64,000 nt of DNA from an uncultured Clostridium sp. (GTDB taxonomy: Bacteria; Bacillota; Clostridia; TANB77; CAG-508). Made by a program: the position numbers and the translations under genes. This document shows positions 1-64,000 of the stretch, piece by piece. Under the pieces are notes generated by a model. The model worked only from the letters and a program-made list of their open reading frames with translations. It had not been told where the DNA came from and searched no databases. The stretch lies in assembly GCA_947165355.1 (NCBI GenBank), contig CAMUZZ010000001.1, forward strand, positions 2,067-66,066. Reading direction: 5' to 3'. How positions within the stretch are numbered: the first letter of the stretch is position 1; the number at the start of each line of letters is the position of its first letter.

Positions 1-215
1 TTTTTAATTATTTGTTGCCATAAAATTGCATATACTCCTAAAATAGCAATCTCTATTCCATAGAATAAAAAGAATTTAAAACTAAAAAATTCTTGTCCCG
101 AGGCAAACTTTGCAGCAACCGTTGAGAGCGTGTATATTGCTATAATTACCTGCAGTATTACAATATTTTTAATTAAATTTTTATTTAATTGAAATTTCGT
201 TTTTTCATTATTCAT
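1..215 (-). CDS. Partial small polytopic membrane protein (DMT/EamA-like, ArnE/ArnF-like?). Not in the supplied ORF track; hand translation, runs off the window start.
   Basis: Minus-strand frame open from 215 to the window edge (MNNEKTKFQLNKNLIKNIVILQVIIAIYTLSTVAAKFASGQEFFSFKFFLFYGIEIAILGVYAILWQQIIK...). Its ATG lies inside the ATP-grasp stop region (ATGAATAA overlap, suggesting translational coupling). Hydrophobic helices. Confidence 0.4.
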   Translation of the reverse strand, partial: MNNEKTKFQLNKNLIKNIVILQVIIAIYTLSTVAAKFASGQEFFSFKFFLFYGIEIAILGVYAILWQQIIK

Positions 216-1359
216 TACTAAATAACCACCCTATTTTGTTAAAGTCGTTTGTACTTAAAATATAAAATCCAAATCTTGAAGAGCTATCTATAACCTTATG
301 AGAGTCAACGTTTTCTATTTTGCTAGCCCTGTATATACATTCAGGAATTTCAGCTTTTGCTCTATCATACATGTTTACATCATCTTGATTAAAAATAAAT
401 TTTATTGCAGCAATTTTGGGCTCCGTTACTTTTTCAAAAACAGGCTCTTTTCCCATTGCAACATCAATTACCATTTTAACAAAGTCATATCCAGTTGAAA
501 TTTGAACCAAGTCTGATCCAATGCAATCTCCACCCATTCTAGCACCAATTTCTATAACTCTTACTTCTCCTTCTGGAGTGATTTTAAACTCTGAATGAGT
601 AGCACCATTTGTTATATCTAGTGCATTTAAAGCTTTTTCTAATTCGAAAAATATTTTTTCTCTCATTTCATCAGAAATAAAAGCAGGTTCTATGTGTCCT
701 GTTTCAATAAAGTTCGGCGCTCCTGTTGTTCGTTTTTCTGTTACAGTCAAAAATTTATGTTTTCCTTTAAACGAGATTCCTTCTGCACTGTATTCTTTTC
801 CATCAATATACTCTTCAACAATAGCACTATTTTCAAATGAATCTTTTTGAGCTCTTGATATTGCATCACTTAACTCATTTATGTTTGTAATTTTTGTAAT
901 AGATCTGCTACCCGATCTATCTGTTGGTTTTACAATTAATGGAAATTTCATATTGCTTATATCACTTATATTAAAGTTGTTATTTTCTGATACTTTTATA
1001 AACTTTATGGTTGGAACTCCACCATTTAACAAAGCTTCCCTCATTGCATATTTGTTTGTTGCTTTTTTGCAGCATGCTATTGAATTACCTGGAAGGTTCA
1101 TATTTTCTGCAACATATGTAACTGTTACAGTTGCTAAATCTGATGCAATTGTTGTTATTCCATCAATACCTATTTCTTTACACTTTTCTAAGATTTGATC
1201 TTTTTCCACAATGCTAATTGGATAGAAAAAATCTGCTGTTTTCTCTCCAATGCTTCCATCTTGCCAGGCAAAAACGTGAGTTTCGTAACCTAGCTCTTTA
1301 GCCTTAAGTATAAGTGGATTTTGAAATTCGTTAGCTCCAATTATTGCAATTTTTTTCAC
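208..1359 (-). CDS. ATP-grasp domain ligase (carboxylate-amine ligase family)
   Basis: 383-aa ORF with N-terminal Rossmann-like pre-ATP-grasp region and central ATP-grasp fold pattern. Co-directional with and tightly linked to the aminotransferase. Confidence 0.7.
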   Translation of the reverse strand: MKKIAIIGANEFQNPLILKAKELGYETHVFAWQDGSIGEKTADFFYPISIVEKDQILEKCKEIGIDGITTIASDLATVTVTYVAENMNLPGNSIACCKKATNKYAMREALLNGGVPTIKFIKVSENNNFNISDISNMKFPLIVKPTDRSGSRSITKITNINELSDAISRAQKDSFENSAIVEEYIDGKEYSAEGISFKGKHKFLTVTEKRTTGAPNFIETGHIEPAFISDEMREKIFFELEKALNALDITNGATHSEFKITPEGEVRVIEIGARMGGDCIGSDLVQISTGYDFVKMVIDVAMGKEPVFEKVTEPKIAAIKFIFNQDDVNMYDRAKAEIPECIYRASKIENVDSHKVIDSSSRFGFYILSTNDFNKIGWLFSNE

Positions 1360-1425
1360 AATTAATTATTTCCTTTCCGCTCTGTTGTTAAATCACAACA
1401 TAAATTAAGTGTAATCCTTTTGAAA

Positions 1426-2556
1426 TTACACTTTATAAAATTCTTTTATTTTACTTACAACATATTTTACATCATCTTCTGCTATATTGTAATACATTGG
1501 TAAACGTAATAAACGTTCACTTTCTTTGGTTGTATACTTATCTTCTCCATGAAATCTTCCATACTTTAAGCCTGCAGGAGCTGTATGAAGTGGAATGTAA
1601 TGGAATACAGCTTGTACACCATTTTCTTTTAAATATGCAATTAATTTTGTTCTTTCATCCAAATCTTTAGCTTTTATGTAATACATATGCGCATTATGTT
1701 CACATTCTGCTGGTATAACAGGTCTTTCAATGAACCCTTTTTCTTCTAGCTCCTTTAAGCCATCATTATATATATTCCATGCACGTAATCTATTGTTATT
1801 AATTTCATCTGCCATTTCAAGTTCTGGCCATAAATAAGCAGCGTTTATGTCGCTTGGTAAAAATGATGATCCACATTCTACCCACGTATATTTATCAACT
1901 TGTCCTCTAAAAAACTTACTTCTGTTAGTTCCTTTTTCTCTTATTATTTCTGCATCTTCAACATAATTATTGTCTTTAAAAACTATTGCTCCACCTTCAC
2001 CCATACTGTAGTTTTTGGTTTCGTGGAAACTATAGCATCCAATATCTCCTATTGTTCCAAGATATTGATTTTTATATTTTGCCATAACCCCTTGAGCTGC
2101 ATCTTCTACAACTTTTAAGTTATGCTTTCTAGCTATTTCATTTATTGCATCCATTTCACAAGCCACACCAGCATAATGCACAGGAACTATGGCTTTTGTC
2201 TTTTCTGTAATTGCATCTTCTATTAATTTTTCATCTATGTTCATTGTGTCTGGTCTAATATCAACAAAAACAATTTTAGCACCACGAAGTACAAATGCAT
2301 TTGCTGTTGAAACAAATGTGTATGGTGACATTATAACTTCATCACCTGGCTGTATATCTAATAAAATAGCTGCCATTTCTAGAGCTGAAGTTCCAGATGT
2401 AGTTAACAAAACTTTACTTGCATTAAATTTTTGTTCCATAAAATTACTACATTTTTTTGTAAACTCACCATCTCCACATATTTTATGATTTCGTATAGCT
2501 TCTGTTACATATTTTTCTTCGTTTCCCACCATTGGCGGAATATTAAAACCTATCAT
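1426..2556 (-). CDS. DegT/DnrJ/EryC1/StrS-family PLP-dependent sugar aminotransferase (ArnB-like)
   Basis: Family-typical sequence throughout the 388-aa ORF. Start probably the internal Met (MIGFNIPP...) at 2556, preceded by AAGGAAG; ORF-track start is 2592. Confidence 0.85.
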   Translation of the reverse strand: MIGFNIPPMVGNEEKYVTEAIRNHKICGDGEFTKKCSNFMEQKFNASKVLLTTSGTSALEMAAILLDIQPGDEVIMSPYTFVSTANAFVLRGAKIVFVDIRPDTMNIDEKLIEDAITEKTKAIVPVHYAGVACEMDAINEIARKHNLKVVEDAAQGVMAKYKNQYLGTIGDIGCYSFHETKNYSMGEGGAIVFKDNNYVEDAEIIREKGTNRSKFFRGQVDKYTWVECGSSFLPSDINAAYLWPELEMADEINNNRLRAWNIYNDGLKELEEKGFIERPVIPAECEHNAHMYYIKAKDLDERTKLIAYLKENGVQAVFHYIPLHTAPAGLKYGRFHGEDKYTTKESERLLRLPMYYNIAEDDVKYVVSKIKEFYKV

Positions 2557-2578
2557 TTTGTAAAACTTCCTTTTCTGT

Positions 2579-3919
2579 TTATATATAAGCAAAAATTAAT
2601 GTTTTCATGCTAATAATTAAAACAAAGCATAACACACTAATTATTGACACTTTTAAAACTGTTTGAATTTGTTGTTTTTTAATTATTCTTTCTATAATGC
2701 ACTGTAGTCCAACTGTTACAAAATACATAAGTGGAACAAGCATTGGCATTATGTATCTTCCTTGTGGTTGATAATCGCTTGTGTATGAGTAGTAGATACT
2801 TAATAATAGTGGAATAATAGCATCTATTATTAGCACTATTTGTAATAAATTAATTCTTTTTTCCTTGTTTTCAGTTTTATCTTTCTTTGATATGAATAAT
2901 TGAATTAAAAATCCTAATAAGCCTATTAAAATAATAGCTAAAGCCATTACACAAACGTATTTTGGAATTGGCACACTCATACCACCAAAAACACCAACAA
3001 AACTGTGTAAAGTAGTAACTATCCATCCTCTGTTTATTAGCATTGTTGTAAGCGACATTCCCTCTCTTTGCGGAGTAGTTCTATTTTTTGCTTTATACTC
3101 TTCTATAGCATATTTGTTTGAGTATTCGTCGGTTGTGCTCAATCCTAAAAAATCGCCATCGTAAATAATTGCGCTTCTTATGAACCACCATCCAGCTATT
3201 AGAAATACCACTCCCGAAACAACTAAACCTTTTTTTATTATTTCTTTTATTGATATTTTATTTTTAAGCTGTGATGCTATAAACAATATAATACTGGTTA
3301 GTATGTAACCATATGCATTGTAGTATGAAATAGCACAGAGCCCAATAGAAACTCCCAGTTTAATACATGTTTTGTAGCTCCATCCGTTTTTATACCCAAT
3401 AATTCCATAATAAATAATCATTGATATTGTCATCATTGCAAAACAATCGTTATTTAAATATGAACCTAGGTATATCATTTGTGGTAACAAAGATGTAAGC
3501 CCTATAAACAATATCTTAAAGTACTTATTTTTGAATAATTCTTTTGCTATTTTTATATTAAACAGTATAAAAATTCCATAACATATTACACTAACTAATC
3601 TTGCAGCAACATAATATGCATGCAAATCTTGAGTAAAATTACTTGTTATTTTTATAAATATTCCTGAAAAAATATATGGTGTTATTGGTGTAAAACCATA
3701 CGAAATTCCCCATGTATGATCAAGAACTGCTTCGTCTCCACCGTGTGGAAGTGTACCATAATTGGCTACATATTTACATATATCTAATTTCATTAATTCG
3801 TCTGGGCCAGTATTACTTGGCTGTATTACTGCAACAAAAGTAGCAAAAATTACACAAATAAATATAAATGAAAAAACTAAAAATTTTTCATTTATTTTCC
3901 CTTTTATAGACTTAATCAA
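2579..3919 (-). CDS. GT-C fold glycosyltransferase (PMT_2/ArnT-like, family 39-like), polytopic membrane protein
   Basis: 446 aa, at least 10 predicted TM helices, DE motif in the first periplasmic loop (TGPDELMK). Confidence 0.65.
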   Translation of the reverse strand: MIKSIKGKINEKFLVFSFIFICVIFATFVAVIQPSNTGPDELMKLDICKYVANYGTLPHGGDEAVLDHTWGISYGFTPITPYIFSGIFIKITSNFTQDLHAYYVAARLVSVICYGIFILFNIKIAKELFKNKYFKILFIGLTSLLPQMIYLGSYLNNDCFAMMTISMIIYYGIIGYKNGWSYKTCIKLGVSIGLCAISYYNAYGYILTSIILFIASQLKNKISIKEIIKKGLVVSGVVFLIAGWWFIRSAIIYDGDFLGLSTTDEYSNKYAIEEYKAKNRTTPQREGMSLTTMLINRGWIVTTLHSFVGVFGGMSVPIPKYVCVMALAIILIGLLGFLIQLFISKKDKTENKEKRINLLQIVLIIDAIIPLLLSIYYSYTSDYQPQGRYIMPMLVPLMYFVTVGLQCIIERIIKKQQIQTVLKVSIISVLCFVLIISMKTLIFAYI

Positions 3920-4110
3920 TTAATTCACCTTCATCCTTACGTTTCCTAAATTCTATCATAGTGCTATAAAAAATACAATGATTACAAACTAAGATTTGCT
4001 AAATATGCTGAAAAATTTAATATTTTGTGATATACTGTAGCAGATAGTTTAAAAAGATGTTATGATTATAAAAAGTTTTATTTTAAACTTTGTGGAAAGG
4101 ATTTATAAAA

Positions 4111-5043
4111 ATGAAAAAAGTATCTATAATTGTACCTGTATACTTTAACGAAGAAAATTTGCTTTCTTTGTATGCAGACTTAAAAGAAAAAGTTTTAAAT
4201 AAATTGCCATCATACAATTTAGCTTATGAAATTGTATTTGTTGATGATGGCTCAAAAGATAATTCTTACAACATATTAAAAGATATTGCAAAACTAGACG
4301 AAAATATAGTTTTATTAAAATTATCTAGAAACTTTGGAGAACATGCTGCTTTATTAGCAGGGCTTACAAAATGTACAGGAGATTTCGCGGTTCGTAAGGC
4401 AGCCGACCTACAAGAGCCTTCAGAATTAATTTTAAAAATGATTGATAAATACAATGAAGGAAACAACGTTGTTATAGCTACTCGTGCAGACAGAGAAGAA
4501 CCATTTATTCAAAAAGCTCTTAGTGGTTTATATGCTTCAATTATGCAAAAAATGGCATTACACAATATGCCCAAAGGTGGATTTGACAGTTTTTTAATTG
4601 ACAGACAAGTTATAGATGTTTTGGTTAAAATGCAAGAAAAAAATACATCTCTTATGAGCCAAATATTATGGAGTGGTTTTAAAACTGGATCTGTTTCATA
4701 CACAAGATTAAAAAGACAAGCAGGAAAATCTAGATGGACTCTATCTAAAAAAATAAAATTAGCTATCGACTCTATTTTAAGCTTTTCATACTTTCCAGTA
4801 CGCTTTATTTCAGTAATTGGAATACTTTCATCTCTAGGAGCTTTAATTACGTCAATAGTAATAATATGCTTAAAATTAGCTGATGTAATAGACGTTGAAG
4901 GATATACTTCAATTATCCTTTTAATATTATTCTGCTTTGGAGTTGTTATGTTCTCTTTAGGAGTTCTTGGAGAATACATTTGGAGAGCATTTGATGCATC
5001 AAGAAAAAGACCTCCATTTATTGTTGAAGAAGACCATAAATAA
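4111..5043 (+). CDS. GT2 polyprenyl-phosphate sugar transferase (ArnC/GtrB/DPM1-like)
   Basis: SIIVPVYFNEE, VFVDDGSKDNS, LSRNFGEHAA, DLQEP motifs; two C-terminal TM helices. ATG at 4111 preceded by GGAAAGGA (track start 4090 is TTG). Confidence 0.85.
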   Translation: MKKVSIIVPVYFNEENLLSLYADLKEKVLNKLPSYNLAYEIVFVDDGSKDNSYNILKDIAKLDENIVLLKLSRNFGEHAALLAGLTKCTGDFAVRKAADLQEPSELILKMIDKYNEGNNVVIATRADREEPFIQKALSGLYASIMQKMALHNMPKGGFDSFLIDRQVIDVLVKMQEKNTSLMSQILWSGFKTGSVSYTRLKRQAGKSRWTLSKKIKLAIDSILSFSYFPVRFISVIGILSSLGALITSIVIICLKLADVIDVEGYTSIILLILFCFGVVMFSLGVLGEYIWRAFDASRKRPPFIVEEDHK

Positions 5044-5093
5044 ATGATTCACAAAATTGAATTGCCACTAAAACCTTATACTAATACAACAAA

Positions 5094-5130
5094 AAGAAGC
5101 GTAAAAAAATAATTTCCGCTTCTTTTTATT
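5094..5130. terminator. Bidirectional rho-independent terminator between convergent genes
   Basis: AAGAAGCG ... CGCTTCTT stem followed by TTTTTATT; A-run on the other side. Confidence 0.6.
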
Positions 5131-5161
5131 ATTCTTTAATTTCTATTATACTTCGATATTT

Positions 5162-5753
5162 CTAACTATTTGCACCATACAGCTTTTCATAAATACCATA
5201 GTCTCTTATAATTTTTCTAACATAGTTATTTGTTTCTTTGTATGGAATATTTTCTATATCTGATCCATCTTCTTTTATAATTCCTTCAGCTATCCACCTA
5301 TCAACATTTCCTATTCCTGCATTATATGCAGCAATTGCCATATATAAATTTCCGGTCATATTTATCAATTAACTCAGATAAATACTTTATGCCAATTTGT
5401 ATATTGGTTTTGGCATCAAACAACATACTGCTTTCGTATGATTCAATAAAAATACTTTTTTCAGATATTTCTCTTGCAGTTGAATCCATTACTTGCATCA
5501 ATCCTTTAGCATCGCTTTTGGATGTAACGCCACAATTAAAATTGCTTTCAACTTTTATTACAGCATACACCAAAAGTTCATCAACATCGTATTCTTCTGC
5601 ATAATATTCAACATATTCAGCGTATTTTTTTGGATAGATTTTTTTCATTAGTACATTTGGTAAATTAAAAATATTTATAACGATTACTAGTATTAATACA
5701 CTAACTATAGCTATACACATAGCTTTGGTTAATTTTTTCATTAATGCTATCAT
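5162..5753 (-). pseudogene. Soluble lytic transglycosylase (SLT domain) split by a frameshift near 5354-5357
   Basis: Upstream ORF carries the ES...GLMQV catalytic motif; downstream ORF in another frame carries AYNAGIGNVDRW. Junction ...ELIDKYD | GNLYMAIAAYNAG implies a 1-nt indel. Confidence 0.6.
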
Positions 5754-5802
5754 CCTTTCTTTTGTGTATAAAATTATTATTCATCTTCTAAACGATGGAG
5801 TA

Positions 5803-8514
5803 TTATTTTACATCATACCACGTCTTTGCAACCTCAGTTTCAACCTGAAGTGGTATTGATAATTGTATTGCATTTTCCATACAGTTTTTCAACAATTTTT
5901 GCACTTCTTCACTATCAGATTCTTTGCATTCTAGTATAAGCTCATCGTGTACCTGAAGTACAATTTTTGCATCATAATTTGTTTTGTTAAGCTCTTTATA
6001 CAAGTTTACCATTGCAATTTTCATTATGTCTGCTGCAGTTCCTTGAATAGGAGTATTCATTGCAGCTCTAGCACCAAATTGTCTAACCATATAATTATTA
6101 GAGCTTAGCTCCGGTATATATCTTCTTCTGTGGAATAAAGTTTCTACATAGCCCTTTTCTTTTGCATCTTCCACCACATTTTTCATAAACTGATCTATAC
6201 CACTATACTTTTCTAAGTATTGGTCTATATAATTCTTAGCTGCTTTTTTGGTTATTCCTAACTGCTCAGCAAGTCCAAAATCACTTATTCCATACACTAT
6301 TCCAAAGTTTACTGCTTTAGCTGAGCTTCTTTGCTCTTTTGTAACTTCTTCTATTGGAATTCCTAGTACTCTTGATGCAGCTTGCTTGTGAATGTCTTCC
6401 CCATTTCTAAATGCGTGTAGCATGTTTTCGTCTTGTGAAATATGCGCTAAAACTCTTAGCTCTATTTGAGAATAATCGGCATCTATGTATACATAGCCCT
6501 CTTTTGGTTTAAATACTTTTCTTACTTGCTTTCCAAGCTCTATTCTCGTTGGGATGTTTTGTAAATTTGGCTCTGTACTACTAATTCTTCCGGTTGCAGT
6601 TATTGTTTGATGGAAACAAGAGTGAATTCTTCCAGTTTTTGAATTGATACATGGAATTAAACCTTCAATGTATGTAGAATTAAGCTTTGTTAAGCTTCTG
6701 TATTCAAGTATTTTTTCTATTATAGGATGCTTATTCTTTAATTTTTCCAATATATCAACATCAGTTGAATATCCTGTTTTTGTTTTCTTGTAAACAGGTA
6801 ACTGCAATTTTTCAAATAATATTTTACCAAGTTGTTGCGTTGAGTTTATGTTAAAATCTTCTCCAGCCATTTCGTGAATTTCTGAAGTTAAAACCTCTAA
6901 GTTTTTCTTTAACTCTTCACCTATAGTTTCAAGCTCAGATTTATCTGCATACATACCTGCAACTTGCATTTCTGCAAGTATTTCCAATAGTGGCATTTCG
7001 ATGTTATAGAATAAATCTTCACTATTATATTCTTTAATTTTTGCCATCATCTTTTCGTATAAACTTCCAATAACGTATGCAAAAACTGATGATTCATATT
7101 TTTCATCATCGCTTTCTTGCACTGCATCAAAAAAGTTTATTTGTCCACTAACAGTTTCCTTTGATTCATTCTGATTTTCTATAAATTCATTAACATCAAT
7201 GCTTAAATATTCCATTGCCAAATCGCTTAAATTATATTTGTTTCCAGGGTTTATAATATAAGCTGCAATTTCCGCATCAAAATATATATTGTTTGGTTTT
7301 ATTCCTAGTTCCTTTAGTAGTACATAATCTTCATTTAGTTTAAAACCAAATTTTTTTATATTTTCGTCTTCAAATACTTCTTTAAAATAATTAGTAAATT
7401 CACTATTATTTAGCTTTAGGTAATAAACTTCCTTGCTTTGTTTGTTGTATATACAAATAGATTTGATTGATTTTTTTATTATATTTTGACTTTCTTTTTC
7501 ATCTTTTTTGTATATATAAAAAACTAATTCTTGGCTTTCTTTAATTGATTTTATTATATCATTAGCACTTTTATCCTCCACCAAAGAAAATAAATCTTTA
7601 ATATCTTTTTGCTCTTCCGTGCCTGTAAGTGCAAATCTATCTATAAATCTATTAAAGTTTAGCTCTTTAAACTTTTCGTATACAGCTCCATTATCCCATT
7701 CTTGTTTCTTTAAATCATCTATGGTAACTTCATCAAATGGAACCTCCAAGTTTATTCTTCCTAAATCTCTTGAAAGATATGCTAAATCTTTATTTGCTAG
7801 TAAGTTTTCTTTTAGCTTTCCTTTTATTGATGCTGCTTCATCGTTTTCAAGAAGTTTGTATAAATTGTCTATATCTTTGTACTCTTCAATTAATTTGTAC
7901 GCCGTTTTTTCACCTACACCTGGCACTCCAGGAATATTGTCTGATGAATCTCCCATCAAACCTTTTACTTCAATTAATTGTTTTGGACAAACATTATATG
8001 TTTCAATAACCTTTGCTTCGTTAAAGTCTTCTTCCTCTGTTTTGCCAGCTTTTGTACGTGGTATTCTTATTGTTACATTGTTTGTTGCAAGCTGAAATGT
8101 ATCTCTATCTCCTGAAAGAATAAAAACATTAAGTCCTGCCTCTTCTCCTCTTTTTGAAAAAGTACCTAGAATGTCATCACCCTCGTACCCCTGCTTTTCT
8201 ATTATTTTTATATTCATTTTATTTAATATATCTTTTATTATTGGCATTTGCGCTGCTAGTTCATTTGGCATTCCTTTACGATTTGCCTTGTAACCTTCAT
8301 ACATTTCGTGTCTTGCCGTTGGACCTTTTAGGTCGAAGGTAATTGCCATGTAATCTGGTTTTAAGTCTTCACAAACTTTAAACATTATAGCTAAAAATCC
8401 ATAAACAGCGTTTGTATACGTACCATCTTTGGTAGTAAGCATTTTACTGCTCATTATTCCATAAAAAGCTCTATTCATAATGCTATTTCCGTCAATTAAT
8501 AATAAATTACTCAT
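5803..8514 (-). CDS. polA: DNA polymerase I
   Basis: 5'-3' exonuclease N-terminus, 3'-5' exo and Pol A family palm motifs (DYSQIELR, QVHDEL). Start probably MSNLLLIDG at 8514, preceded by GAGAGGA. Confidence 0.95.
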   Translation of the reverse strand: MSNLLLIDGNSIMNRAFYGIMSSKMLTTKDGTYTNAVYGFLAIMFKVCEDLKPDYMAITFDLKGPTARHEMYEGYKANRKGMPNELAAQMPIIKDILNKMNIKIIEKQGYEGDDILGTFSKRGEEAGLNVFILSGDRDTFQLATNNVTIRIPRTKAGKTEEEDFNEAKVIETYNVCPKQLIEVKGLMGDSSDNIPGVPGVGEKTAYKLIEEYKDIDNLYKLLENDEAASIKGKLKENLLANKDLAYLSRDLGRINLEVPFDEVTIDDLKKQEWDNGAVYEKFKELNFNRFIDRFALTGTEEQKDIKDLFSLVEDKSANDIIKSIKESQELVFYIYKKDEKESQNIIKKSIKSICIYNKQSKEVYYLKLNNSEFTNYFKEVFEDENIKKFGFKLNEDYVLLKELGIKPNNIYFDAEIAAYIINPGNKYNLSDLAMEYLSIDVNEFIENQNESKETVSGQINFFDAVQESDDEKYESSVFAYVIGSLYEKMMAKIKEYNSEDLFYNIEMPLLEILAEMQVAGMYADKSELETIGEELKKNLEVLTSEIHEMAGEDFNINSTQQLGKILFEKLQLPVYKKTKTGYSTDVDILEKLKNKHPIIEKILEYRSLTKLNSTYIEGLIPCINSKTGRIHSCFHQTITATGRISSTEPNLQNIPTRIELGKQVRKVFKPKEGYVYIDADYSQIELRVLAHISQDENMLHAFRNGEDIHKQAASRVLGIPIEEVTKEQRSSAKAVNFGIVYGISDFGLAEQLGITKKAAKNYIDQYLEKYSGIDQFMKNVVEDAKEKGYVETLFHRRRYIPELSSNNYMVRQFGARAAMNTPIQGTAADIMKIAMVNLYKELNKTNYDAKIVLQVHDELILECKESDSEEVQKLLKNCMENAIQLSIPLQVETEVAKTWYDVK

Positions 8515-8672
8515 ATTCTTCATCCTCTCAGTTATGTTTTTTATTTTATTATTAATACGTTGAATTATCAATATTTTTATTTAAATTTACAAACAATTTA
8601 CAATATATTTTGCGTCAAATAATTATTTTATTAGCATACTTTTTACTGCAAAAGAATTAAATATAGAAATAA

Positions 8673-8700
8673 CCCTGCAGATAAAACCTGCAGGGCTTTT
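8673..8700. terminator. Hairpin terminator (CCCTGCAG / CTGCAGGG)
   Basis: Perfect 8-bp GC-rich stem with T-runs on both sides, downstream of the 8703..10067 gene. Confidence 0.55.
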
Positions 8701-8702
8701 GG

Positions 8703-10067
8703 CTATTTGAACAAATTGTTTGCTCCGCCAATAGATGAAATATAAGCTTCGGTTGCCTTTCCAATATTTTTAACCGTGTCCGCATGACCTTTTTTAATTG
8801 TATAATCCTGGGTAATTACTACAAGCAGATATTGTCCATCTACTATAGCACAATCAGCTGCTGACGTATAGTTTCCATCAGACCACCCAGACTTATGCAA
8901 ATAGGTATGCTTACCCGACATCCACATTGTAATGTAGCAGTATAACGTGTTTTTCAAATAAGTTTCTAATGATTTGGCATACTTTGCACTACTGTTAATG
9001 TAGTTCCAAATGTACAACCATTCATGATACCGCTGCATTACTGTTGCAGACCCGTATTGAAGATATGCAACTGATCCATCAGAAGTTTGGTACGCTAAGT
9101 TTGCACCTCCAATTTTAGCAAGCCAGTTATTAAACTTTTCGAGCCTTTTAGTTGTAGCAGTTTCTGGAGAAAACCTTCTAACCAGGATATTGTATCCTGT
9201 GTTATCGCTATGGTACAACAAAACTCTTAATATTTCGGCAATTGAATATTCAGAACCTATTGGATCATTCTTAATAACTCCACTTCCTGTATTTTTATCA
9301 GCTTTAGTGTAAGTTAATTTTTCTGACCAAATACTAATTCCTTGTGCCTCGCATTCTTCTAGTACAAAGCAAGCAAATGCTGCTTTAACTGTGCATGCGC
9401 TTGAAATAAGTTTGTTTTCGTTGTACACATATCCGTTTTTTCCATCAAGAGAAAATAATCCAACGCCAATTACAATATTTGGATATTTTTTCTTCTCGCT
9501 CTCTACCACTTGCATTATTTTTTGAGGTAACGCCTTAGTTGTTATGCCAGGAGCAATATTACCTGTTGAAATGCTTGTTGTAGTAGCTTTTGTTGTTGCT
9601 ACAGTAGAAGCTGTAGTTACTGCTGATGTAAGCTTTGAAGTTACTGCAGACTCAGATGGCAAAGTTGCCAACGAGTTTTGTAAACTGCTTGATGTTTGCG
9701 ATTGAAAATTTGATGTTTTACTTTCAGTACTTGCTATTATTTGCGCGCTCGTACCTATAGCCATCGTACTTGTTACTTCTGCCTGTGTTGTCACTTTTTC
9801 TGTGACTTCTGTTGTTGAAATTGCAGTGCTGCTGGTTGATTTTTGGATTGTACTTGTACCGTATGTTTGCATGTTTTGTGTGGTGCTTGATTCAATTTGA
9901 TTTATTACCATTACATCGTTTGGATCATAAACCAAAAGCTCTCCAGAGCCATCCCGTAAGGAACGTTGCTGAATAGTAGCTAAAACAAGAAGTACCACGG
10001 TAATTAACCATAAACTTGCGGTAAAAAATAAAATCCACATTATTCGCCGTTTCAACTTTGCTTTCAT
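8703..10067 (-). CDS. Membrane-anchored class A beta-lactamase-fold protein with a long Ser/Thr-rich linker. CTVK where STFK is expected.
   Basis: N-terminal TM, about 120-aa S/T-rich low-complexity region, then SDN (YHSDNTG) and KSG (HKSGW) motifs at class A spacing. The first motif reads SSACTVK. Confidence 0.6.
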   Translation of the reverse strand: MKAKLKRRIMWILFFTASLWLITVVLLVLATIQQRSLRDGSGELLVYDPNDVMVINQIESSTTQNMQTYGTSTIQKSTSSTAISTTEVTEKVTTQAEVTSTMAIGTSAQIIASTESKTSNFQSQTSSSLQNSLATLPSESAVTSKLTSAVTTASTVATTKATTTSISTGNIAPGITTKALPQKIMQVVESEKKKYPNIVIGVGLFSLDGKNGYVYNENKLISSACTVKAAFACFVLEECEAQGISIWSEKLTYTKADKNTGSGVIKNDPIGSEYSIAEILRVLLYHSDNTGYNILVRRFSPETATTKRLEKFNNWLAKIGGANLAYQTSDGSVAYLQYGSATVMQRYHEWLYIWNYINSSAKYAKSLETYLKNTLYCYITMWMSGKHTYLHKSGWSDGNYTSAADCAIVDGQYLLVVITQDYTIKKGHADTVKNIGKATEAYISSIGGANNLFK

Positions 10068-10220
10068 TTTTATATTTCACTCCTTTATTATTTTTAAGGT
10101 ATGCACCTTAGACATATATTATAGCACAAAAAAAGCATTAAGTCTATAAATGAATCTTTTTACATTACAATACCTTCTAAAAATTTTAAAAGGTTTTATT
10201 TTGTAACCCAATAAAAAAAA

Positions 10221-10256
10221 TAAAACCAATAGAGACATCTCTATTGGTTTTTATAT
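10221..10256. terminator. Rho-independent terminator downstream of the TasA-like gene
   Basis: AAAACCAATAGAGA / TCTCTATTGGTTTT hairpin flanked by A and T runs. Confidence 0.6.
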
Positions 10257-10273
10257 TTAGTTATTATTATCTA

Positions 10274-10900
10274 TTAAAATTCTGCCCATACATCAGCTGG
10301 AGCGTCTGAAGCTAATCCGTTTGCTTGGATACCATATCCTGTTACATCTATGTCTAATGAAACATTGTTAGTTGTTATTGCTGTTGCAGAAGCATCATTA
10401 ATTTCGATAAATGTTACGTCATCGAATACAGTAGCTGCACCATTTACTGCTAATGGTGCCATAGCCCCATTACCATCTGTATATGCGAAAACATGTGTTT
10501 TTTTATGATTTGTTGAATCTACAGCTGCTGTTCCAACTTCAACCCAACCATTATTTAAAGTGTATGTGAATAACTCTTGATCATGTGCTGGAGTACTATT
10601 AGCTTCCTCAGCTACAGTTTGAACTGAGTAATAAGGAATAGATACTTGAACAAATACAAATGCATCATCATTTCCTGCATTTGTTATTGTTGGGTCCTTA
10701 TCTACAGTTTCACCTGGCATTATTGTTTTTCCATCTTGAGCATAATCCCAGTTAGGCTCCGTTAACGTTATATCTACATTTCCTAATGTAAATACGTTTG
10801 TTGTAGTACTTGTAATGTCTGTAAAGTATGCAAATATTCCTCCTATTAGTAACAACACTAAAAGAACTACTGCTAATAAAGTAATCTTATTTTTCTTCAT
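10274..10900 (-). CDS. TasA/camelysin-family secreted protein (SipW-cognate signal peptide type)
   Basis: MKKNKITLLAVVLLVLLLIGGIFAYFTDITSTTTNVFT... has the AYFTD signature. Start at 10900 after GGGAGAG; the ORF-track N-terminal extension is probably not translated. Confidence 0.7.
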   Translation of the reverse strand: MKKNKITLLAVVLLVLLLIGGIFAYFTDITSTTTNVFTLGNVDITLTEPNWDYAQDGKTIMPGETVDKDPTITNAGNDDAFVFVQVSIPYYSVQTVAEEANSTPAHDQELFTYTLNNGWVEVGTAAVDSTNHKKTHVFAYTDGNGAMAPLAVNGAATVFDDVTFIEINDASATAITTNNVSLDIDVTGYGIQANGLASDAPADVWAEF

Positions 10901-11195
10901 ATGTTCTCTCTCCCTTTCTTTTGTGCAAAAGCTTATATTTACGCTTTTTATAAGCTTTTCACCTTGTTTTACGTAAATTTCTTTACCTATTATCAATAAA
11001 ATAATACCATAACGATTTTTTTAAGTCAACAATAAAAAACAAATTTTTTATTCCTTTTTTTACAAAAATTTTTAAAATGCTTTATATCATTTCGTTTATT
11101 GAATTCAAAATTTTTATTTTTTTTTATTTTTCTTTCAAATACACAGAAAATATATTATAATATCAAAAAATGTTATGTTAAAGAAGGATTAAAAT

Positions 11196-12503
11196 ATGAA
11201 AATAACAAAATACGAAACATGTGAAAGCAAAAATATATACTTAAAAGTATCAAAACAAAAACATAAACGCTTTAAACCATCAATTGAATTTGAGGTAATT
11301 AACTTGTACCCAAATATTACCTATCAAAAATTCTATGGTATTGGCGGAGCAATAACTGAAGCCGCAGCATACAACTATAGCCTTCTTTCAGAAGATAAGA
11401 AAAAACAATTTATAAAAGATTATTTTGGAAATATAAATTATTCCCTATGTAGGCTAACTATTGGAAGTTGCGACTTTTCACTAAGTTATTACAACTACAC
11501 AAATACCAAAGATTTATCCGATTTTGATATGTCTAGAGATGAAAAATATATTATTCCATTCATAAAAGACGCTTTGGAAGTTAATCCAAACTTAAAATTT
11601 TTAGCTTCTCCTTGGAGTCCACCAAAATTTATGAAGAATAATAAAAGAAGTATTTTAGGAGGAAAGTTAGCTAAAAAATACAGACAAATATATAGTAATT
11701 TTTTAGTAAAATATATAAAAACCTACGAAGAACACGGAATAAAAATAGACTACATTACTATTCAAAACGAAACAAGTGCAAGACAGCTTTGGGAATCTTG
11801 TATTTACACAGCTAAAGATGAGGCTACATTTTTGTCAGACTACCTATACCCTACTTTTAAAAATAATGGTATTACCACAAAAATACTGGTTCATGATCAT
11901 AATAAAGACAATATATTTAACAGAGCATGCTCTATTTTTGAAAATTCTAATGCAGAGCAAGCTGCTTCTGGAATAGCTTTTCATTGGTACACAGGAAGCC
12001 ATTTTGAAAACATTGCTCTTTGCAGAGCTAAATTTCCAAATATGCTTTTATTTCATACAGAAGGTTGCTGTGGTTATTCAAATAATCACACCGAAGATGC
12101 ATACCAATACGCAATTGATATGATAGAAGATTTTAATAATGGAACTAATGCATATATAGATTGGAATATTTTGCTAAATAGCAAAGGTGGTCCACATCAT
12201 GTTATAAACCCATGCAACAGTCCAGTTATGCTTAATAATGATAGCACTGATTATATAAAAAATTTGCCATATTATTATATAGGGCATTTTTCAAAACTAA
12301 TAAAACCAGGGGCTGTTAGAATTGCATACAGTAAGTACACTCAAAACATTCATATGACTGCTTTTAAAAATACTGATAACAGTATTGCTGTTGTAATCTT
12401 AAATGCGAATACTTACGATATAAACTATAGAGTTTGCTTTGATAAAACAACTTTCAAAGATACGATAGCAGGAAAATCTATGATAAGCTATTTGATAAAG
12501 TAA
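11196..12503 (+). CDS. Glycoside hydrolase family 30-like (O-glycosyl hydrolase)
   Basis: 435-aa TIM-barrel GH30-like sequence; good RBS (AAGAAGGA). Confidence 0.7.
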   Translation: MKITKYETCESKNIYLKVSKQKHKRFKPSIEFEVINLYPNITYQKFYGIGGAITEAAAYNYSLLSEDKKKQFIKDYFGNINYSLCRLTIGSCDFSLSYYNYTNTKDLSDFDMSRDEKYIIPFIKDALEVNPNLKFLASPWSPPKFMKNNKRSILGGKLAKKYRQIYSNFLVKYIKTYEEHGIKIDYITIQNETSARQLWESCIYTAKDEATFLSDYLYPTFKNNGITTKILVHDHNKDNIFNRACSIFENSNAEQAASGIAFHWYTGSHFENIALCRAKFPNMLLFHTEGCCGYSNNHTEDAYQYAIDMIEDFNNGTNAYIDWNILLNSKGGPHHVINPCNSPVMLNNDSTDYIKNLPYYYIGHFSKLIKPGAVRIAYSKYTQNIHMTAFKNTDNSIAVVILNANTYDINYRVCFDKTTFKDTIAGKSMISYLIK

Positions 12504-12517
12504 AAGTGGTGGAAGCT

Positions 12518-13033
12518 CTAGCTTCCACCACTTTCTTTTGACAATTTTTGCATCTTTCTTTCGTCTATAACCGTATACATGAATATAGCTAGTACTATCA
12601 TTAAAACAATCAGCTCGTTTTCTTCTTCACATATACTAATTTTAAGATTGTTTTTATCATCGTTCGATATAACAGCAACAGTTTTATTATCATCTTTAAT
12701 TTCATAAATTCCTTTTATCATTTTGAAATTTATATTCCAGCCATTGTCTATGATATACGATTCCTTTAATAAATTAAACTTTTTCTTAAATCTTGCAACT
12801 TCTTTATTGTTTATTTTGAATACAAAATCATGTTTTTCATATAATCTAAAGCTTCTTTTGCTTTGTTGTATCATCGCTACTTTTTTACCAAATTTATTAC
12901 AAATATTTAAATATGGTTTATGAGAAATAATTCTACCTTTTACAAAATATTTTAGCTTTTTGTCATTTGTATAAACTTTATATTTACCTCTTGCAATGTT
13001 TTTAGAGTTTATTATTAGTATACTATCTTCCAT
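12518..13033 (-). CDS. Hypothetical protein (possibly tubby C-terminal-like/LURP-one-related) with a C-terminal hydrophobic helix
   Basis: 171-aa ORF. Low complexity but codon usage is consistent with the genome. Confidence 0.45.
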   Translation of the reverse strand: MEDSILIINSKNIARGKYKVYTNDKKLKYFVKGRIISHKPYLNICNKFGKKVAMIQQSKRSFRLYEKHDFVFKINNKEVARFKKKFNLLKESYIIDNGWNINFKMIKGIYEIKDDNKTVAVISNDDKNNLKISICEEENELIVLMIVLAIFMYTVIDERKMQKLSKESGGS

Positions 13034-13042
13034 ATATAACTA

Positions 13043-13609
13043 CTAGCCTCCATAAAGCAATTTATCCTTTTCAATTTTATTTTTATATCTTTCTTCCTCG
13101 CTAAATATGCATCCGCAATATTTTTGCATATATAGGTTTAACTCATTTTTTGCTTTATCATGACCTTCCCAAAAACCCACTCTAAAGTCTCTGTATAAAA
13201 AGTCTACTCCATACTCCTTGCTATACTGCTCACAAAGCATTTTTATATAATCGTGCTTTTGATAAATACTATATAATAATGTAGTAGATACTGTATCATA
13301 TCCATTTTCCTTTGCGTACTCAAATGTCTTTTTTAATCTGACTGGGTAGCAATATTTTACGCATCTTCCTTCTATATTGCTAGATACTTCCTTGCAAAAG
13401 TTATCTAAACCATATTCATCATTAAAAATAATATTTAATTTTTCGTGCTCTGCATATTCTTTTATGCATTCTCTTCTTTCCCTGTATTCCATATATGGAT
13501 GAATGTTGGGGTTATACCAATATAGAGTTGGTTCTATGCCTTCCGCTCTTAAAGAGTCCACGCAGTAAACACTACATGGAGCACAACAAGCATGCATTAA
13601 TAATTTCAT
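13043..13609 (-). CDS. queH: Epoxyqueuosine reductase QueH (DUF208)
   Basis: MKLLMHACCAPCSVY ... YNPNIHPYMEY signature. Confidence 0.85.
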   Translation of the reverse strand: MKLLMHACCAPCSVYCVDSLRAEGIEPTLYWYNPNIHPYMEYRERRECIKEYAEHEKLNIIFNDEYGLDNFCKEVSSNIEGRCVKYCYPVRLKKTFEYAKENGYDTVSTTLLYSIYQKHDYIKMLCEQYSKEYGVDFLYRDFRVGFWEGHDKAKNELNLYMQKYCGCIFSEEERYKNKIEKDKLLYGG

Positions 13610-13629
13610 TTCATTCTCCTTTAATTATT

Positions 13630-15219
13630 TTAATTTTCAATTTGATCCGCTTCTGCATTTTTTTCATTGTTTTCTTCTTTGCTTTGCTCTTCATCTTTTT
13701 GCCCATCATTACTGTTTTCTTCAGTAGTTTCTTTTGCTTTGTTTTCGTACACATCAAAGGCATTAACGCTATCAACCTTTTCCATATTTTCTAAAACATA
13801 CTCTCTAACTTTAAGTGGAGTTTGCCAATTTAATCCGTTTGTTTTACTAAGTATTAAATATTTTGCATCTGTATTTTTTATTCTTTCTATTTGCTTTTCT
13901 TCTCCTCCGGCACCTAAGTTTCCCACTAAAAATACATCAAAATCTTTAGTATACTTATCGATTGGAATTCTGTATACTGCACTCCTTGAATCTAAAACGT
14001 ATACTTCTTTATCTTGCGACAAAATATACTCATCTACATCTTTAATGGTATTTCTAATGCTTTTATCAATGATAATATATTTGAAATGATTTATTTCTTT
14101 ATATTTACTTAAATCACTTAAAGCATCTGTATTCTTAATTTCAACATATCCTGTAAGGAATACTACTACTAACGTAATCGCAATGCTTGCGAACTCTACA
14201 ATGTATTTATGCATTTTTTCCTTTATTTTTGGCAAAATTATTTTTATTAATTGATTAACCACATATCCCAAAAGAATTATTGTTGGTATACTTGCAATAA
14301 GCATATGTATTTCATCTGCTATTGGATACACAATTAAAAGAATTGGCAAGCAGTAAAATGTTAATGTATAAAAATTAGATTTTTCATTTTTCTTAATTTT
14401 AAACCAAATATTTTCCACAATAGATATAGCAATAATTATAGGAACCGCTATTGCAAATCCAGCTACTACTTTCTTACCTTTAATTAAATCAAAATATGGC
14501 TTTTTATTATTAAAAGTAGAAATACCCCATACACAATAATCCATAAAGCTTTCTACAGAACGAGTTACTAGCAAATATATTACAAAAATAACTATTGGAA
14601 TTGATATTCCTATTATTCTGTATAAACACTTTTTACACACATTTTTAAAATCCGATTTATTCTTAATAAAATAAAACTTATTTACTATTATTACGGAACA
14701 TATTAATATTCCAATTGTTTGCTTTGTGCATATTGCAAGTCCACCTAATATACCAATTATAATTTGATGTCTTTTTTTGTTACTATCAAAATATTTTATT
14801 TCTAGCAACATTACTATTAATCCTAAAGTAACTACAAAAAAATTGTAATCTAAACAAAAATAATCTTTAAAAACAATAGCAACTAATAGAACCGTTGCAT
14901 GCGCTACTAATTCGTTAACTTTAGCTTTTTTTAGAATTTTGTAAATTAAAGATAAATTCACCATGGCAAGTATAGCTGCCAAAATTCTGGTTACTATTAG
15001 TTCACTGCCAAATATTTTTAAAATACCGGCAACTATAAAACTTAATAAAGGTGTAACTATTGTTGTAACATCTTTGTATGGCAATAAACCATTTGCTATT
15101 GATCTTGCAACGTTAAAATTCCATATTTCATCTAAATCAAGTAATGGTTTAACTAGTATTGTTGATAGAACCATAATAGCTAAACACATCCAAAAAATTA
15201 CTTTTTTTATCTTGCTCAT
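13630..15219 (-). CDS. GT-C fold glycosyltransferase (PMT_2/ArnT-like), second paralog, with acidic C-terminal tail
   Basis: Multi-TM protein with DE motif (LDLDEIW) in the first loop and a C-terminal extracytoplasmic domain. Start MSKIKK at 15219 after GAGGAG. Confidence 0.65.
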   Translation of the reverse strand: MSKIKKVIFWMCLAIMVLSTILVKPLLDLDEIWNFNVARSIANGLLPYKDVTTIVTPLLSFIVAGILKIFGSELIVTRILAAILAMVNLSLIYKILKKAKVNELVAHATVLLVAIVFKDYFCLDYNFFVVTLGLIVMLLEIKYFDSNKKRHQIIIGILGGLAICTKQTIGILICSVIIVNKFYFIKNKSDFKNVCKKCLYRIIGISIPIVIFVIYLLVTRSVESFMDYCVWGISTFNNKKPYFDLIKGKKVVAGFAIAVPIIIAISIVENIWFKIKKNEKSNFYTLTFYCLPILLIVYPIADEIHMLIASIPTIILLGYVVNQLIKIILPKIKEKMHKYIVEFASIAITLVVVFLTGYVEIKNTDALSDLSKYKEINHFKYIIIDKSIRNTIKDVDEYILSQDKEVYVLDSRSAVYRIPIDKYTKDFDVFLVGNLGAGGEEKQIERIKNTDAKYLILSKTNGLNWQTPLKVREYVLENMEKVDSVNAFDVYENKAKETTEENSNDGQKDEEQSKEENNEKNAEADQIEN

Positions 15220-15239
15220 TTGTAATCTCCTCATTATTC

Positions 15240-16241
15240 CTATTTTATTTCATATCCCATGTGAGCATACGCTGAAGGCAATGCAATTCTTCCTCTTGGA
15301 GTTCTTGAAATAAATCCTATTTGAATTAAATATGGTTCGTATACATCCTCTATTGTATCTACCTCTTCTCCAACTGTTGTCGCTAATGCATCAATTCCAA
15401 CAGGTCTTCCATTGTACTTTTCAATTAAGGTTTCAAGTATTTTCCTATCGATATCATCCAATCCTAATTCATCTATTTCTAATCTATTTAGTGCAATTTT
15501 TGTTAGCTTTAAATCTACATCGTCATCTGAAAGCACTGCAGCATAATCTCTAACCCTCTTTAAAAGTCTGTTGGCTATTCTAGGTGTGCCTCTTGACCTT
15601 CTTGCAATTTCCTCTGCTGAAGAATCATCTATGTTAACACCTAAAATTTTCGCGGTTCTTTTTACTATCAGTGTTAATTGCTCTATTGTGTATAACTCTA
15701 GTCTGTTTACAATACCAAATCTATCTCTTAATGGTGTTGATAAAGATCCTGCCTTTGTTGTTGCGCCAATTAGCGTAAACTTTGGCAAATCTATTCTTAT
15801 AGATTTTGATGTTGGACCTTTACCAATAACAATGTCTAACGAAAAGTCTTCTAAAGCAGGATATAATATTTCTTCAACATTTTTGTTAAGTCTATGAATC
15901 TCATCTATAAATACAACATCGTTTTCAGATAAATTTGTAAGCAGTGCTGCTAGGTCTCCAGCTTTTTCTATTGCTGGACCTGATGTAACTTTTATGTTTG
16001 ACCCCATTTCATTAGCTATAATATTTGCTAATGTTGTTTTACCAAGACCAGGAGGTCCATATAGCAAAACATGGTCTAGAGCTTCCTCTCTTTTTTTAGC
16101 AGCTTCAATATATATTCCCATATTTTCTTTAACTTTTGTTTGTCCTATATAGTCTTTAAGAAATTTTGGTCTTATTGAATTTTCTAAATTTTCTTCATTA
16201 AAATCCTCTATTTGAGGATTCATAAGATTATTGCTGTCCAT
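15240..16241 (-). CDS. ruvB: Holliday junction branch migration helicase RuvB
   Basis: Walker [10 protein letters not shown], sensor motifs; full-length 333 aa. Confidence 0.95.
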
Positions 16242-16317
16242 ATTTCTAGTACCTTTCTAATTTATTGTATACAAACTACAGCTCTTTTGCATATTGTGGC
16301 TGTTCTTATGCACATAT

Positions 16318-18219
16318 TTACTGTAGCAAATTATTTAATACTACCGAATTAGATATTGTAATTTCTTCTTCCATGCACTTTTTATAATAGTTAAGTAGCT
16401 CTCTTTCATCAGCAGAAGTTTCATCTAAATTAATTTTTTCACCGTTTGTTCTTCTGTACCATTCTCCATTATAGTAGTATTTGTCGACAACTATAATTCC
16501 ATTGCTTAAGCATGCAAAATTTTTATTTTTGCACATATTTGTTCCTAGCGAAAAACCATCATCTATACCGCTTATGCAAGCAAGTGTAGGTTTTATATCT
16601 AACTTACTTTTGGTTTCATTTATTTCCATATGGCTAACGCCAGGTATTTTAATTCCACAGCCTACCTTGGCATAGTTTATTTCAGATTCAACCATATTGT
16701 ATTGATGATCAGTATTTTCAATAAAATCAAGCATTTCTAGATTGTACATTTGCATTCCATAATGATCACCAAATATAAATATTACGGTATCATCGTAAAG
16801 TCCATTTTTCTTTAATTCGTCAATAAACACTCCAAAGGCATAATCTCCATAATTTGAAGCCTCTAGGTAATTTCCAAAGTATGTACCTTTATATTTTCCA
16901 ACATCAATATTTACCTTGTCGTATTTATTTTCAAGCCCCGGTAAATCAAATGCTGTATGGCAAGATGCTGCAACTATATTTGCAAAAAATTTTCCATTTT
17001 TTTGCTCTGCCTCTTTTAATTTTTGCACTCCTTGTTTGTATAATTCTTCATCAGAAAGCCACTCGTTTATAAGCAAACTATTGTCATCAAAGCTATCTAG
17101 AAAATCAACTTCATCAACACCCATATTTGCATAAACATTATTTCTATTCCAAAAAGTTCCTACGTTTCCATGCATATAAATAGTGTAATACCCGGCATTT
17201 TTGTACTCATCAAATATATTATCATATTTATTACTGCTATATTGTGCAAAAGCCATTCCATTTTCTAACGGATATAATGAATTTATGGCCGAATGTTCCG
17301 AATCTGCTGTTGTTGCATAACTTTGAATTATCATGTTATTTACTCGTATGTTTTCATTTAAGAATTTATTAATGTTTGGAGTAATTTCTTTTCCATTAAT
17401 TTTTTTATTAACTAGAAAATCTTGATACGACTCTAATTGTAGTAAAATTACGTTTTTTTGCTCTCCTAATCCACTTAAATTGCACAATTCTTTGTCGTAT
17501 TTTTTGTCGTATTCATCTTTTAACTCATTATACGATTTCATCATTTCGTCTTTTGATGTATACTTTGCTGTTTTCTTTAAATTCATGTTTGTTTTAAAAT
17601 CTAAATAATGAAACGCGTAAAGTGTACCATTTTCTAGCTGCATTTTTTTATTATATCTTATTTCTTCAGCTCCTGAAATATATGTTGGTATTGTAGAGCC
17701 AAATATAATAATCATAACCACTATGTATACAATAGCAGGTTTAAACTTTCTTCCTTTTATTTTTTCAAGTTTAATAAATTTAATAATAAATAAAATACAC
17801 ATTAATAGAATATCTATAAAATATACTATTTGTCCTATACTTAATAAATTTCCAATTGCATTTCCAATTTCTCCCGAATACTGAAGATTACTTATTTGAG
17901 CAACCGAAAGTAAACCGGTAGAATAATTGTAGTAAACATTATCACCAAGCATTAATATGCTAAGAAGAAGGTTTAGCAGTGTACCTACAATAAACCTAGT
18001 TCTATTTGGCAATAAAAACAAAAATGTTACTACAAACATTGAAAATATAAATGTTCTTGATATTATTTGTACTTCAATGCTTTCAGCAACATATATTGTT
18101 TGCTTATAGAAAAAGAACATTTTTAGAAACAATACTATTCCAAGTAAAATTATAAATAGTTCTGAATTAATTATTAAATTCAAGTATTTCTTTACTTTTT
18201 CTACAATATTCCCTTTCAT
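16318..18219 (-). CDS. LtaS-family phosphoglycerol transferase (lipoteichoic acid synthase-like; 5 TM + sulfatase domain)
   Basis: N-terminal polytopic segment followed by an alkaline-phosphatase/sulfatase-like extracellular domain. Confidence 0.8.
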   Translation of the reverse strand: MKGNIVEKVKKYLNLIINSELFIILLGIVLFLKMFFFYKQTIYVAESIEVQIISRTFIFSMFVVTFLFLLPNRTRFIVGTLLNLLLSILMLGDNVYYNYSTGLLSVAQISNLQYSGEIGNAIGNLLSIGQIVYFIDILLMCILFIIKFIKLEKIKGRKFKPAIVYIVVMIIIFGSTIPTYISGAEEIRYNKKMQLENGTLYAFHYLDFKTNMNLKKTAKYTSKDEMMKSYNELKDEYDKKYDKELCNLSGLGEQKNVILLQLESYQDFLVNKKINGKEITPNINKFLNENIRVNNMIIQSYATTADSEHSAINSLYPLENGMAFAQYSSNKYDNIFDEYKNAGYYTIYMHGNVGTFWNRNNVYANMGVDEVDFLDSFDDNSLLINEWLSDEELYKQGVQKLKEAEQKNGKFFANIVAASCHTAFDLPGLENKYDKVNIDVGKYKGTYFGNYLEASNYGDYAFGVFIDELKKNGLYDDTVIFIFGDHYGMQMYNLEMLDFIENTDHQYNMVESEINYAKVGCGIKIPGVSHMEINETKSKLDIKPTLACISGIDDGFSLGTNMCKNKNFACLSNGIIVVDKYYYNGEWYRRTNGEKINLDETSADERELLNYYKKCMEEEITISNSVVLNNLLQ

Positions 18220-18230
18220 TTTTTCTCCCT

Positions 18231-18710
18231 TTAATTATTATCTATGTAATTTTCAACTAGTTTTATAATTTCGTTTTCTTTACTTTCATATTTTTTAGGA
18301 TTGAAATTTTTCATTTCATTAATAACTTTACCTAAATGCTTTAAGTTTATTACATACTTTACATATCCATCTTGCTTAAACTTTCTAGCTATTTGAATTT
18401 GGTGGCTATTTACGTGTTCTCCATATCTTTTTAATCTTGGAACAACAATAACCTTTTTGCCCTTTTTTAAAGAAGAAACAATCGATCCAACACCACCATG
18501 GCATATAATTAAATCTGCTTGTGATTGTATTTTGTCAAATTCTTCTTTATCAATCAATGAGAAAAATCTCATATCTTTAGATTCATATTTTGTAAAACCA
18601 GATTGAACGATAACTTCGTCGTTTATAGTTCCATTGTTGATGTTCTCTTGCACGGCATCTAACAAACGAGTGAAGCTATTGTTTTGAGTTCCCAAAAGTA
18701 CTAAAATCAT
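18231..18710 (-). CDS. Glycosyltransferase 28 C-terminal domain protein (Alg13/EpsF/Cps14G-like)
   Basis: 159 aa, ICHGGVGSI motif. Paired with the adjacent Alg14-like gene. Confidence 0.7.
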   Translation of the reverse strand: MILVLLGTQNNSFTRLLDAVQENINNGTINDEVIVQSGFTKYESKDMRFFSLIDKEEFDKIQSQADLIICHGGVGSIVSSLKKGKKVIVVPRLKRYGEHVNSHQIQIARKFKQDGYVKYVINLKHLGKVINEMKNFNPKKYESKENEIIKLVENYIDNN

Positions 18711-18727
18711 TTATCTCACCCCAACCA

Positions 18728-19201
18728 TTATTGATATATTGATCCACCGTATACAGCCTTTGGATACAATTTTAACATGCTCTTCCATTGTACTATAAAC
18801 ATGTTGGCAATTGGATATATCATTTTGCCAGACAACGTTTTTGATCTTGAATTAGCATACGTTTCTATAAAAATAATTTTAGCACCGAAAATCTTGCCAA
18901 GATAACACATTGGAACTGCTGTATGAGTGCCTGTTGTTACAATATATTTGGGTCTTATTTTTATAAACAAATAAACTGTTTTAAAACATAAAAATAAATA
19001 TTTAAATATATATGAAAATATTTTGCTCCTTGTTCCATATGGCAAAAAGAAACATTTGTCACCATATTCTGATTTTATATTTTCATTAGTTTTGTCTTTT
19101 TCGGTTATTATGTATGAATCGTACTTTTTAAACAATGGTTTTAATTGTAGAAGTTCGCTGAAATGTCCACCAGTACTTGAAATAAACAATACTTTTTTCA
19201 T
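18728..19201 (-). CDS. Alg14-like oligosaccharide biosynthesis protein (EpsE/Cps14F-like membrane anchor subunit)
   Basis: 157 aa, FISSTGGHFSE N-terminus typical of the Alg14 family. Confidence 0.7.
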   Translation of the reverse strand: MKKVLFISSTGGHFSELLQLKPLFKKYDSYIITEKDKTNENIKSEYGDKCFFLPYGTRSKIFSYIFKYLFLCFKTVYLFIKIRPKYIVTTGTHTAVPMCYLGKIFGAKIIFIETYANSRSKTLSGKMIYPIANMFIVQWKSMLKLYPKAVYGGSIYQ

Positions 19202-19216
19202 ATAAATCCTTCCAAA

Positions 19217-20287
19217 CTACTCTTCTTTATTTTTCTTTAAAATATCTTTGTAACCCATTGCAAATATTGCAATAACCAATAATGCAAATGATGTTGCTTT
19301 CCAGATACCGCTTTCAAGCAGAATTATTGCAAACATTCCAAGTGTAGCTGTAACTGCATATAATATAAGTACCGCACTTTTTTGTGAATATCCTAAATCC
19401 ATTAATCTGTGGTGTAAATGACCTCTATCTGGTTGAAATACAGCCTTAATTGATTTTCCTTTAACAATTCTTCTTACAACTGCAAAAGCTGTATCGAATA
19501 TAGGTAATGCTAGAACTATTAATGGTGCAATAATTACAATTATTGTATATGTCTTAGCAACACCTAATATTGCAATTATAGAAATTGCAAATCCTAAAAA
19601 GTTAGAACCACAATCTCCCATATATGTTTTTGCAGGATTAAAGTTAAATGGTAAAAATCCAACAATACCACCAGCTAAAGCTGTTATAAGTAATATTGAA
19701 AGTAATGGTGAACCATTGCTTGCAAATATTATTAGAAGCGAAACACACGCAATTAACGTTATTCCTGAAGATAGTCCATCAAGACCATCTGTAAAATTAA
19801 TTGCATTTGTTATTCCAACTATCCAAAACCATGTAATAACGTATTCTAGCGCTCCATTTAAGTCTATTAAGTTATCAAATATTGGAATATTTATATCTCC
19901 TATTGTTATTCCAAACGCCATAACTACGCCAGCAGCAATAGTTTGTCCTAATAACTTTAAAAGTGGATGTATGTTTTTACAATCATCTATAAATCCAACT
20001 AATGAAATAATAGTTATTCCTAAGAAAAATCCAATTATCTTTAAATGATACTCATTAAACTCATATCTGTTTTCAATTTTCATTGAAACCAATAAATAGA
20101 TCATTGATACTAAAAATCCAGATAAAATTGCAAGTCCCCCTAAACGTGGCATTGGAACCTTATTAATTCTTCTTTCTGACGGAATATCCACAGCTTTTAT
20201 TTTTCTTGCAAATCTCATTGAATATGGTGTTACTACATATGCTGTTATAAATGCAAGAACAAATGCTATTGCTATATCTCCCCACAT
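19217..20287 (-). CDS. MraY/WecA-family polyprenyl-phosphate N-acetylhexosamine-1-phosphate transferase (TagO-like)
   Basis: 356 aa, 10-11 TM, DDxxN/DG motifs (FIDDCKN, NFTDGLDGL). Confidence 0.85.
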   Translation of the reverse strand: MWGDIAIAFVLAFITAYVVTPYSMRFARKIKAVDIPSERRINKVPMPRLGGLAILSGFLVSMIYLLVSMKIENRYEFNEYHLKIIGFFLGITIISLVGFIDDCKNIHPLLKLLGQTIAAGVVMAFGITIGDINIPIFDNLIDLNGALEYVITWFWIVGITNAINFTDGLDGLSSGITLIACVSLLIIFASNGSPLLSILLITALAGGIVGFLPFNFNPAKTYMGDCGSNFLGFAISIIAILGVAKTYTIIVIIAPLIVLALPIFDTAFAVVRRIVKGKSIKAVFQPDRGHLHHRLMDLGYSQKSAVLILYAVTATLGMFAIILLESGIWKATSFALLVIAIFAMGYKDILKKNKEE

Positions 20288-20300
20288 AATTATTTCTCCT

Positions 20301-21002
20301 TTACATTACCTTAACTATTTCTATATTACTGTAACCAACAAACAAACCTGTTTCGATTACACCTGTTATTAGCTTTAATTCTTTTTCTAAATTTTTATCA
20401 ATTTTTTCAAACTTGCAATCTATAATAAAGTTATTATTTTCTGTTATTACAGGTCCATCTTTTTCTTTTGCCATTCTTAGAGCACATTCCGTAGCTCCTA
20501 ATTTATTTAATTGTTCTGTAACGTAATTTACAGATTCTGGGTAACATTCAACTGGAATACTAAATTTTTTTCCAAGCTCATCAACAATTTTTGTATTGTC
20601 TACAAGTATGTATACTTTTTCAGAATTTAGAATATTTAGCTTTTCTTTGTACATTGCAGCGCCTCTGCCTTTTATAAGCCATCCATTTTGGTCAACTTCA
20701 TCAGCTCCATCAAAACTCCAATCTGGCTTTTTTTCTATTATTGAGGCTGTTGGAATATTTAAACTATTACACAACATTTTTATTTCATACGATGTAGGAA
20801 TTGCAGTTATGCTAATTCCTTCTTCGCTTATTTTTTTTGCAATTTCTTTTATTGCTAGAAAAGATGTTGACCCTGAACCAAAACCTATTGTATCTCCATC
20901 TTTAACGAAACTCGCAACTTTTGTAGCAAGTTTCATTTTTTCTTCAATATTTGTTATTTCCTTATTCCATTCTTGGTAATTATTCTCTATATTCCACTCC
21001 AT
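20301..21002 (-). CDS. rpiA: Ribose-5-phosphate isomerase A
   Basis: GFGSGSTSFLAIKEI motif, RpiA family. ATG at 21002 seven nt after GGAGGAAG. Confidence 0.75.
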   Translation of the reverse strand: MEWNIENNYQEWNKEITNIEEKMKLATKVASFVKDGDTIGFGSGSTSFLAIKEIAKKISEEGISITAIPTSYEIKMLCNSLNIPTASIIEKKPDWSFDGADEVDQNGWLIKGRGAAMYKEKLNILNSEKVYILVDNTKIVDELGKKFSIPVECYPESVNYVTEQLNKLGATECALRMAKEKDGPVITENNNFIIDCKFEKIDKNLEKELKLITGVIETGLFVGYSNIEIVKVM

Positions 21003-21028
21003 CAAACTTCCTCCAATTTTTCTATTTA

Positions 21029-22372
21029 TTAATTAATTTTTAAACTTACTTCAACTTCTTTTATTATTGGATCAATTCTTTGCTTATATATGTCTGTTAT
21101 TTTTTTATACAAATAATTGTATGCGTATTCTAATTGATTTGGCTCAAGCTCATTTAGTATAAGCTTCATTGAACTACCATAATCGCTTGTTGAAACTACC
21201 TCACTTAAAATTCTAGTTGTACAATTATATGAAATTTCTACATCATTTTCGCATGTTATTTTAGCTGTTGTTATTATTTCTGAATGCTCTTCTGAAGCAT
21301 TTGTTTCTATTTGCACTTCATGTATAGTTCCCAACAACTTGTCCATTTTTTCTGAAATTGCTTTAACAAATTTATTGCTCTTTCCCGGTTGCTGTTGTTT
21401 TATGTTTAAACTATTACTTTGATTATCGTAACTTATTTCTATAGCATTTCCATCGATTAATTTTATATCAGTTCGTAATAACTTATCATTTTCAACATAC
21501 GCAATTATTTCCATATATTGATTATCAGTACATTCTAAAGAATTAATTTTATTTGAATACTCTCTAAATTGCTCTGATAAACTGTTTACAGAAACTTTGT
21601 TAGCAGGAAGATTCATTAGTTTTAGTTTTGATGATAATGCATTTAAAAATCTACTATCATTAGAAAGTTCCATAAAAAATTCCGATGTTAATTGTTTAAA
21701 TTCATTCTCTGTTAGATTTAATTTATACTCATCTACATAATGGAATCTATCATTTATTTTTAGTTTTTCATCTTTTACTTTAGAGTAGTTCTTTTTATTT
21801 GTTTTATCCATAACAAAATTTGAATATTTATTCGTTAGATACTTCATATCGTCTAGAGAAATATCAAGTACATCTAAATAATCTGCTGAATTAACAAAAT
21901 CTGGTAGCATCTCTTTGTTTTCAATATTAACGTTTTCAAATAATTTACTAAAATTACTGTTTTTTACTTCTACATAACCATTAGTTATTTCATTCATTCT
22001 AAATCCAACCATGTTATTATTCTTAACAAGGTTAAAATTTAAAACTTCATCCTGGTTATTTTCCACCTTAACTCTAGTAAATGTATTGTTAATATTTTGA
22101 GCTTCCGTTTCTGATGTAACCTTGTAGTTACTTTCACCATTTTTTACTCTTAGCTCACTTTTTTGTTTGTACGCATTGTTATTTCTTTTATTACGAATAT
22201 TTTTAATACTATCATTATTGAACATAGCATAAGCTTCGCTATTTTTTAAGATATACTTTCCAAATAATTGACTATCTGACTTAAAAAAATCTGTAAATTG
22301 GAATAAATAAATACCTACTCCAGCAAGAACAACTAGCAAAACTATAATTGCAATAATTATTTTCTTCTTCAT
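21029..22372 (-). CDS. Hypothetical N-terminally anchored extracytoplasmic protein (N/K-rich)
   Basis: 447-aa ORF, single N-terminal TM helix, no recognised motifs. Confidence 0.5.
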   Translation of the reverse strand: MKKKIIIAIIVLLVVLAGVGIYLFQFTDFFKSDSQLFGKYILKNSEAYAMFNNDSIKNIRNKRNNNAYKQKSELRVKNGESNYKVTSETEAQNINNTFTRVKVENNQDEVLNFNLVKNNNMVGFRMNEITNGYVEVKNSNFSKLFENVNIENKEMLPDFVNSADYLDVLDISLDDMKYLTNKYSNFVMDKTNKKNYSKVKDEKLKINDRFHYVDEYKLNLTENEFKQLTSEFFMELSNDSRFLNALSSKLKLMNLPANKVSVNSLSEQFREYSNKINSLECTDNQYMEIIAYVENDKLLRTDIKLIDGNAIEISYDNQSNSLNIKQQQPGKSNKFVKAISEKMDKLLGTIHEVQIETNASEEHSEIITTAKITCENDVEISYNCTTRILSEVVSTSDYGSSMKLILNELEPNQLEYAYNYLYKKITDIYKQRIDPIIKEVEVSLKIN

Positions 22373-22390
22373 TTTTAATCCTCCTTAAGA

Positions 22391-23197
22391 TTATTTTATC
22401 CTTTGTTTTACAACCTCATACATAACAATTCCAGCAGATACTGATGCATTAAGTGATGTAATCTTTCCCTTCATTGGAATTTTAACTAGAAAATCACAAT
22501 TTTCTTTTACTAGTCTACTCATTCCAAATCCTTCACTTCCAATTACAATAGCAACTGGCATATTAAAATCTTGATCATAATAGTATGTGTTTGTATTCAT
22601 ATCTGTTCCGCATACCCATACATCATTTTCTTTTAACATTCTTATAGTTTCTGTTATGTTATTTACTCTTGCAACTTTCATATGCTCAACAGCACCAGCA
22701 GAAACTTTGTTTACTGTACTATTAACTTGTGCAGCTCTTCTTTTTGGAATTATTATTCCGTGAACTCCTGCAGTTTCTGCGGTTCTAATTATTGAACCTA
22801 AATTGTGCGGATCCTCAATTCCATCAAGAATAACAATAAATGGTTTTTCATTTCTGTTTTTAGCCTCTACTAGTATGTCTTCAACTTCGCAATAATCAAA
22901 TGGTGGAACAATTGCTATTACTCCTTGACAGTTTTCAGTTTGAGCCATTTGATTAAACTTAGCTTTTTCAACTTCATTTATTATTATTTTTCTGTCTCTA
23001 GCTATTGCAATTATTTTATTTATAGATCCGTGTTTCTCACCTTTCTCTATAAATATTTTATTTATATCTCTTCCAGACTCCAATAGTTCAAGTACTGAAT
23101 TACGACCTTCAACTTGATCGTCATATTCTTTTGTTTCTGCTTTATTGTCTTTAAATATTTTTTTACTCATTATTCCTCCAACTTCAGTTTTCATCAT
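22391..23197 (-). CDS. rlmB: SpoU/TrmH-family RNA 2'-O-methyltransferase (RlmB-like)
   Basis: N-terminal L30e-like domain plus SPOUT motifs. Its 3' end overlaps the lepA start by 14 nt. Confidence 0.75.
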
Positions 23198-24998
23198 CTA
23201 GCTTTAAAACACTTAAAAATGCTTCTTGTGGTATTTCTACGTTTCCAATTTCACGCATCTTTTTCTTTCCACGCTTTTGTTTCTCTAGTAATTTTTTCTT
23301 TCTGGTTATATCTCCGCCATAGCACTTAGCTAACACGTCTTTTCTCATTGCAGAAATTGTTTCTCTTGCTATTATTTTTCCACCAATTACAGCTTGAAGT
23401 GGTATTGTAAATAAATGTCTTGGTATAACTGTTTTTAGTTTTTCTACCATTTTCTTTCCTTTATCGTATGCCATATCTTTGTGAACAATAAATGACAAAG
23501 CATCAACATTTTCTCCATTTACCCAAATATCTAGCTTAACTAATTCTGAACGTCTATATTCTTTTAATTCATAGTCGAAAGATGCATAACCTTTTGTTTT
23601 AGATTTCAAGCTATCAAAAAAGTCATATATTATTTCGTTTAGAGGCATTTCGTAGATTAACGTTACTCTTGTTTGGTCTAGATATTTCATATCGATAAAT
23701 ATACCTCTTCTGTTTTGGCATACTTCCATAATATTTCCAACATAATCTTTTGGCGTTAATATTTCTGCCGTTACATATGGCTCTTCTATATACGCTATTT
23801 CGTTTGGCATTGGAAGCTCTGATGGATTATATAAATCTACTACCTCTCCATTTGTTTTATGTACTTTGTATATAACTGATGGTGATGTTGTTATTAAACT
23901 TAAGTCAAATTCTCTGTCTAGCCTTTCTTCTATAATTTCTAAATGTAGAAGTCCTAGAAAACCACATCTAAAGCCAAATCCTAGTGCTGCTGATGTTTCT
24001 TGTTCAAACTCTAACGCAGCATCATTTAGTTTTAATTTTTCAAGTGCTATTTTTAAATTCTCGTAGTCACTTCCATCCATTGGATATAGTCCACAATAAA
24101 CCATTGGATTTACTTTTTTGTATCCTGGTAATGGCTCTAAAGCTGGATTATTTTTAATTGTTATTGTATCACCCACTCTTATATCTGATAAGTTTTTAAT
24201 GCTTGCTGCTATATATCCAACGTCCCCTGCTTCTAATTTTTCGCATGGTACGTAAGTTCCTGGTTCAAAATATCCTACCTCAGTTACAGTAAATACTTTT
24301 TTTGAAGCCATAAGCTCTATTTCGTCACCAACTTTTACAGTTCCATCTTTAACCCTTACATAGGCTAGAGCCCCCTTATAATCGTTGTATAGTGAATCGA
24401 ATATTAAACACTTAAGTGGAGCATTTTCATCTCCTGTTGGTGCTGGAATATCTGTAACAATTCTTTCTAGTACTTCTTCTACATTTAATCCAGACTTTGC
24501 CGAAATACATGGTGCATCTTGCGCTGGAATTCCAATTATATCTTCTATTTCATCTTTAACTTCCTGTGGTCTTGCATTTGGTAAATCTATTTTATTTATT
24601 ACAGGTAATATTTCTAGCTGATTGTCTATTGCTAAATAAACGTTGGCAAGTGTTTGTGCTTCAACCCCTTGACTACTGTCTACAACCAAAATTGCCCCAT
24701 CACATGCAGCTAAGCTTCTTGAAACCTCGTAGTTAAAATCTACATGCCCTGGTGTATCTATTAAATTAAACTCATATTCATTTCCATCTTTAGCCTTGTA
24801 CAACATTCTAACAGCTTGAGATTTAATTGTTATTCCTCTTTCTTTTTCGATATCCATGTTATCTAAAACCTGGCTTTCCATCTCTCTTGCTGAAAGAACT
24901 CCAGTCATTTCTATTAATCTATCTGCTAAAGTTGATTTTCCATGATCTATATGTGCTATAATGCTAAAGTTTCTAATGTACTGTTTTCTGTTACTCAC
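23184..24998 (-). CDS. lepA: Elongation factor 4 (LepA)
   Basis: [17 protein letters not shown] GTPase motifs, LepA C-terminal domain. Confidence 0.95.
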
Positions 24999-25194
24999 AA
25001 AATTCCCCCTGAAAATTTATAATTGAATACTATAATTCTGCTATTTTTTTACAGCATAATAATACCATAAAAACACTTGTAATATCAATAGTTTTTGGTC
25101 TTTTTTTATTAAGTGTTTTTTCTTATTTTTTGGTAGTAAGCATATGAAATAATTGATTCTTCGTTATACGTATTTTTTTATTACATAAAAAGGA

Positions 25195-25219
25195 GGAACT
25201 CGGGTTAAACCCGAATTCC
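25195..25219. terminator. Near-perfect palindrome / hairpin terminator overlapping the stop codon of the small gene
   Basis: GGAACTCGGGTT-A-AACCCGAATTCC, followed on the minus strand by TCCTCCTTTTTATG. Confidence 0.55.
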
Positions 25220-25444
25220 TCTCTCTTTGAGCTCTGACCTTATCGCCTCAAGTTCGGCTTCAAGATTTCGAATGTCTGCTACGAGACAATTCATTTGACG
25301 AACTGCGAAATCACGTGCATTATGGTCGTAATGATTGTGATGAGGTAGTTTTTCTTTAAGTACTTTCAAACTTTCTCTCATCTCATTAACCTTCTGCTGT
25401 TTTTCCGCATGCTGGCGCATTAGCTCCTTTGTGTTCGCACTCAT
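25205..25444 (-). CDS. Small coiled-coil, His-rich protein of atypical composition (about 42% GC, CGN Arg codons)
   Basis: 79-aa ORF with AGGAGG RBS and terminator hairpin. GC content is clearly above that of its surroundings. Confidence 0.5.
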   Translation of the reverse strand: MSANTKELMRQHAEKQQKVNEMRESLKVLKEKLPHHNHYDHNARDFAVRQMNCLVADIRNLEAELEAIRSELKERGIRV

Positions 25445-25658
25445 AATAGTAGAATCCTCCTATTTTATCTGCCCAGAGCTCAGGCTTTTTTTATACAAAT
25501 AGGGCTTGCCCAAATTTGTATAACTTGTATTCTATATCATTATTGACTTTTTGTCAATTTTGATAAATATAGCTCATGTTTTAAGAAATTTTTTCATGTA
25601 GTAAATTTTATTTGTAAATCGAATATAATATTAAAAAAATATTTGGAGGTTTTACTTA

Positions 25659-27503
25659 ATGTGTGGATTTGTAGGTTTTAGCAATTTAAATAAAAACATT
25701 TCATCAAAAGAAAATATTTACAGTATGAATGAAGCTATTGGAAAACGAGGTCCTGATGAAGATGGTTACTATTTAGAAAAAAATATATGTTTAGGTCACA
25801 AGCGATTAATTGTTTTAGATCCTAAAGGTGGCAAACAGCCTATGTCTTTTATGTATCAAAACAAACTATACACTATTGTATACAACGGTCAACTTTACAA
25901 TACCAAAGAATTACGCGAAGAGCTCGAAACTAACGGTTTTGAATTTGATTCTTATTCTGATACAGAAGTTCTTTTAAAGAGCTTCATATTTTGGAAATAT
26001 GATACTCCCCAAAAATTAAATGGAATATTTTCATTTGCAATATGGAACAGTTATGATAAAGAGCTGTTTTTAGCACGAGATCATTTTGGAATAAAGCCCT
26101 TATTCTATACACTTCAAAACAATACACTTATTTTTGCATCCGAAATAAAATGCCTTTTTAAATATCCTGGAATAGAGCCAAAATTAAACGATGAGTCTAT
26201 TGCAGAATTGTTTGGTATTGGTCCTGCAAGAACCGCTGGCAGTGGTATTTTTAAAGATATTCACGAAATAAAACCTGCTCACTACAGTATTTTTAACGAT
26301 GCAGGATTCCATACAGAAAGATACTGGAAACTTACTAGTAAAGTTCATTACGATAGTCTTGGAAAAACTTGCGATACCGTAAAATATTTGCTTGAAGATT
26401 CAATAAACAGGCAGCTTGCATCTGATGTTCCACTTTGTACATTTTTATCAGGCGGATTGGACTCAAGCATTATTACAACCTATGCGTCAAATTACTATAA
26501 TAAAAACAATCTTGGAACGCTAAATACCTACTCTGTAGATTACGTTGATAACGATAAAAACTTTCACGCTACAGATTTTCAGCCAAATTCGGATAATTAT
26601 TATATAAATTTAATGCAAGAAAAACTAAAAACCAAACATCATACTGTTGTTTTAGATACACCAGAGCTTGCTGAAGCACTTGAAGATGCAATGCTTGCAA
26701 GAGATTACCCTGGAATGGCCGATGTTGATTCATCATTGCTACTTTTTTGTAAAAATGTAAAAAAAGTAGCTACCGTTTCATTAACAGGAGAATGCGCAGA
26801 CGAAATATTTGGAGGTTATCCGTGGTTTTTTAGAGAAGATAGTCTAAATAGCAATACATTTCCTTGGTCTATTGCCTTAACAGAAAGACAAAATTTGCTA
26901 AATCCAGAAATAGCCTCAAAAATCAACTTAAAAAATTACGTTGATTATAGATATAATGAGAGCTTGTCTGAAGTAGAAATTCTTGATGAAGATTCTATGG
27001 AAACCGCTCAAAAAAGAAAGATATCATATTTAACACTCAACTGGTTTATGCAAACACTACTTGATAGATCTGATAGAATGGCAATGTACAATGGTTTTGA
27101 AATTCGTGTTCCATTCTGTGATTACCGACTAGTTGAATATGTATGGAATATTCCGTGGGAAATGAAGGCACTAAATGGTAGAGAAAAAGGCTTGCTAAGA
27201 TATGTAATGAAGGATGTTCTTCCAGAAGAAGTTGTTGAAAGAAAGAAAAGTCCATATCCAAAAACTTGGAATCCAACATATATGGAAACAGTAAAAAATA
27301 TGCTTTCAAAAATAATGGATGATAAAAACGCACCTATTAATAACTTGCTAAATAGAAAATACGTACTTGAAATATTAAATACAGATGGCAAAGCTTTTAC
27401 TAAACCGTGGTTCGGCCAGTTAATGACAGGACCTCAGCTTATTGCTTACCTATGCCAAGTTAACATGTGGCTTGAAAAATATAAACCTATCATCGAAATA
27501 TAG
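25659..27503 (+). CDS. asnB: Asparagine synthase (glutamine-hydrolysing) family amidotransferase
   Basis: N-terminal MCGF Ntn nucleophile, SGGLDSS PP-loop motif. RBS GGAGG. Confidence 0.9.
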   Translation: MCGFVGFSNLNKNISSKENIYSMNEAIGKRGPDEDGYYLEKNICLGHKRLIVLDPKGGKQPMSFMYQNKLYTIVYNGQLYNTKELREELETNGFEFDSYSDTEVLLKSFIFWKYDTPQKLNGIFSFAIWNSYDKELFLARDHFGIKPLFYTLQNNTLIFASEIKCLFKYPGIEPKLNDESIAELFGIGPARTAGSGIFKDIHEIKPAHYSIFNDAGFHTERYWKLTSKVHYDSLGKTCDTVKYLLEDSINRQLASDVPLCTFLSGGLDSSIITTYASNYYNKNNLGTLNTYSVDYVDNDKNFHATDFQPNSDNYYINLMQEKLKTKHHTVVLDTPELAEALEDAMLARDYPGMADVDSSLLLFCKNVKKVATVSLTGECADEIFGGYPWFFREDSLNSNTFPWSIALTERQNLLNPEIASKINLKNYVDYRYNESLSEVEILDEDSMETAQKRKISYLTLNWFMQTLLDRSDRMAMYNGFEIRVPFCDYRLVEYVWNIPWEMKALNGREKGLLRYVMKDVLPEEVVERKKSPYPKTWNPTYMETVKNMLSKIMDDKNAPINNLLNRKYVLEILNTDGKAFTKPWFGQLMTGPQLIAYLCQVNMWLEKYKPIIEI

Positions 27504-27508
27504 AAAAA

Positions 27509-27540
27509 TCTCCCGGATTGAGTTCCGGGAGATAATTTTC
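27509..27540. terminator. Bidirectional rho-independent terminator
   Basis: TCTCCCGGA-TTGAGT-TCCGGGAGA perfect 9-bp stem with T-runs on both strands, between the convergent asnB and small gene. Confidence 0.75.
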
Positions 27541-27778
27541 ATTTGGACATTTGCTGAATGTGCTTTTCTATTTTTTGAATTTGATTCCACAGTTTGTCGA
27601 GTTTTGCTCTTATCAATTTGACATCTTTCTTTTTACCAGAAGCTTCTTCAAGCAAGCAGTAATCAAATTGGTCTTGCAAATCTTTTTGCTGCAGCTTTAA
27701 TTTTTTTAGCTTTTCTTTGCACTTTGCACAGTTTGTCCGTGTTGTTTTACGTTCTCTACCATTGCTATTTTCAACCAT
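27539..27778 (-). CDS. Small basic coiled-coil protein
   Basis: 79 aa, AGGAGG RBS, GC above background, terminated by the bidirectional hairpin. Confidence 0.5.
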   Translation of the reverse strand: MVENSNGRERKTTRTNCAKCKEKLKKLKLQQKDLQDQFDYCLLEEASGKKKDVKLIRAKLDKLWNQIQKIEKHIQQMSK

Positions 27779-27820
27779 TTGATTACCTCCTTATGGCTTA
27801 ATTGGTATTAAACATAATTT

Positions 27821-28027
27821 TTACTTGAGCAGTTCGATTTGATGCTTGATGAACATAATATCATCACGTGCGTTTTGAACTTTTACACTAAGCATCATAT
27901 CCTCGTATGAACCGAACTTTAAATTTTCGTCCCGTCTTACCTGTTCAAGATTTGCAAGTTCTTCTTCTCGCTCCGCAAGCTTAGCTTTCCATTCGGAAAG
28001 GCCGTTTTGTTTTGCATTTTTTTCCAT
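27821..28027 (-). CDS. Small coiled-coil protein (68 aa, start at MEKNAK)
   Basis: Internal ATG at 28027 sits 7 nt after AGGAGG. Probably co-transcribed with 27539..27778. Confidence 0.5.
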   Translation of the reverse strand: MEKNAKQNGLSEWKAKLAEREEELANLEQVRRDENLKFGSYEDMMLSVKVQNARDDIMFIKHQIELLK

Positions 28028-28189
28028 TAGAAATACCTCCTTTATGGAATGTTTAAATTGTTTACAACGGGTACTTTGACCTTGCATGCTAGGATTTTAT
28101 CACGTTTCTATTGATTTTTCAATAAAAAAATACCAAATCTAATTACTTTTACGTTAATTAAATTTGGGTATTACTTAAATTATTATATT

Positions 28190-28726
28190 TTAAGTGGATT
28201 CCGGCGGGTTTATTATGTTTTGAATATCTTCATCATCCTTTAAACTATCATCTATATAGCTAAGCGATTTTTTGCTTTGTTTGATTGCAGCAATAGCTAC
28301 ATCTTTGTCGGCTCTTAGTCTATGGCTAGCATATTTTAAAATGATTGCTTTATTTGAAACTGCAGCAAGTACAACATCTTTATCATCTCTTAATCTTTGA
28401 CTTGCATAATACAAAACTTGCCCATCGCTACTAGCAGCTTTTAAAACTACATCTTTGTCGTCTTTTAAATCATCACTTGCATAGCAAATAACCCATCCTT
28501 TAACTTCAACAGCTGACATTAATATATCTTTATCTGCTTTTAAAGAATCACTTGCAAATTCTAAAGCTCCGCCATCATTTTTAACAGCTTCCATAACAAG
28601 CTCTTTATCATTTTTTAGTTCATCAGATGCAAACTCAAGAGCAATTCCTTCTTTTTTTACAAATTCCATCATTCTTTCTTTATTGTCTGAATACTTTTTT
28701 ATTTCTTCAATTTCTTCGTCTTCCAA
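28190..28726 (-). CDS. DUF4116 repeat protein
   Basis: About five tandem copies of a roughly 28-aa unit (L.FAS..LK.DK..V..AV...G.AL). Confidence 0.6.
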   Translation of the reverse strand: MEDEEIEEIKKYSDNKERMMEFVKKEGIALEFASDELKNDKELVMEAVKNDGGALEFASDSLKADKDILMSAVEVKGWVICYASDDLKDDKDVVLKAASSDGQVLYYASQRLRDDKDVVLAAVSNKAIILKYASHRLRADKDVAIAAIKQSKKSLSYIDDSLKDDEDIQNIINPPEST

Positions 28727-28727
28727 T

Positions 28728-28967
28728 TTATACTGTCCCTACCTTATATTCAAAGTCTTCCATAAATGGAAACATTTCAAAAACTCTTTTGTGTGTTATC
28801 ATTTGCATCATTGGTTGAGGATTTTTTGGATGATCTGATACAAGCTTTTGTGTATAACAATTTTCTGATGTTTTAAATATTACGTACCTGTTTCTTACAT
28901 ACGTAAAATAAATAAGATATCCATTATCTAAATCTCTTTCAAAATCTTCAAATGAGTAATCGTTCAT
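28728..28967 (-). CDS. Hypothetical 79-aa protein, translationally coupled to the DUF4116 gene
   Basis: Stop lies 1 nt from the DUF4116 start; no recognisable motifs. Confidence 0.4.
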   Translation of the reverse strand: MNDYSFEDFERDLDNGYLIYFTYVRNRYVIFKTSENCYTQKLVSDHPKNPQPMMQMITHKRVFEMFPFMEDFEYKVGTV

Positions 28968-29060
28968 ATTTATTCTTCGTACAACGTAAATCTTATTGTA
29001 CGATATTCTCCTTTCTATGAGCTTAAACTAAAGCCTAAGCGTAGCTTTTGCATGTGTTAC

Positions 29061-31124
<2,064 letters not shown>

Positions 31125-31130
31125 TTAGTG

Positions 31131-31229
31131 CCTTACTGGTCGCATATGTTATTAAACTAGTAAATATGTTTTAGTTGAAACAATTTAAGTAACTCTAAGC
31201 ATAATTTGTACATACTCCCAAACTGCGCG
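31131..31229 (-). repeat. Copy B of a roughly 98-nt intergenic element (minus orientation), upstream of ligA
   Basis: Read on the minus strand: CGCGCAGTTTGGGAGTATGTACAAAT ... TTTAATAACATATGCGACCAGTAAGG. About 70% identical overall to copy A at 37575..37672, with near-identical ends. TATAAAT lies 7 nt upstream. Confidence 0.6.
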
Positions 31230-31270
31230 TCATTTGATTTATATATACTTTATTAACATCCATACTTTAG

Positions 31271-31906
31271 TTATTTCATGTCCTTTAGTAATTTCTTTCC
31301 ACCTTTTATGTAGTCATAGCCTGAGAAAATTGTTGCAACTACAGACATTAAAAGTAATACGGTAGCAATTACATTTATTGCTAAATATAGTCCGCCTATG
31401 TTGCCTTGTGTAAATTTAAAAAATCCATGCATATCAACCAAAGCAAATCCTATTCCAACCATTTGGGTTACAGTTTTTATTTTTCCCCATACTGAAGCTG
31501 CAATAACCTCTCCCGATTTTTCAACCGCAATTAATCTATATCCAGAAACTACAAATTCTCTGAATAGCACAATAATAGGAATCCATGCAGGAAGTCTACT
31601 AGATTCTACTAGCATAATCATTGCTGCTAATACTAGTATTTTATCGGCAATTGGATCTAAAAACTTTCCAAATGTTGTAACTTGATTTTTCGATCTTGCT
31701 AGGTATCCGTCAAGTTTGTCTGTTATTGAAGCAATTATAAATATTATATCCACAAGTATCCATGTTAATGGAATATCAAAAAAAGCTCCTTGTATTGGTA
31801 AAAATGGAATAATTACCATAATTGGCACCAATATTATTCTAAAAACTGTTAGTTTATTTGGTAAATTCATACTATAACCTCTCTTATAAAATTTGATTGT
31901 TTGCAC
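31271..31906 (-). CDS. pgsA: CDP-diacylglycerol--glycerol-3-phosphate 3-phosphatidyltransferase
   Basis: CDP-alcohol phosphatidyltransferase motif D(x)2DG(x)2AR...G...D (DKLDGYLAR). Confidence 0.8.
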   Translation of the reverse strand: MQTIKFYKRGYSMNLPNKLTVFRIILVPIMVIIPFLPIQGAFFDIPLTWILVDIIFIIASITDKLDGYLARSKNQVTTFGKFLDPIADKILVLAAMIMLVESSRLPAWIPIIVLFREFVVSGYRLIAVEKSGEVIAASVWGKIKTVTQMVGIGFALVDMHGFFKFTQGNIGGLYLAINVIATVLLLMSVVATIFSGYDYIKGGKKLLKDMK

Positions 31907-32204
31907 TTAACTTAATAATTAAGTCCATGTTATCATCGTTTGCAGCTTTGTTTTTTCTTATGTTTCCACATTTCTTGCACTTAAAAACAATAACATAACC
32001 TTTTTTTGGACTTATTTCTACTCCAATTGGCTCAAGCATTCCATGGCAACTTTCAGCTCTGTCACCTGGATTTACATCCACATGTTTCGAATGCAAACAA
32101 TATGGACAATGGTTTCTACAAGTATAACCCAATTTTGAAACCTTTTTTCCACAATTTTCGCATATAAATTCTTCATCTATTTTTGTAAAAATGCTTTTTT
32201 CCAT
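31884..32204 (-). CDS. RNHCP-domain zinc-ribbon protein
   Basis: Literal RNHCPYC and CENCG/CKKCG cysteine pairs. Confidence 0.6.
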   Translation of the reverse strand: MEKSIFTKIDEEFICENCGKKVSKLGYTCRNHCPYCLHSKHVDVNPGDRAESCHGMLEPIGVEISPKKGYVIVFKCKKCGNIRKNKAANDDNMDLIIKLSANNQIL

Positions 32205-32219
32205 GTAATACTCCTTTTA

Positions 32220-33860
32220 CTATTTATCTTCGTAAAATATACTTCCTCCAATAAATTCTCTTAGTAGAGAATTATTTGGAACATACTCTGGTGGTATTGG
32301 TTGGAAGTATTCTAATAATGATAATAGCTTTTTGGCTTCAGAGTATTCATAATTTGAATTATCAATTTCTTTTAATAATGGCTCAGCATAATTTTTAAGT
32401 ACAGAAAGCTCATAAATTAGAGATGAATTAAACATACTATCTGCTTGCTCTTGGAATGGGAATATATTGTTTCTTTCCCCTCTATTTACAGATTCCCACA
32501 TTTTTAAAGTATGTAATGCAGAATATCCTCTAAATTGATGATCTCTTACTATTCTTCTTATAAGTCTTGTATCGGTTGTAGATATTCTGTTGTTGTAATC
32601 TTGATTTAACACTGTTAAACAACTAATGTATATTTTATATTTTTGATCTTTAGGAATTAATGGAGTAAGTTTATCGTTTAAGCAATGAATTCCTTCAATT
32701 ACAAGAATTTGATCATCTTTTAATCTCATCTTTTCTCCATTGTATTCTTTTCTTCCAACTTCAAAATTAAATGTTGGAACGTCTATTTCATCGCCATTTA
32801 AAAGTTTAAGAATATGATTGTTAAATAGCTCTGTATCAATTGCTTCTATACATTCGAAATCATATTCACCATTTTCATCTTTAGGGTTTTGAGGTCTTTC
32901 AACAAAATAATTATCTACAGACATTGTTACTGGTTTTAACCCGTTAAGTCTTAAATGAATTCCTAATCTGTGAGCAAATGTTGTTTTTCCAGAAGATGAT
33001 GGTCCTGCAATTAAAACAACCCTTACTCTTTCTCTTTTTACTATGTCGTCTGCAATTTGCGCCATTTTTTTCTCATGTAAAGCTTCATCAAGCAATATAA
33101 ATTCTTTTATTTTATCTCTTTTAATTATTCTATTTAATTTGTACAAAGTTTGAATGTGAAGTGTTTGGTGAACTCTTTCGTACTCATCAAGAGTTTCAAG
33201 TAATTTAATATTTTCTTCAAACTCTGGTAGCTTTGTTATGTCTTTTCTACTAGGATATCTTATTAAAATTCCACCATGGTATTTTTCTATTTTGTATATT
33301 TTAGCAAAACCAGTTGTAATTGGTAATACACCGTAAAAGTAGTTGTAGTAATCTTCGCAGTAATACAAACTAACCTCATCTTTATTACCATCTACAATTT
33401 GCAATCTTCCTTTTTCATTTTTTTCTACTTCATAGAATTCCTTTGCTTCCTTCTTTGTCATTTTCTTTTTTGTAATTGGCAAATTCTTATCAACAATATC
33501 CTTAAATTTTATGTTTATTTTTTCAATCATTTCGTCTGTAACAGGTTCATTAACAACTTCAAACAACATTGAATTTGATAGCTGATAATTAATTACTGTT
33601 TTTACATCTGGATATAATGCTTCGAAAGCCTTAGAAAGTATGTATATTAGACCTCTAACATATATTCTCATTCCATCTTTGTTTTTAGCATCTATTAATT
33701 CTATGGTTCCATTGCCAGTTATTTCGTAATTTAAAGATTTTACTTCGTTATTAAATCTGCACGCAATCGCATTTTTACTTTCAATCTCATCTTTAAATAA
33801 ATCTATAACTTTAATGGCTTCTGTTTCTATCTTTTTTCCATCATAAAAAACCTCTATCAT
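32220..33860 (-). CDS. Nucleoside/uridine kinase-family P-loop protein fused to an N-terminal TGS-like domain
   Basis: Walker A GPSSSGKTT with PRK/uridine-kinase-like core; about 230-aa N-terminal extension. Confidence 0.6.
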   Translation of the reverse strand: MIEVFYDGKKIETEAIKVIDLFKDEIESKNAIACRFNNEVKSLNYEITGNGTIELIDAKNKDGMRIYVRGLIYILSKAFEALYPDVKTVINYQLSNSMLFEVVNEPVTDEMIEKINIKFKDIVDKNLPITKKKMTKKEAKEFYEVEKNEKGRLQIVDGNKDEVSLYYCEDYYNYFYGVLPITTGFAKIYKIEKYHGGILIRYPSRKDITKLPEFEENIKLLETLDEYERVHQTLHIQTLYKLNRIIKRDKIKEFILLDEALHEKKMAQIADDIVKRERVRVVLIAGPSSSGKTTFAHRLGIHLRLNGLKPVTMSVDNYFVERPQNPKDENGEYDFECIEAIDTELFNNHILKLLNGDEIDVPTFNFEVGRKEYNGEKMRLKDDQILVIEGIHCLNDKLTPLIPKDQKYKIYISCLTVLNQDYNNRISTTDTRLIRRIVRDHQFRGYSALHTLKMWESVNRGERNNIFPFQEQADSMFNSSLIYELSVLKNYAEPLLKEIDNSNYEYSEAKKLLSLLEYFQPIPPEYVPNNSLLREFIGGSIFYEDK

Positions 33861-33973
33861 ATAACCTCCACTTATATGTTTTTGATTAATGCCAGCCCAT
33901 CCCTACATAGCCAAAATCAATTAGTATAACTGGCATTGTCATTGTATATCTATATTTTTTTTTAGTCAAGTAA

Positions 33974-34003
33974 TTGACAATAATATTCAAGTTGTATTAT
34001 GAT
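33974..34003 (+). promoter_or_regulatory. SigA-type promoter (TTGACA-17/18-TATGAT) with overlapping GTCAA-N5-TTGAC palindrome
   Basis: Consensus -35 box and TG-extended -10 about 30 nt upstream of the AGGAGG RBS of the zinc-ribbon gene. Confidence 0.45.
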
Positions 34004-34031
34004 ATACATATCAAAAAAAGGAGGATTTATT

Positions 34032-34658
34032 ATGAGTAAAATTTGTGAAAAATGCGGTACAGAATTACAAGATACAGACAAAAAATGTCCAAATTGTAAT
34101 GCTGATGTTGAAGTTAAAAAAACAACTGAGGATGTTGAAGTTAATAAAGCTACTACAACAAAAAGTAATTTATTAAGCGATAAGAAAACACTAACAATAA
34201 TTGGTATTGCAGCAGCTGCTGTTTTATTGGTTGTTATTCTTTTAGTTGTTGCTTTAAGTGGTGGTTATAAAAAACCAATTAAAAACTATTTCAAAGGTTC
34301 ACAAACATATAATGCAAAAACTATAGTAAAAGCTTTCCCAACATTCATGAAGGACGATAAGCTAGATAAATATGATGAAGACTATATGGAAGACTTTAAA
34401 GAAGATTTAGAAAAAGAATATGGAAAAAGAGTTAAATACGACTACAAAATCATAGGAAAAATAAAATTAGAAAAAGAAGACCTAGAAAAAGCACAAAAAT
34501 CATTAGAGAAAAAATATGATGATGTAAAAATTAAAGTTACAGACGGATACCAATTATGCTTACAAATAAAAATTAAAGGATCTGAAGATCATGAAGAATA
34601 CTTCTATCCATACAGCGTATACAAAGTTAACGGAAAATGGTGCTTAATAAGTGAATAA
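34032..34658 (+). CDS. Zinc-ribbon membrane-anchored protein
   Basis: CEKCG...CPNCN zinc ribbon, TM helix, Lys/Asp-rich extracellular domain. Start at 34032 after AAAGGAGGA. Confidence 0.6.
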   Translation: MSKICEKCGTELQDTDKKCPNCNADVEVKKTTEDVEVNKATTTKSNLLSDKKTLTIIGIAAAAVLLVVILLVVALSGGYKKPIKNYFKGSQTYNAKTIVKAFPTFMKDDKLDKYDEDYMEDFKEDLEKEYGKRVKYDYKIIGKIKLEKEDLEKAQKSLEKKYDDVKIKVTDGYQLCLQIKIKGSEDHEEYFYPYSVYKVNGKWCLISE

Positions 34659-34772
34659 TACATAAAGAACCAGGAAAACCTGGTTCTTTTTTTACTTTTA
34701 TAATTATTATTGCTTTGCTCATTATTACATTCATCTATAACTTTTCTTTATATATGCTGCAATATTTTTTAA

Positions 34773-37400
34773 CTAAGATAGCTTTTCTTTAATTTTAACC
34801 AATGTGTTAAGAGCATCAATTGGAGTTAGTTGATTAAAATCTATTTTATCAATTTCATGTGCCACCTCTGCTATTTTAAAGTTATAGTTAACATCTTGCT
34901 CTGCTACCTGCTTTGGCTCTGAAATACCGCTTGCAATATTTATTTTATTGTATGCAATATTTTTTCTTTCAAGACTTTGTAGTATTTCATTTGCTTTTGC
35001 TGTAACTACCTGTGGAACCCCTGCTAGTTTAGCAACATGAACTCCGTAGCTTTCGTCTGTTCCACCATTTACAATTTTTCTTAAGAATACTATATCTTCT
35101 CCCTTTTCTTTAACTGCAATTGAGTAATTTTTTACTCCTTCTATCTTTTCTTCTAATTCAGTTAGTTCGTGATAATGTGTTGCAAATAATGTTTTAGCTC
35201 CGCATTTTTCTTTATCAGCAATATATTCAGCAACTGCCCATGCAATTGAAAGTCCATCGTACGTTGAAGTTCCCCTACCTATTTCATCTAGAATAACCAA
35301 ACTATTTTGTGTTGCTTCTTTTAAAATTGTTGCAACCTCCATCATTTCAACCATAAATGTACTTTGACCCATGCTTAAATCATCTGATGCACCAACTCTT
35401 GTAAATATTTTGTCAACAACGCCAATTCTTGCAGAACTTGCTGGTACAAAACTTCCAACTTGTGCCATCAAAGTTATTAAAGCTACTTGCCTCATAAAAG
35501 TTGATTTTCCAGCCATATTAGGCCCTGTTATTATTGCCAACCTGTTTTCATTTTTATCTAAATATGTATCGTTTGGAACAAAATTATTAGATGTAATCAT
35601 CTTTTCGATTACAGGGTGTCTTCCATCTTTTATATCTATTATTCCTTCTTCGTCAACACTTGGTTTTACATAGTTCATGTCTTCAGCAACATTTGCAAAA
35701 GATGTTAAAACATCTAGCGTTGATATTAAGTTTGCCGTTTTTTGAACCCTTTGAATTTCTTTTTCAATAGAATCCCTTATTTCACAAAAAGCATTGTATT
35801 CTAAAATAACAACTCTTTCTTCTGCACCTAAAATTTGATTTTCTAAGTTCTTAAGATCTTCTGTTATATATCTTTCTGCATTTGCTAAAGTTTGCTTACG
35901 AATATATCGTTCTGGAACCATTGATAAATTTGACTTTGTAACTTCTATAAAATATCCAAATACTTTGTTAAAACCAACTTTTAATCCTTTAATTCCAGTT
36001 GCTTCTCGCTCTTTATTCTCTAGGTCTATTATCCACTTTTTACCCTCAGTTGTAGCTTTTTTTAATGTGTCTATTTCATCATTGTAACCAATTTTAATTA
36101 TTCCTCCATCTTTAACACCAATTGGAGGTTCATCAACTATTGATTTTTCAATTATTTCGTATATATCTTCTAACGCATCTAGTCCTTCACAAATTCCGAC
36201 TAACATTTTACTTTTAGCACTAGCTAATACTTTTTTAATATCTGGTAACTGTTTTACAGAATTTTTTAGAGATATTAAATCCCTTCCATTAGCACTTCCA
36301 TAAGATATTTTTCCTGCAAGTCTTTCTATGTCATATACTTTTTTTAGTGACTCTATTAAATCTCCTCTTAACATTATAGAGTCTTTTAGCTCTTGTACTG
36401 CATCAAGTCTACCATTTATTTCGTTTATATCTATTAATGGATCATTAAGCCATCTTCTTAATAAACGACCACCCATTGATGTAGACGTTTTATCTAAAAC
36501 CCATAGAAGAGTTCCTTTTTTAGATTTATCACGCATCTTTTCGGTAATTTCCAAATTTCTTCTTGCATTTATATCTAGTGCCATATAACGAGTAGTATTA
36601 TATATTTTTATTGTATTAATATGATCTAAGCTTGTTTTTTGAGTATCTTCTAAATATCTTAGTAATGCATTTATAGAGTATATTGCAAGCTTTTTCTCTG
36701 GTAGTTTGTTATCTTGTATTTTCTCATTTTTATCATCAACAATTTTGTACATTCCAGATAGTAGCTCAAATTCTCCATCAAAGGCATCTTCGTCCTCTTT
36801 TGAAATATATGTATCAAAACGTTCTTTTATCTTTTCAATTTCAGTTTTGCTACTAAACATCATGTCTGAAACTATAATTTCTGCTGGAGAAAATCTTGCA
36901 ATTTCATCAAGCAACCTTTCAAAATTATTGTTTTCCATTATTTGAGTTGACAAAAATTCACCTGTTGAAACATCACAAACACTAATTCCAAAATACAATC
37001 CGTTTTTGTAAATTGACATTATATAGTTGTTTTTCTTTTCTTCTAAAAGGTTTGATTCCATTACAGTTCCTGGTGTAACTACCCTAACAACCTCTCTTTT
37101 AACAATTCCTTTTGCTGTTTTAGGATCCTCTACTTGCTCGCATATTGCTACTTTGTATCCCTTTTCAATAAGCTTTGCAATATAGCCTTCGGCTGCATGA
37201 TATGGAATTCCAGACATAGGAGCTCTTTTTTCTTGGCCGCAATCTTTTCCTGTTAATGTTAGCTCAAGCTCTCTTGAAACAATTTCGGCGTCATCGTAGA
37301 ACATTTCGTAAAAGTCGCCTAATCTATAGAATAAAACACAGTCATTATACTGTTTTTTTGTATCTAAATAATGTTGCATCATAGGTGAAAATTCTGCCAT
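34773..37400 (-). CDS. mutS: DNA mismatch repair protein MutS
   Basis: GPNMAGKSTFMRQ Walker A, ST(F/Y)MxEM, DEIGRGTSTYDG; full domain complement. Confidence 0.95.
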   Translation of the reverse strand: MAEFSPMMQHYLDTKKQYNDCVLFYRLGDFYEMFYDDAEIVSRELELTLTGKDCGQEKRAPMSGIPYHAAEGYIAKLIEKGYKVAICEQVEDPKTAKGIVKREVVRVVTPGTVMESNLLEEKKNNYIMSIYKNGLYFGISVCDVSTGEFLSTQIMENNNFERLLDEIARFSPAEIIVSDMMFSSKTEIEKIKERFDTYISKEDEDAFDGEFELLSGMYKIVDDKNEKIQDNKLPEKKLAIYSINALLRYLEDTQKTSLDHINTIKIYNTTRYMALDINARRNLEITEKMRDKSKKGTLLWVLDKTSTSMGGRLLRRWLNDPLIDINEINGRLDAVQELKDSIMLRGDLIESLKKVYDIERLAGKISYGSANGRDLISLKNSVKQLPDIKKVLASAKSKMLVGICEGLDALEDIYEIIEKSIVDEPPIGVKDGGIIKIGYNDEIDTLKKATTEGKKWIIDLENKEREATGIKGLKVGFNKVFGYFIEVTKSNLSMVPERYIRKQTLANAERYITEDLKNLENQILGAEERVVILEYNAFCEIRDSIEKEIQRVQKTANLISTLDVLTSFANVAEDMNYVKPSVDEEGIIDIKDGRHPVIEKMITSNNFVPNDTYLDKNENRLAIITGPNMAGKSTFMRQVALITLMAQVGSFVPASSARIGVVDKIFTRVGASDDLSMGQSTFMVEMMEVATILKEATQNSLVILDEIGRGTSTYDGLSIAWAVAEYIADKEKCGAKTLFATHYHELTELEEKIEGVKNYSIAVKEKGEDIVFLRKIVNGGTDESYGVHVAKLAGVPQVVTAKANEILQSLERKNIAYNKINIASGISEPKQVAEQDVNYNFKIAEVAHEIDKIDFNQLTPIDALNTLVKIKEKLS

Positions 37401-37502
37401 TTGATTACCTCTTTCTTTATTTCACATTGTTATTTCTAGCAGCCATTCTATATCATTTTTCGCACTTTTTCAACAAATTTTTAAATAAAAATAAGTCAAT
37501 GC

Positions 37503-37749
37503 GGTCGGTTCTGTTTGACACAAATCTAGAAACTTTACCAAAACAAAAAAAGATAGATACATATAAATGAAAACCGCGCAGTTTGGGAGCATGTATAAAT
37601 ATAATTTAAAGTTTATTAAATATTTACATTAAAATATATTTATTGCTTTAATAACAAATGCGACCAGTAAGGTTTGAATGGTTATGTATCTATCTTTTTT
37701 AGTTTTGAATTTTTTAAAGTACCCCAATTTTTGTCAAACAGAACCGTCC
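37503..37749. mobile_element. Roughly 250-bp structure with about 65-bp imperfect terminal inverted repeats enclosing copy A of the 98-nt element (MITE-like candidate)
   Basis: IR-L 37503-37567 and IR-R 37681-37749. They share GG(T/A)CGGTTCTGTTTGACA (17/18 match) and AAAAAAGATAGATACATA (18/18) in inverted orientation. Centre 37575-37672 is copy A (CGCGCAGTTTGGGAGCATGTATAAAT...AATGCGACCAGTAAGG). Confidence 0.5.
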
Positions 37750-37762
37750 CTAATGACTCTCA

Positions 37763-39139
37763 TTAACTTATTTTTCCTTTTAAGTACCACATGTGCTCTG
37801 ATACTATTTCAAGATTTGTCATGCTTCCAATTAAACTTTCATCTCCTTCAAAGTTTACTACTTTGTTAGAATCGGTTCTTCCAGTTAGCATTTCATCGTT
37901 GTTTTTACTTTTTCCTTCTACCAATACTTTTTGTATTGTTCCTACATATTTTTTGTTATTCTCGTCTATTTGACTTTCAACAAGAGCTTTTAATCTATCA
38001 AATCTTTTATGCTTTACGTCTTCAGGAATTTGGTTTGGCATCTTATCTCCTGGTGTACCAACCCTTCTTGAATATATAAACATATATACTTGCTCAAAAT
38101 TAACTTTTCGTACAACATCTAATGTGTCTTCGAAGTCTTCTTCAGTTTCGCCAGGAAATCCTACTATAATGTCTGTTGATAAAGTTAAATTTGGTATTGT
38201 AGATTTCATTTTATCTACCAAACTTAAAAATTGCTCTTTTGTATATTTTCTATTCATAATTTTTAAAACAGCAGAGCTTCCAGATTGCAATGGTAAATGA
38301 ACTAATTTGCACACTTTCTCACAATCTCTAATTGCTTCTATTACATCATCTGTAAAATCCTTTGGATGTGGAGAAATAAATCTTATTCTCTCGATTCCAG
38401 AAATTTTGTTTACAGCTCTCAGTAATTCTGAAAACTTATTTATTCCTAAATTTCCATTTCCTTTGTATGAATTCACATTTTGTCCCAAAAGCGTTACTTC
38501 TTTATATCCGCTTCTTGCTAACTCTTCAACCTCATTTATAATGTCTTCAGGATCACGGCTACGCTCTCTACCACGAACATAAGGTACTATACAATAACTA
38601 CAGAAATTGTTGCATCCATTCATAATCGTAACAGAAGCTTTTATTGTATCATTTCTTTTTATTGGAAGGCCTTCAATAACCTCACCATCTATATCTAAGA
38701 TGTCCATTATTTTTTCTTTGTTACATAAAACGTTGTATAAATCTTCTGGCAACTTATGAAGAGTATGTGTTCCAAATATTATATCTACATAGTTATAGCT
38801 TTGTTTTATTTTATCAACAATATGTTTTTCCTGCATCATACAACCACATATTGCAATAACTGTTCCATTTTTCTCGCGAAGTCTTTTAACTTCTCCAAGT
38901 TTACCAAAAAGTTTATCTTCAGCATTTTCACGAACGCAACATGTGTTAAATATTATGAAATTTGATTCGTTAATATTATCAGTTTTTGTATACCCCATTG
39001 ACTCAAGCATGCCACATATCTTTTCCGAATCATTTTCATTTAATTGGCAACCCATTGTAAAAATTGTATATTTTAAATTTTTGCCAGCATTTAATCCATT
39101 AACTTTTTCTATAAAATCTCTCTGATTTCCTATATCCAA
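37763..39139 (-). CDS. miaB: tRNA (N6-isopentenyladenosine37) methylthiotransferase MiaB
   Basis: MTTase N-terminal cysteine cluster, radical SAM CxxxCxxC (CNNFCSYC), TRAM domain. Confidence 0.9.
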   Translation of the reverse strand: MDIGNQRDFIEKVNGLNAGKNLKYTIFTMGCQLNENDSEKICGMLESMGYTKTDNINESNFIIFNTCCVRENAEDKLFGKLGEVKRLREKNGTVIAICGCMMQEKHIVDKIKQSYNYVDIIFGTHTLHKLPEDLYNVLCNKEKIMDILDIDGEVIEGLPIKRNDTIKASVTIMNGCNNFCSYCIVPYVRGRERSRDPEDIINEVEELARSGYKEVTLLGQNVNSYKGNGNLGINKFSELLRAVNKISGIERIRFISPHPKDFTDDVIEAIRDCEKVCKLVHLPLQSGSSAVLKIMNRKYTKEQFLSLVDKMKSTIPNLTLSTDIIVGFPGETEEDFEDTLDVVRKVNFEQVYMFIYSRRVGTPGDKMPNQIPEDVKHKRFDRLKALVESQIDENNKKYVGTIQKVLVEGKSKNNDEMLTGRTDSNKVVNFEGDESLIGSMTNLEIVSEHMWYLKGKIS

Positions 39140-39333
39140 CTTTGCACTCCCCTTATATTAACAACTCATCTTACTTCTATAATTTTTTAATAGTGCTATT
39201 TTACTACATTTTTCAAGTATTATCAAGATGCAAGAGCTAATCTAGCATTACAGTACTTCTCTTTGCCCAAAAATAAAAAAAGAACAATTAAATAAATCCT
39301 TGAAATTTTGTTGTTTTTTGTGGTTTATTCAGT

Positions 39334-42300
39334 CTACTCAGCTAATTGTGGTTTTATTAATATTTCAAATTCTTTTTCTAGTCCTTCAGCAGAGATTTTT
39401 ACTTTGTTATAACCTACTTTCACATTGTTTTTATCATATGAAACCTCATAGTTATCGACTTTGGCATATATACCATTTCCATATTTTGCTTCAACAATCA
39501 TGCCATCAAAGTTTATTTCTCCTCGTGTAAATCTGTCATTATCTGGTAATTTAGCAATTCTTAATTCTATAGGCTTTATAGTATCTGACTCTTTTAGTAT
39601 GTACGTTACATCATCATCGTCCCTAATAACATATACTTTACTGTTATTGCTTACTCTTGTTTTAGATGGAATATCTCTATTCATCTTTTTTCCATCAATT
39701 TCTAGTACATATCTTTTTAATTCCATTGAATATAAGAAAATCTCTTTGTTAGCTGGTACTAATAAATCTTGTTCCGCAATATTTAGTCTTATATTTTCTG
39801 GAAGAGCATCAAGTTCTTCCTTTGTATATAATTCACCATACACATCAGCAAAAACATCAATATTCTTTGAAACATTATTAAAATTATAATCACCTTTTTG
39901 AATTTTTCCTAGATCAATTGCTATGCCATTTCTTACAGAACTAATTTTACTTAAATCAATTTTATTTCCTTCAACCCTATAACGCCTAATTCCAGGAAGT
40001 GCGAAAAACTCGCTTGTTTCATCCGCATTACAATAGCTAATATCTAATTTCCATAAACTTGGTAGTTCATCTAACTTGCTAATGTTTCTTTCTACTTTAT
40101 TATTTGCTAAAGATAGCTGCTTAATACTCTCATTTTTAGTTGGGAGCATATTTACATCTACAATGTTGCAGTTGTCTACATTTAAAACAACTATATATTT
40201 ATCATTTAATGATCTAAAATCACTTATATTATTACCACTTAAATTTAAGTTTCTTATTTCATCAACATCATCTAAAAACGATAAATTTGTTATTTGATTA
40301 TTAGCTAAATTCAAATTGTATAAAGACTTCTTAAAACAAGTAAATCCAGATGTATTACAATCTGATAAGTCTAAATATGTTATTTCGTTCATATTCAAAC
40401 TGTTAAGATCTTTAATATTTTTATTGCCTGCCAAGGATAAAGTAACAATTTTTGGTAGTTGATTTACATATTGAATGCTTTCAACGTTACAATTTGCAAT
40501 GTTTAATACTATTAAGTTTTTACAATTTTCGTATCCTTTAACATTTTCATTATTTTCCAATTGTAAGTTCTCTAGGCTGCTTAAAGACCCCAAAGAAGAT
40601 ACATCGGATACATTATTATTTCTTAAATCTAAATATGTTAGCTTTTTACAATTTGCAAGTGGAGTAACATCTGTAATATTATTATTTCTAGCATCTATGC
40701 CTTCCAAATTCTTTAAATACTCTATTCCTTTTAAGGATATTGCATTTTTATTTGCTATTGATATAACAGTAATATCATTTAACGTATCTTCGTTTATGTA
40801 ATCAACTCCATTAACTGTCCATGTTTGGTATTCATCTTTTATGGCATCTTCTATGGCTTTATTACCTATTTCTGATAACTTGAATCCATCTGCACCAACT
40901 TTTACAACTCCGTTCATATTTCTGTTTATAAACTCATCTTCATATGAAACATATAAACATCCTTTATCTCCCCAATTTTCTCCCCATGAGTTTAAGCATA
41001 TATATGCACCATTTTTTTCTGGCACCTTTCCACTTTCAGATTTAAATTTCTCTTTTGGATAATCATCATCCCATCCAATGACTGAAATACAATGACTTGA
41101 TGCTCTAGTACTACTATCAGTTCTATAAATGTTAACACCACTACATACAATACTTGCAGTAACCGATCCATAATTCATTATATGTCTTTTTACTATATTT
41201 TGGTATTCATTAAACTTTTGGTTTCCAACTTCTGATTTTGTAAAATCGGGAAATTCAACCGTATCTATATTTCCAATATCTACTGTGTCTACATTGAAAA
41301 ACACATTATATTCATCCTCTTTGTAGTCTTTATACTTTAATGTATCTTCCTTAGCTAGAGCTCCACTTCCATTTACATAGTCTCTCCATGTATCAAATCC
41401 TCCACCTGTGTGCAAATTTCTTCCTAAACCAGAACCCAATTCTTCAGATGTCATATAGTCTACATATATTTCAGAAAAATCATAATCTTCATTTTGTGTT
41501 AACGCTAAGTTTGTTTCTAAGGCTGTATTTGAGGCGAAGTTCCAGCATAACCCAAATCCAGCTTGATTTTCTACTTTAACATTAATTTTATCTCTTAAAT
41601 CAAATTTTCCTGGTAAAACCTTGTTTTCTGCCTTTTCGGTAGGATTATTGTTGTTATTTACTTCATTTTTTGTTTCATTATTATTTGTGTTACTGTTTTC
41701 GTTGTTATTTACGTTATTATTCACATTGTTGTTTACGCCGTTATTTACGTTATTATTCACATTGTTGTTTACGCCGTTATTTACATTATTATTTACATTA
41801 TTGTTTACGCTGTTATTTACATTATTGTTTACGTTATTATTTACATTATTGTTTACGTTGTTATTTATATTATTGTTTACGTTGTTATTTATATTATTGT
41901 TTACGTTGTTATTTACGTTATTATTTACATTGTTATTTTCGTTGTTATTTACGTTATTATTCACATTATTGTTTGAGTTATTAGCTATTTCATTTGTGTT
42001 GTTACCTTCATTATTATTTTGTTTTATATCAGGGCTTGATTCTTTTTCTACCTCTTTTAGCTCACCTAAGTCTTCATCCTGATCTTTTTTTATTATCTCA
42101 AATTCAGCTTCATCTACTTTTTTCTTTCTTGGTATAGATTCAATATCCTTCTTTTGGTCATCCGGCATACTCACATAATGTTTGTACTCATCTGTGTAAT
42201 TACGTTCATCAAGTTTTTCTTTAATAATTTCAGCTGTATCTTCTCCTTTTTTCTCGGCTTCCTCAATTTCATCTTGCATTATTACAGCACGCCTTGTGTT

Positions 42301-42546
42301 CTCATCTTTAATTTTTTCTGCTAAATAAAGCTCTTTTTCTTTCTTAGCGTTATATTCCAGTGTTTGATATGTTTGGTCTGAAGTAGTAATCTTGTTTAGA
42401 ATCGATTTAGTTATCAAAAAACTAAGTAAAAACAAGATTAATCCAACTATAATAACTATTATAGCAATTAATCCTTTTCTTGATTTCTTTTTTTCCATTA
42501 ACTTACCTCCTATATTTTCTCGCTTTTGTATATACATTTTACTCAA
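39334..42546 (-). CDS. Large membrane-anchored surface protein: Asn-rich repeat linker, papain-like C1 cysteine peptidase domain, leucine-rich repeats, C-terminal Ig-like domain
   Basis: N-terminal TM anchor; (NNNV)n run; QAGFGLCWNFA (catalytic Cys), SSHCISVIGWDD (His), NSWGENWGDKGC (Asn-Trp) motifs; about 12 LRR units (L..L.L..N.I.D). Confidence 0.8.
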   Translation of the reverse strand: MSKMYIQKRENIGGKLMEKKKSRKGLIAIIVIIVGLILFLLSFLITKSILNKITTSDQTYQTLEYNAKKEKELYLAEKIKDENTRRAVIMQDEIEEAEKKGEDTAEIIKEKLDERNYTDEYKHYVSMPDDQKKDIESIPRKKKVDEAEFEIIKKDQDEDLGELKEVEKESSPDIKQNNNEGNNTNEIANNSNNNVNNNVNNNENNNVNNNVNNNVNNNINNNVNNNINNNVNNNVNNNVNNNVNNSVNNNVNNNVNNGVNNNVNNNVNNGVNNNVNNNVNNNENSNTNNNETKNEVNNNNNPTEKAENKVLPGKFDLRDKINVKVENQAGFGLCWNFASNTALETNLALTQNEDYDFSEIYVDYMTSEELGSGLGRNLHTGGGFDTWRDYVNGSGALAKEDTLKYKDYKEDEYNVFFNVDTVDIGNIDTVEFPDFTKSEVGNQKFNEYQNIVKRHIMNYGSVTASIVCSGVNIYRTDSSTRASSHCISVIGWDDDYPKEKFKSESGKVPEKNGAYICLNSWGENWGDKGCLYVSYEDEFINRNMNGVVKVGADGFKLSEIGNKAIEDAIKDEYQTWTVNGVDYINEDTLNDITVISIANKNAISLKGIEYLKNLEGIDARNNNITDVTPLANCKKLTYLDLRNNNVSDVSSLGSLSSLENLQLENNENVKGYENCKNLIVLNIANCNVESIQYVNQLPKIVTLSLAGNKNIKDLNSLNMNEITYLDLSDCNTSGFTCFKKSLYNLNLANNQITNLSFLDDVDEIRNLNLSGNNISDFRSLNDKYIVVLNVDNCNIVDVNMLPTKNESIKQLSLANNKVERNISKLDELPSLWKLDISYCNADETSEFFALPGIRRYRVEGNKIDLSKISSVRNGIAIDLGKIQKGDYNFNNVSKNIDVFADVYGELYTKEELDALPENIRLNIAEQDLLVPANKEIFLYSMELKRYVLEIDGKKMNRDIPSKTRVSNNSKVYVIRDDDDVTYILKESDTIKPIELRIAKLPDNDRFTRGEINFDGMIVEAKYGNGIYAKVDNYEVSYDKNNVKVGYNKVKISAEGLEKEFEILIKPQLAE
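41650..42010. repeat. Imperfect 12/24-nt tandem repeats encoding the Asn-rich (NNNVNNNV...) linker
   Basis: Unit GTTGTTATTTAC-GTTATTATTCAC and variants repeated about 25 times. Also generates the spurious plus-strand ORFs 41621..42082 and 41670..41984. Confidence 0.8.
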
Positions 42547-42666
42547 TCTTTATTTCAAATAAGTAAAAAAGATGTAAAAAAGTTGTAAAATATGTACTTT
42601 TAAAGCAAGATTTTTCTTATGTTCTATACAATTATTACATAATTATTTTTAAGTATCAATATTATT

Positions 42667-42705
42667 TGAATACAAAAAAAAACGAAATAGTTTATCTATT
42701 CCGCT
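42667..42705 (-). terminator. rpmE rho-independent terminator
   Basis: Minus-strand RNA: CGGAAUAG-AUAAA-CUAUUUCG followed by U9. Confidence 0.65.
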
Positions 42706-42707
42706 TT

Positions 42708-42908
42708 TTATTTGATACCATATTTTGTTTTGAATTTTTCGATTCTTCCACCTGTTTTCTCTATTTTTAAGTTGTTTGTGTAGAATGGATGGCATTTTGA
42801 ACAAGAATCAACTTTCATATCTTTTTTTGTTGAATTTGTTTTAAAAACATTTCCGCAAGCACAAGTAATTGTTGCTTCTTGGTAACCTGGATGTATTCCT
42901 TCTCTCAT
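42708..42908 (-). CDS. rpmE: 50S ribosomal protein L31
   Basis: MREGIHPGY ... CxxC zinc-ribbon form, 66 aa. Confidence 0.9.
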   Translation of the reverse strand: MREGIHPGYQEATITCACGNVFKTNSTKKDMKVDSCSKCHPFYTNNLKIEKTGGRIEKFKTKYGIK

Positions 42909-42993
42909 TATGTATTCACCTCTTCTTTAATTATTATAATAAAACTGTTAAATATATTATCATATTTTTAAAAACATTTCAATAGTTTTGTTA

Positions 42994-43143
42994 TTATTTT
43001 TCTTTCATAGATTGAATGTATTTCGCTGATGCTAGCAATTCTTCTTTTAAAGTAGATTTTTTTACAAATTTGGTTATTACATTGAATAAGCACATTACTA
43101 TTAAAATAAATAGCAATAATTTTTTCCAAATTTTTGCTAACAT
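42994..43143 (-). CDS. Possible 49-aa small membrane protein
   Basis: ATG 8 nt after GAGGAG; single hydrophobic helix (LLLFILIVMCLF); double stop. Below the ORF-track size cutoff. Confidence 0.3.
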   Translation of the reverse strand: MLAKIWKKLLLFILIVMCLFNVITKFVKKSTLKEELLASAKYIQSMKEK

Positions 43144-43317
43144 ACTATCACTCCTCTACATACAACATACCTATATTATACTATATTTCAGCATTTTGTC
43201 AACTAAGTTGACAAAAAAAGTAATCTGTCAACTTTATGGTTACTTATTCTTAAACAATTTATTTAAATTTTGTATTGATTTTTTTCTCGCAATGTGCTAA
43301 TATAAGTAAAGTTTCAT

Positions 43318-43392
43318 AGGGGTATAGTGTTAATGGTAGCACATCAGTCTCCAAAACTGCCTGTGAGGGTTCGAGTCCTTCTACCCCTGCCA
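43318..43392 (+). tRNA. trnW: tRNA-Trp (anticodon CCA)
   Basis: Cloverleaf: acceptor AGGGGTA/TACCCCT, D-arm GTGT..GCAC with GG loop, anticodon loop CUCCAAA, T-arm GAGGG-TTCGAGT-CCTTC, encoded CCA end. Confidence 0.85.
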
Positions 43393-43558
43393 ATTTTATT
43401 CAAATATTTTTTTCTTATTTTCCAGTATATATTTAAATATTATTTTATGATATACTCATCTTGTTATTTTGCTAACAAGGTTTATTTTGTTGTTCAAAAT
43501 AGTTTGTATAATTTTAAACAGTATTACAAAACTGCAAATTAAGAGAGGTCTTTATATT

Positions 43559-44059
43559 ATGGAAAAAATAAAAAAAATTACACAAAACTTTATAAATTTT
43601 ATTTTAAAAATCTTAAAGAAATTATTACCCAAAAAACTATACACAGCACTTGAAAAAATACTAACTGTGGAGGTTTTTTTATATATAGTTTTTGGGGTAC
43701 TAACTACCATTGTTAACATAGGGGTATTTGCCATTTTAACATCTTTATGTGGTTTGGAAGAGAATGTTTCAAACATTATTGCTATTGTAATTGCGGTACT
43801 ATTTGCATATTTTACAAATAGAGGTTTAGTATTCAACTCATCCGCATCTACAATAAAAGAAAAAGCATTTGAGTTCTTTAAATTTATGCTTGGAAGAGCT
43901 TTTACAATGGTGGTAGAATTTTTAGGATTCTTTTTATTATTTAATATTATTGGAATTCACAAACTGATTAGTAAAACAGTTATAACAATAATTGTTATTA
44001 TATTAAATTTTTTTATCAGTAAATTCTTTGCTTTTAAATCATCAAAAAAGAAAGCTTAA
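43559..44059 (+). CDS. GtrA-family membrane protein (polyprenyl-phosphate-sugar flippase-like)
   Basis: 4-TM GtrA-like profile (LYIVFGVLTTIVNIGVF...). ATG at 43559 after AAGAGAGG (track start 43469 is in the same frame). Confidence 0.65.
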   Translation: MEKIKKITQNFINFILKILKKLLPKKLYTALEKILTVEVFLYIVFGVLTTIVNIGVFAILTSLCGLEENVSNIIAIVIAVLFAYFTNRGLVFNSSASTIKEKAFEFFKFMLGRAFTMVVEFLGFFLLFNIIGIHKLISKTVITIIVIILNFFISKFFAFKSSKKKA

Positions 44060-44080
44060 ACTATTAAAAGGAGGCACGTC

Positions 44081-44671
44081 ATTAGCTACTTTAAGTATTC
44101 TTATTCCTTAATCTTTTTAATAACTATATTTATTATAATATTCTTTACGCCTGTTGTTTCTTCCAATACTAACTCTGATTCTGCGGAGCAAGTTCAAATT
44201 AGATATTATTCCTACAACGAAGAATACCTATGGCCGCTTCCTAATCATTCCTACATCAGCTCATATTTTGGTAGAAGAAACTCTCCAACAGCATATGCCT
44301 CTTCGTTTCATAAAGGAATTGATATTCCAGCAGAGCCAGGAACAAATATATACTCAGTAACTTCAGGAACAGTAACCCTTGCACAATTTAATGGGAGTGG
44401 TGGCTGTACAGTATGTATAACCGACGGTTATTTAACCTGCACTTATTGTCACGTTTCTCCTTCTTTTATTGTGTGTGTTGGTCAAAAAGTTGCTAAAGGA
44501 GATTTAATTGCAACTGTTGGACCCAAAAATATTTACGGTTTTCCAGATAACAAATATAAAGATAGTAATGGCAATCCTACAAATGGTGCAACTACCGGAC
44601 CACACTTACATCTTTCTATATCAGAAAATGGAACAGCCGTAGATCCCTTAAAATATGTGCATGTACCATAA
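44081..44671 (+). CDS. M23-family peptidase (signal peptide + LytM domain), apparently initiated at ATT
   Basis: Single open frame from 44060 to 44671 with HKGIDI and HLHLSI zinc-ligand motifs and YFGRR. No ATG/GTG/TTG before Met131, but AAAGGAGG sits 7 nt upstream of ATT 44081. Confidence 0.65.
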   Translation: MSYFKYSYSLIFLITIFIIIFFTPVVSSNTNSDSAEQVQIRYYSYNEEYLWPLPNHSYISSYFGRRNSPTAYASSFHKGIDIPAEPGTNIYSVTSGTVTLAQFNGSGGCTVCITDGYLTCTYCHVSPSFIVCVGQKVAKGDLIATVGPKNIYGFPDNKYKDSNGNPTNGATTGPHLHLSISENGTAVDPLKYVHVP

Positions 44672-44700
44672 AATAATTGGAACACTTTAAAGTGTTCCAA

Positions 44701-44964
44701 TTATTCTAAATATTTCTTTGCTTTTCTTCGCGATATAATCATTAGAACTATATCCGCTATTATAAAGAATATCGAATATACAGCATATGGTATAACTTCA
44801 AATAGGAATATTTCATACCATTTAAAAAGTGCTGGTCCAGGAATTGCTAAATAAATTCCATTTGCTTCATACCAAATTCCTTTAGCTAAGTAATATAAAT
44901 ATGGTATCAATAAAAGAACTAATAATATTTTTGTTACTTTGTTAATAACACTCCATTTTTTCAT
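44701..44964 (-). CDS. Small 2-TM membrane protein
   Basis: 87-aa hydrophobic ORF. Confidence 0.4.
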   Translation of the reverse strand: MKKWSVINKVTKILLVLLLIPYLYYLAKGIWYEANGIYLAIPGPALFKWYEIFLFEVIPYAVYSIFFIIADIVLMIISRRKAKKYLE

Positions 44965-44975
44965 ACTAATCTCTC

Positions 44976-45368
44976 CTAAAATTCAAAACCATATGGTAAT
45001 ATATCTTTTATTGAATACTCCTTCGTTTCATCTTCACCTTGTACAGTAACGATTTTAAAATTACTATCTACGAATTCACTCATAAATTGTCTGCAATATC
45101 CACAAGGCATGCACTCTTCTGTTGGATCTACTCCTTTTGGAGCGCCAACAACAACTATGCTCTCAAATTCTCTTTCTCCTTCTGAAATTGCTTTTACAAA
45201 TGCAGTACGCTCACTGCATAGTGCCTGTATTCCATGGTTTTCAATATTGCATCCCATATATGTTTTTCCGCTTTTAGTACGTAAACAACACCCTACCTGA
45301 TAATTACTATATGGTGAATATGAATTTAATCTTGCTTTTTTTGCTATTTTAATATCTTCTTCGTACAT
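44976..45368 (-). CDS. cdd: Cytidine deaminase
   Basis: CAERTAF-type and PCGYCRQ zinc-binding motifs (LCSERTAF, MPCGYCRQFM). Confidence 0.85.
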   Translation of the reverse strand: MYEEDIKIAKKARLNSYSPYSNYQVGCCLRTKSGKTYMGCNIENHGIQALCSERTAFVKAISEGEREFESIVVVGAPKGVDPTEECMPCGYCRQFMSEFVDSNFKIVTVQGEDETKEYSIKDILPYGFEF

Positions 45369-45427
45369 AGGTAACCTCCTAAATAACTTTTATTTGCTTT
45401 TTTAATGCAACACATAATAAATTAATT

Positions 45428-45775
45428 TTACTTATTTTCAGCTAATAAATGTCCACAATATTCGCACCTGTGAGTTGATTTTGCACAATCTTTACATAAT
45501 TGTGGATTTAAGTAATAATAGCCTTCTTTAATGATACATTCTTCCCCGCATAACTTACATTTGTACGTAGGTGCTATTACAAAATATATTTCTGTTTTTT
45601 TCGTTGGATGATTCCCATTGTATTCACAATATGACTTTCCATAAATGCTGTTTGCCATATTTACAGAATCTTTGTTATCTTGATTATTATCTCGGTTTAA
45701 TACTAAAACTATAACAATAGCTGCTGTTACCAATATAGTTACCCCTATAATTATAAATATCTTTAGTTTCTTCAT
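45428..45775 (-). CDS. Membrane-anchored double CxxC zinc-ribbon protein
   Basis: N-terminal TM helix, CKLCGEEC and CEYCGH pairs. Confidence 0.45.
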   Translation of the reverse strand: MKKLKIFIIIGVTILVTAAIVIVLVLNRDNNQDNKDSVNMANSIYGKSYCEYNGNHPTKKTEIYFVIAPTYKCKLCGEECIIKEGYYYLNPQLCKDCAKSTHRCEYCGHLLAENK

Positions 45776-45892
45776 TTTCCTTTTTCCTCCTTATGTTTTT
45801 TATAAAAAAAAGTACCGTATAATTTGATAATTAATCCGGTACTTCTTTATTATGAATTATCATCATCCATATTATCATCACTATTATTTTGA

Positions 45893-46345
45893 TTACATCC
45901 GCCGCATTTTCCGACATCCTCCTTGACAACCTGAGTTGTACAAGTTAATATCTTCGTCAATATTGGCGTTAATATCTAATTCTATGATATTATGACATTC
46001 TGGACATTCTATTTCATTTTCCTCATCTACGTTAAATTCAGCGTAAAAATCATTATTACAATATGGACATGTAATCTCAATTTCGTCGTTATCTTCGTAG
46101 ATTTCTTGTTCTATTGAATCTATTACAGTTTGAACATTGGCTAATTTTTGTTCAACACTTTTTTGACCTTGCTCTATATCAGTAATTCTTTCTTCTAGCA
46201 TTTCGCTCATTCTATCTATTATATCGATAAAAATAATTGATATTTCTGAAATTTTGTTTTTTACAAATTGGCGTTCTTCTTCGTTTTTTATTTTTTCGTC
46301 AATTTCTTTAATAATATCAGAATACTTTTTGCTAAGTTCAGACAT
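45893..46345 (-). CDS. Coiled-coil + zinc-ribbon hypothetical protein
   Basis: CPYCN...CPECHN ribbon; acidic; C-terminal GCQGGC. Confidence 0.45.
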   Translation of the reverse strand: MSELSKKYSDIIKEIDEKIKNEEERQFVKNKISEISIIFIDIIDRMSEMLEERITDIEQGQKSVEQKLANVQTVIDSIEQEIYEDNDEIEITCPYCNNDFYAEFNVDEENEIECPECHNIIELDINANIDEDINLYNSGCQGGCRKMRRM

Positions 46346-46362
46346 TTTTTAATCCTTTCCGA

Positions 46363-46929
46363 TTAAATTCTTTCCATATATTCGCCTGTTCTTGTATCTA
46401 TTTTAATAACATCTCCGATGTTAATAAATAATGGAACTGATATTTCGTAACCATTTTCTAAAGTAGCAGGTTTTCCAGATGTTGTTGTTGTGTTTCCTGA
46501 GAACCCTGGCTCTGTGTATGTTACTTCTAGTTCAACAAACATAGGTGGTTCAACTGCAAATACATTTCCTTTATATGAAAGAATTTTAACATTCATGTTT
46601 TCTTTAATGAATTTTAAGCTATCACCTAATTGATCTTTGTTTAATGGTAATTGCTCGTATGTTTCATTATCCATGAAATAGTATAAATTCTCGTCATTGT
46701 ATAAATATTGCATTTCTCTTTTTTCTATTTCAGCTCCTGGATATTTTTCTGATGGATTAAATGTTTTTTCTAAAACAGCTCCTGTTATAACGTTCTTTAA
46801 TTTTGTTCTAACGAAAGCTGATCCCTTTCCTGGTTTTACGTGTTGGAATTCTACAACTTTGAATACGTTTCCATCCATTTCGAAAGTAGTTCCATTTCTA
46901 AAATCTCCTGCCATATATACTTCTGCCAT
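46363..46929 (-). CDS. efp: Elongation factor P
   Basis: [13 protein letters not shown]...[16 protein letters not shown] (modified Lys loop). Start could be the second Met at 46914. Confidence 0.9.
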
Positions 46930-47009
46930 TATAATTTCCCCCTTGAATTATTATTTATTTTTTTAATATTTATATATAATACACTATTTTTGTTAAAAAA
47001 TCAATACCT

Positions 47010-48077
47010 TTAGACTATTACATAGCCTTTATCAGATTTTGTTAAACTTGTTGCTGAATACTTTGATATATGTATAGTATCTTCTATTCTTATACCAAAT
47101 CTGTTTGGAATGTATACCCCTGGTTCATCGGTTATTACCATATTTTCTTTCAATAGAAAATCTACCCTATTACCGTAAAAAGGATATTCATGTATTTCTA
47201 ATCCTACACCGTGTCCTAGGCTGTGCATCATTTCAAACCCGTTTAACTTATAATCGCTCTCTACAGCCTTTGTAATTGCTTTAAGATTTGCGCCTTCTTT
47301 TAAACTTTCAGCTATCTGCATTTGCTTTTTTAAAACAAAGTCGTAAACATTCTTTGCGTATTGTGGAACAAACTCCGCAAATACAGTTCTTGTCATATCT
47401 GAGCAGTATCCATTAACCTTGCATCCCATATCTATTGTTATTGGATCTCCAGGCTCTATTAGTTTATCTGTTGGAACTGCATGTGGCATTGATGAATTTC
47501 TTCCCGAAGCAACAATTGTGTCGAACGCTAATCCGTCTGCACCATTCCTTTTAAAGAAACTTTCTATTTCTGTTGCAATTTCTATTTCTGACATTCCAAC
47601 TTTAATAAAACCTCTTAAATATTCAAAACAATCATCTGTTAGACTACACGCTTTTTTTATGTTTTCAAGCTCATAATCTTCTTTAATCATTCTTTGCTTT
47701 TCTATAATTCCTTCTGTTTCTTCAAAGCTGTTTATTCTATATTTATGCATATACTCTTTGTATTTTGCATAAGTTAGGTGAGTTTCTTCAAAGCCAACCT
47801 TCTCACAAAACAAGAAATAATTTTCATAATCATCTAGAGTAATGTCTTTTATATTAGAAACCATTATTCCGTCTTCAATTGTTAAAATTGCATTTACATG
47901 CTCTATGTATCTACTATCTGTTAAAAAAACATTTTCTTTTCTAGTAATTAAAAGAATTCCCTCTGCCTCAATATTAGTTAAATACTTTATATTAATAGGA
48001 TTTGTAACAATCATTCCTTGCATGTCTAGTGCAGCAAGCTTGTTTCTTAACCATAATATTTTACTGTTCATACACAT
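47010..48077 (-). CDS. M24 Xaa-Pro aminopeptidase
   Basis: HGVGLEIHEYP and pita-bread fold metal-ligand pattern; adjacent to efp, conserved synteny. Confidence 0.85.
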   Translation of the reverse strand: MCMNSKILWLRNKLAALDMQGMIVTNPINIKYLTNIEAEGILLITRKENVFLTDSRYIEHVNAILTIEDGIMVSNIKDITLDDYENYFLFCEKVGFEETHLTYAKYKEYMHKYRINSFEETEGIIEKQRMIKEDYELENIKKACSLTDDCFEYLRGFIKVGMSEIEIATEIESFFKRNGADGLAFDTIVASGRNSSMPHAVPTDKLIEPGDPITIDMGCKVNGYCSDMTRTVFAEFVPQYAKNVYDFVLKKQMQIAESLKEGANLKAITKAVESDYKLNGFEMMHSLGHGVGLEIHEYPFYGNRVDFLLKENMVITDEPGVYIPNRFGIRIEDTIHISKYSATSLTKSDKGYVIV

Positions 48078-48088
48078 CCCTCTTCTAT

Positions 48089-48856
48089 TTATATTTTATA
48101 TTTTCCAAATGAGAAAATAACAAAAGGCAAAATAATAAGAAAATCTAGTGGAACAAATATTACTATAAACGCAGCTAGTACAATAAATGGGCCAAAAGCA
48201 ATATAGTCTATAATCCCCTTATGTCTTATTTTTTGTACAATTAATAATCCCACACTAAATAAAGCAGCCACCAAGAATGATAATATTGCAATTGCAATTA
48301 TTCCTTGGTATCCAAAATACAAACCAAGCGCAGCTACAAGCTTTACATCTCCGAATCCCATTGTTTCTTTTCCAAAAATTAATCCTCCAAAAACGGTAAT
48401 AAGCAGGAATATTAAGCAACCAGCTATAAGTCCACTAAACATGCTAACTGCAACATTTAGATTTATAACGCCATGTATAAATGTAAACAATAAACCAATT
48501 TCAAAAATTGTTAGTGTTAATCTATTTGGTATTATTTGAAGTTTGTAGTCTATGTAAAAAGCAGAAACAAGAAGTGGTGTTAATATCATGTATTTAATTG
48601 TATTAACGTCATTAACTCCGTACCTATATAAAATAAACACATAAATAATTATATGAATTGCCATTAAAATATATTTAGGTGATATATTTTTAAAATATTC
48701 TTTTAAATTTTCCTTAGAAAAAATGCTTTTATGCTGCGGTAACAAATAGTTTAGTAAATCACTAAATTGTCCTGCAACAGCTCCCATTACTGCTGCTAAT
48801 ATATAAACAAATATATTTACATCATTAATATACATTTTATACCTTCTCTCCTCCAT
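48089..48856 (-). CDS. Prepilin peptidase (A24 family)
   Basis: GFGDVKL catalytic Asp motif, 7-8 TM. Confidence 0.7.
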   Translation of the reverse strand: MEERRYKMYINDVNIFVYILAAVMGAVAGQFSDLLNYLLPQHKSIFSKENLKEYFKNISPKYILMAIHIIIYVFILYRYGVNDVNTIKYMILTPLLVSAFYIDYKLQIIPNRLTLTIFEIGLLFTFIHGVINLNVAVSMFSGLIAGCLIFLLITVFGGLIFGKETMGFGDVKLVAALGLYFGYQGIIAIAILSFLVAALFSVGLLIVQKIRHKGIIDYIAFGPFIVLAAFIVIFVPLDFLIILPFVIFSFGKYKI

Positions 48857-49397
48857 GTTTTTTTACATATCTTTTAATAATACATTTTTCAATTGGTCTT
48901 TTCCATTTTGTTATTAAAATATCTTTTTTACTTATTGGCTCAACCAATATTGGAAACATTTTGCATCTATTTGCTCCAATAACATCTGTCATTATTTGAT
49001 CTCCAACAGCAGCAATGTTTTTTTCATCTAAGCCCATCAGATTTTTTGCTTTTAAAAATCCTTTTTTGAAAGGTTTTTTAGCAAATGAAAAATATGGTAT
49101 TTGTAGTTCGTCGGATACACTTTTTACTTTTTCATGTTTATTTGTATTTGAAACTATGCAGAATTTTATTCCCTGCGATTTCATGTAATTTACCCAATCT
49201 TTTACCTTGCTATCCATATTTCTATCAATATCTATTATGGTATTATCTACATCAAGTATTATTCCTTTGATGTTATTTTTTTGCAATATTTCCATAGTTA
49301 TTTCTGTTACACTTTTAAGATATAACTTAGGATACAATATCATCTTCTCACCCCATTTTATTGCATTAATATTATCAATATATGATGTATTTGTCAA
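48837..49397 (-). CDS. YqeG-family HAD-IIIA phosphatase
   Basis: ILDVDNTI HAD motif I, VSN motif II, GDQIMTD motif III. Confidence 0.65.
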   Translation of the reverse strand: MTNTSYIDNINAIKWGEKMILYPKLYLKSVTEITMEILQKNNIKGIILDVDNTIIDIDRNMDSKVKDWVNYMKSQGIKFCIVSNTNKHEKVKSVSDELQIPYFSFAKKPFKKGFLKAKNLMGLDEKNIAAVGDQIMTDVIGANRCKMFPILVEPISKKDILITKWKRPIEKCIIKRYVKKHGGEKV

Positions 49398-49480
49398 CTT
49401 AAAAATTGCCTCTAAAGTGTATATTTATTGTTCTAGTTACCATTTTATTTCTATAAAAAAACTTTATGCGAATCCACAAT

Positions 49481-49509
49481 TTGACGGTTTAACATAATTA
49501 TGGTATAAT
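49481..49509 (+). promoter_or_regulatory. Strong SigA-type promoter (TTGACG-17-TATAAT)
   Basis: Consensus boxes with exact 17-nt spacer and TG-extended -10 (tggTATAAT), about 60 nt upstream of the small ORF. Confidence 0.6.
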
Positions 49510-49574
49510 CTTTCTATTCGGATTTTCCGGATATAGCAAAGTCCCGATTAATTAAAGAAGGGAGGTCGTACAAA

Positions 49575-49721
49575 ATGGGTGCAAGTAAAAAAGAAATGGC
49601 AGAAGCAATTAGAATGCAAAAAGAAGCTGACGCCAAGCTTAAGTCTCTGCTTAATGATTTGGATCGAAAGCAAAATAAGTCCAAGAATCAAAATTCAACC
49701 CCTAGGCGGAGAACTTTCTAA
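49575..49721 (+). CDS. 48-aa Lys-rich small protein (unannotated in the ORF track)
   Basis: MGASKKEMAEAIRMQKEADAKLKSLLNDLDRKQNKSKNQNSTPRRRTF. GAAGGGAGG RBS, consensus promoter, strong terminator; GC above local background. Confidence 0.5.
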   Translation: MGASKKEMAEAIRMQKEADAKLKSLLNDLDRKQNKSKNQNSTPRRRTF

Positions 49722-49738
49722 CCCTGTGCGACAAAGAA

Positions 49739-49778
49739 AAGACCAAACTACTTTTTGTAGCTTGGTCTTTTTCTTTAT
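49739..49778 (+). terminator. Rho-independent terminator of the small ORF
   Basis: AAGACCAA-A-CTAC-TTTTT-GTAG-C-TTGGTCTT then TTTCTTTAT. Confidence 0.7.
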
Positions 49779-49839
49779 ATTCTTTGTTTTAAACGTTTTT
49801 TCGTATTTTAATATTAGTTAATTTTATTACATTTAAATA

Positions 49840-50517
49840 TTATTTACAAAATCTATGCTTTCCTATTGTTCTCACGTATGGTCTTGACCAAATCCAGCTA
49901 CTTGTTGCAGTATTTGGATTAAAATAATATAGCGAACCATATGTTGGGTCCCATCCATTTAATGCATCTTGTGCAGCTTTTCGTGCTGTACTATCTGGAG
50001 TTAAATTTATTTGTCCATCTGATACTGCAGTAAACGCCCCTGGCTCGTATATAACTCCAGCTATACTATTTGGAAAAGAACTATTTTTTACTCTGTTAAG
50101 AACAACAGCTGCAATTGCAACCTGCCCTTCATATACTTCTCCACGTGCCTCAGCATATACTATTCTCGAAAGTAAATTTAAATCAGAGCTATTTGTTGAT
50201 GTTGAAGAACTTCCAGATGAACTTGTATATATTCCCATTGCCCTTAACGTTTTAGTTCCAGCTATACCATCCGCTGTTAAACCATTCTTTTTTTGAAATA
50301 GCTTCACAGCATTTAAGGTTTGAGAGCCAAATACTCCATCTATAGACCCATTGTAATAGCCCCATCTTTTCAATTTGGTTTGTATGGTTGTTACCTCGCT
50401 TCCCCTAGATCCATATTTTGATAACGCGCTACTATATTTAACAAATATTACTGAATTTAAAATAAAGACAATTACGCAAATTAAAGCCACTATTACATAT
50501 TTTAATTTTCTTTTCAT
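49840..50517 (-). CDS. sleB: Spore cortex-lytic enzyme SleB-like cell wall hydrolase (PG-binding domain + hydrolase_2 domain)
   Basis: PG_binding_1 repeat (GSRGSEVTTIQTKLKRWGYYNGSIDGVFG) and SleB catalytic domain (RIVYAEARGE...AVVLNRV). Start MKRKLKY at 50517 after GGGGTGA. Confidence 0.75.
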   Translation of the reverse strand: MKRKLKYVIVALICVIVFILNSVIFVKYSSALSKYGSRGSEVTTIQTKLKRWGYYNGSIDGVFGSQTLNAVKLFQKKNGLTADGIAGTKTLRAMGIYTSSSGSSSTSTNSSDLNLLSRIVYAEARGEVYEGQVAIAAVVLNRVKNSSFPNSIAGVIYEPGAFTAVSDGQINLTPDSTARKAAQDALNGWDPTYGSLYYFNPNTATSSWIWSRPYVRTIGKHRFCK

Positions 50518-50576
50518 CAAAAAATCACCCCATTTGTACTTATAATTTCCAAAAAGAGTGATTTTATACAATTTAC

Positions 50577-64000: not shown

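Follow-up and report, generated by a model that had tools for sequence, protein, structure and literature searches.

Which sugar would be made, and to what would it be attached, by a gene set from an uncultured gut Clostridia bacterium in which Arn-like functions are associated with an ATP-grasp ligase? The module most likely makes a rare 4-amino sugar, ligates an amino-acid-like group to it and decorates an envelope polymer with the product from outside the membrane. It opens a 64-kb stretch of DNA, the whole of which is hereafter called the window, and includes the following features:

1..215, minus strand: EamA1 (partial), initial 71 codons; the complete product is an EamA/SMR-like membrane protein of 126 aa with four helices
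208..1359, minus strand: ATP-grasp ligase, 383 aa, soluble (Pfam ATP-grasp_4)
1426..2556, minus strand: WecE-type PLP aminotransferase, 376 aa (Pfam DegT_DnrJ_EryC1, NCBIfam WecE models)
2579..3919, minus strand: polytopic GT-C glycosyltransferase, 446 aa (Pfam DUF2142)
3920..4110, no strand: intergenic spacer from which the GT-C operon and GT2 gene diverge (sequence inspection)
4111..5043, plus strand: GtrB/ArnC/PgfS-type GT2, 310 aa (Pfam Glycos_transf_2)

Organization and conservation of the module

All five reading frames listed in a preliminary description of this DNA were recovered at or near the coordinates given there, as long ORFs despite a 30% G+C sequence with frequent stop codons. 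The aminotransferase ORF spans 1426-2592 (minus strand) with a conserved ATG start at 2556, in agreement with the gene call on a second contig (L001, see below), and the GT2 ORF spans 4090-5043 (plus strand) with a probable ATG start at 4111. Starts and stops had been described as overlapping or lying within a few nucleotides: the layout is indeed operon-like, with an 8-nt overlap between the ATP-grasp and EamA1 genes, but gaps of 22 nt (GT-C/WecE) and 66 nt (WecE/ATP-grasp) separate the other two junctions. Within the divergent region, which presumably holds putative promoters for both directions, AGGTGA sits 6 nt ahead of the TTG start codon of GT-C, the GT2 ATG is preceded by GGAAAGGA, and a TG-extended -10-like site occurs at 4008-4036, in a promoter scan that was overall not above chance. 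The product of 8703-10067, at a distance of 3.6 kb, has a long Ser/Thr-rich linker.

The window edge (coordinate 1) cuts the module, and a metagenome contig identical to the window (L001, a 21-kb locus) was used to read past it. The frame at 1-215, initially read by hand as a candidate flippase, is a real gene, complete on this contig (L001:11145-11525, 126 aa); it does encode a small DMT/SMR-like protein, but the flippase is actually a two-subunit pair, of which the window displays half of one subunit, the second (EamA2, 112 aa, L001:11509-11847) coming next. Immediately after the module come genes for Wzm, a Wzt that bears a Wzt_C domain and several GT2s, i.e., an ABC-transporter-dependent glycopolymer locus rather than the unrelated capsule locus that had been considered as an alternative context.

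Across 81 related loci fetched from other species, we detected the ATP-grasp in 78, WecE in 74, a GT2 homologue in 68, EamA2 in 67, EamA1 in 66 and the DUF2142 GT-C in 44, with YfhO-type GT-C proteins standing in for the latter in other related loci. The conserved core consists of WecE, ATP-grasp, EamA1 and EamA2 (about 80 loci), and the module occurs in many different housekeeping contexts, so that it behaves as a self-contained unit. This agrees with the original view of the five genes as one functional module (sugar aminotransferase, ATP-grasp, GtrB/ArnC-type GT2, small DMT/SMR-like flippase and GT-C transferase), the layout of which supports an extracytoplasmic, polyprenyl-phosphate-dependent glycosylation system.

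A WecE-type aminotransferase and the predicted sugar

The aminotransferase (306 bits against Pfam DegT_DnrJ_EryC1) passes both NCBIfam WecE models (NF008687, 636 bits for a cut-off of 375; TIGR02379, 637 bits for a cut-off of 435) and fails the ArnB model (193 bits, cut-off 631). It shares 64.7% identity with E. coli WecE (PDB 4PIW, E 1e-162) and retains the PLP-lysine motif FHETKNY. As anticipated, it thus groups with nucleotide-sugar and not with amino-acid aminotransferases, but its designation as an ArnB had to be abandoned. The ArnA-like dehydrogenase or decarboxylase suspected upstream was looked for in the L001 flank and none was found, nor did profile matches reveal an ArnA-like formyltransferase or an ArnD-like deformylase in the window or this flank.

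Genuine RmlA (458-461 bits, cut-off 361) and RmlB (482-499 bits, cut-off 365) are encoded inside the module in the same 8 related loci; the 64 kb of the window and the 21 kb of L001 yielded neither. Taken with a WecE in place of an ArnB, these enzymes point to a dTDP-derived sugar, predicted from sequence to be dTDP-4-amino-4,6-dideoxyhexose (Fuc4N type) and not Ara4N, and the predicted WecE step (dTDP-4-keto-6-deoxy-D-glucose to dTDP-Fuc4N) rests on strong orthology. An extra GalE-like SDR in ~22 related loci suggests that the chemistry of the sugar can go beyond this route.

An ATP-grasp ligase in the position of an N-acyltransferase

The ATP-grasp protein (Pfam ATP-grasp_4, 85 bits, cut-off 27) contains no hydrophobic segment. 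Its best NCBIfam matches (PRK02186, BacD at 77 bits, DdaF at 54 bits and Ddl, compared to 30 bits for PurT) are all below cut-offs, such that its substrate is not readable from family membership. Its PDB sequence matches include 4DIM, the L-amino-acid ligase 3VOT (5e-28) and BacD, and searching its AlphaFold model (pLDDT 85) with Foldseek retrieved L-amino-acid ligases as best matches (3VOT, E 7e-32 and TM 0.83; YwfE/BacD; RizA), with PurT/PurK-type enzymes also significant neighbours (E about 1e-21, TM 0.72-0.79). We predict a carboxylate-amine ligase of the L-amino-acid-ligase type, N-acylating the 4-amino group made by WecE, and this resemblance makes an L-amino acid the most likely carboxylate.

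Acylation of the amino sugar by this enzyme, as first proposed, was strongly reinforced by the related loci: WecE adjoins the ATP-grasp in 74 of 78, and at least 25 protein clusters contain in-frame fusions of the two, with either partner first (WecE first in P0241-P0249 and P0295; ATP-grasp first in P0250-P0257, P0260-P0265 and P0269). WecE family members of other bacteria are fused to GNAT or hexapeptide N-acyltransferases, which suggests that the ATP-grasp fills the slot of an N-acylating enzyme; no acyl-CoA N-acyltransferase or formyltransferase was found in the module (window and L001 flank). Other in-frame fusions join the ATP-grasp to EamA1 (at least four clusters, P0101, P0102, P0104 and P0109, and locus L008), which ties the ligase to the flippase. 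WecE, too, is found fused to EamA or GtrA proteins (P0293, P0312, P0308, P0349).

Predicted delivery across the membrane

The GT2 (Pfam Glycos_transf_2, 86 bits) carries two C-terminal transmembrane helices (235-253, 268-286) and aligns end to end with the NCBIfam PgfS (203 bits, cut-off 500) and ArnC (163 bits, cut-off 529) models, both below cut-off; it is predicted to be an undecaprenyl-phosphate sugar synthase. Characterised GtrB/ArnC-type GT2s use UDP- or GDP-sugars and none is known to use a dTDP-sugar, which counts against the donor proposed here. EamA1 and EamA2 (28.1 and 35 bits against Pfam EamA, cut-off 28.2) each have about four hydrophobic helices and find ArnE and ArnF as best NCBIfam matches (for EamA1, E 2.9e-7 and 4.5e-5, both below cut-offs), consistent with a predicted ArnE/ArnF-like pair that flips the lipid-linked sugar.

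The GT-C had been labelled ArnT/PMT-like, which holds for its fold but not at the Pfam level, where it matches DUF2142 (51 bits, cut-off 30) and not PMT_2/ArnT; its homologues also match Pfam PMT_2 and PMT. Two residues of its first external loop, D40 and E41, are invariant across 28 homologues. With the AlphaFold model (pLDDT 90), the best 42 PDB matches from Foldseek were GT-C-fold membrane proteins, nearly all glycosyltransferases (including AglB/STT3, ArnT 5F15, DPY19, Pmt4, ALG9 and Emb/Aft). The protein is short and without extracellular domain, like Gtr-type polysaccharide-modifying GT-Cs, and did not match the PgfM1/PgfM2 models. We predict that it moves the sugar from undecaprenyl phosphate to an acceptor at the outer face of the membrane.

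Proposed pathway and alternatives

Overall, the module probably encodes a three-component, undecaprenyl-phosphate-dependent decoration of the envelope from outside the membrane, with an N-acylated 4-amino-4,6-dideoxyhexose as donor. RmlA and RmlB, presumably encoded elsewhere in the genome, would make dTDP-4-keto-6-deoxy-D-glucose, which WecE (1426-2556) would transaminate to dTDP-Fuc4N. The ATP-grasp (208-1359) would then activate a carboxylate as acyl phosphate and amide-link it to the 4-amino group, taking the place of WecD (enterobacterial common antigen) or of the ArnA formyltransferase (Arn) and pulling the reversible transamination forward. GT2 (4111-5043) would load the sugar onto undecaprenyl phosphate, EamA1/EamA2 (1-215 and genes beyond the window) would flip it across the membrane, and the GT-C (2579-3919) would hand it to an acceptor outside, most plausibly the Wzm/Wzt-locus glycopolymer. 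We came across no biochemical or genetic experiment on a module member; every step after WecE is one that we infer, the acylation from synteny, gene fusions and fold, and the GT2, EamA1/EamA2 and GT-C steps from family and architecture.

Loading and acylation might occur in the opposite order, with GT2 charging un-acylated Fuc4N and the ATP-grasp acylating the lipid-bound product on the inner side of the membrane just before flipping. The ATP-grasp::EamA1 fusions and the overlap of these two genes in the window would fit such an order, which is nevertheless unlikely: WecE/ATP-grasp fusions are far commoner and exist in both orders, arguing for coupling at the soluble nucleotide-sugar stage, the fusions of WecE to EamA/GtrA imply that a flippase partner is no mark of the last cytoplasmic step, and the ligase lacks a hydrophobic segment. 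We give a similarly low probability to a small carboxylate other than an amino acid (formate via a PurT-like formyl-phosphate, acetate or a hydroxy acid), which would yield a neutral N-acyl sugar. PurT/PurK-type enzymes are significant structural neighbours, N-formylation would parallel the ArnA step and the ligase reaches no equivalog cut-off, yet both the sequence scores (BacD, DdaF and 3VOT against PurT) and the structural ones favour L-amino-acid ligases, and no deformylase is present to make a transient formyl group useful. That the ATP-grasp is merely co-located, e.g., ligating dipeptides or cell-wall peptides with no link to the sugar, seems very improbable; its nearest characterised relatives do make dipeptides, but its adjacency to WecE persists through many genomic contexts and it is fused both to WecE and to a flippase subunit. 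Least credible, at the very edge of plausibility, is a literal Arn pathway making 4-amino-4-deoxy-L-arabinose from UDP-glucuronic acid: the GT2 has ArnC, and the small membrane proteins have ArnE/ArnF, near the top of their named matches, and the structure search with the GT-C retrieved ArnT, but every Arn match falls far below its equivalog cut-off, and Ara4N is ruled out at the sugar level by the WecE orthology (with failure of the ArnB model), the absence of ArnA and ArnD homologues from window and flank, and the company of RmlA/RmlB, not Ugd/ArnA, in related loci.

As for the acceptor, the glycopolymer of the adjacent Wzm/Wzt locus is the most plausible one in the window organism, the module likewise directly abutting Wzm/Wzt and several GT2 genes in its closest relative (L004). 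Most related species have no such locus beside the module, which suggests that there the acceptor may differ or lie elsewhere in the genome. This distribution would also suit O-glycosylation of membrane-anchored proteins in their disordered, Ser/Thr-rich extracytoplasmic regions, as by streptococcal GtrB/PgtC2 and Pgf, a possible though doubtful alternative. PgfS is the top NCBIfam match of the GT2, the invariant DE motif of the GT-C is PMT-like and its relatives match PMT and PMT_2, the Ser/Thr-rich-linker protein is encoded nearby, and glycosylation of such regions by GtrB and a GT-C is established in streptococci (PMC12041528). Against a protein acceptor stand the Wzm/Wzt and GT2 genes abutting the module in both organisms, the Gtr-like short GT-C, its failure to match PgfM1/PgfM2, and DUF2142 proteins being typical of cell-wall polysaccharide loci (PMC9746298, PMC12599335).

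Comparison with known systems

Gtr-type three-component systems include GtrA/GtrB/GtrV of Shigella/Salmonella, CsbB/GtcA/YfhO and GtlA/GtlB of Bacillus/Listeria, GacI-L of S. pyogenes and the Citrobacter pentofuranose systems (PMC11127046, PMC5836110, PMC7389260). The module shares with them clustered genes (here also beside an ABC-transporter glycan locus), a GT2 with C-terminal transmembrane helices predicted to charge polyprenyl phosphate, a small flippase and a GT-C acting after export. It differs in its predicted donor, a dTDP-derived N-acylated 4-amino-6-deoxyhexose vs. Glc, GlcNAc, Gal or pentofuranose, in building in two dedicated sugar-tailoring enzymes (WecE and ATP-grasp), and in its flippase, a predicted EamA heterodimer instead of GtrA or GtcA.

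The analogy with the Arn system (PmrHFIJKLM, lipid A aminoarabinose) drawn from the outset stands for the delivery architecture (GT2, small two-subunit flippase, GT-C) but not for the sugar chemistry. In both, a 4-keto sugar nucleotide would be transaminated and its amine N-acylated, before an ArnC-like GT2, an ArnE/ArnF-like four-helix pair and a GT-C load, flip and transfer the sugar. However, sugar and nucleotide differ (WecE and RmlA/RmlB vs. ArnB and Ugd/ArnA), an ATP-grasp would acylate in place of the N10-formyl-THF formyltransferase, an ArnD deformylase is missing, the final transferase is a DUF2142 GT-C and not ArnT (GT83), and lipid A is impossible as acceptor in a monoderm Clostridia, which the organism would be to judge from its closest relatives. 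The WecE/WecD/WecF branch of enterobacterial common antigen offers an orthologue-level aminotransferase (65% identity) and an amine N-acylated at the dTDP-sugar stage, as proposed here, whereas our module is without WecD acetyltransferase, WecF transferase or WzxE/WzyE, and would use an ATP-activated acyl donor instead of acetyl-CoA and a single-sugar Und-P donor instead of an Und-PP-linked repeat unit. With the L-amino-acid ligases (BL00235, BacD/YwfE, RizA), its best sequence and structure matches, the window ligase shares the three-domain ATP-grasp fold and conserved ATP-binding motifs, but at only 18-24% identity and with no equivalog threshold reached; the nucleophile would be an amino sugar nucleotide rather than a second amino acid, and the proteins encoded around it or fused to it are sugar enzymes.

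It is tempting to speculate that such a decoration affects the charge of the surface, the adsorption of phages or resistance to peptides. The delivery route is a well-known one; the sugar branch feeding it is uncharacterised and is shared by hundreds of gut species.

Gene organization and genomic surroundings

Positions 1-5043 of the window (G+C content 30%) carry four genes in full and the beginning of a fifth, listed here in order of minus-strand transcription, with the divergent gene last:

2579-3919, minus strand: polytopic membrane protein (GT-C), 446 aa; Pfam DUF2142 above gathering score
1426-2592, minus strand: DegT-family aminotransferase (WecE), conserved start ATG at 2556, 376 aa; Pfam DegT_DnrJ_EryC1 above gathering score
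208-1359, minus strand: ATP-grasp protein, 383 aa; Pfam ATP-grasp_4 above gathering score (85 bits)
1-215, minus strand: first 71 codons of a small membrane protein (EamA1), in a frame read by hand
4090-5043, plus strand: divergent GT2 glycosyltransferase, probable start at 4111; Pfam Glycos_transf_2 above gathering score

ORFs and Pfam matches thus confirm the five linked genes of the preliminary description, and the successive minus-strand junctions (gaps of 22 and 66 nt, then an overlap of 8 nt) give the group an operon-like layout. Across positions 1-6000, promoter-like sites were fewer than in shuffled controls, and a single weak terminator was predicted, within the GT2 gene. An Rfam scan of positions 1-12000 returned no riboswitch or leader, its sole match being a chance miRNA.

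Within the window, the GT2 gene closes the module; next come a lytic transglycosylase (SLT) gene and polA. The SLT gene (5162-5753, minus strand) is broken into ORFs of 143 and 68 aa, apparently because GACCGG near 5352 has one C too many; the independent contigs L001 and L002 show this split too, and the gene is intact (202 aa) in the closest relative, L004. This is either a real pseudogene in the population or an assembly error shared by these contigs.

Three metagenome contigs encode an identical ATP-grasp protein, and one of these (L001, 41.9 kb) reaches 10 kb past window coordinate 1. There EamA1 is complete at 126 aa, so that the partial frame proved to be a real gene, and it is overlapped by a second small gene, EamA2 (112 aa). 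Downstream of EamA2, L001 encodes, in order:

two GT2 glycosyltransferases
ABC-2 permease (Wzm/TagG-like)
ATPase with a Wzt_C domain (TagH/Wzt-like)
481-aa protein without family match
625-aa double-GT2 protein
large DUF7657/DUF7654 protein

The 481-aa protein (L001:16318-17763), encoded directly after the Wzt gene, lacks matches in both Pfam and NCBIfam; its C-terminus resembles a coiled coil, and it may control chain length or act as a terminator for the ABC-transporter-dependent polymer.

A WecE-type aminotransferase and its predicted sugar precursor

The preliminary description had assigned the aminotransferase to the ArnB type of the aminoarabinose (Ara4N, or Arn) pathway, an assignment that did not hold: the protein scores 193 bits against the ArnB model NF008658 (cut-off 631) and passes both WecE equivalog models (NF008687, 636 bits vs. 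a cut-off of 375; TIGR02379, 637 vs. 435). Its best match among solved structures is E. coli WecE (4PIW, E-value 1e-162, 64.7% identity over 374 columns), and it keeps the PLP-lysine motif FHETKNY. Taken together, this indicates that the substrate should be dTDP-4-keto-6-deoxy-D-glucose, and from sequence the product should be a dTDP-4-amino-4,6-dideoxyhexose of the Fuc4N (4-amino-4,6-dideoxygalactose) type, its stereochemistry (galacto or gluco) being a prediction. An amino-acid aminotransferase was considered as well and rejected.

Independent support for a dTDP-sugar route comes from eight related loci in which a thymidylyltransferase and a 4,6-dehydratase lie inside the module, above the equivalog cut-offs for RmlA (458-461 bits vs. 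361) and RmlB (482-499 bits vs. 365). Neither RmlA and RmlB nor the module-specific SDRs described below had matches in the window or L001, and the putative precursor genes presumably sit elsewhere in this genome.

About 22 related loci (L057:8965-9981, L046:11126-12118 and some 20 more) also carry GalE-like extended SDRs between or beside WecE and the ATP-grasp gene. These form two module-specific subfamilies, absent from the window, with UDP-glucose 4-epimerases as best PDB matches; they are not RmlB (80 bits vs. a cut-off of 365) and co-occur with a true RmlB in L025.

The ATP-grasp protein as a candidate amino-sugar ligase

The ATP-grasp gene adjoins WecE in nearly all related loci, and in a Roseburia MAG the two form a single 764-aa WecE::ATP-grasp protein. 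Searching the database with this fusion recovered at least 25 clusters of fusion proteins, and domain mapping placed WecE before ATP-grasp in some of them (clusters P0241-P0249 and P0295) and ATP-grasp before WecE in others (P0250-P0257, P0260-P0265 and P0269). Because they exist in both orders, these fusions must have arisen more than once and are not read-through artefacts. A representative search with the fusion protein gave family sizes and few fusion representatives. In the database search, the fusion partners of other WecE proteins were GNAT or hexapeptide-repeat N-acyltransferases, WecF, and GtrA/EamA membrane proteins. ATP-grasp thus holds the slot in which an N-acylating enzyme for the 4-amino group usually stands, and the module itself encodes neither an acyl-CoA N-acyltransferase nor a formyltransferase. 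In-frame fusions of ATP-grasp to EamA1 occur in at least four clusters.

Structurally, the AlphaFold model of the ATP-grasp protein (pLDDT 85) is closest in Foldseek to L-amino-acid ligases (3VOT, E-value 7e-32, TM-score 0.83; YwfE/BacD; RizA), followed by PurK, PurT and biotin carboxylases at ~1e-21, and its nearest neighbours by sequence are the structural-genomics protein 4DIM and the L-amino-acid ligases BL00235 and BacD. The likeness to L-amino-acid ligases thus extends to the fold and to nearest-neighbour status; however, the protein falls far below the dipeptide-ligase equivalog level (77 bits vs. 850 for BacD, 54 vs. 840 for DdaF). A dipeptide ligase joining two free amino acids is therefore unlikely, and genomic context and fusions favour an amino sugar as the probable nucleophile.

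From the adjacency, both types of fusion and the ligase-like fold, we infer that the ATP-grasp protein N-acylates the amino sugar made by WecE. It would form an acyl phosphate from a carboxylate, most likely that of an amino acid, and then attach it in amide linkage to dTDP-Fuc4N, a step that would render the reversible transamination irreversible. Acylation plays this part in two characterized pathways, through WecD in the synthesis of enterobacterial common antigen (ECA) and through the ArnA formyltransferase in Arn. The predicted linkage is known chemically, as amide-linked amino acids occur on amino sugars of O antigens (PMC7685785). In the literature collection searched, no paper was found that links ATP-grasp with Fuc4N, Qui4N, viosamine, WecE or three-component glycosylation systems. 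Tandem or nearby pairs of ATP-grasp genes occur in a few loci (L078, L054, L066, L082 and L085, the last from Bacteroides finegoldii), where two acyl or aminoacyl groups may be added in sequence.

Predicted lipid charging, flipping and transfer

Downstream of this sugar branch, the module has every architectural element of a three-component polyprenyl-phosphate glycosylation system. Over its full length the GT2 protein aligns with S. mutans PgfS (203 bits) and ArnC (163 bits vs. a cut-off of 529), and its two C-terminal transmembrane helices are typical of GtrB/ArnC-type enzymes, so that it is predicted to be a polyprenyl-phosphate sugar synthase with a C-terminal membrane anchor. EamA1 and EamA2, with about four hydrophobic helices each, score 28.1 and 35 bits against Pfam EamA (cut-off 28.2), and their best NCBIfam matches are ArnE (E-value 2.9e-7, 31 bits vs. 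92) and ArnF (24 bits vs. 99), the two subunits of the aminoarabinose flippase. Encoded together with the GT2, this pair is a candidate small multi-helix flippase.

The third component is the GT-C protein, whose relatives also match Pfam PMT_2 and PMT. All of the best 42 PDB matches of its AlphaFold model (pLDDT 90) are GT-C-fold membrane proteins, nearly all of them glycosyltransferases (including AglB/STT3, ArnT, DPY19, Pmt4, ALG9 and Emb/Aft), and two acidic residues of the first external loop, D40 and E41, are invariant across 28 homologues. The protein is thus predicted to be a GT-C-fold transferase with an acidic loop motif. DUF2142 proteins recur in lactococcal and streptococcal cell-wall polysaccharide loci (PMC9746298, PMC12599335).

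Distribution of the module

Scanning one genome per species, we found an ATP-grasp relative in 308 species (closest relative, 79% identity), and of the best 80 nearly all belong to Clostridia from gut or rumen (uncultured Clostridia, Lachnospiraceae, Roseburia and others). Cultured carriers in this set include Roseburia amylophila, Hominiventricola filiformis, Laedolimicola intestinihominis and Anaerosacchariphilus hominis. When neighbouring ORFs were clustered across 81 loci, ATP-grasp was present in 78, WecE in 74, GT2 in 68, EamA2 in 67 and EamA1 in 66; a DUF2142 GT-C occurred in 44 and an SDR in 28, and loci lacking the DUF2142 protein usually had another GT-C (e.g., YfhO-type or PgfM2-like). 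The flanks vary widely (uvrA, holB, pyruvate kinase, asnB and others), and the module thus behaves as a self-contained cassette. Wzm/Wzt genes lie beside it only in the closest relatives and a few other genomes.

Carriage by phages, as for the Gtr genes of serotype-converting phages, was rejected, the ATP-grasp protein having no match among 50,697 phage records. In the plasmid collection, all relatives were distant (≤44% identity) and generically named. Two loci, L085 (B. finegoldii NZ_OY725904.1) and L084 (Enterococcus hirae plasmid NZ_CP068121.1), encode ATP-grasp relatives of 35-44% identity with a DegT aminotransferase and an NAD(P)-dependent oxidoreductase, within polysaccharide loci. Coming from other phyla, they indicate that the DegT and ATP-grasp pairing reaches beyond Clostridia, and public annotation is generic even for such distant relatives. 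Three loci of the module itself bear non-Clostridia labels (L063, Prevotella sp. CAG:279; L065, Thermoguttaceae; L079, Saccharibacteria). L065 shares gene order and gene lengths with the Roseburia amylophila locus L057, and mis-binning or contamination, not true distribution, is the probable source of these labels.

Relation to known pathways and candidate acceptors

In broad terms, the module follows the logic of the Arn pathway: the sugar would be transaminated, N-acylated and loaded onto undecaprenyl phosphate, then pass to an ArnE/ArnF-like flippase and a GT-C. Its parts differ from those of Arn: the proteins fail the ArnB, ArnC, ArnE and ArnF cut-offs, the GT-C matches DUF2142 and no ArnT model (ArnT being one of many GT-C fold matches), ArnA and ArnD are absent, and the sugar is another one. 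An ArnA-like gene upstream of coordinate 1, which the preliminary description had proposed looking for, is absent from the 10-kb flank on L001, and the genes of window positions 1-9000 plus that flank include no ArnA-like dehydrogenase, decarboxylase or formyltransferase and no deacetylase or deformylase (ArnD). A literal Arn/Ara4N pathway was therefore rejected; of the Arn-like interpretation, the pathway outline and the delivery layout stand, and the ArnB-type enzyme, the membership of Arn and the sugar do not. With ECA the module has WecE in common and no other gene, WecD, WecF, WzxE and WzyE being missing from the window region and the L001 flank; WecE::WecF fusions occur elsewhere (clusters P0320 and P0322), outside this module. 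An unrelated capsule locus was also rejected as the identity of the module. Delivery is instead that of a recognisable three-component system, fed by an uncharacterised WecE and ATP-grasp branch that is widespread in gut Clostridia.

Three-component systems add sugars to already exported O antigens, teichoic acids and rhamnopolysaccharides (PMC11127046, PMC5836110, PMC7389260), and with a Wzm/Wzt locus adjoining the module, the exported glycopolymer of that locus is the most economical acceptor in this organism. The sugar could instead be transferred by O-glycosylation to Ser/Thr-rich disordered regions of membrane-anchored proteins, an activity of GtrB and GT-C pairs that is established in streptococci (PMC12041528), and one that would fit the position of the module away from polysaccharide loci in most species. 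A possible acceptor of this kind, by analogy, is encoded nearby (8703-10067, minus strand): this 454-aa protein has a membrane anchor at its N-terminus, some 130 residues of Ser/Thr-rich low-complexity linker, and a Beta-lactamase2 domain. The adjoining Wzm/Wzt locus speaks against a protein acceptor in the window organism; the exported glycopolymer and such proteins are both candidates.

Possible implications for gut Clostridia

The mechanism is conventional in outline, and the predicted product, the distribution and the cultured carriers make it a concrete, testable lead, directly so because four cultured species carry the module. If the reading is correct, a large family of proteins annotated as "ATP-grasp domain-containing protein" would be ATP-dependent N-acylases of an amino sugar nucleotide, and three-component systems would carry another class of sugar from a dTDP-sugar donor.

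A more specific version, which we regard as tentative and on balance rather doubtful, is that the ATP-grasp protein puts an alpha-amino acid with a free amino group on Fuc4N, yielding a cationic or zwitterionic aminoacyl-6-deoxyhexose on the wall polymers of hundreds of gut Clostridia species. In that case the module would amount to a monoderm equivalent of Ara4N addition or D-alanylation, its GT2 would be the first polyprenyl-phosphate enzyme of this type known to use a dTDP-sugar donor, and the modified sugar could affect resistance to antimicrobial peptides, phage adsorption and immune recognition.

A 2025 review of the surface glycans of gut commensals catalogued 24 monosaccharides, among them no 4-amino-4,6-dideoxyhexose (PMC12413058). 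If present as predicted, the product would be an undescribed surface structure in abundant and poorly studied gut Clostridia (Roseburia and other Lachnospiraceae). Amines and zwitterionic motifs at the cell surface bear on resistance to cationic peptides, on phage receptors and on modulation of host immunity.

Follow-up and report, generated by a model that had tools for sequence, protein, structure and literature searches.

A small non-coding repeat with two invariant boxes that comes and goes between genes in uncultured low-GC gut Clostridia

The two related segments found between pgsA and ligA and between miaB and mutS in the window (the whole 64-kb stretch of DNA analysed here, with a G+C content of 29.6%) are genuine copies of one small non-coding repeat whose presence in intergenic spacers comes and goes. 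The best reading of our results is that they belong to a repeat family undescribed before, a new family of the MITE/ERIC/BOX kind that is unrelated to these elements in sequence and that is limited, so far, to one clade of uncultured low-GC gut Clostridia. Window included, we found the family at nine distinct intergenic loci, in carrier Clostridia of 25-31% GC. Its members display a characteristic conservation pattern and complementary arms, orthologous sites are found empty, one filled/empty pair is clean, and the neighbouring genes have no consistent function. A dispersed repeat family is thereby newly documented in abundant uncultured gut Clostridia. Such repeats reshape intergenic regions, including essential operon spacers such as that of rpoB-rpoC, create long RNA hairpins, and can be used as strain markers.

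The two copies in the window and their neighbours

Both copies, hereafter c1 and c2, lie at the positions and in the opposite orientations that the preliminary description had given them (Table 1). The shared ends that it had reported are also there: the exact 15-mers CGCGCAGTTTGGGAG (5′) and ATGCGACCAGTAAGG (3′) are common to the two copies. The first occurs in exactly two places in the 64-kb window (31215-31229 on the minus strand and 37575-37589 on the plus strand), where about 0.17 matches are expected by chance with 3 mismatches allowed, and the second likewise in exactly two (31131-31145, minus; 37658-37672, plus). The only other near-match to the 5′ box in the window, with 3 mismatches, is the antisense of the anticodon arm of a tRNA-Trp gene, and we judged it to be due to chance. 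The identity between the copies, estimated earlier at about 70%, proved slightly higher, at 81% over the core and 74% in its centre, and TATAAAT is indeed found 6-7 nt 5′ of CGCG in both.

The inverted repeats flanking each copy had been overlooked. Those of c1 are 21 nt long, and those of c2 form a palindrome of about 290 bp overall (about 37483-37775). Folding of 37490-37765 gives −86.6 kcal/mol with a z-score of −10.7; the whole unit found upstream of htpG in a relative (L022) has a z-score of −3.2.

Table 1. Positions of the two copies, of their parts and of other features of the window
Feature	Position	Strand	Remark
c1 core, 5′ box to 3′ box	31131..31229	-	between pgsA-like stop (31271) and ligA ATG (31058)
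c1 5′ box GCGCAGTTTGGGAG	31215..31228	-	
c1 3′ box GCGACCAGTAAG	31132..31143	-	
c1 upstream inverted-repeat arm	31238..31258		pairs with 31101-31121 (21 nt, 81% complementary)
c1 downstream inverted-repeat arm	31101..31121		
c2 core	37575..37672	+	between MiaB/RimO-like methylthiotransferase stop (37763) and mutS start (37400)
c2 5′ box GCGCAGTTTGGGAG	37576..37589	+	
c2 3′ box GCGACCAGTAAG	37660..37671	+	
c2 left palindrome arm	37483..37575		inner 37539-37575; outer includes GGTTCTGTTTGACA at 37507-37520
c2 right palindrome arm	37671..37775		inner 37671-37707; outer includes TGTCAAACAGAACC at 37732-37745
hemW-like/asp23 spacer, empty site	56690..56840	-	family member there in L028, none in window
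ligA	29061..31058	-	
mutS	34773..37400	-	
mutS promoter-like site	37445..37473		
Hairpin with T-runs on both strands	34664..34689		between zinc-ribbon gene and mutS 3′ end
Gene for 1070-aa protein	39334..42546	-	
tRNA-Trp (CCA)	43318..43392	+	
6S (SsrS) RNA gene	61419..61604	-	

The assignments of ligA and mutS were correct; the position of the ligA ATG is taken from the sister contigs. A location 5′ of both genes had been claimed. In detail, c1 lies 72 nt 5′ of the ligA ATG, inside the pgsA-ligA gene pair and co-oriented with both genes. As for c2, it points away from mutS, being antisense to both of its neighbours, and it is placed upstream of a mutS promoter-like site that is conserved in a relative without the element. 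Metagenome contigs of sister strains (L001-L005) carry both copies at the same places. At the other end of mutS lies a GC-containing hairpin of 11 perfect base pairs, which resembles a terminator acting in both directions.

No frame or start codon is kept across the family, in agreement with the absence of a conserved ORF stated in the preliminary description. The micro-frame beginning MYK, which it had mentioned as the only frame, was rejected: its ATG is ATA in one sister strain (L001), the frame is not the same from copy to copy, and an ATG is missing from most copies of the gut clade.

Conservation of the unit and the possibility of an RNA

Across the family only two blocks are invariant, a 14-nt 5′ box, GCGCAGTTTGGRAG, and a 12-nt 3′ box, GCGACCAG(Y)AA (GCGACCAGYAA). 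The 5′ box varies only by R at position 12, and by its last G, which is T in one sister strain. The two boxes are always found together, in constant order and with their starts 79-86 nt apart; no solitary box was seen in the 318 kb of AT-rich DNA examined. They belong to an asymmetric core of about 110 nt, which is flanked in every copy by AT-rich inverted-repeat arms of 16-90 bp, for a unit of about 160-290 bp. The centre between the boxes is poorly conserved. Identity in the boxes is 0.98-1.00 across clades and 0.95-1.00 among gut-clade paralogues; the corresponding values are 0.58-0.61 and 0.88-0.90 for the arms, and 0.55 and 0.67 for the centre. When orthologous rpoB-rpoC copies are compared (e.g. 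L021 and L041), 4 substitutions are found in the approximately 66 nt of the centre and 2 in approximately 230 nt of arms and flanking spacer, small numbers which hint that the centre of the element evolves faster than its surroundings.

The arm sequences differ by lineage yet stay complementary, with perfect runs of 16-27 bp. In a fixed register, 65% of the cells are paired, versus 55% in shuffles, and the covariation score is 0.242, versus 0.112; none of the 500 shuffles was as high for either measure. The arm pair nearest the boxes is UA in six sequences, AU in two and CG in two, and is never unpaired, while purine-purine mismatches occupy two other arm positions in every sequence or almost every one. 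The count of wobble pairs in the arms, about 5 on the forward and 4 on the reverse strand, is uninformative as to the strand. In the gut clade, the conserved unit of about 190 nt runs from GTAGAGTAGTG... to ...GGAACGGCTT and exceeds the inverted repeats by 10-13 nt, so the repeats are not strictly terminal. ‘Empty’ palindromes, that is, arms without a core, were not encountered among the collected loci. In all copies an A/T hexamer, which is −10-like and is part of the inverted-repeat arm, ends 6-8 nt 5′ of (C/G)GCGCAG.

Such an anatomy brings to mind small non-coding RNAs encoded by a gene family, or the scaffold of an RNP; the arms would be the terminal stem joining both boxes. Transcription would perhaps start from the −10-like hexamer in the left arm or come from read-through, with trimming by RNase III. 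Pairing between the boxes could take the form UUGG-GA-GC / GC-GA-CCAG, tandem G.A pairs included, and a conserved protein would bind the paired boxes, the variable centre of fixed length providing the specificity. We consider this reading unlikely, albeit one to be taken seriously. Boxes that are invariant and of fixed spacing while all else drifts, a covarying stem enclosing them with conserved G.A and A.G mismatches alongside, and an A/T hexamer always at the same distance before (C/G)GCGCAG would all suit it. Moreover, the two boxes are joined to each other by RNAalifold, and again in the minimum-energy fold of sequences that include the arms; their U.G and tandem G.A pairs are specific to one strand, the one that runs with the genes at 8 of the 9 loci. 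However, this box-box pairing consists of six invariant pairs with no compensatory change and thus brings no support from covariation; indeed, when compensatory changes between copies were checked, only the outer arms were found to covary. The core folds no better than shuffled sequences (eleven z-scores from −2.3 to +1.8, with a mean near 0), and the complementarity of the boxes to the centre is at chance level. The element has no −35 element and no intrinsic terminator, a promoter scan was empty at both c1 and c2, and the centres match neither neighbouring DNA nor known phages. Furthermore, a functional RNA gene would not usually be present in one strain and absent from another, or be missing from orthologous sites.

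The databases of known RNAs do not favour an RNA gene either, as no Rfam model matches the family. With 4227 models, the element gave no match at gathering score in the window and nothing at E < 10 over 30900-37900, and short stretches of L022 and L009 gave only scattered matches, far below the gathering score, on the opposite strand or in the flanks. ARAGORN found no tRNA or tmRNA at c1 or c2. The preliminary description had proposed a small-RNA candidate; with the Rfam scan negative and a folding signal absent from the core, we hold a role as RNA to be unlikely but conceivable.

Several more specific proposals were tried and abandoned. A likeness to tRNA (the 5′ box recalling a D-arm, and the 3′ box containing ACCA) allowed no cloverleaf to be drawn and found no support from the tools used. 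Pairing of the 5′ box with an internal anti-box (CCAAACU-like) failed the shuffle test in every sequence (p = 0.07-0.88); one apparently compensatory change in this candidate pairing separates the two tandem copies of L009. Pairing of the 3′ box with the preceding ACUAGUC is at chance level, and so are the 15 nt over which the c1 centre complements the pgsA-like gene (37 of 100 shuffles). As for a CRISPR-like or guide unit, searches with the centres gave nothing significant in the 4 kb to each side of them or among 50,697 phage records, and no cas, tnpB or iscB-like genes are adjacent to the copies.

Loci, hosts and empty sites

The family was delimited with a two-box pattern scan, run over one genome per species and over metagenomes. 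The former yielded two true relatives with exact-box matches, both Clostridia MAGs, one from a water-deer cecum (L007) and one from Hadza human-gut samples (L009). The latter yielded 16 AT-rich gut contigs with family members, the matches in GC-rich contigs being due to chance. Copies beyond those of the window, of which the preliminary description had allowed that there might be none, were thus searched for and found. Its suggestion of a species-specific repeat was right as to the repeat family and wrong as to the species, the same boxes being present in several related uncultured Clostridia lineages at non-orthologous loci. The Asp23 and HtpG identities of 84-92% place the carriers in one clade of uncultured Clostridia. 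Viral, phage and plasmid collections yielded no family copies, and the nine matches of a looser pattern in viruses are all chance occurrences in GC-rich DNA. A literature search with the box sequences returned unrelated primer and tRNA sequences only.

The number of exact-box copies looks low, about 2-5 per genome. Two copies are found on one 252-kb contig (L035 and L041) and two in another single assembly (L021 and L040). In L009, positions 130-520 hold two tandem copies with a period of about 170 nt and then a truncated third, in which the left flank is joined directly to CTTTCACAC and the 5′ box is deleted.

Besides pgsA > ligA (c1) and miaB / mutS (c2), the loci are the rpoB-rpoC spacer, inside the operon (L021, L041), M23 peptidase > htpG (L022), hemW-like > asp23 (L028), and the regions upstream of a SpmA-like gene, of a P-type ATPase gene, of a holin-like gene and of a Clp ATPase gene, the last with the tandem copies. 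This list does away with the tie to DNA repair and replication genes that the first two copies had suggested: with rpoB-rpoC, htpG, asp23, the Clp ATPase gene and others as neighbours of the further copies, the adjacency to ligA and mutS is a coincidence, and the tempting lead of a shared regulatory RNA for these two genes is false and was dropped. At 8 of the 9 loci the element has the same orientation as the downstream gene (binomial p about 0.04).

Could the boxes nevertheless be a double-stranded DNA site for a host regulator or nucleoid protein, defining a stress or DNA-repair regulon? The boxes do resemble each other in direct orientation, and they could be read as two direct half-sites (GCG..CAGTWWGG) about 84 bp, or 8 helical turns, apart on bendable AT-rich DNA, their constant spacing being near a whole number of turns. 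Several neighbours are stress-related (htpG, the Clp ATPase gene, asp23, ligA and mutS). However, the same genes are found in close relatives without the element, neighbours such as rpoC and the P-type ATPase, holin-like and SpmA-like genes leave no common function, and one copy sits inside the rpoB-rpoC operon. In addition, a CIRCE-like operator and a promoter belonging to htpG are already present between the element and this gene, and such a site would leave the complementary arms unexplained. We therefore hold a regulator site to be improbable. The htpG promoter region just mentioned (L022 about 9720-9790; also in L057 and L060) contains TTAGCACTC-N9-CTTTGCTAA, an inverted repeat resembling CIRCE, the HrcA operator, which overlaps a TTGACT −35 element. 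Motif look-alikes picked out by eye (IS6-like arm, CIRCE, CtsR, boxA, RCR-origin) were either not conserved across the family or without BLAST support.

Co-orientation with the downstream gene at 8 of the 9 loci, the two tandem copies upstream of the Clp ATPase gene and the 72 nt between c1 and the ligA start might also call for a cis-regulatory leader (riboswitch, thermometer or attenuator) of the gene that follows. The position of the element relative to promoters already largely refutes this, the c2, htpG and asp23 copies lying upstream of the next gene's own promoter. Moreover, c2 is antisense to both its neighbours, no fold of the core is conserved, the genes that follow are unrelated to one another, and their orthologues in relatives do without the element, all of which makes a leader very improbable.

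The same is true of an inverton, in which a recombinase would flip the core between the inverted repeats and so account for the opposite orientations of c1 and c2. Near-perfect inverted repeats do surround a short segment, and copies from one genome have nearly the same arms, as a shared recombinase would lead one to expect. But the core has a single orientation relative to its unique flanks in 17 of 17 gut-clade contigs and in all sister-strain contigs, the segment to be inverted, approximately 120 bp between the arms, would be very small, the strongest conservation is inside the segment and not in the repeats, and no recombinase gene is next to any copy. Inversion of the core thus seems to us scarcely credible.

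The turnover of the element is best seen from sites without it. Relatives with 77-84% PgsA identity have the same gene order and no copy or relic anywhere in the loci examined. The pgsA-ligA spacer is 72 nt long in L045 and L046, and the miaB-mutS spacer 40 nt in L048-L050, in both cases too short for the element; unrelated DNA occupies the spacers in L047 and the miaB-mutS region in L044-L046. These last three have 84% PgsA identity, and what they carry between miaB and mutS is a pair of DUF4160/DUF2442 genes (e.g. L045 3820-4336); the spacer seems to be an insertion hotspot. In relatives with 89-90% HtpG identity the htpG site, too, lacks the element.

The clean filled/empty pair is that of L028 and L051 at asp23. 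The two sequences are 97.4-98.6% identical on both sides, and in L028 a further 249 bp, with a full unit among them, are set exactly at the junction of GAATTTATAT and AAAAAAATAAATTCC, where the hemW-like gene has its stop codon. The same site is empty in L051-L053, whose Asp23 is 99% identical, in L054-L056 and in the window (Table 1). The empty target is a small AT-rich palindrome, GAATTTAT/ATAAATTC, and the L028 insert lies in its loop, flanked by an imperfect AT-rich duplication of 9-10 nt (AATTTATAT / AATTATATTT); at the other copies we saw no clear target duplication. The insert has no inverted termini and carries about 60 nt that are absent from the other paralogues. Given this short imperfect duplication and the unshared 60 nt, replacement of an allele through recombination may also be the origin of the difference. 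A gene of the PDDEXK_2/Rpn family (recombination-promoting nuclease-like) is found at 447-1268 in L051, a few kb from the empty site. Concerning the surroundings of other copies, c2 and the rpoB-rpoC copy are at the centre of palindromes that run on into flanking DNA, and the htpG copy is about 40 nt past a classical terminator.

Probable mobility, and likeness to known repeats

Taken together, c1 and c2 are probably non-autonomous, mobile, palindromic intergenic repeats of the MITE/ERIC/BOX/Correia kind, a reading we prefer with some reserve. In size, the units of 160-290 bp without coding capacity agree with MITEs, and so does their dispersal over nine non-orthologous loci with presence or absence among close relatives. 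On this reading the element would enter and leave the gaps between genes, landing as a rule directly behind a stop codon or a terminator, ahead of the promoter that follows, or else in operon spacers that tolerate it; at least one landing site, that documented in L028, appears to be the loop of a pre-existing AT-rich hairpin. The invariant boxes may be the recognition sites of a trans-acting protein (a transposase, a recombinase, a nuclease or a conserved host factor), which would act on the folded or synapsed element. Where the element is co-transcribed, its arms should form a long AU-rich RNA hairpin, a possible substrate of RNase III, and any effects on neighbours such as ligA and mutS would be a by-product of this hairpin.

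Some features are mildly unusual for such a repeat, namely that conservation is highest in two boxes which are internal, not inverted and set at a constant distance from each other, the apparently low copy number, and the orientation bias. The combination of invariant internal boxes and drifting arms fits recognition by a host factor, or a role at the RNA level, at least as well as recognition by a transposase, and the bias of orientation with the genes is not predicted by a purely selfish DNA element. These three features keep alive a minority reading, that of a folded unit of RNA or single-stranded DNA read by a conserved factor. The element would then be of an undescribed kind: either an RNA or ssDNA hairpin read by a host factor (a new RNP scaffold whose centre gives the specificity), or a new non-autonomous class that targets hairpin loops and has internal direct recognition sites. 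We deem this rather doubtful. Whichever protein or mechanism moves or reads the element, the internal invariant boxes, the fixed spacing and the drifting arms offer a handle for finding it.

Among known repeats, the enterobacterial repetitive intergenic consensus (ERIC, or IRU) has much in common with the family. Both are imperfect palindromes of more than 100 bp, non-coding, strictly intergenic and often inside transcription units; both have low to moderate copy numbers and sites that are not orthologous between related genera; and both have a conserved core sequence and would give a long RNA hairpin if transcribed. However, there is no relation in sequence, and the host clade, low-GC Clostridia, is different. 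ERIC has a conserved central inverted repeat, whereas the centre of the present family is asymmetric, poorly conserved, about 110 nt long and bounded by the two invariant boxes, with arms that differ between lineages.

The BOX elements of Streptococcus pneumoniae share with the family a modular build, with conserved ends that can pair around a variable middle, and an intergenic, non-coding and dispersed nature; both may act through RNA structure. The middle of BOX varies by the copy number of a 45-nt module, and more than 100 copies are present per genome. In contrast, the middle of our family has a fixed length and a variable sequence, and there are only a few copies.

Classical MITEs (Correia/NEMIS, RUP, bcr1) are likewise small and non-coding, with inverted repeats, strain-level presence or absence and insertion near gene ends. 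In typical MITEs the terminal repeats are the best conserved part, whereas here the best-conserved parts are the two internal, non-inverted boxes; we also found no clear target-site duplication for the family, its repeats are not strictly terminal, and its copies, about 2-5 per genome with exact boxes, are fewer than in the classical MITE families. The outer arms of c2 begin with GGTTCTGTT..., which we take to resemble the terminal repeats of the IS6 family (IS257/IS1216), a likeness that received no support from BLAST against plasmids.

The one resolved insertion, that of L028 in the loop of a small palindrome at a gene end, is reminiscent of mobile elements that target hairpins. These include IS1397 and ISKpn1 in the loops of REP sequences, members of the IS110 family in REP or attC sites, and class C group II introns after terminators. 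Such elements are 1-2 kb long and encode their own enzyme, whereas the unit described here is 0.2-0.3 kb long and has no ORF, and the htpG copy lies beyond a terminator, not inside it.

Elsewhere in the window (Table 1), the 6S RNA gene is full-length, with 98.2 bits against a gathering score of 46.4, and the 1070-aa protein encoded beyond c2 combines a papain-family (C1) protease domain with leucine-rich repeats.

Follow-up and report, generated by a model that had tools for sequence, protein, structure and literature searches.

The intergenic region between miaB and mutS in the window (the whole 64,000-nt stretch of DNA that was analysed) carries a compound palindrome, which is likely to consist of two nested palindromic repeats: an outer REP pair (REPIN-like) of a RayT-like HUH transposase family, and an inner element of ~160 nt built around a 98-nt core. 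The palindrome is compound and nested, its terminal hairpins belong to a multi-copy family that is found in many genomes in association with a RAYT-like gene, and occupancy of the site varies among relatives.

Structure of the palindrome between miaB and mutS

One imperfect palindrome fills positions 37487-37775, and is thus longer than the segment of the original prediction (37503-37749); it overlaps the miaB stop codon. The predicted inverted arms and both of their repeat blocks were recovered in place, CGGTTCTGTTTGACA at 37506-37520 (+) and 37732-37746 (-), and the 18/18 block AAAAAAGATAGATACATA at 37546-37563 (+) and 37683-37700 (-). When the left arm was aligned globally with the reverse-complemented right arm, 72 of 104 columns matched (score 42.5), whereas 2000 segment pairs of the same geometry taken from the window had a mean score of -5.5 (sd 6.0, maximum 16). 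A repeat search of the window returned inner inverted arms at 37539-37575 and 37671-37707 (37 nt, 84% complementary), and an outer inverted pair at 37487-37501 and 37761-37775 (15 nt, 93%). The RNA minimum free energy of 37495-37760 was -85.5 kcal/mol on the (+) strand and -84.4 kcal/mol on the (-) strand, with z-scores of -10.3 and -11.1, respectively, and none of 200 shuffles was equally stable. Copy A of the 98-nt core sits between the arms, as had been predicted. The features of the region are as follows.

37445-37473 (-): mutS promoter-like site TTGAAA-17-TAGAAT, outside the element, conserved in relatives
37487-37775 (no strand): whole compound palindrome, between the miaB stop codon and the mutS promoter (inverted repeats, fold z-score, arm alignment)
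37495-37521 (+): left REP unit GTCAATGCGGTCGGTTCTGTTTGACAC, matching the family consensus; loop 37501-37511, TTGACA 37515-37520
37522-37545 (no strand): left intermediate arm, imperfect complement of 37701-37731 (fold, arm alignment)
37546-37574 (no strand): left inner arm AAAAAAGATAGATACATATAAATGAAAAC, with the 18/18 block and homology to the left flank of copy B
37575-37672 (+): core copy A, with invariant ends CGCGCAGTTTGGGAG and GCGACCAGTAAGG and a variable AT-rich centre
37673-37700 (no strand): right inner arm TTTGAATGGTTATGTATCTATCTTTTTT, with a U-rich run after the inner hairpin on the (-) strand (inverted repeat, comparison with copy B)
37701-37731 (no strand): right intermediate arm (fold, arm alignment)
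37732-37759 (-): right REP unit, (-) strand sequence GAGTCATTAGGGACGGTTCTGTTTGACA; loop complement 37741-37750, TTGACA 37737-37732, then 17 nt and AAAAAT
37763-37765 (-): miaB stop codon, within the outermost inverted repeat
31131-31229 (-): core copy B, in the pgsA-ligA intergenic region and ~62 nt before the ligA ATG, in opposite orientation to copy A
~31108-31130 and ~31230-31252: short arms of copy B, without REP termini

The left intermediate arm is either half of a REPIN-like spacer or an extension of the inner arm. The mutS promoter was conserved as TTGTTGAAAAAG..TATAGAAT in the relatives L005, L120, L121 and L125.

A dispersed family of REP-type hairpins

The outer ~28 nt of each arm form the hairpin TGTCAAyGG-GGACGGTTC-TGTTTGACA. 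The search for the 18-nt terminus that had been proposed was positive, with matches in 101 DNA stretches from dozens of genomes, which span several phyla and GC contents of 22-66%. The unit is ~30 nt long and consists of a TGTCAA/TTGACA stem around the conserved 11-nt loop GGGGACGGTTC, and across phyla the core of this consensus, the 10-nt motif GGGACGGTTC, was identical. While the loop is conserved, the stem varies between genomes in a compensatory fashion: over 10 stem positions in 214 distinct units, 70% were paired in register, compared with 34-42% when the partner was slid. The perfect TTGACA box noted earlier in the left arm is present; it occurs in both arms, facing inward, and belongs to the REP consensus.

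Copies occur singly, as inward-facing inverted pairs and in tandem arrays with a period of ~35 nt. Up to eight DNA stretches came from one MAG, and up to 13 copies of the motif were found in one 8-kb locus. The hairpin is mostly extragenic (31% of unit centres lay in long ORFs, which cover 84% of the loci). Among adjacent copies, 56 pairs were inward-facing ('+-'), 56 were tandem and four were '-+', so that the pair in the window has the geometry of 56 of the 60 inverted pairs found elsewhere. Its loop-to-loop distance is 229 nt, against the usual 26-65 nt. The number of tandem units differs between close strains, both between the window and the locus L001 and between L116 and L112-115. In L001, 25 extra nt at the left REP give two tandem units; the left unit in the window, the loop of which is degenerate at two positions (GCGGTCGGTTC), is a hybrid of the two. 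Nearly the same variant as the right unit flanks a RAYT-like gene in Acetoanaerobium noterae.

No further REP pair was found in the 64-kb window, and no second copy of the whole doublet in any examined locus except the orthologous site in L001. Viral contigs yielded no REP 19-mer, no core and just two distant RAYT-like matches, and a phage vector is therefore not indicated. BLAST of the element and of the human-gut copy against phage and plasmid sequences gave nothing significant, save for the lead to A. noterae. Full-text literature searches with the loop and core-end sequences returned only coincidences with primers.

It was also observed that several 18-mer matches (e.g. L008, L015, L056, L064 and L067) had no hairpin context or had near-identical recurring flanks; these look like chance or coding-sequence matches.

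A RAYT-like transposase beside the hairpins

ORF clustering across the 101 loci showed a protein of ~245 aa recurring beside the hairpins in six MAGs, and this was the only type of gene associated with the termini. The protein matched Pfam Y1_Tnp (PF01797) with 49.5-50.5 bits (cut-off 23), and its top NCBIfam match was the REP-associated tyrosine transposase (NF047646), with 54.6 and 48.4 bits, below the cut-off of 80. The motifs N-H-x-H-L and R-Y-I-x-x-N-P were invariant. A profile of the protein aligned its HUH and Y-x-x-N-P motifs with those of E. coli TnpA-REP (4er8), a weak match (E 0.099). An 80%-identical homologue was named 'REP element-mobilizing transposase RayT' by JGI, and simply 'transposase' by NCBI.

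Inverted hairpins were found on both sides of the gene in L025, L044, L071, L073 and the cultured A. noterae (L126). The A. noterae gene lies at 421884-422633 of NZ_CP154629.1 (strain DSL2). L085 had only the upstream copy, and L066 had both copies at one end of the gene, the (+) copy 38 nt upstream and the inverted copy within the called ORF. In four transposase loci, the TTGACA of the hairpin was followed at 17 nt by a -10-like hexamer. No RAYT-like gene was found in the 64-kb window or in L001-L007. Since an IS200-like Y1 gene, named RayT by JGI, accompanies inverted copies of the hairpin, the arm termini are REPs and the pair is REPIN-like.

The nested core element

According to the original prediction, copy B near ligA lacks the arms, which would make them a layer separate from the core. 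Copy B does lack the GGACGGTTC termini, but it has an inverted repeat of its own of ~15-20 nt (AAAGTATATATAAAT / ATTTTTGTATATACCTT), and its flanks are ~76% similar to the inner arms of copy A over 142 nt, the homology of the two sets of arms lying close to the core. The outer arms form a separate layer of the repeat type, whereas the inner ~30 nt of each arm travel with the core element.

The core family comprises four distinct variants. Relatives of the core in human-gut contigs have inverted arms of their own, differing in sequence, with invariant core ends; core copies elsewhere likewise have different inverted arms at their flanks. The human-gut copy had one orientation in all six assemblies. 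The junction of the core is asymmetric and invariant (CGCGCAG-UUGG-GA-GC ... GC-GA-CCAG-UAAGG), the arms covary and the apical region is freely variable. RNAalifold retained a helix in the core, UUGG-GA-GC / GC-GA-CCAG (the UUGGGAGC/GCGACCAG helix); its tandem G.A is purine-purine on the (+) strand of the core but not on the (-) strand. The stability of the copy B region did not exceed that of shuffles (z -0.3 and -0.1). No further core copies were found in ~1 Mb of examined loci.

Several readings of this interior were abandoned. A loose GGRAGC...GCGACC pattern matches GC-rich coding DNA by chance, and L110 and L117 (60% GC) were chance matches to the core pattern. By inspection, no small ORF had a frame conserved over the four variants. 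A guide-like complementarity of the centre to its own arms was dropped, since L109 and L111 have common arms and different centres. No remnant of a RAYT gene was found in the interior by tblastn. The inner block resembles the L121 terminator, and its interpretation as the ancestral miaB terminator was dropped because the copy B flanks are homologous to the block.

The nested core is the only part of the compound without a known counterpart. In L079, from a second AT-rich Clostridia MAG, a REP doublet bears at its apex a miniature of the same GGTCGC...GCTCCA motif, which hints at a functional link between the RayT-like system and the module. Tentatively, and as a minor possibility, the arms and the 98-nt core together may represent a structured element of an undescribed class (RNA or ssDNA), found at the apex of long palindromes, REP doublets among them, and may serve the RayT-like system as a recognition or cleavage module or form the cargo of a cargo-carrying REPIN.

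Site occupancy in relatives and a proposed model

The basal state of the site, a miaB terminator followed by the mutS promoter, was found in L120, L121 and L125. Relatives have either the miaB terminator alone or other cargo at the same site; in those with 85-92% MiaB identity the palindrome is absent and the mutS promoter is the same. The suggested search for empty sites thus showed presence and absence at the site, but recovered no precise empty site with near-identical flanks among the relatives and no target-site duplication; the flanks AAAAATAAGTCAATG / CATTAACTTATTTTT are inverted, not direct.

In the proposed model, the outer layer consists of two inward-facing REP-type hairpins of ~30 nt, the REP of a RayT-like HUH (Y1, IS200-like) transposase family that is common in rumen and gut anaerobes. 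The inverted pair has the architecture of a REPIN, a non-autonomous element, and would be mobilised in trans by the RAYT as an ssDNA hairpin without target-site duplication. The inner layer is a palindrome of ~160 nt, inner arms plus 98-nt core, which belongs with copy B and the human-gut contigs to a small family of dispersed elements. Within this family the arms differ in sequence yet remain complementary, both of the asymmetric core ends are invariant and the centre is free to vary. The nesting presumably arose through successive events. The compound occupies the exact place of the miaB intrinsic terminator of the relatives, with T-rich runs following on both strands; given this position and these runs, it probably acts as a 3' hairpin or terminator for miaB and as an insulator before the intact mutS promoter.

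Comparison with known repeat systems

The family resembles the REP/BIME/REPIN and RAYT (TnpA-REP) systems of E. coli and Pseudomonas. In both, short extragenic hairpins are present singly, as inverted dimers or in clusters, and one IS200-like HUH Y1 gene is bracketed by inverted copies. Both also lack target-site duplications, form long hairpins from doublets and vary between strains in the number of units. As an imperfect palindrome of ~30 nt, the unit lies within the 20-40 nt of REPs, and across loci it is multicopy and mostly extragenic, with singles, dimers and clusters. The window has an inverted REP pair, 37495-37521 (+) and 37732-37759 (-), that forms one long hairpin with an unusually long spacer. 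The Y1 HUH domain with its HUH and catalytic Tyr motifs, and the REP-flanked gene, were found in other genomes.

There are also differences. The conserved block is here the 11-nt loop, whereas in the described systems it is a terminal GTAG or CGTC tag with a conserved stem; the terminal tag of either of the two described REP superfamilies was absent from the hairpin family, in which CGTC appears only within the loop, on the complementary strand. One loop here spans 22-66% GC and several phyla, while REPIN-RAYT systems are described in the literature as mostly lineage-specific and vertically inherited. The transposase has a C-terminal extension of ~100 aa ending in an HTH-like segment, and the doublet has a palindromic interior of 210 nt instead of a short spacer. 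The REP families listed by Di Nocera (2013) include none from Firmicutes. Group 1 RAYTs (Bertels, Gallie & Rainey 2017, PMC5581495) are reported from 21 bacterial classes including Clostridia, with flanking 16-mers that are only modestly repeated and with signs of horizontal transfer; the present family may share these features, and its hairpin is not described in that paper.

ERIC, Correia, BOX and RUP elements are similarly imperfect palindromes of 100-250 bp that are co-transcribed and sometimes carry promoter hexamers and internal insertions. They differ in having consensus sequences of their own, to which no sequence similarity was found, and in that the termini here are autonomous hairpins; Correia and RUP further differ by target duplications tied to DDE-type IS. 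The Bacillus-plasmid RNA of Rfam (RF01691), described only from Bacillus plasmids (Weinberg 2010), has a consensus hairpin, UGUGUCAACGG...GUUGACACAUUC, whose stem and 3' tail are those of the commonest REP form. However, the scores of consensus REP units (19.5-19.8 bits) stayed below the gathering score of 31, the interior of the model (32 nt) was unmatched, and the window copy gave no match. A search of the whole window against Rfam detected only 6S RNA and one tRNA at threshold, and nothing reached threshold in copy A, the REP arrays or the human-gut cores, for which only miRNA-type hairpin noise was obtained.

Alternative explanations

The main function of the element could instead be that of a structured RNA, either a miaB 3' UTR or an sRNA of ~170 nt from the promoter-like site on the (-) strand of the right arm (TTGACA-17-AAAAAT), with a role in termination, in stabilisation or as a substrate of RNase III, and with the core as a new ncRNA closed by the arms. 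This would agree with the very stable fold on both strands, the covarying arms and invariant junctions of the core copies, the strand-specific tandem G.A, the promoter-like site and the T-run after the inner hairpin, the (+) strand of the core being co-directional with the downstream gene in three of four contexts, and the sub-threshold RF01691 match of the REP unit. We nevertheless consider it improbable, as no copy reached the threshold of any Rfam family, the copy B region did not exceed shuffles in stability, the centre has no conserved structure, and four distinct variants are too few for a covariation test. Moreover, the core strand that is sense at the other copies runs antisense to the neighbours of copy A, and hairpins of HUH elements act as ssDNA, which explains the covariation equally. 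The REP/REPIN reading itself faces the missing GTAG/CGTC tag, the sub-cut-off NCBIfam score, the weak 4er8 match, the lack of a RAYT-like gene in the window and L001-L007, the single REP pair in 64 kb, the degenerate left loop, the wide loop spacing and the failure to recover a precise empty site with near-identical flanks.

The region had originally been read as a MITE-like element that captured the 98-nt element, as an invertible segment or as a long-stem RNA. A classical MITE would be a deletion derivative of a DDE-transposase IS, and the ~65-nt arms would be its terminal inverted repeats. Inverted termini, small size, intergenic location and presence/absence among relatives would all suit a classical MITE, which is very unlikely given that there is no flanking direct repeat and the borders belong to the palindrome, that the termini are mostly single hairpins and tandem arrays, unlike terminal inverted repeats, that the full element had no second copy anywhere searched, and that the one gene repeatedly bracketed encodes an HUH Y1 and not a DDE transposase; ORF clustering over the 101 loci gave no parent IS of the DDE type. 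Nesting of two palindromes fits better than capture, since the inner ~30 nt of each arm travel with the core. Still less likely is an inverton, in which the arms would be recombinase sites flipping the core and a promoter relative to mutS. Inverted repeats do flank ~100-200 bp just upstream of a gene, and copies A and B are oppositely oriented relative to their downstream genes; however, neither copy changes orientation between two independent assemblies, the window and L001, the human-gut copy has one orientation in all six of its assemblies, arm sequences differ within one genome and so offer no common recombinase site, no recombinase gene lies near the element (its neighbours are miaB and mutS), and the core has no convincing promoter. 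Least likely of all is a locus-specific operator for mutS or miaB without mobile origin: the palindrome does lie immediately upstream of the mutS promoter, but its terminal sequence recurs in about 100 unrelated loci in many genomes, and relatives at 85-92% MiaB identity lack it and have the same promoter.

Implications

The element is a compound selfish palindrome of the REP/REPIN kind at the position of the miaB terminator, rather than a DNA switch or a classical MITE. The hairpins and adjacent 'transposase' genes in MAGs of Clostridia, Negativicutes, Coriobacteriia and Bacteroidota can be labelled as REP/RAYT-type; descriptions of REPs from this setting are scarce. The same loop across phyla is at odds with a strictly lineage-bound view of REPIN-RAYT systems and points to the loop as the determinant recognised by the transposase; it would make this an unusually promiscuous, loop-recognised REP system.

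Directly upstream of mutS the miaB terminator has given way to a selfish palindrome, and ligA is preceded by a sister copy of the core; the effect on the expression of these two DNA-repair genes would be worth measuring. Contigs of relatives were also found to end at the repeat, which accounts for the contig breaks downstream of miaB.

Organization of the palindrome

The element between miaB and mutS is best supported as two nested palindromic repeats, with the following features in and around it:

34773-37400, - strand: mutS (NCBIfam equivalog model)
37763-39139, - strand: miaB (NCBIfam equivalog model)
37487-37775: whole palindrome, reaching into the miaB stop codon
37575-37672: copy A of the 98-nt core, within the palindrome
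31131-31229: core copy B, in the opposite orientation to copy A, between pgsA and ligA

The palindrome was originally predicted at 37503-37749; it does exist, but this interval proved too short. A repeat search of the window detected inverted arms at 37539-37575 and 37671-37707 (84% complementary) and an outer inverted pair at 37487-37501 and 37761-37775 (93% complementary). When the left arm was aligned to the reverse-complemented right arm, 72 of 104 columns matched and the score was 42.5, far beyond the maximum of 16 (mean -5.5) among 2000 pairs of segments drawn from the window with identical geometry. Folded as RNA, 37495-37760 formed a single long hairpin on either strand with strongly negative z values (-10.3 and -11.1), and together with the alignment this confirms that the inverted arms are real. 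Both of the near-perfect blocks described in mirrored positions were also present. The element's two borders, themselves part of the palindrome, were searched for target-site duplications, and no direct repeat was found.

The hairpin (REP) family

The search for the 18-mer terminus proposed in the original prediction was carried out with the pattern GGWCGGTTCTGTTTGACA over one genome per GTDB species. It matched 101 stretches of DNA, mostly from rumen and gut MAGs, in loci with a GC content of 22% to 66%. They included Lachnospiraceae RGIG8306 (8 stretches) and RGIG7058 (6), 'actinobacterium' RUG033 (8), Oscillospiraceae RUI382 (6), Syntrophomonas (4), Clostridia BRZ_EL_bin65 (4), and Olsenella, Selenomonadaceae and Bacteroidaceae (one each). 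A few matches without hairpin context resemble chance or coding-sequence matches.

Viewed with its flanks, the 18-mer forms the loop and right stem of a hairpin about 30 nt long, (A)TGTGTCAAyGG-GGACGGTTC-TGTTTGACACAT. Loop sequence is conserved, and stems vary between genomes in a compensatory fashion (GTGTTTTT/AAAAACAC, GTGACAAT/ATTTGTCAC, GTGCCACC/CCTGGCAC, GGAAACAA/ATGTTTCC, and TTAAATTTT/AAAAATTTAA in L002, a relative with 92% MiaB). Among 214 distinct units, each with the exact loop motif, stem pairing over ten positions was 70% in register compared with 34-42% when the partner was slid, and several stem pairs showed two or three Watson-Crick types.

Only 31% of unit centres fell within ORFs of at least 120 aa, compared with 84% ORF coverage of the loci. 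Units occurred singly, in tandem arrays with a period of ~35 nt (loci L068 and L073) and as inverted pairs. Neighbouring units no more than 400 nt apart were either inward-facing ('+-', n = 56) or tandem (n = 56), with only four '-+' pairs, and the TTGACA boxes of '+-' pairs point inward, as in the window. The loop-to-loop gap is usually 26-65 nt, which places the window pair (229 nt) in the upper tail. No further hairpin unit was found in the 64-kb window, and a BLAST search with the complete element across all loci fetched matched only hairpin units of ~26-38 nt, except in the relative L001.

A RayT-like gene beside the hairpins

When the ORFs of the 101 loci were clustered, one protein family of ~245-255 aa was found to recur next to hairpins in six MAGs. 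The protein matched Pfam Y1_Tnp (IS200-like) above threshold, and its best NCBIfam model was 'REP-associated tyrosine transposase', with a score below the model cut-off. A profile of seven members matched E. coli TnpA-REP (4er8) at E = 0.099, followed by IS200-type TnpA structures, and the invariant N-H-x-H-L and R-Y-I-x-x-N-P motifs aligned with 4er8. Relatives in a large protein collection comprised >6000 clusters at E <= 1e-10, many of them on ~1-kb contigs; NCBI labels were 'transposase', and one JGI cluster was labelled 'REP element-mobilizing transposase RayT'.

Transposase genes bracketed by inverted copies of their own hairpin are the signature of REP/RAYT systems, whereas the ends of IS200/IS605 elements are co-oriented. 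In four MAG loci a + hairpin lay upstream of the gene (29-73 nt in L025 and L044, 299 nt in L071, 258 nt in L073) and an inverted one 13-158 nt past its stop. The cultured Acetoanaerobium noterae has the same arrangement, with a hairpin variant, ATCATTAGGGACGGTTCTTTTTGAT, that closely resembles the right arm of the window, GAGTCATTAGGGACGGTTCTGTTTGACA. In L066 the + hairpin was 38 nt upstream and the inverted one within the called ORF; in L085 only the upstream hairpin was present beside the gene. Direct reading of the sequences placed the hairpin TTGACA 17 nt from a TAnnnT hexamer ahead of the gene in four loci. The 64-kb window contained no RAYT-like gene.

Two loci of Clostridia RGIG6132 (L027 and L052) carry three copies of a ~130-nt sequence after a REP unit, and these look like decayed REP-RAYT copies because a C-terminal RAYT remnant of 23 aa is still present in them.

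The core and the inner arms

A two-ended pattern search for the core in metagenome contigs gave seven real matches; L110 and L117 were rejected as chance matches in 60%-GC coding DNA. Six of the seven come from a single human-gut locus, where an M23 peptidase gene is followed by a terminator, the element, a CIRCE-like box and htpG; the remaining one (L111) has a different context. These cores are flanked by inverted repeats unlike those of the window, consisting of a 22-mer without mismatches (GAAGATATTATATTATAAAAAT). Both ends of the core, CGCGCAGTTTGGGAG and GCGACCAGTAAGG, are invariant, and the ~70-nt centre is strongly divergent even between L111 and the human-gut copy L109, whose arms are identical.

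Copy B, described as lacking these arms, does have its own, shorter inverted repeat, and its flanks are homologous to the inner arms of copy A. This assigns the innermost ~30 nt of both arms to the core and not to the hairpin layer.

RNAalifold of six sequences retained a single helix, UUGG-GA-GC / GC-GA-CCAG. On the core (+) strand this helix has a G.A/A.G tandem mismatch; on the opposite strand the mismatched bases are pyrimidines. The copy B region was no more stable than shuffled sequence, no core copy matched an Rfam family, and no conserved ORF or promoter was evident in the core.

Other doublets enclose GC-rich sequence. In an AT-rich Clostridia MAG (L079, 2481-2632), the two units of a '+-' pair are separated by 131 nt; the arms are long and palindromic, and the GC-rich apex, GGCGCGGGTCGCTGCTTGCTCCAGCTT, looks like a miniature of the GGTCGC...GCTCCCA ends of the core, although the motifs are short and this may be coincidence. 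Long '+-' doublets in different Lachnospiraceae MAGs (L096, 6481-6860; L063, 2865-3140) form very stable palindromes (MFE -214 and -125 kcal/mol) around a common GC-rich cargo of ~100 nt (GGATTTGAGGGGGCCCGCTTCGAC...GAAAAGCGATCTCGGAAATCGCTTTTCTCCCCTCATCC), for which no Rfam match was found. The human-gut core copy (L109/L115; 1845-2035 in L115) is preceded by GTAGAGTAGTGTAG, with three GTAG, and followed by GGAACGGTTT, which shares 8 of 10 positions with the loop motif of the REP, GGGACGGTTC; genuine REP units of the family lie 2 kb away, past htpG.

History of the site in relatives

Syntenic loci were reached through MiaB homologues, and occupancy varied among relatives. L001 (96% MiaB) has the palindrome and copy B as in the window, plus 25 extra nt, GAACCGTCCCTAATGACTCAAAACG, that create two hairpin units in tandem in the left arm as well as a perfect terminal inverted repeat of 28 nt. 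The left unit of the window is a hybrid of these two, consistent with a deletion between repeated GAACCG. In L120, L121 and L125 (85-90% MiaB) the site is only 153-168 nt long and comprises an ordinary terminator hairpin for miaB and, beyond it, the conserved promoter of mutS, TTGTTGAAAAAG...TATAGAAT. The pgsA-ligA spacer of 73-106 nt in L006, L007, L120 and L121 represents the unoccupied state of the copy B site. Human-gut contigs likewise differ in unit number at a site orthologous among them, with two tandem units in L116 versus one in L112-115.

Both spacers are insertion hotspots in relatives (miaB-mutS in L002-L007 and L118, pgsA-ligA in L002 and L119), and a 258-aa zinc-ribbon membrane protein is among their cargo. 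In the miaB-mutS spacer the cargo is:

L005-7: DUF4160/DUF2442 gene pair, bracketed by TGTGGCACTTTTT direct repeats
L002-4: 104-aa ORF and L002-type hairpins
L118: 3-kb insert with a DUF3800 gene

Three metagenome contigs of the L002 lineage (L122, L123 and L124) end 195-296 nt past miaB. One of these ends falls inside a REP unit, pointing to REP repeats as a cause of breaks in short-read assemblies.

Interpretation and comparison with known systems

The element is probably a member of the REP/REPIN type with a nested element inside. The outer layer would be a REP pair in REPIN geometry, part of a system with a RayT-like HUH transposase that is common among anaerobes of gut and rumen, and the inner layer would be a member of a small family of palindromic elements with conserved asymmetric ends. 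Nesting could have arisen by insertion of one element at the apex of the other or by movement of the composite as a unit, neither order being favoured.

A MITE of the DDE type was not borne out, the gene that recurs beside the hairpins in other loci being a Y1 transposase and the borders having no direct repeats. HUH Y1 enzymes (IS200/IS605 TnpA, E. coli TnpA-REP) use single-stranded hairpin substrates and produce no target duplication, which fits the covarying stems and the missing direct repeats. A regulatory palindrome unique to this site is contradicted by the 101 DNA stretches carrying the 18-mer, and an invertible DNA switch was not demonstrable.

The compound sits at the miaB terminator position, with T-rich runs following in both directions. 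A probable role is thus to terminate or stabilise transcripts of miaB; it probably also insulates the intact mutS promoter. A weak -35/-10 match on the - strand (TTGACA-17-AAAAAT) is a predicted site that could send transcripts into the core.

The window element works like REP/BIME/REPIN-RAYT systems, but its conserved determinant is the loop. Described REP superfamilies carry a terminal GTAG or CGTC tag, which this family lacks, and have not been reported from Firmicutes. The loop is identical across phyla, whereas REPIN-RAYT systems are described as mostly vertically inherited. Group 1 RAYTs, however, have been reported across 21 bacterial classes, Clostridia among them, with some indication of horizontal transfer (PMC5581495). 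Unlike the usual REPIN, the window doublet encloses 210 nt.

REP units with the commonest stem scored 19.5-19.8 bits against the Rfam Bacillus-plasmid RNA (RF01691), below its gathering score of 31; these were consensus units at 4062-4101 in L060 and 6796-6880 in L096. The consensus stem of this RNA, UGUGUCAACGG...GUUGACACAUUC, coincides with that of the REP, and it may be a related hairpin.

Other features of the window and loci

A REP-rich Lachnospiraceae contig (L011, 2384-2487, - strand) matched Rfam Clostridiales-1 RNA at 35.9 bits, below the gathering score of 48. Above threshold, the window gave just two Rfam matches:

61419-61604, - strand: 6S RNA (98 bits)
43318-43389, + strand: tRNA

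A long run of repeats with a 12-nt period (41609-42028) lies inside a 1070-aa ORF (39334-42546, - strand), a gene for a leucine-rich-repeat, internalin-like surface protein. This gene position varies in relatives: L001 has a 1054-aa ORF here, and L118 encodes a 1242-aa LRR/peptidase C1 protein.

Follow-up and report, generated by a model that had tools for sequence, protein, structure and literature searches.

A papain-like peptidase fused to internalin-type repeats, with an Asn-rich repeat-encoded linker, at the rpmE–miaB locus of an uncultured Clostridium

The gene and its locus between rpmE and miaB

The DNA analysed here, the window, is a stretch of 64,000 nt (64 kb) from an uncultured Clostridium sp., and its ORF list contains a reading frame at 39334..42546 on the minus strand, which encodes 1070 aa if counted from TTG 42546, the length adopted in the initial annotation. 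The ORF itself is real, but a GGAGG motif is found at 42506-42510, 7 nt upstream of ATG 42498, and the N-termini of all homologues line up with the Met of this ATG in the family alignment, which makes it a likelier start than the TTG on sequence grounds. The protein read from it, at 1054 aa, is large rather than giant, as it had first been called. On the plus strand, two ORFs that overlie the repeat (41621..42082 and 41670..41984) were discarded as mirror images of the Asn codons. The features of the locus are as follows.

39157..42665, no strand assigned: lineage-specific segment between rpmE and miaB, from blastn/tblastn of the window against the related contigs L081-L087 and L090
39334..42498, minus strand: C1 peptidase-LRR CDS, 1054 aa from ATG 42498, stop codon at 39334-39336, frame open upstream to TTG 42546
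42631..42659, minus strand: promoter-like site, TTGATA, 17-nt spacer and TG-extended AATAAT, matching the consensus at 10/12 positions, a kind of site no commoner than in shuffled sequence
42677..42709, minus strand: intrinsic terminator of rpmE (L31), from a terminator scan

The promoter-like site sits just downstream of the rpmE terminator, and homology to the related genomes stops just past that terminator, at 42665 (blastn against L081, L087, and L090); in this window the lineage-specific segment holds only the C1-LRR gene and its promoter-like site. The related contigs were reached through the 66-aa L31, whereas the MiaB protein was not on record in an exact look-up. Positional orthologues, P0001 and P0002, occupy the same rpmE–miaB locus in L087 and L090. 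Each has 40% identity to the window protein and the two have 42% between them, while the flanking proteins share 94-100% (L31), 85-92% (MiaB), 88% (MutS), 84-92% (Cdd), and 73-80% (GtrA) identity with those of the window. The sister lineage L081-L086 lacks the C1-LRR gene. The contrast of orthologues at 40-42% identity with flanks mostly at 84-100% is a new finding of these alignments, and by this measure the gene appears to evolve unusually fast compared with its neighbours. Alternatively, a distant family member could have replaced the gene, which would give the 40% identity in place of fast divergence in situ.

No paralogue of the gene was found within the window, PADLOC returned no match that would suggest a defence system, and no integrase or transposase was evident at the locus. 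A mobile-element reading was rejected: in phage and plasmid collections the only matches were partial, to the LRRs or the C1 domain alone, at <32% identity.

Domain architecture of the C1-LRR protein and its family

From the N- to the C-terminus, the protein consists of a transmembrane anchor, a conserved helical segment, an Asn-rich tract, a C1 peptidase domain, an internalin-type cap with leucine-rich repeats (LRRs), and two predicted all-beta domains, located as listed below.

42409..42474, minus strand: N-terminal signal-anchor, aa 9-30, GLIAIIVIIVGLILFLLSFLIT, preceded by MEKKKSRK, the sole strongly hydrophobic segment, at a position conserved in all family members
42049..42222, minus strand: pre-linker segment, aa 93-150, NYTDEYKxYxxLxDExKxxxExIPRKxKVD and then a helix, conserved in homologues
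41644..42021, minus strand: Asn-rich linker, aa 160-285, 126 aa with 85 Asn, its core being 23 tandem 12-nt units at 41698..41973
40909..41616, minus strand: C1A catalytic domain, aa 295-530, from Pfam PF00112, Cwp84 PDB matches, and Foldseek
41563-41565, 41545-41547, 41092-41094, and 40990-40992, minus strand: catalytic codons of Gln312, Cys318, His469, and Asn503, respectively, with coordinates checked
39964..40890, minus strand: internalin-type cap and ~13 LRRs of ~22 residues, aa 537-845, from LRR_4 and internalin matches, AlphaFold, and Foldseek
39355..39924, minus strand: two predicted all-beta domains, aa 859-958 and 963-1048, from AlphaFold, pLDDT 60-91

The Peptidase_C1 model (PF00112) matched aa 311-536 of the 1070-aa form at 48.1 bits against a cut-off of 20.7, and the AlphaFold model predicted a papain-like two-lobe fold at a pLDDT of ~90. 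Gln312, Cys318, His469, and the Asn503-Ser-Trp-Gly motif occupy the papain positions Gln19, Cys25, His159, and Asn175, and they align with the cathepsins and, for the first three, with Gln110, Cys116 (Ala), and His262 of Cwp84 (numbering from PMC4089489). All four residues are intact and invariant in 12 family members. The Cys, His, and Asn-Trp motifs singled out at the outset are the catalytic ones, and the triad substitution that would have spoken against them was not found on alignment. Of the proteins with solved structures, Cwp84, the surface-layer-associated C1A protease of Clostridioides difficile (4ci7, 4d59), is closest to the catalytic domain, matched at E 2e-15 with the single sequence and 5e-34 with the family profile. 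Both of its structures were also the top Foldseek hits, where Cwp84, procathepsin L, and others scored E 1e-11 to 1e-13 and the alignment to 4ci7 covered ~260 of its 454 residues. The domain would be expected to be an active peptidase.

The C-terminal half resembles the class 1 internalins of Listeria. Pfam detected LRR_4 in seven stretches (E 3e-20), the sequence matches to Internalin A, B, and H ranged from E 1e-31 to 1e-19, with InlA, InlB, and InlH residues 28-120 aligned to aa 563-667, and InlA gave the top Foldseek hits. The NCBIfam internalin models reached 56-58 bits against cut-offs of 1050-1600. Thirteen LRR strands at a spacing of ~22 residues were modelled at a pLDDT of ~90-97, close to the approximately 12 internalin-like LRRs counted earlier. 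The C-terminal Ig-like domain proposed at the same time is weakly supported: an all-beta fold is predicted there, and the second beta domain resembles Big_3 (bacterial Ig-like) at E 0.012-0.09, below the Pfam cut-off.

At the N-terminus, the anchor has a 19-residue Kyte-Doolittle mean of 3.4 and no other segment of the protein exceeds 1.0, which agrees with the signal-anchor first assigned. The choice between a signal-anchor and a cleaved signal peptide was made by eye, so the topology and the lack of cleavage are put forward as probable. Neither an LPXTG-like motif nor a second hydrophobic segment was found, and Pfam and NCBIfam scans with a motif check gave no SLH, CWB2, LysM, or sortase signal and no C-terminal wall-binding module; wall-binding elements of the SLH type, suggested initially as worth looking for, are thus not seen in the protein. 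The window encodes an LtaS-like sulfatase and a GT4 transferase, and the relatives encode murT/gatD/alr and a PG-binding hydrolase, envelope genes that point to a walled Gram-positive cell. The gene product would be a large enzyme on the cell surface of a gut-type Firmicute, in which a protease is joined to an internalin-like binding domain. The domain architecture and catalytic residues are those first described, while the role named by the initial label 'adhesin/protease' is read from the domains only.

Comparison with the two known systems sets the arrangement apart from either. Cwp84 is made with a cleavable signal peptide and a propeptide of 59 residues, and carries a lectin-like domain and three wall-binding CWB2 repeats (PMC4089489). 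The two proteins, ~23-30% identical, share the same Gln/Cys/His active site and are both Firmicute extracellular proteases with a non-catalytic N-terminal region ahead of the mature domain. The C1-LRR protein differs in having a membrane anchor, an unrelated conserved segment, the Asn tract, the LRR solenoid, and the beta domains; its internalin cap and LRRs follow the protease, where Cwp84 has the lectin-like domain, and Pfam and NCBIfam detected no CWB2 (PF04122) repeats of the Cwp84 type. With InlA, InlB, and InlH it shares a helical N-terminal cap, ~22-residue LRRs, and, by prediction, beta-rich domains after them, but internalins carry no enzyme domain and combine a Sec signal peptide with a C-terminal LPXTG or GW anchor, whereas the C1-LRR protein is anchored N-terminally and its protease precedes the LRRs.

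The protein belongs to a family of >100 protein clusters (P0001-P0103), mostly from gut metagenomes, all of which are unnamed or 'hypothetical', as in the NCBI entry 'hypothetical protein J6K42_04785 [Clostridia bacterium]'; a literature search on C1-LRR fusions found nothing specific. The search with the linker included returned 29 matches and was swamped by poly-Asn words, and that without the linker returned 174, the best of which cover 98% of the linker-free query. The members are alike from end to end, with the anchor, the YTDEYKEY...IPRK segment, a variable linker, the C1 domain, the cap and LRRs, and a beta domain. The window protein is set apart by an identity of <=40% and by much the longest linker, the only regular NNNV one, and it lacks the extra C-terminal module(s) that most members carry, of ~190 residues in P0001 and P0002. 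No conspecific copy turned up among 5.8 billion protein clusters or in the GTDB species genomes and JGI metagenomes, the nearest relative there being 38-40% identical, and exact look-ups of three start variants of the protein gave no match.

The Asn-rich linker and the conserved segment before it

The core of the linker consists of 23 consecutive in-frame four-codon units, mostly NNNV, and Tandem Repeats Finder (TRF) reported an array at 41676..41982 with a period of 24 nt in 12.5 copies or 36 nt in 8.5 copies, at 80-82% matches, scores of 311-327, and no indels. The (NNNV)n linker of about 120 residues built from 12/24-nt repeats, as described initially, is therefore confirmed. The Asn density peaks at 30 per 40 aa in the tract, against <=13 in the other 53 ORFs of >=150 aa in the window. 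The units are heterogeneous at the DNA level. Eleven distinct 12-nt variants occur among the 23 units, the self-identity of the array is 0.73 at offset 12 but 0.81-0.83 at offsets 24 and 36, and the longest exact repeats, of 47 and 45 nt at offsets 24 and 36, respectively, indicate recent in-frame duplications. Nearly every pair of adjacent units shows synonymous differences (overall pS 0.88), and a pN/pS of 0.085, calculated from repeat units that are not independent, indicates that the Asn/Val pattern has probably been maintained among them. Given the variant number, the lower identity at offset 12, and exact repeats of no more than 47 nt, the description of the array as a classic slipped-strand substrate was overstated; its sequence is rather that expected of a minisatellite than of a classic slippage tract.

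The tract is predicted to be disordered (AlphaFold pLDDT <50) between two confidently folded flanks, and its place between anchor and protease domain is that expected of a spacer. In the alignment of the family profile to the PDB, the mature N-termini of the cathepsins fall at LPxKFDLRD, directly after the tract, a new finding by which the tract appears to adjoin the mature N-terminus of the protease. The tract is absent from the positional orthologues P0001 and P0002, which have ~10 aa at this site; a 10-aa linker suffices in these orthologues, so that function does not depend on a long tether. Linker length at this site spans ~10 to ~140 aa across the family, with family linkers of ~10 to 90 aa set against the tract; the near-identical homologues P0003-P0012 differ there by a 4-aa in-frame indel (EEKE), and repeat linkers have arisen independently as (ENNN)n in P0037 and as five 14-aa units in P0014. 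By these comparisons, and as a new finding, the tract appears to have expanded in situ at a site where the family linkers are hypervariable. Among 37 low-complexity family linkers, 30 are dominated by Glu, most being Glu/Lys-rich and not Asn-rich. The Asn-rich linker is itself an ordinary low-complexity spacer, though unusually long and regular. The wall-spanning Ser-Asp repeats of Staphylococcus aureus ClfA/Sdr proteins are likewise low-complexity, disordered, and encoded by tandem repeats free to vary in length; they adjoin a C-terminal sortase anchor and are glycosylated. Both are in-frame spacers between an anchoring end and the functional domains, but the Asn-rich one is N-terminal and uncharged, and any role of its length is putative.

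Upstream of the linker, the pre-linker segment carries Y, Y, P, and R residues that are invariant across 16 homologues, and was modelled at a pLDDT of 77-93. It may be a pro-segment. A recognisable propeptide of the I29 or Cwp84 type was not detected by Pfam, by PDB profile search, or by Foldseek: Pfam had no match in the N-terminal 176 aa of the protein, the profile of the segment gave nothing relevant in the PDB at E up to 10, the full family profile aligned the catalytic domain only, and the Foldseek alignments were likewise confined to that domain (~260 columns), leaving the segment unaligned.

A probable tethered surface protease and alternative readings

Our best explanation, which we consider fairly probable, is that the gene encodes an extracellular papain-like cysteine protease kept tethered to the cytoplasmic membrane; the architecture, catalytic residues, repeat anatomy, and synteny are established by the analysis, while topology, activity, target binding, and wall-spanning are what we infer. 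An uncleaved N-terminal signal-anchor would keep the protein in the membrane, and the helical segment together with the disordered Asn-rich tether of 126 residues would bring the remaining domains across the Gram-positive wall. The most plausible task of the LRR and beta domains would be to bind a particular protein, either so that it can be cleaved or so that the cell is held to it. The tether probably originated from a 12-nt unit that expanded in situ in a short linker directly upstream of the mature N-terminus, with the 24- and 36-nt duplications following later. As the Asn/Val pattern is kept while the units differ at synonymous sites, length change would be expected by occasional unequal recombination and not by frequent slippage. 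The gene as a whole would be a fast-diverging, dispensable surface gene at a variable rpmE–miaB locus. Were the pre-linker segment a propeptide cleaved off during activation, the mature enzyme would be set free, which would count against a tether.

That last point is the core of a different reading, in which aa 93-150 form an inhibitory or foldase pro-segment docked on the catalytic domain, the Asn tract serves as a flexible connector, and cleavage near LPGKFDLRD activates the protease-LRR module and releases it from the membrane; this would make the tract a disposable linker of the pro-region instead of a stalk. The segment and tract lie exactly where a papain-family pro-region sits, with the cathepsin mature N-termini aligned just after the tract, and the invariance of the Y, Y, P, and R residues points the same way. 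So does the high pLDDT of the segment, which includes the non-helical IPRK stretch in spite of ~140 disordered residues before the domain. The family motif (V/I)IPRK presumably resembles the Cwp84 stretch around Val66-Ile67. The propeptide of Cwp84, the closest solved relative, is cleaved, and an extended part of it occupies the groove of the active site, placing Val66 in the S2 subsite (PMC4089489). However, the segment matches no known propeptide in sequence or fold (PDB profile at E up to 10; Foldseek), and P0014, P0016, and P0036 lack it altogether, so that we regard this zymogen model as somewhat doubtful.

The other two alternatives concern the tract itself, and we hold both to be unlikely. 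One, the initial interpretation, is that it acts as a hypermutable contingency tract, in which slipped-strand mispairing often adds or removes 12-nt units in frame and the stalk length differs among cells and strains. The array is indeed tandem, indel-free, and in frame over ~25 units, contains two recent exact duplications of 45-47 nt, and occupies the site at which P0003-P0012 differ by EEKE and at which P0037 and P0014 evolved their own repeats, but its units are heterogeneous (11 variants in 23), without any run of identical units, and match less well at offset 12 (0.73) than at offsets 24 and 36. Because neighbouring units nearly always differ synonymously, a one-unit misalignment is disfavoured; moreover, a 12-nt unit would be unable to switch expression on or off. 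The other is that the tract has no function and results from AT-biased mutation and replication errors in a genome of 29% G+C, tolerated at an unconstrained linker site. A genome G+C of 26-35%, the predicted disorder, and a linker site whose length and composition differ freely among family members, down to almost nothing in the orthologues, are consistent with it, while the pN/pS of 0.085, albeit among non-independent units, suggests that the Asn/Val pattern is maintained, and no other ORF of the window has a comparable Asn tract. The predominance of Glu in 30 of the 37 low-complexity family linkers adds that AT bias alone does not predict Asn.

Returning to the proposed tethered protease, its possible significance lies in the fact that the extracellular proteases of gut anaerobes shape the turnover of mucus, antibodies, and surface layers and that few have been characterised. 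The family described here, sizeable and entirely unnamed, couples a protease of the Cwp84 kind with an internalin-like binding module. In a speculative extension, which we would not expect to hold, the C1-LRR proteins are hyper-diversifying, tethered 'targeted proteases' of gut Firmicutes, whose internalin-like LRRs choose the surface protein of a host or competitor that is to be cleaved and whose repeat-built linkers tune their reach, with rpmE–miaB as a hotspot where pressure from immunity, phages, or competitors drives the exchange or loss of divergent alleles. If the LRR module does guide the enzyme to certain proteins, the family would offer a tractable case in which a fused binding domain determines the substrate. 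An orthologue identity of ~40% beside flanks mostly of ~90%, together with loss in the sister lineage, is a signature typical of surface molecules under conflict.

The rpmE-miaB locus and its divergent occupant

In the six-frame ORF list, one long minus-strand ORF spans 39334..42546 (1070 aa from a TTG), in agreement with the initial annotation, whose description was accurate. An ATG at 42498 has GGAGG upstream with a 7-nt spacer, and the N-termini of all homologues start at a Met aligned with it in the alignment; a product of 1054 aa is therefore assumed and underlies all residue numbers. A sequence scan placed this C1 peptidase-LRR (C1-LRR) gene after the rpmE terminator with its own promoter-like site. 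The window is core chromosome (polA, a gene for an LtaS-like sulfatase, lepA, asnB, ligA, mutS, miaB, xseA, whiA, recO, era and 6S RNA), and it apparently lies on one replichore, as GC skew is negative throughout and nearly all genes are on the minus strand. Further features are as follows.

25659..27503 (+), asnB-type asparagine synthase gene, among the few plus-strand genes; that an Asn-rich gene lies near it is probably fortuitous
37400..37763, gap between miaB and mutS of just 363 nt; a DUF4160/DUF2442 pair present there in related contigs (L081 19288..19804) is absent
43318..43389 (+), tRNA gene between rpmE and the GtrA-like gene, above the Rfam gathering threshold
61419..61604 (-), 6S RNA, 98 bits, above the Rfam gathering threshold

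The exact L31 sequence retrieved six related contigs (L081-L086) that are 75-90% identical to the window DNA, and homology to them breaks at window position 42665 and resumes at 39157. Their interval carries murT, gatD, alr, a gene of 163 aa, a NUDIX gene and an ABC/FtsX gene and lacks the C1-LRR gene; these interval genes are absent from the window, with murT, gatD and alr found nowhere within its 64 kb. The two top protein matches are positional orthologues on two further contigs: in L087, P0001 lies directly upstream of miaB after murT-gatD-alr, and in L090, P0002 lies between rpmE and miaB as in the window. Gene content at rpmE-miaB differs within this clade, with only the C1-LRR gene in the window and L090, and murT-gatD-alr plus the C1-LRR gene in L087.

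Protein identity between the window and contig L087
MutS, 88%
MiaB, 91%
L31, 94%
Cdd, 84%
GtrA, 73%
C1-LRR protein (P0001), 40%

Compared by domain, identity to P0001 was 60% in the pre-linker segment, 54% in C1, 36% in the LRRs and 27% in the C-terminus. Comparison with L090 gave the same picture, and the identity between P0001 and P0002 is 42%. This orthologue identity of 40-42% against conserved flanks, together with the absence in L081-L086, marks the gene, as judged from sequence, as dispensable at a variable locus and as either diverging very fast or replaced repeatedly. Such extreme divergence, which lay outside the view of the initial annotation, is the most interesting point of the analysis. 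A link of the gene to a phage, a plasmid or a known defence system was looked for, and none was found.

A papain-family protease domain joined to leucine-rich repeats

Pfam assigned Peptidase_C1 at 48.1 bits (cut-off 20.7) and seven LRR_4 stretches, and NCBIfam gave far sub-threshold internalin matches and nothing else. The best solved-structure match of the protease domain was Cwp84, the surface-layer-associated C1A protease of C. difficile (E 2e-15 for the sequence alone, 5e-34 for a profile built from 16 family members). Gln312, Cys318 and His469 align to Gln110, Cys116 (Ala in the crystal) and His262 of Cwp84, as numbered in its paper (PMC4089489), and Asn503-Ser-Trp-Gly corresponds to the papain Asn175 motif. 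All are invariant across a 12-member alignment, and the Cys, His and Asn-Trp motifs singled out by the initial annotation are the catalytic ones. In a model of aa 93-541 the catalytic domain reached pLDDT ~90 and the Asn tract stayed below 50, and Foldseek ranked Cwp84 top and procathepsins next. By every sequence and fold comparison applied, the protease domain belongs to the papain family.

The model of aa 529-1054 (mean pLDDT 84) predicted a helical cap, an LRR array with 13 strands spaced by ~22 residues, and a pair of all-beta domains; Foldseek returned internalin A on top, in agreement with sequence matches to the Listeria internalins InlA, InlB and InlH. The sole match of the last 77 residues was a sub-threshold one to Big_3. 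The proposed C1 domain and LRRs were borne out, and the C-terminal domain, with its predicted all-beta fold, is a possible Ig-like one. The only strongly hydrophobic segment is aa 9-30, preceded by MEKKKSRK; an LPXTG-like motif is absent, and Pfam, NCBIfam and sequence scans found no SLH, CWB2, LysM or GW module in the protein. Without the CWB2 repeats and lectin-like domain of Cwp84, it does not qualify as a Cwp84-type cell-wall protein; nor is it an internalin, given its protease domain and the absence of a sortase or GW anchor.

The Asn-rich repeat tract and its interpretation

Tandem Repeats Finder (TRF) reported an indel-free array at 41676..41982 with periods of 24 and 36, 80-82% matches and scores of 311-327. 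Read in frame, it contains 23 consecutive four-codon units (41698..41973), mostly Asn-Asn-Asn-Val, inside a 126-residue tract with 85 Asn, confirming the proposed Asn-rich linker on tandem 12/24-nt DNA repeats. Asn reaches 30 per 40 residues here and at most 13 in other window ORFs of at least 150 aa. Self-identity of the array was 0.73, 0.81 and 0.83 at offsets of 12, 24 and 36, respectively. Among exact direct repeats, one of 47 nt (41915..41869) at offset 24 and one of 45 nt (41784..41740) at offset 36 are the longest. Pairwise Nei-Gojobori comparison among units gave pS 0.88 and pN 0.074, a ratio of 0.085 that is indicative only, because repeat units are non-independent samples; synonymous differences between adjacent units exceeded those between random unit pairs. 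A regular peptide is thus encoded by irregular DNA, the signature of an older array in which the Asn/Val pattern was kept, with a few recent higher-order duplications.

We consider it reasonably probable that the protein is an extracellular cysteine protease tethered to the membrane, with LRR and beta domains that would bind one particular protein partner. As a disordered spacer, the Asn tract may then help the catalytic and binding modules to reach past the wall; it resembles the wall-spanning repeats known from other Gram-positive surface proteins. The domain layout, catalytic residues, repeat structure and synteny are directly shown, and topology, activity, targeting and wall-spanning are inferred. 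The initial annotation had regarded the tract as a slippage-prone array that would vary in length. In-frame tandem repeats are indeed present, but with 11 different 12-nt sequences among the 23 units the linker lacks the identical units of contingency repeats; this heterogeneity disfavours slippage by a single 12-nt unit and makes frequent slippage-driven length variation unlikely. Slipped-strand change is plausible solely in a weak, evolutionary sense, and unequal exchange between the identical stretches of 45-47 nt is plausible and should be infrequent. That the tract is a neutral low-complexity by-product of AT bias is likewise improbable, given the low pN/pS and its uniqueness in the window.

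Cathepsin mature N-termini align, in the family profile against PDB, to the LPxKFDLRD sequence at the C1 domain, which places the Asn tract directly against the mature N-terminus, in pro-region territory. A zymogen, in which aa 93-150 would be a pro-segment whose cleavage releases the enzyme, accords with the position, conservation and confident modelling of this segment; it is rather doubtful, as no similarity of the segment to known propeptides could be detected and it is missing from some family members. The tether, slippage, zymogen and neutral readings are partly compatible and not all mutually exclusive.

Relatives and variation at the linker site

The exact protein is absent from a collection of 15 billion sequences. 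A whole-protein search yielded 29 relatives and a linker-free query 174, the best still 40% identical; poly-Asn words crowd the candidate list of a word-indexed search, so low-complexity linkers are best taken out beforehand. Close-relative scans of GTDB species genomes and JGI metagenomes found none, and a GTDB family-profile scan found relatives at most 38% identical, most of them in metagenome-assembled genomes of gut origin with the label Clostridia or Bacilli (sources Hadza people, deer, sheep, rabbit and mouse). The family alignment showed a common order of anchor, conserved segment (NYTDEYKEYxKLSDEEKxKxExIPRKxKVD), variable linker, LPxKFDLRD with the C1 domain, cap with LRRs, and beta domains, and the protein belongs to this unnamed C1-LRR family.

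P0001 and P0002 have a linker of ~10 aa; in other members it covers 20-90 aa and is mostly Glu/Lys/Asp-rich. No other family linker is as long as that of the window protein, nor is any other a regular NNNV one. Homologue P0037 carries an independent (ENNN)n linker, and P0014 five 14-aa TQNKEEQDKTPEDD repeats; the near-identical P0003-P0012 differ by a 4-aa in-frame indel at this site. Repeat or Asn-rich linkers that arose independently here or close by were also noted for P0018 and L005, and most family linkers are Glu/Lys-rich.

In the LRR region (~aa 640-680), the close homologues P0003, P0004 and P0009 also differ in a second low-complexity insert, acidic and Tyr-rich, e.g. DDEFNYGEDKGDYDGGDDYWG vs NYDEEDYYDGDYDYWG, which is absent from the window protein. 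The latter ends (39334..39355) right after the Big_3-like domain; P0001 and P0002 have ~190 extra C-terminal residues forming two copies of a module without a Pfam match, present once in most other members and bearing the motifs '...TLxFxDxxLYN...IPYExLYDIxxL...IEFSE...'.
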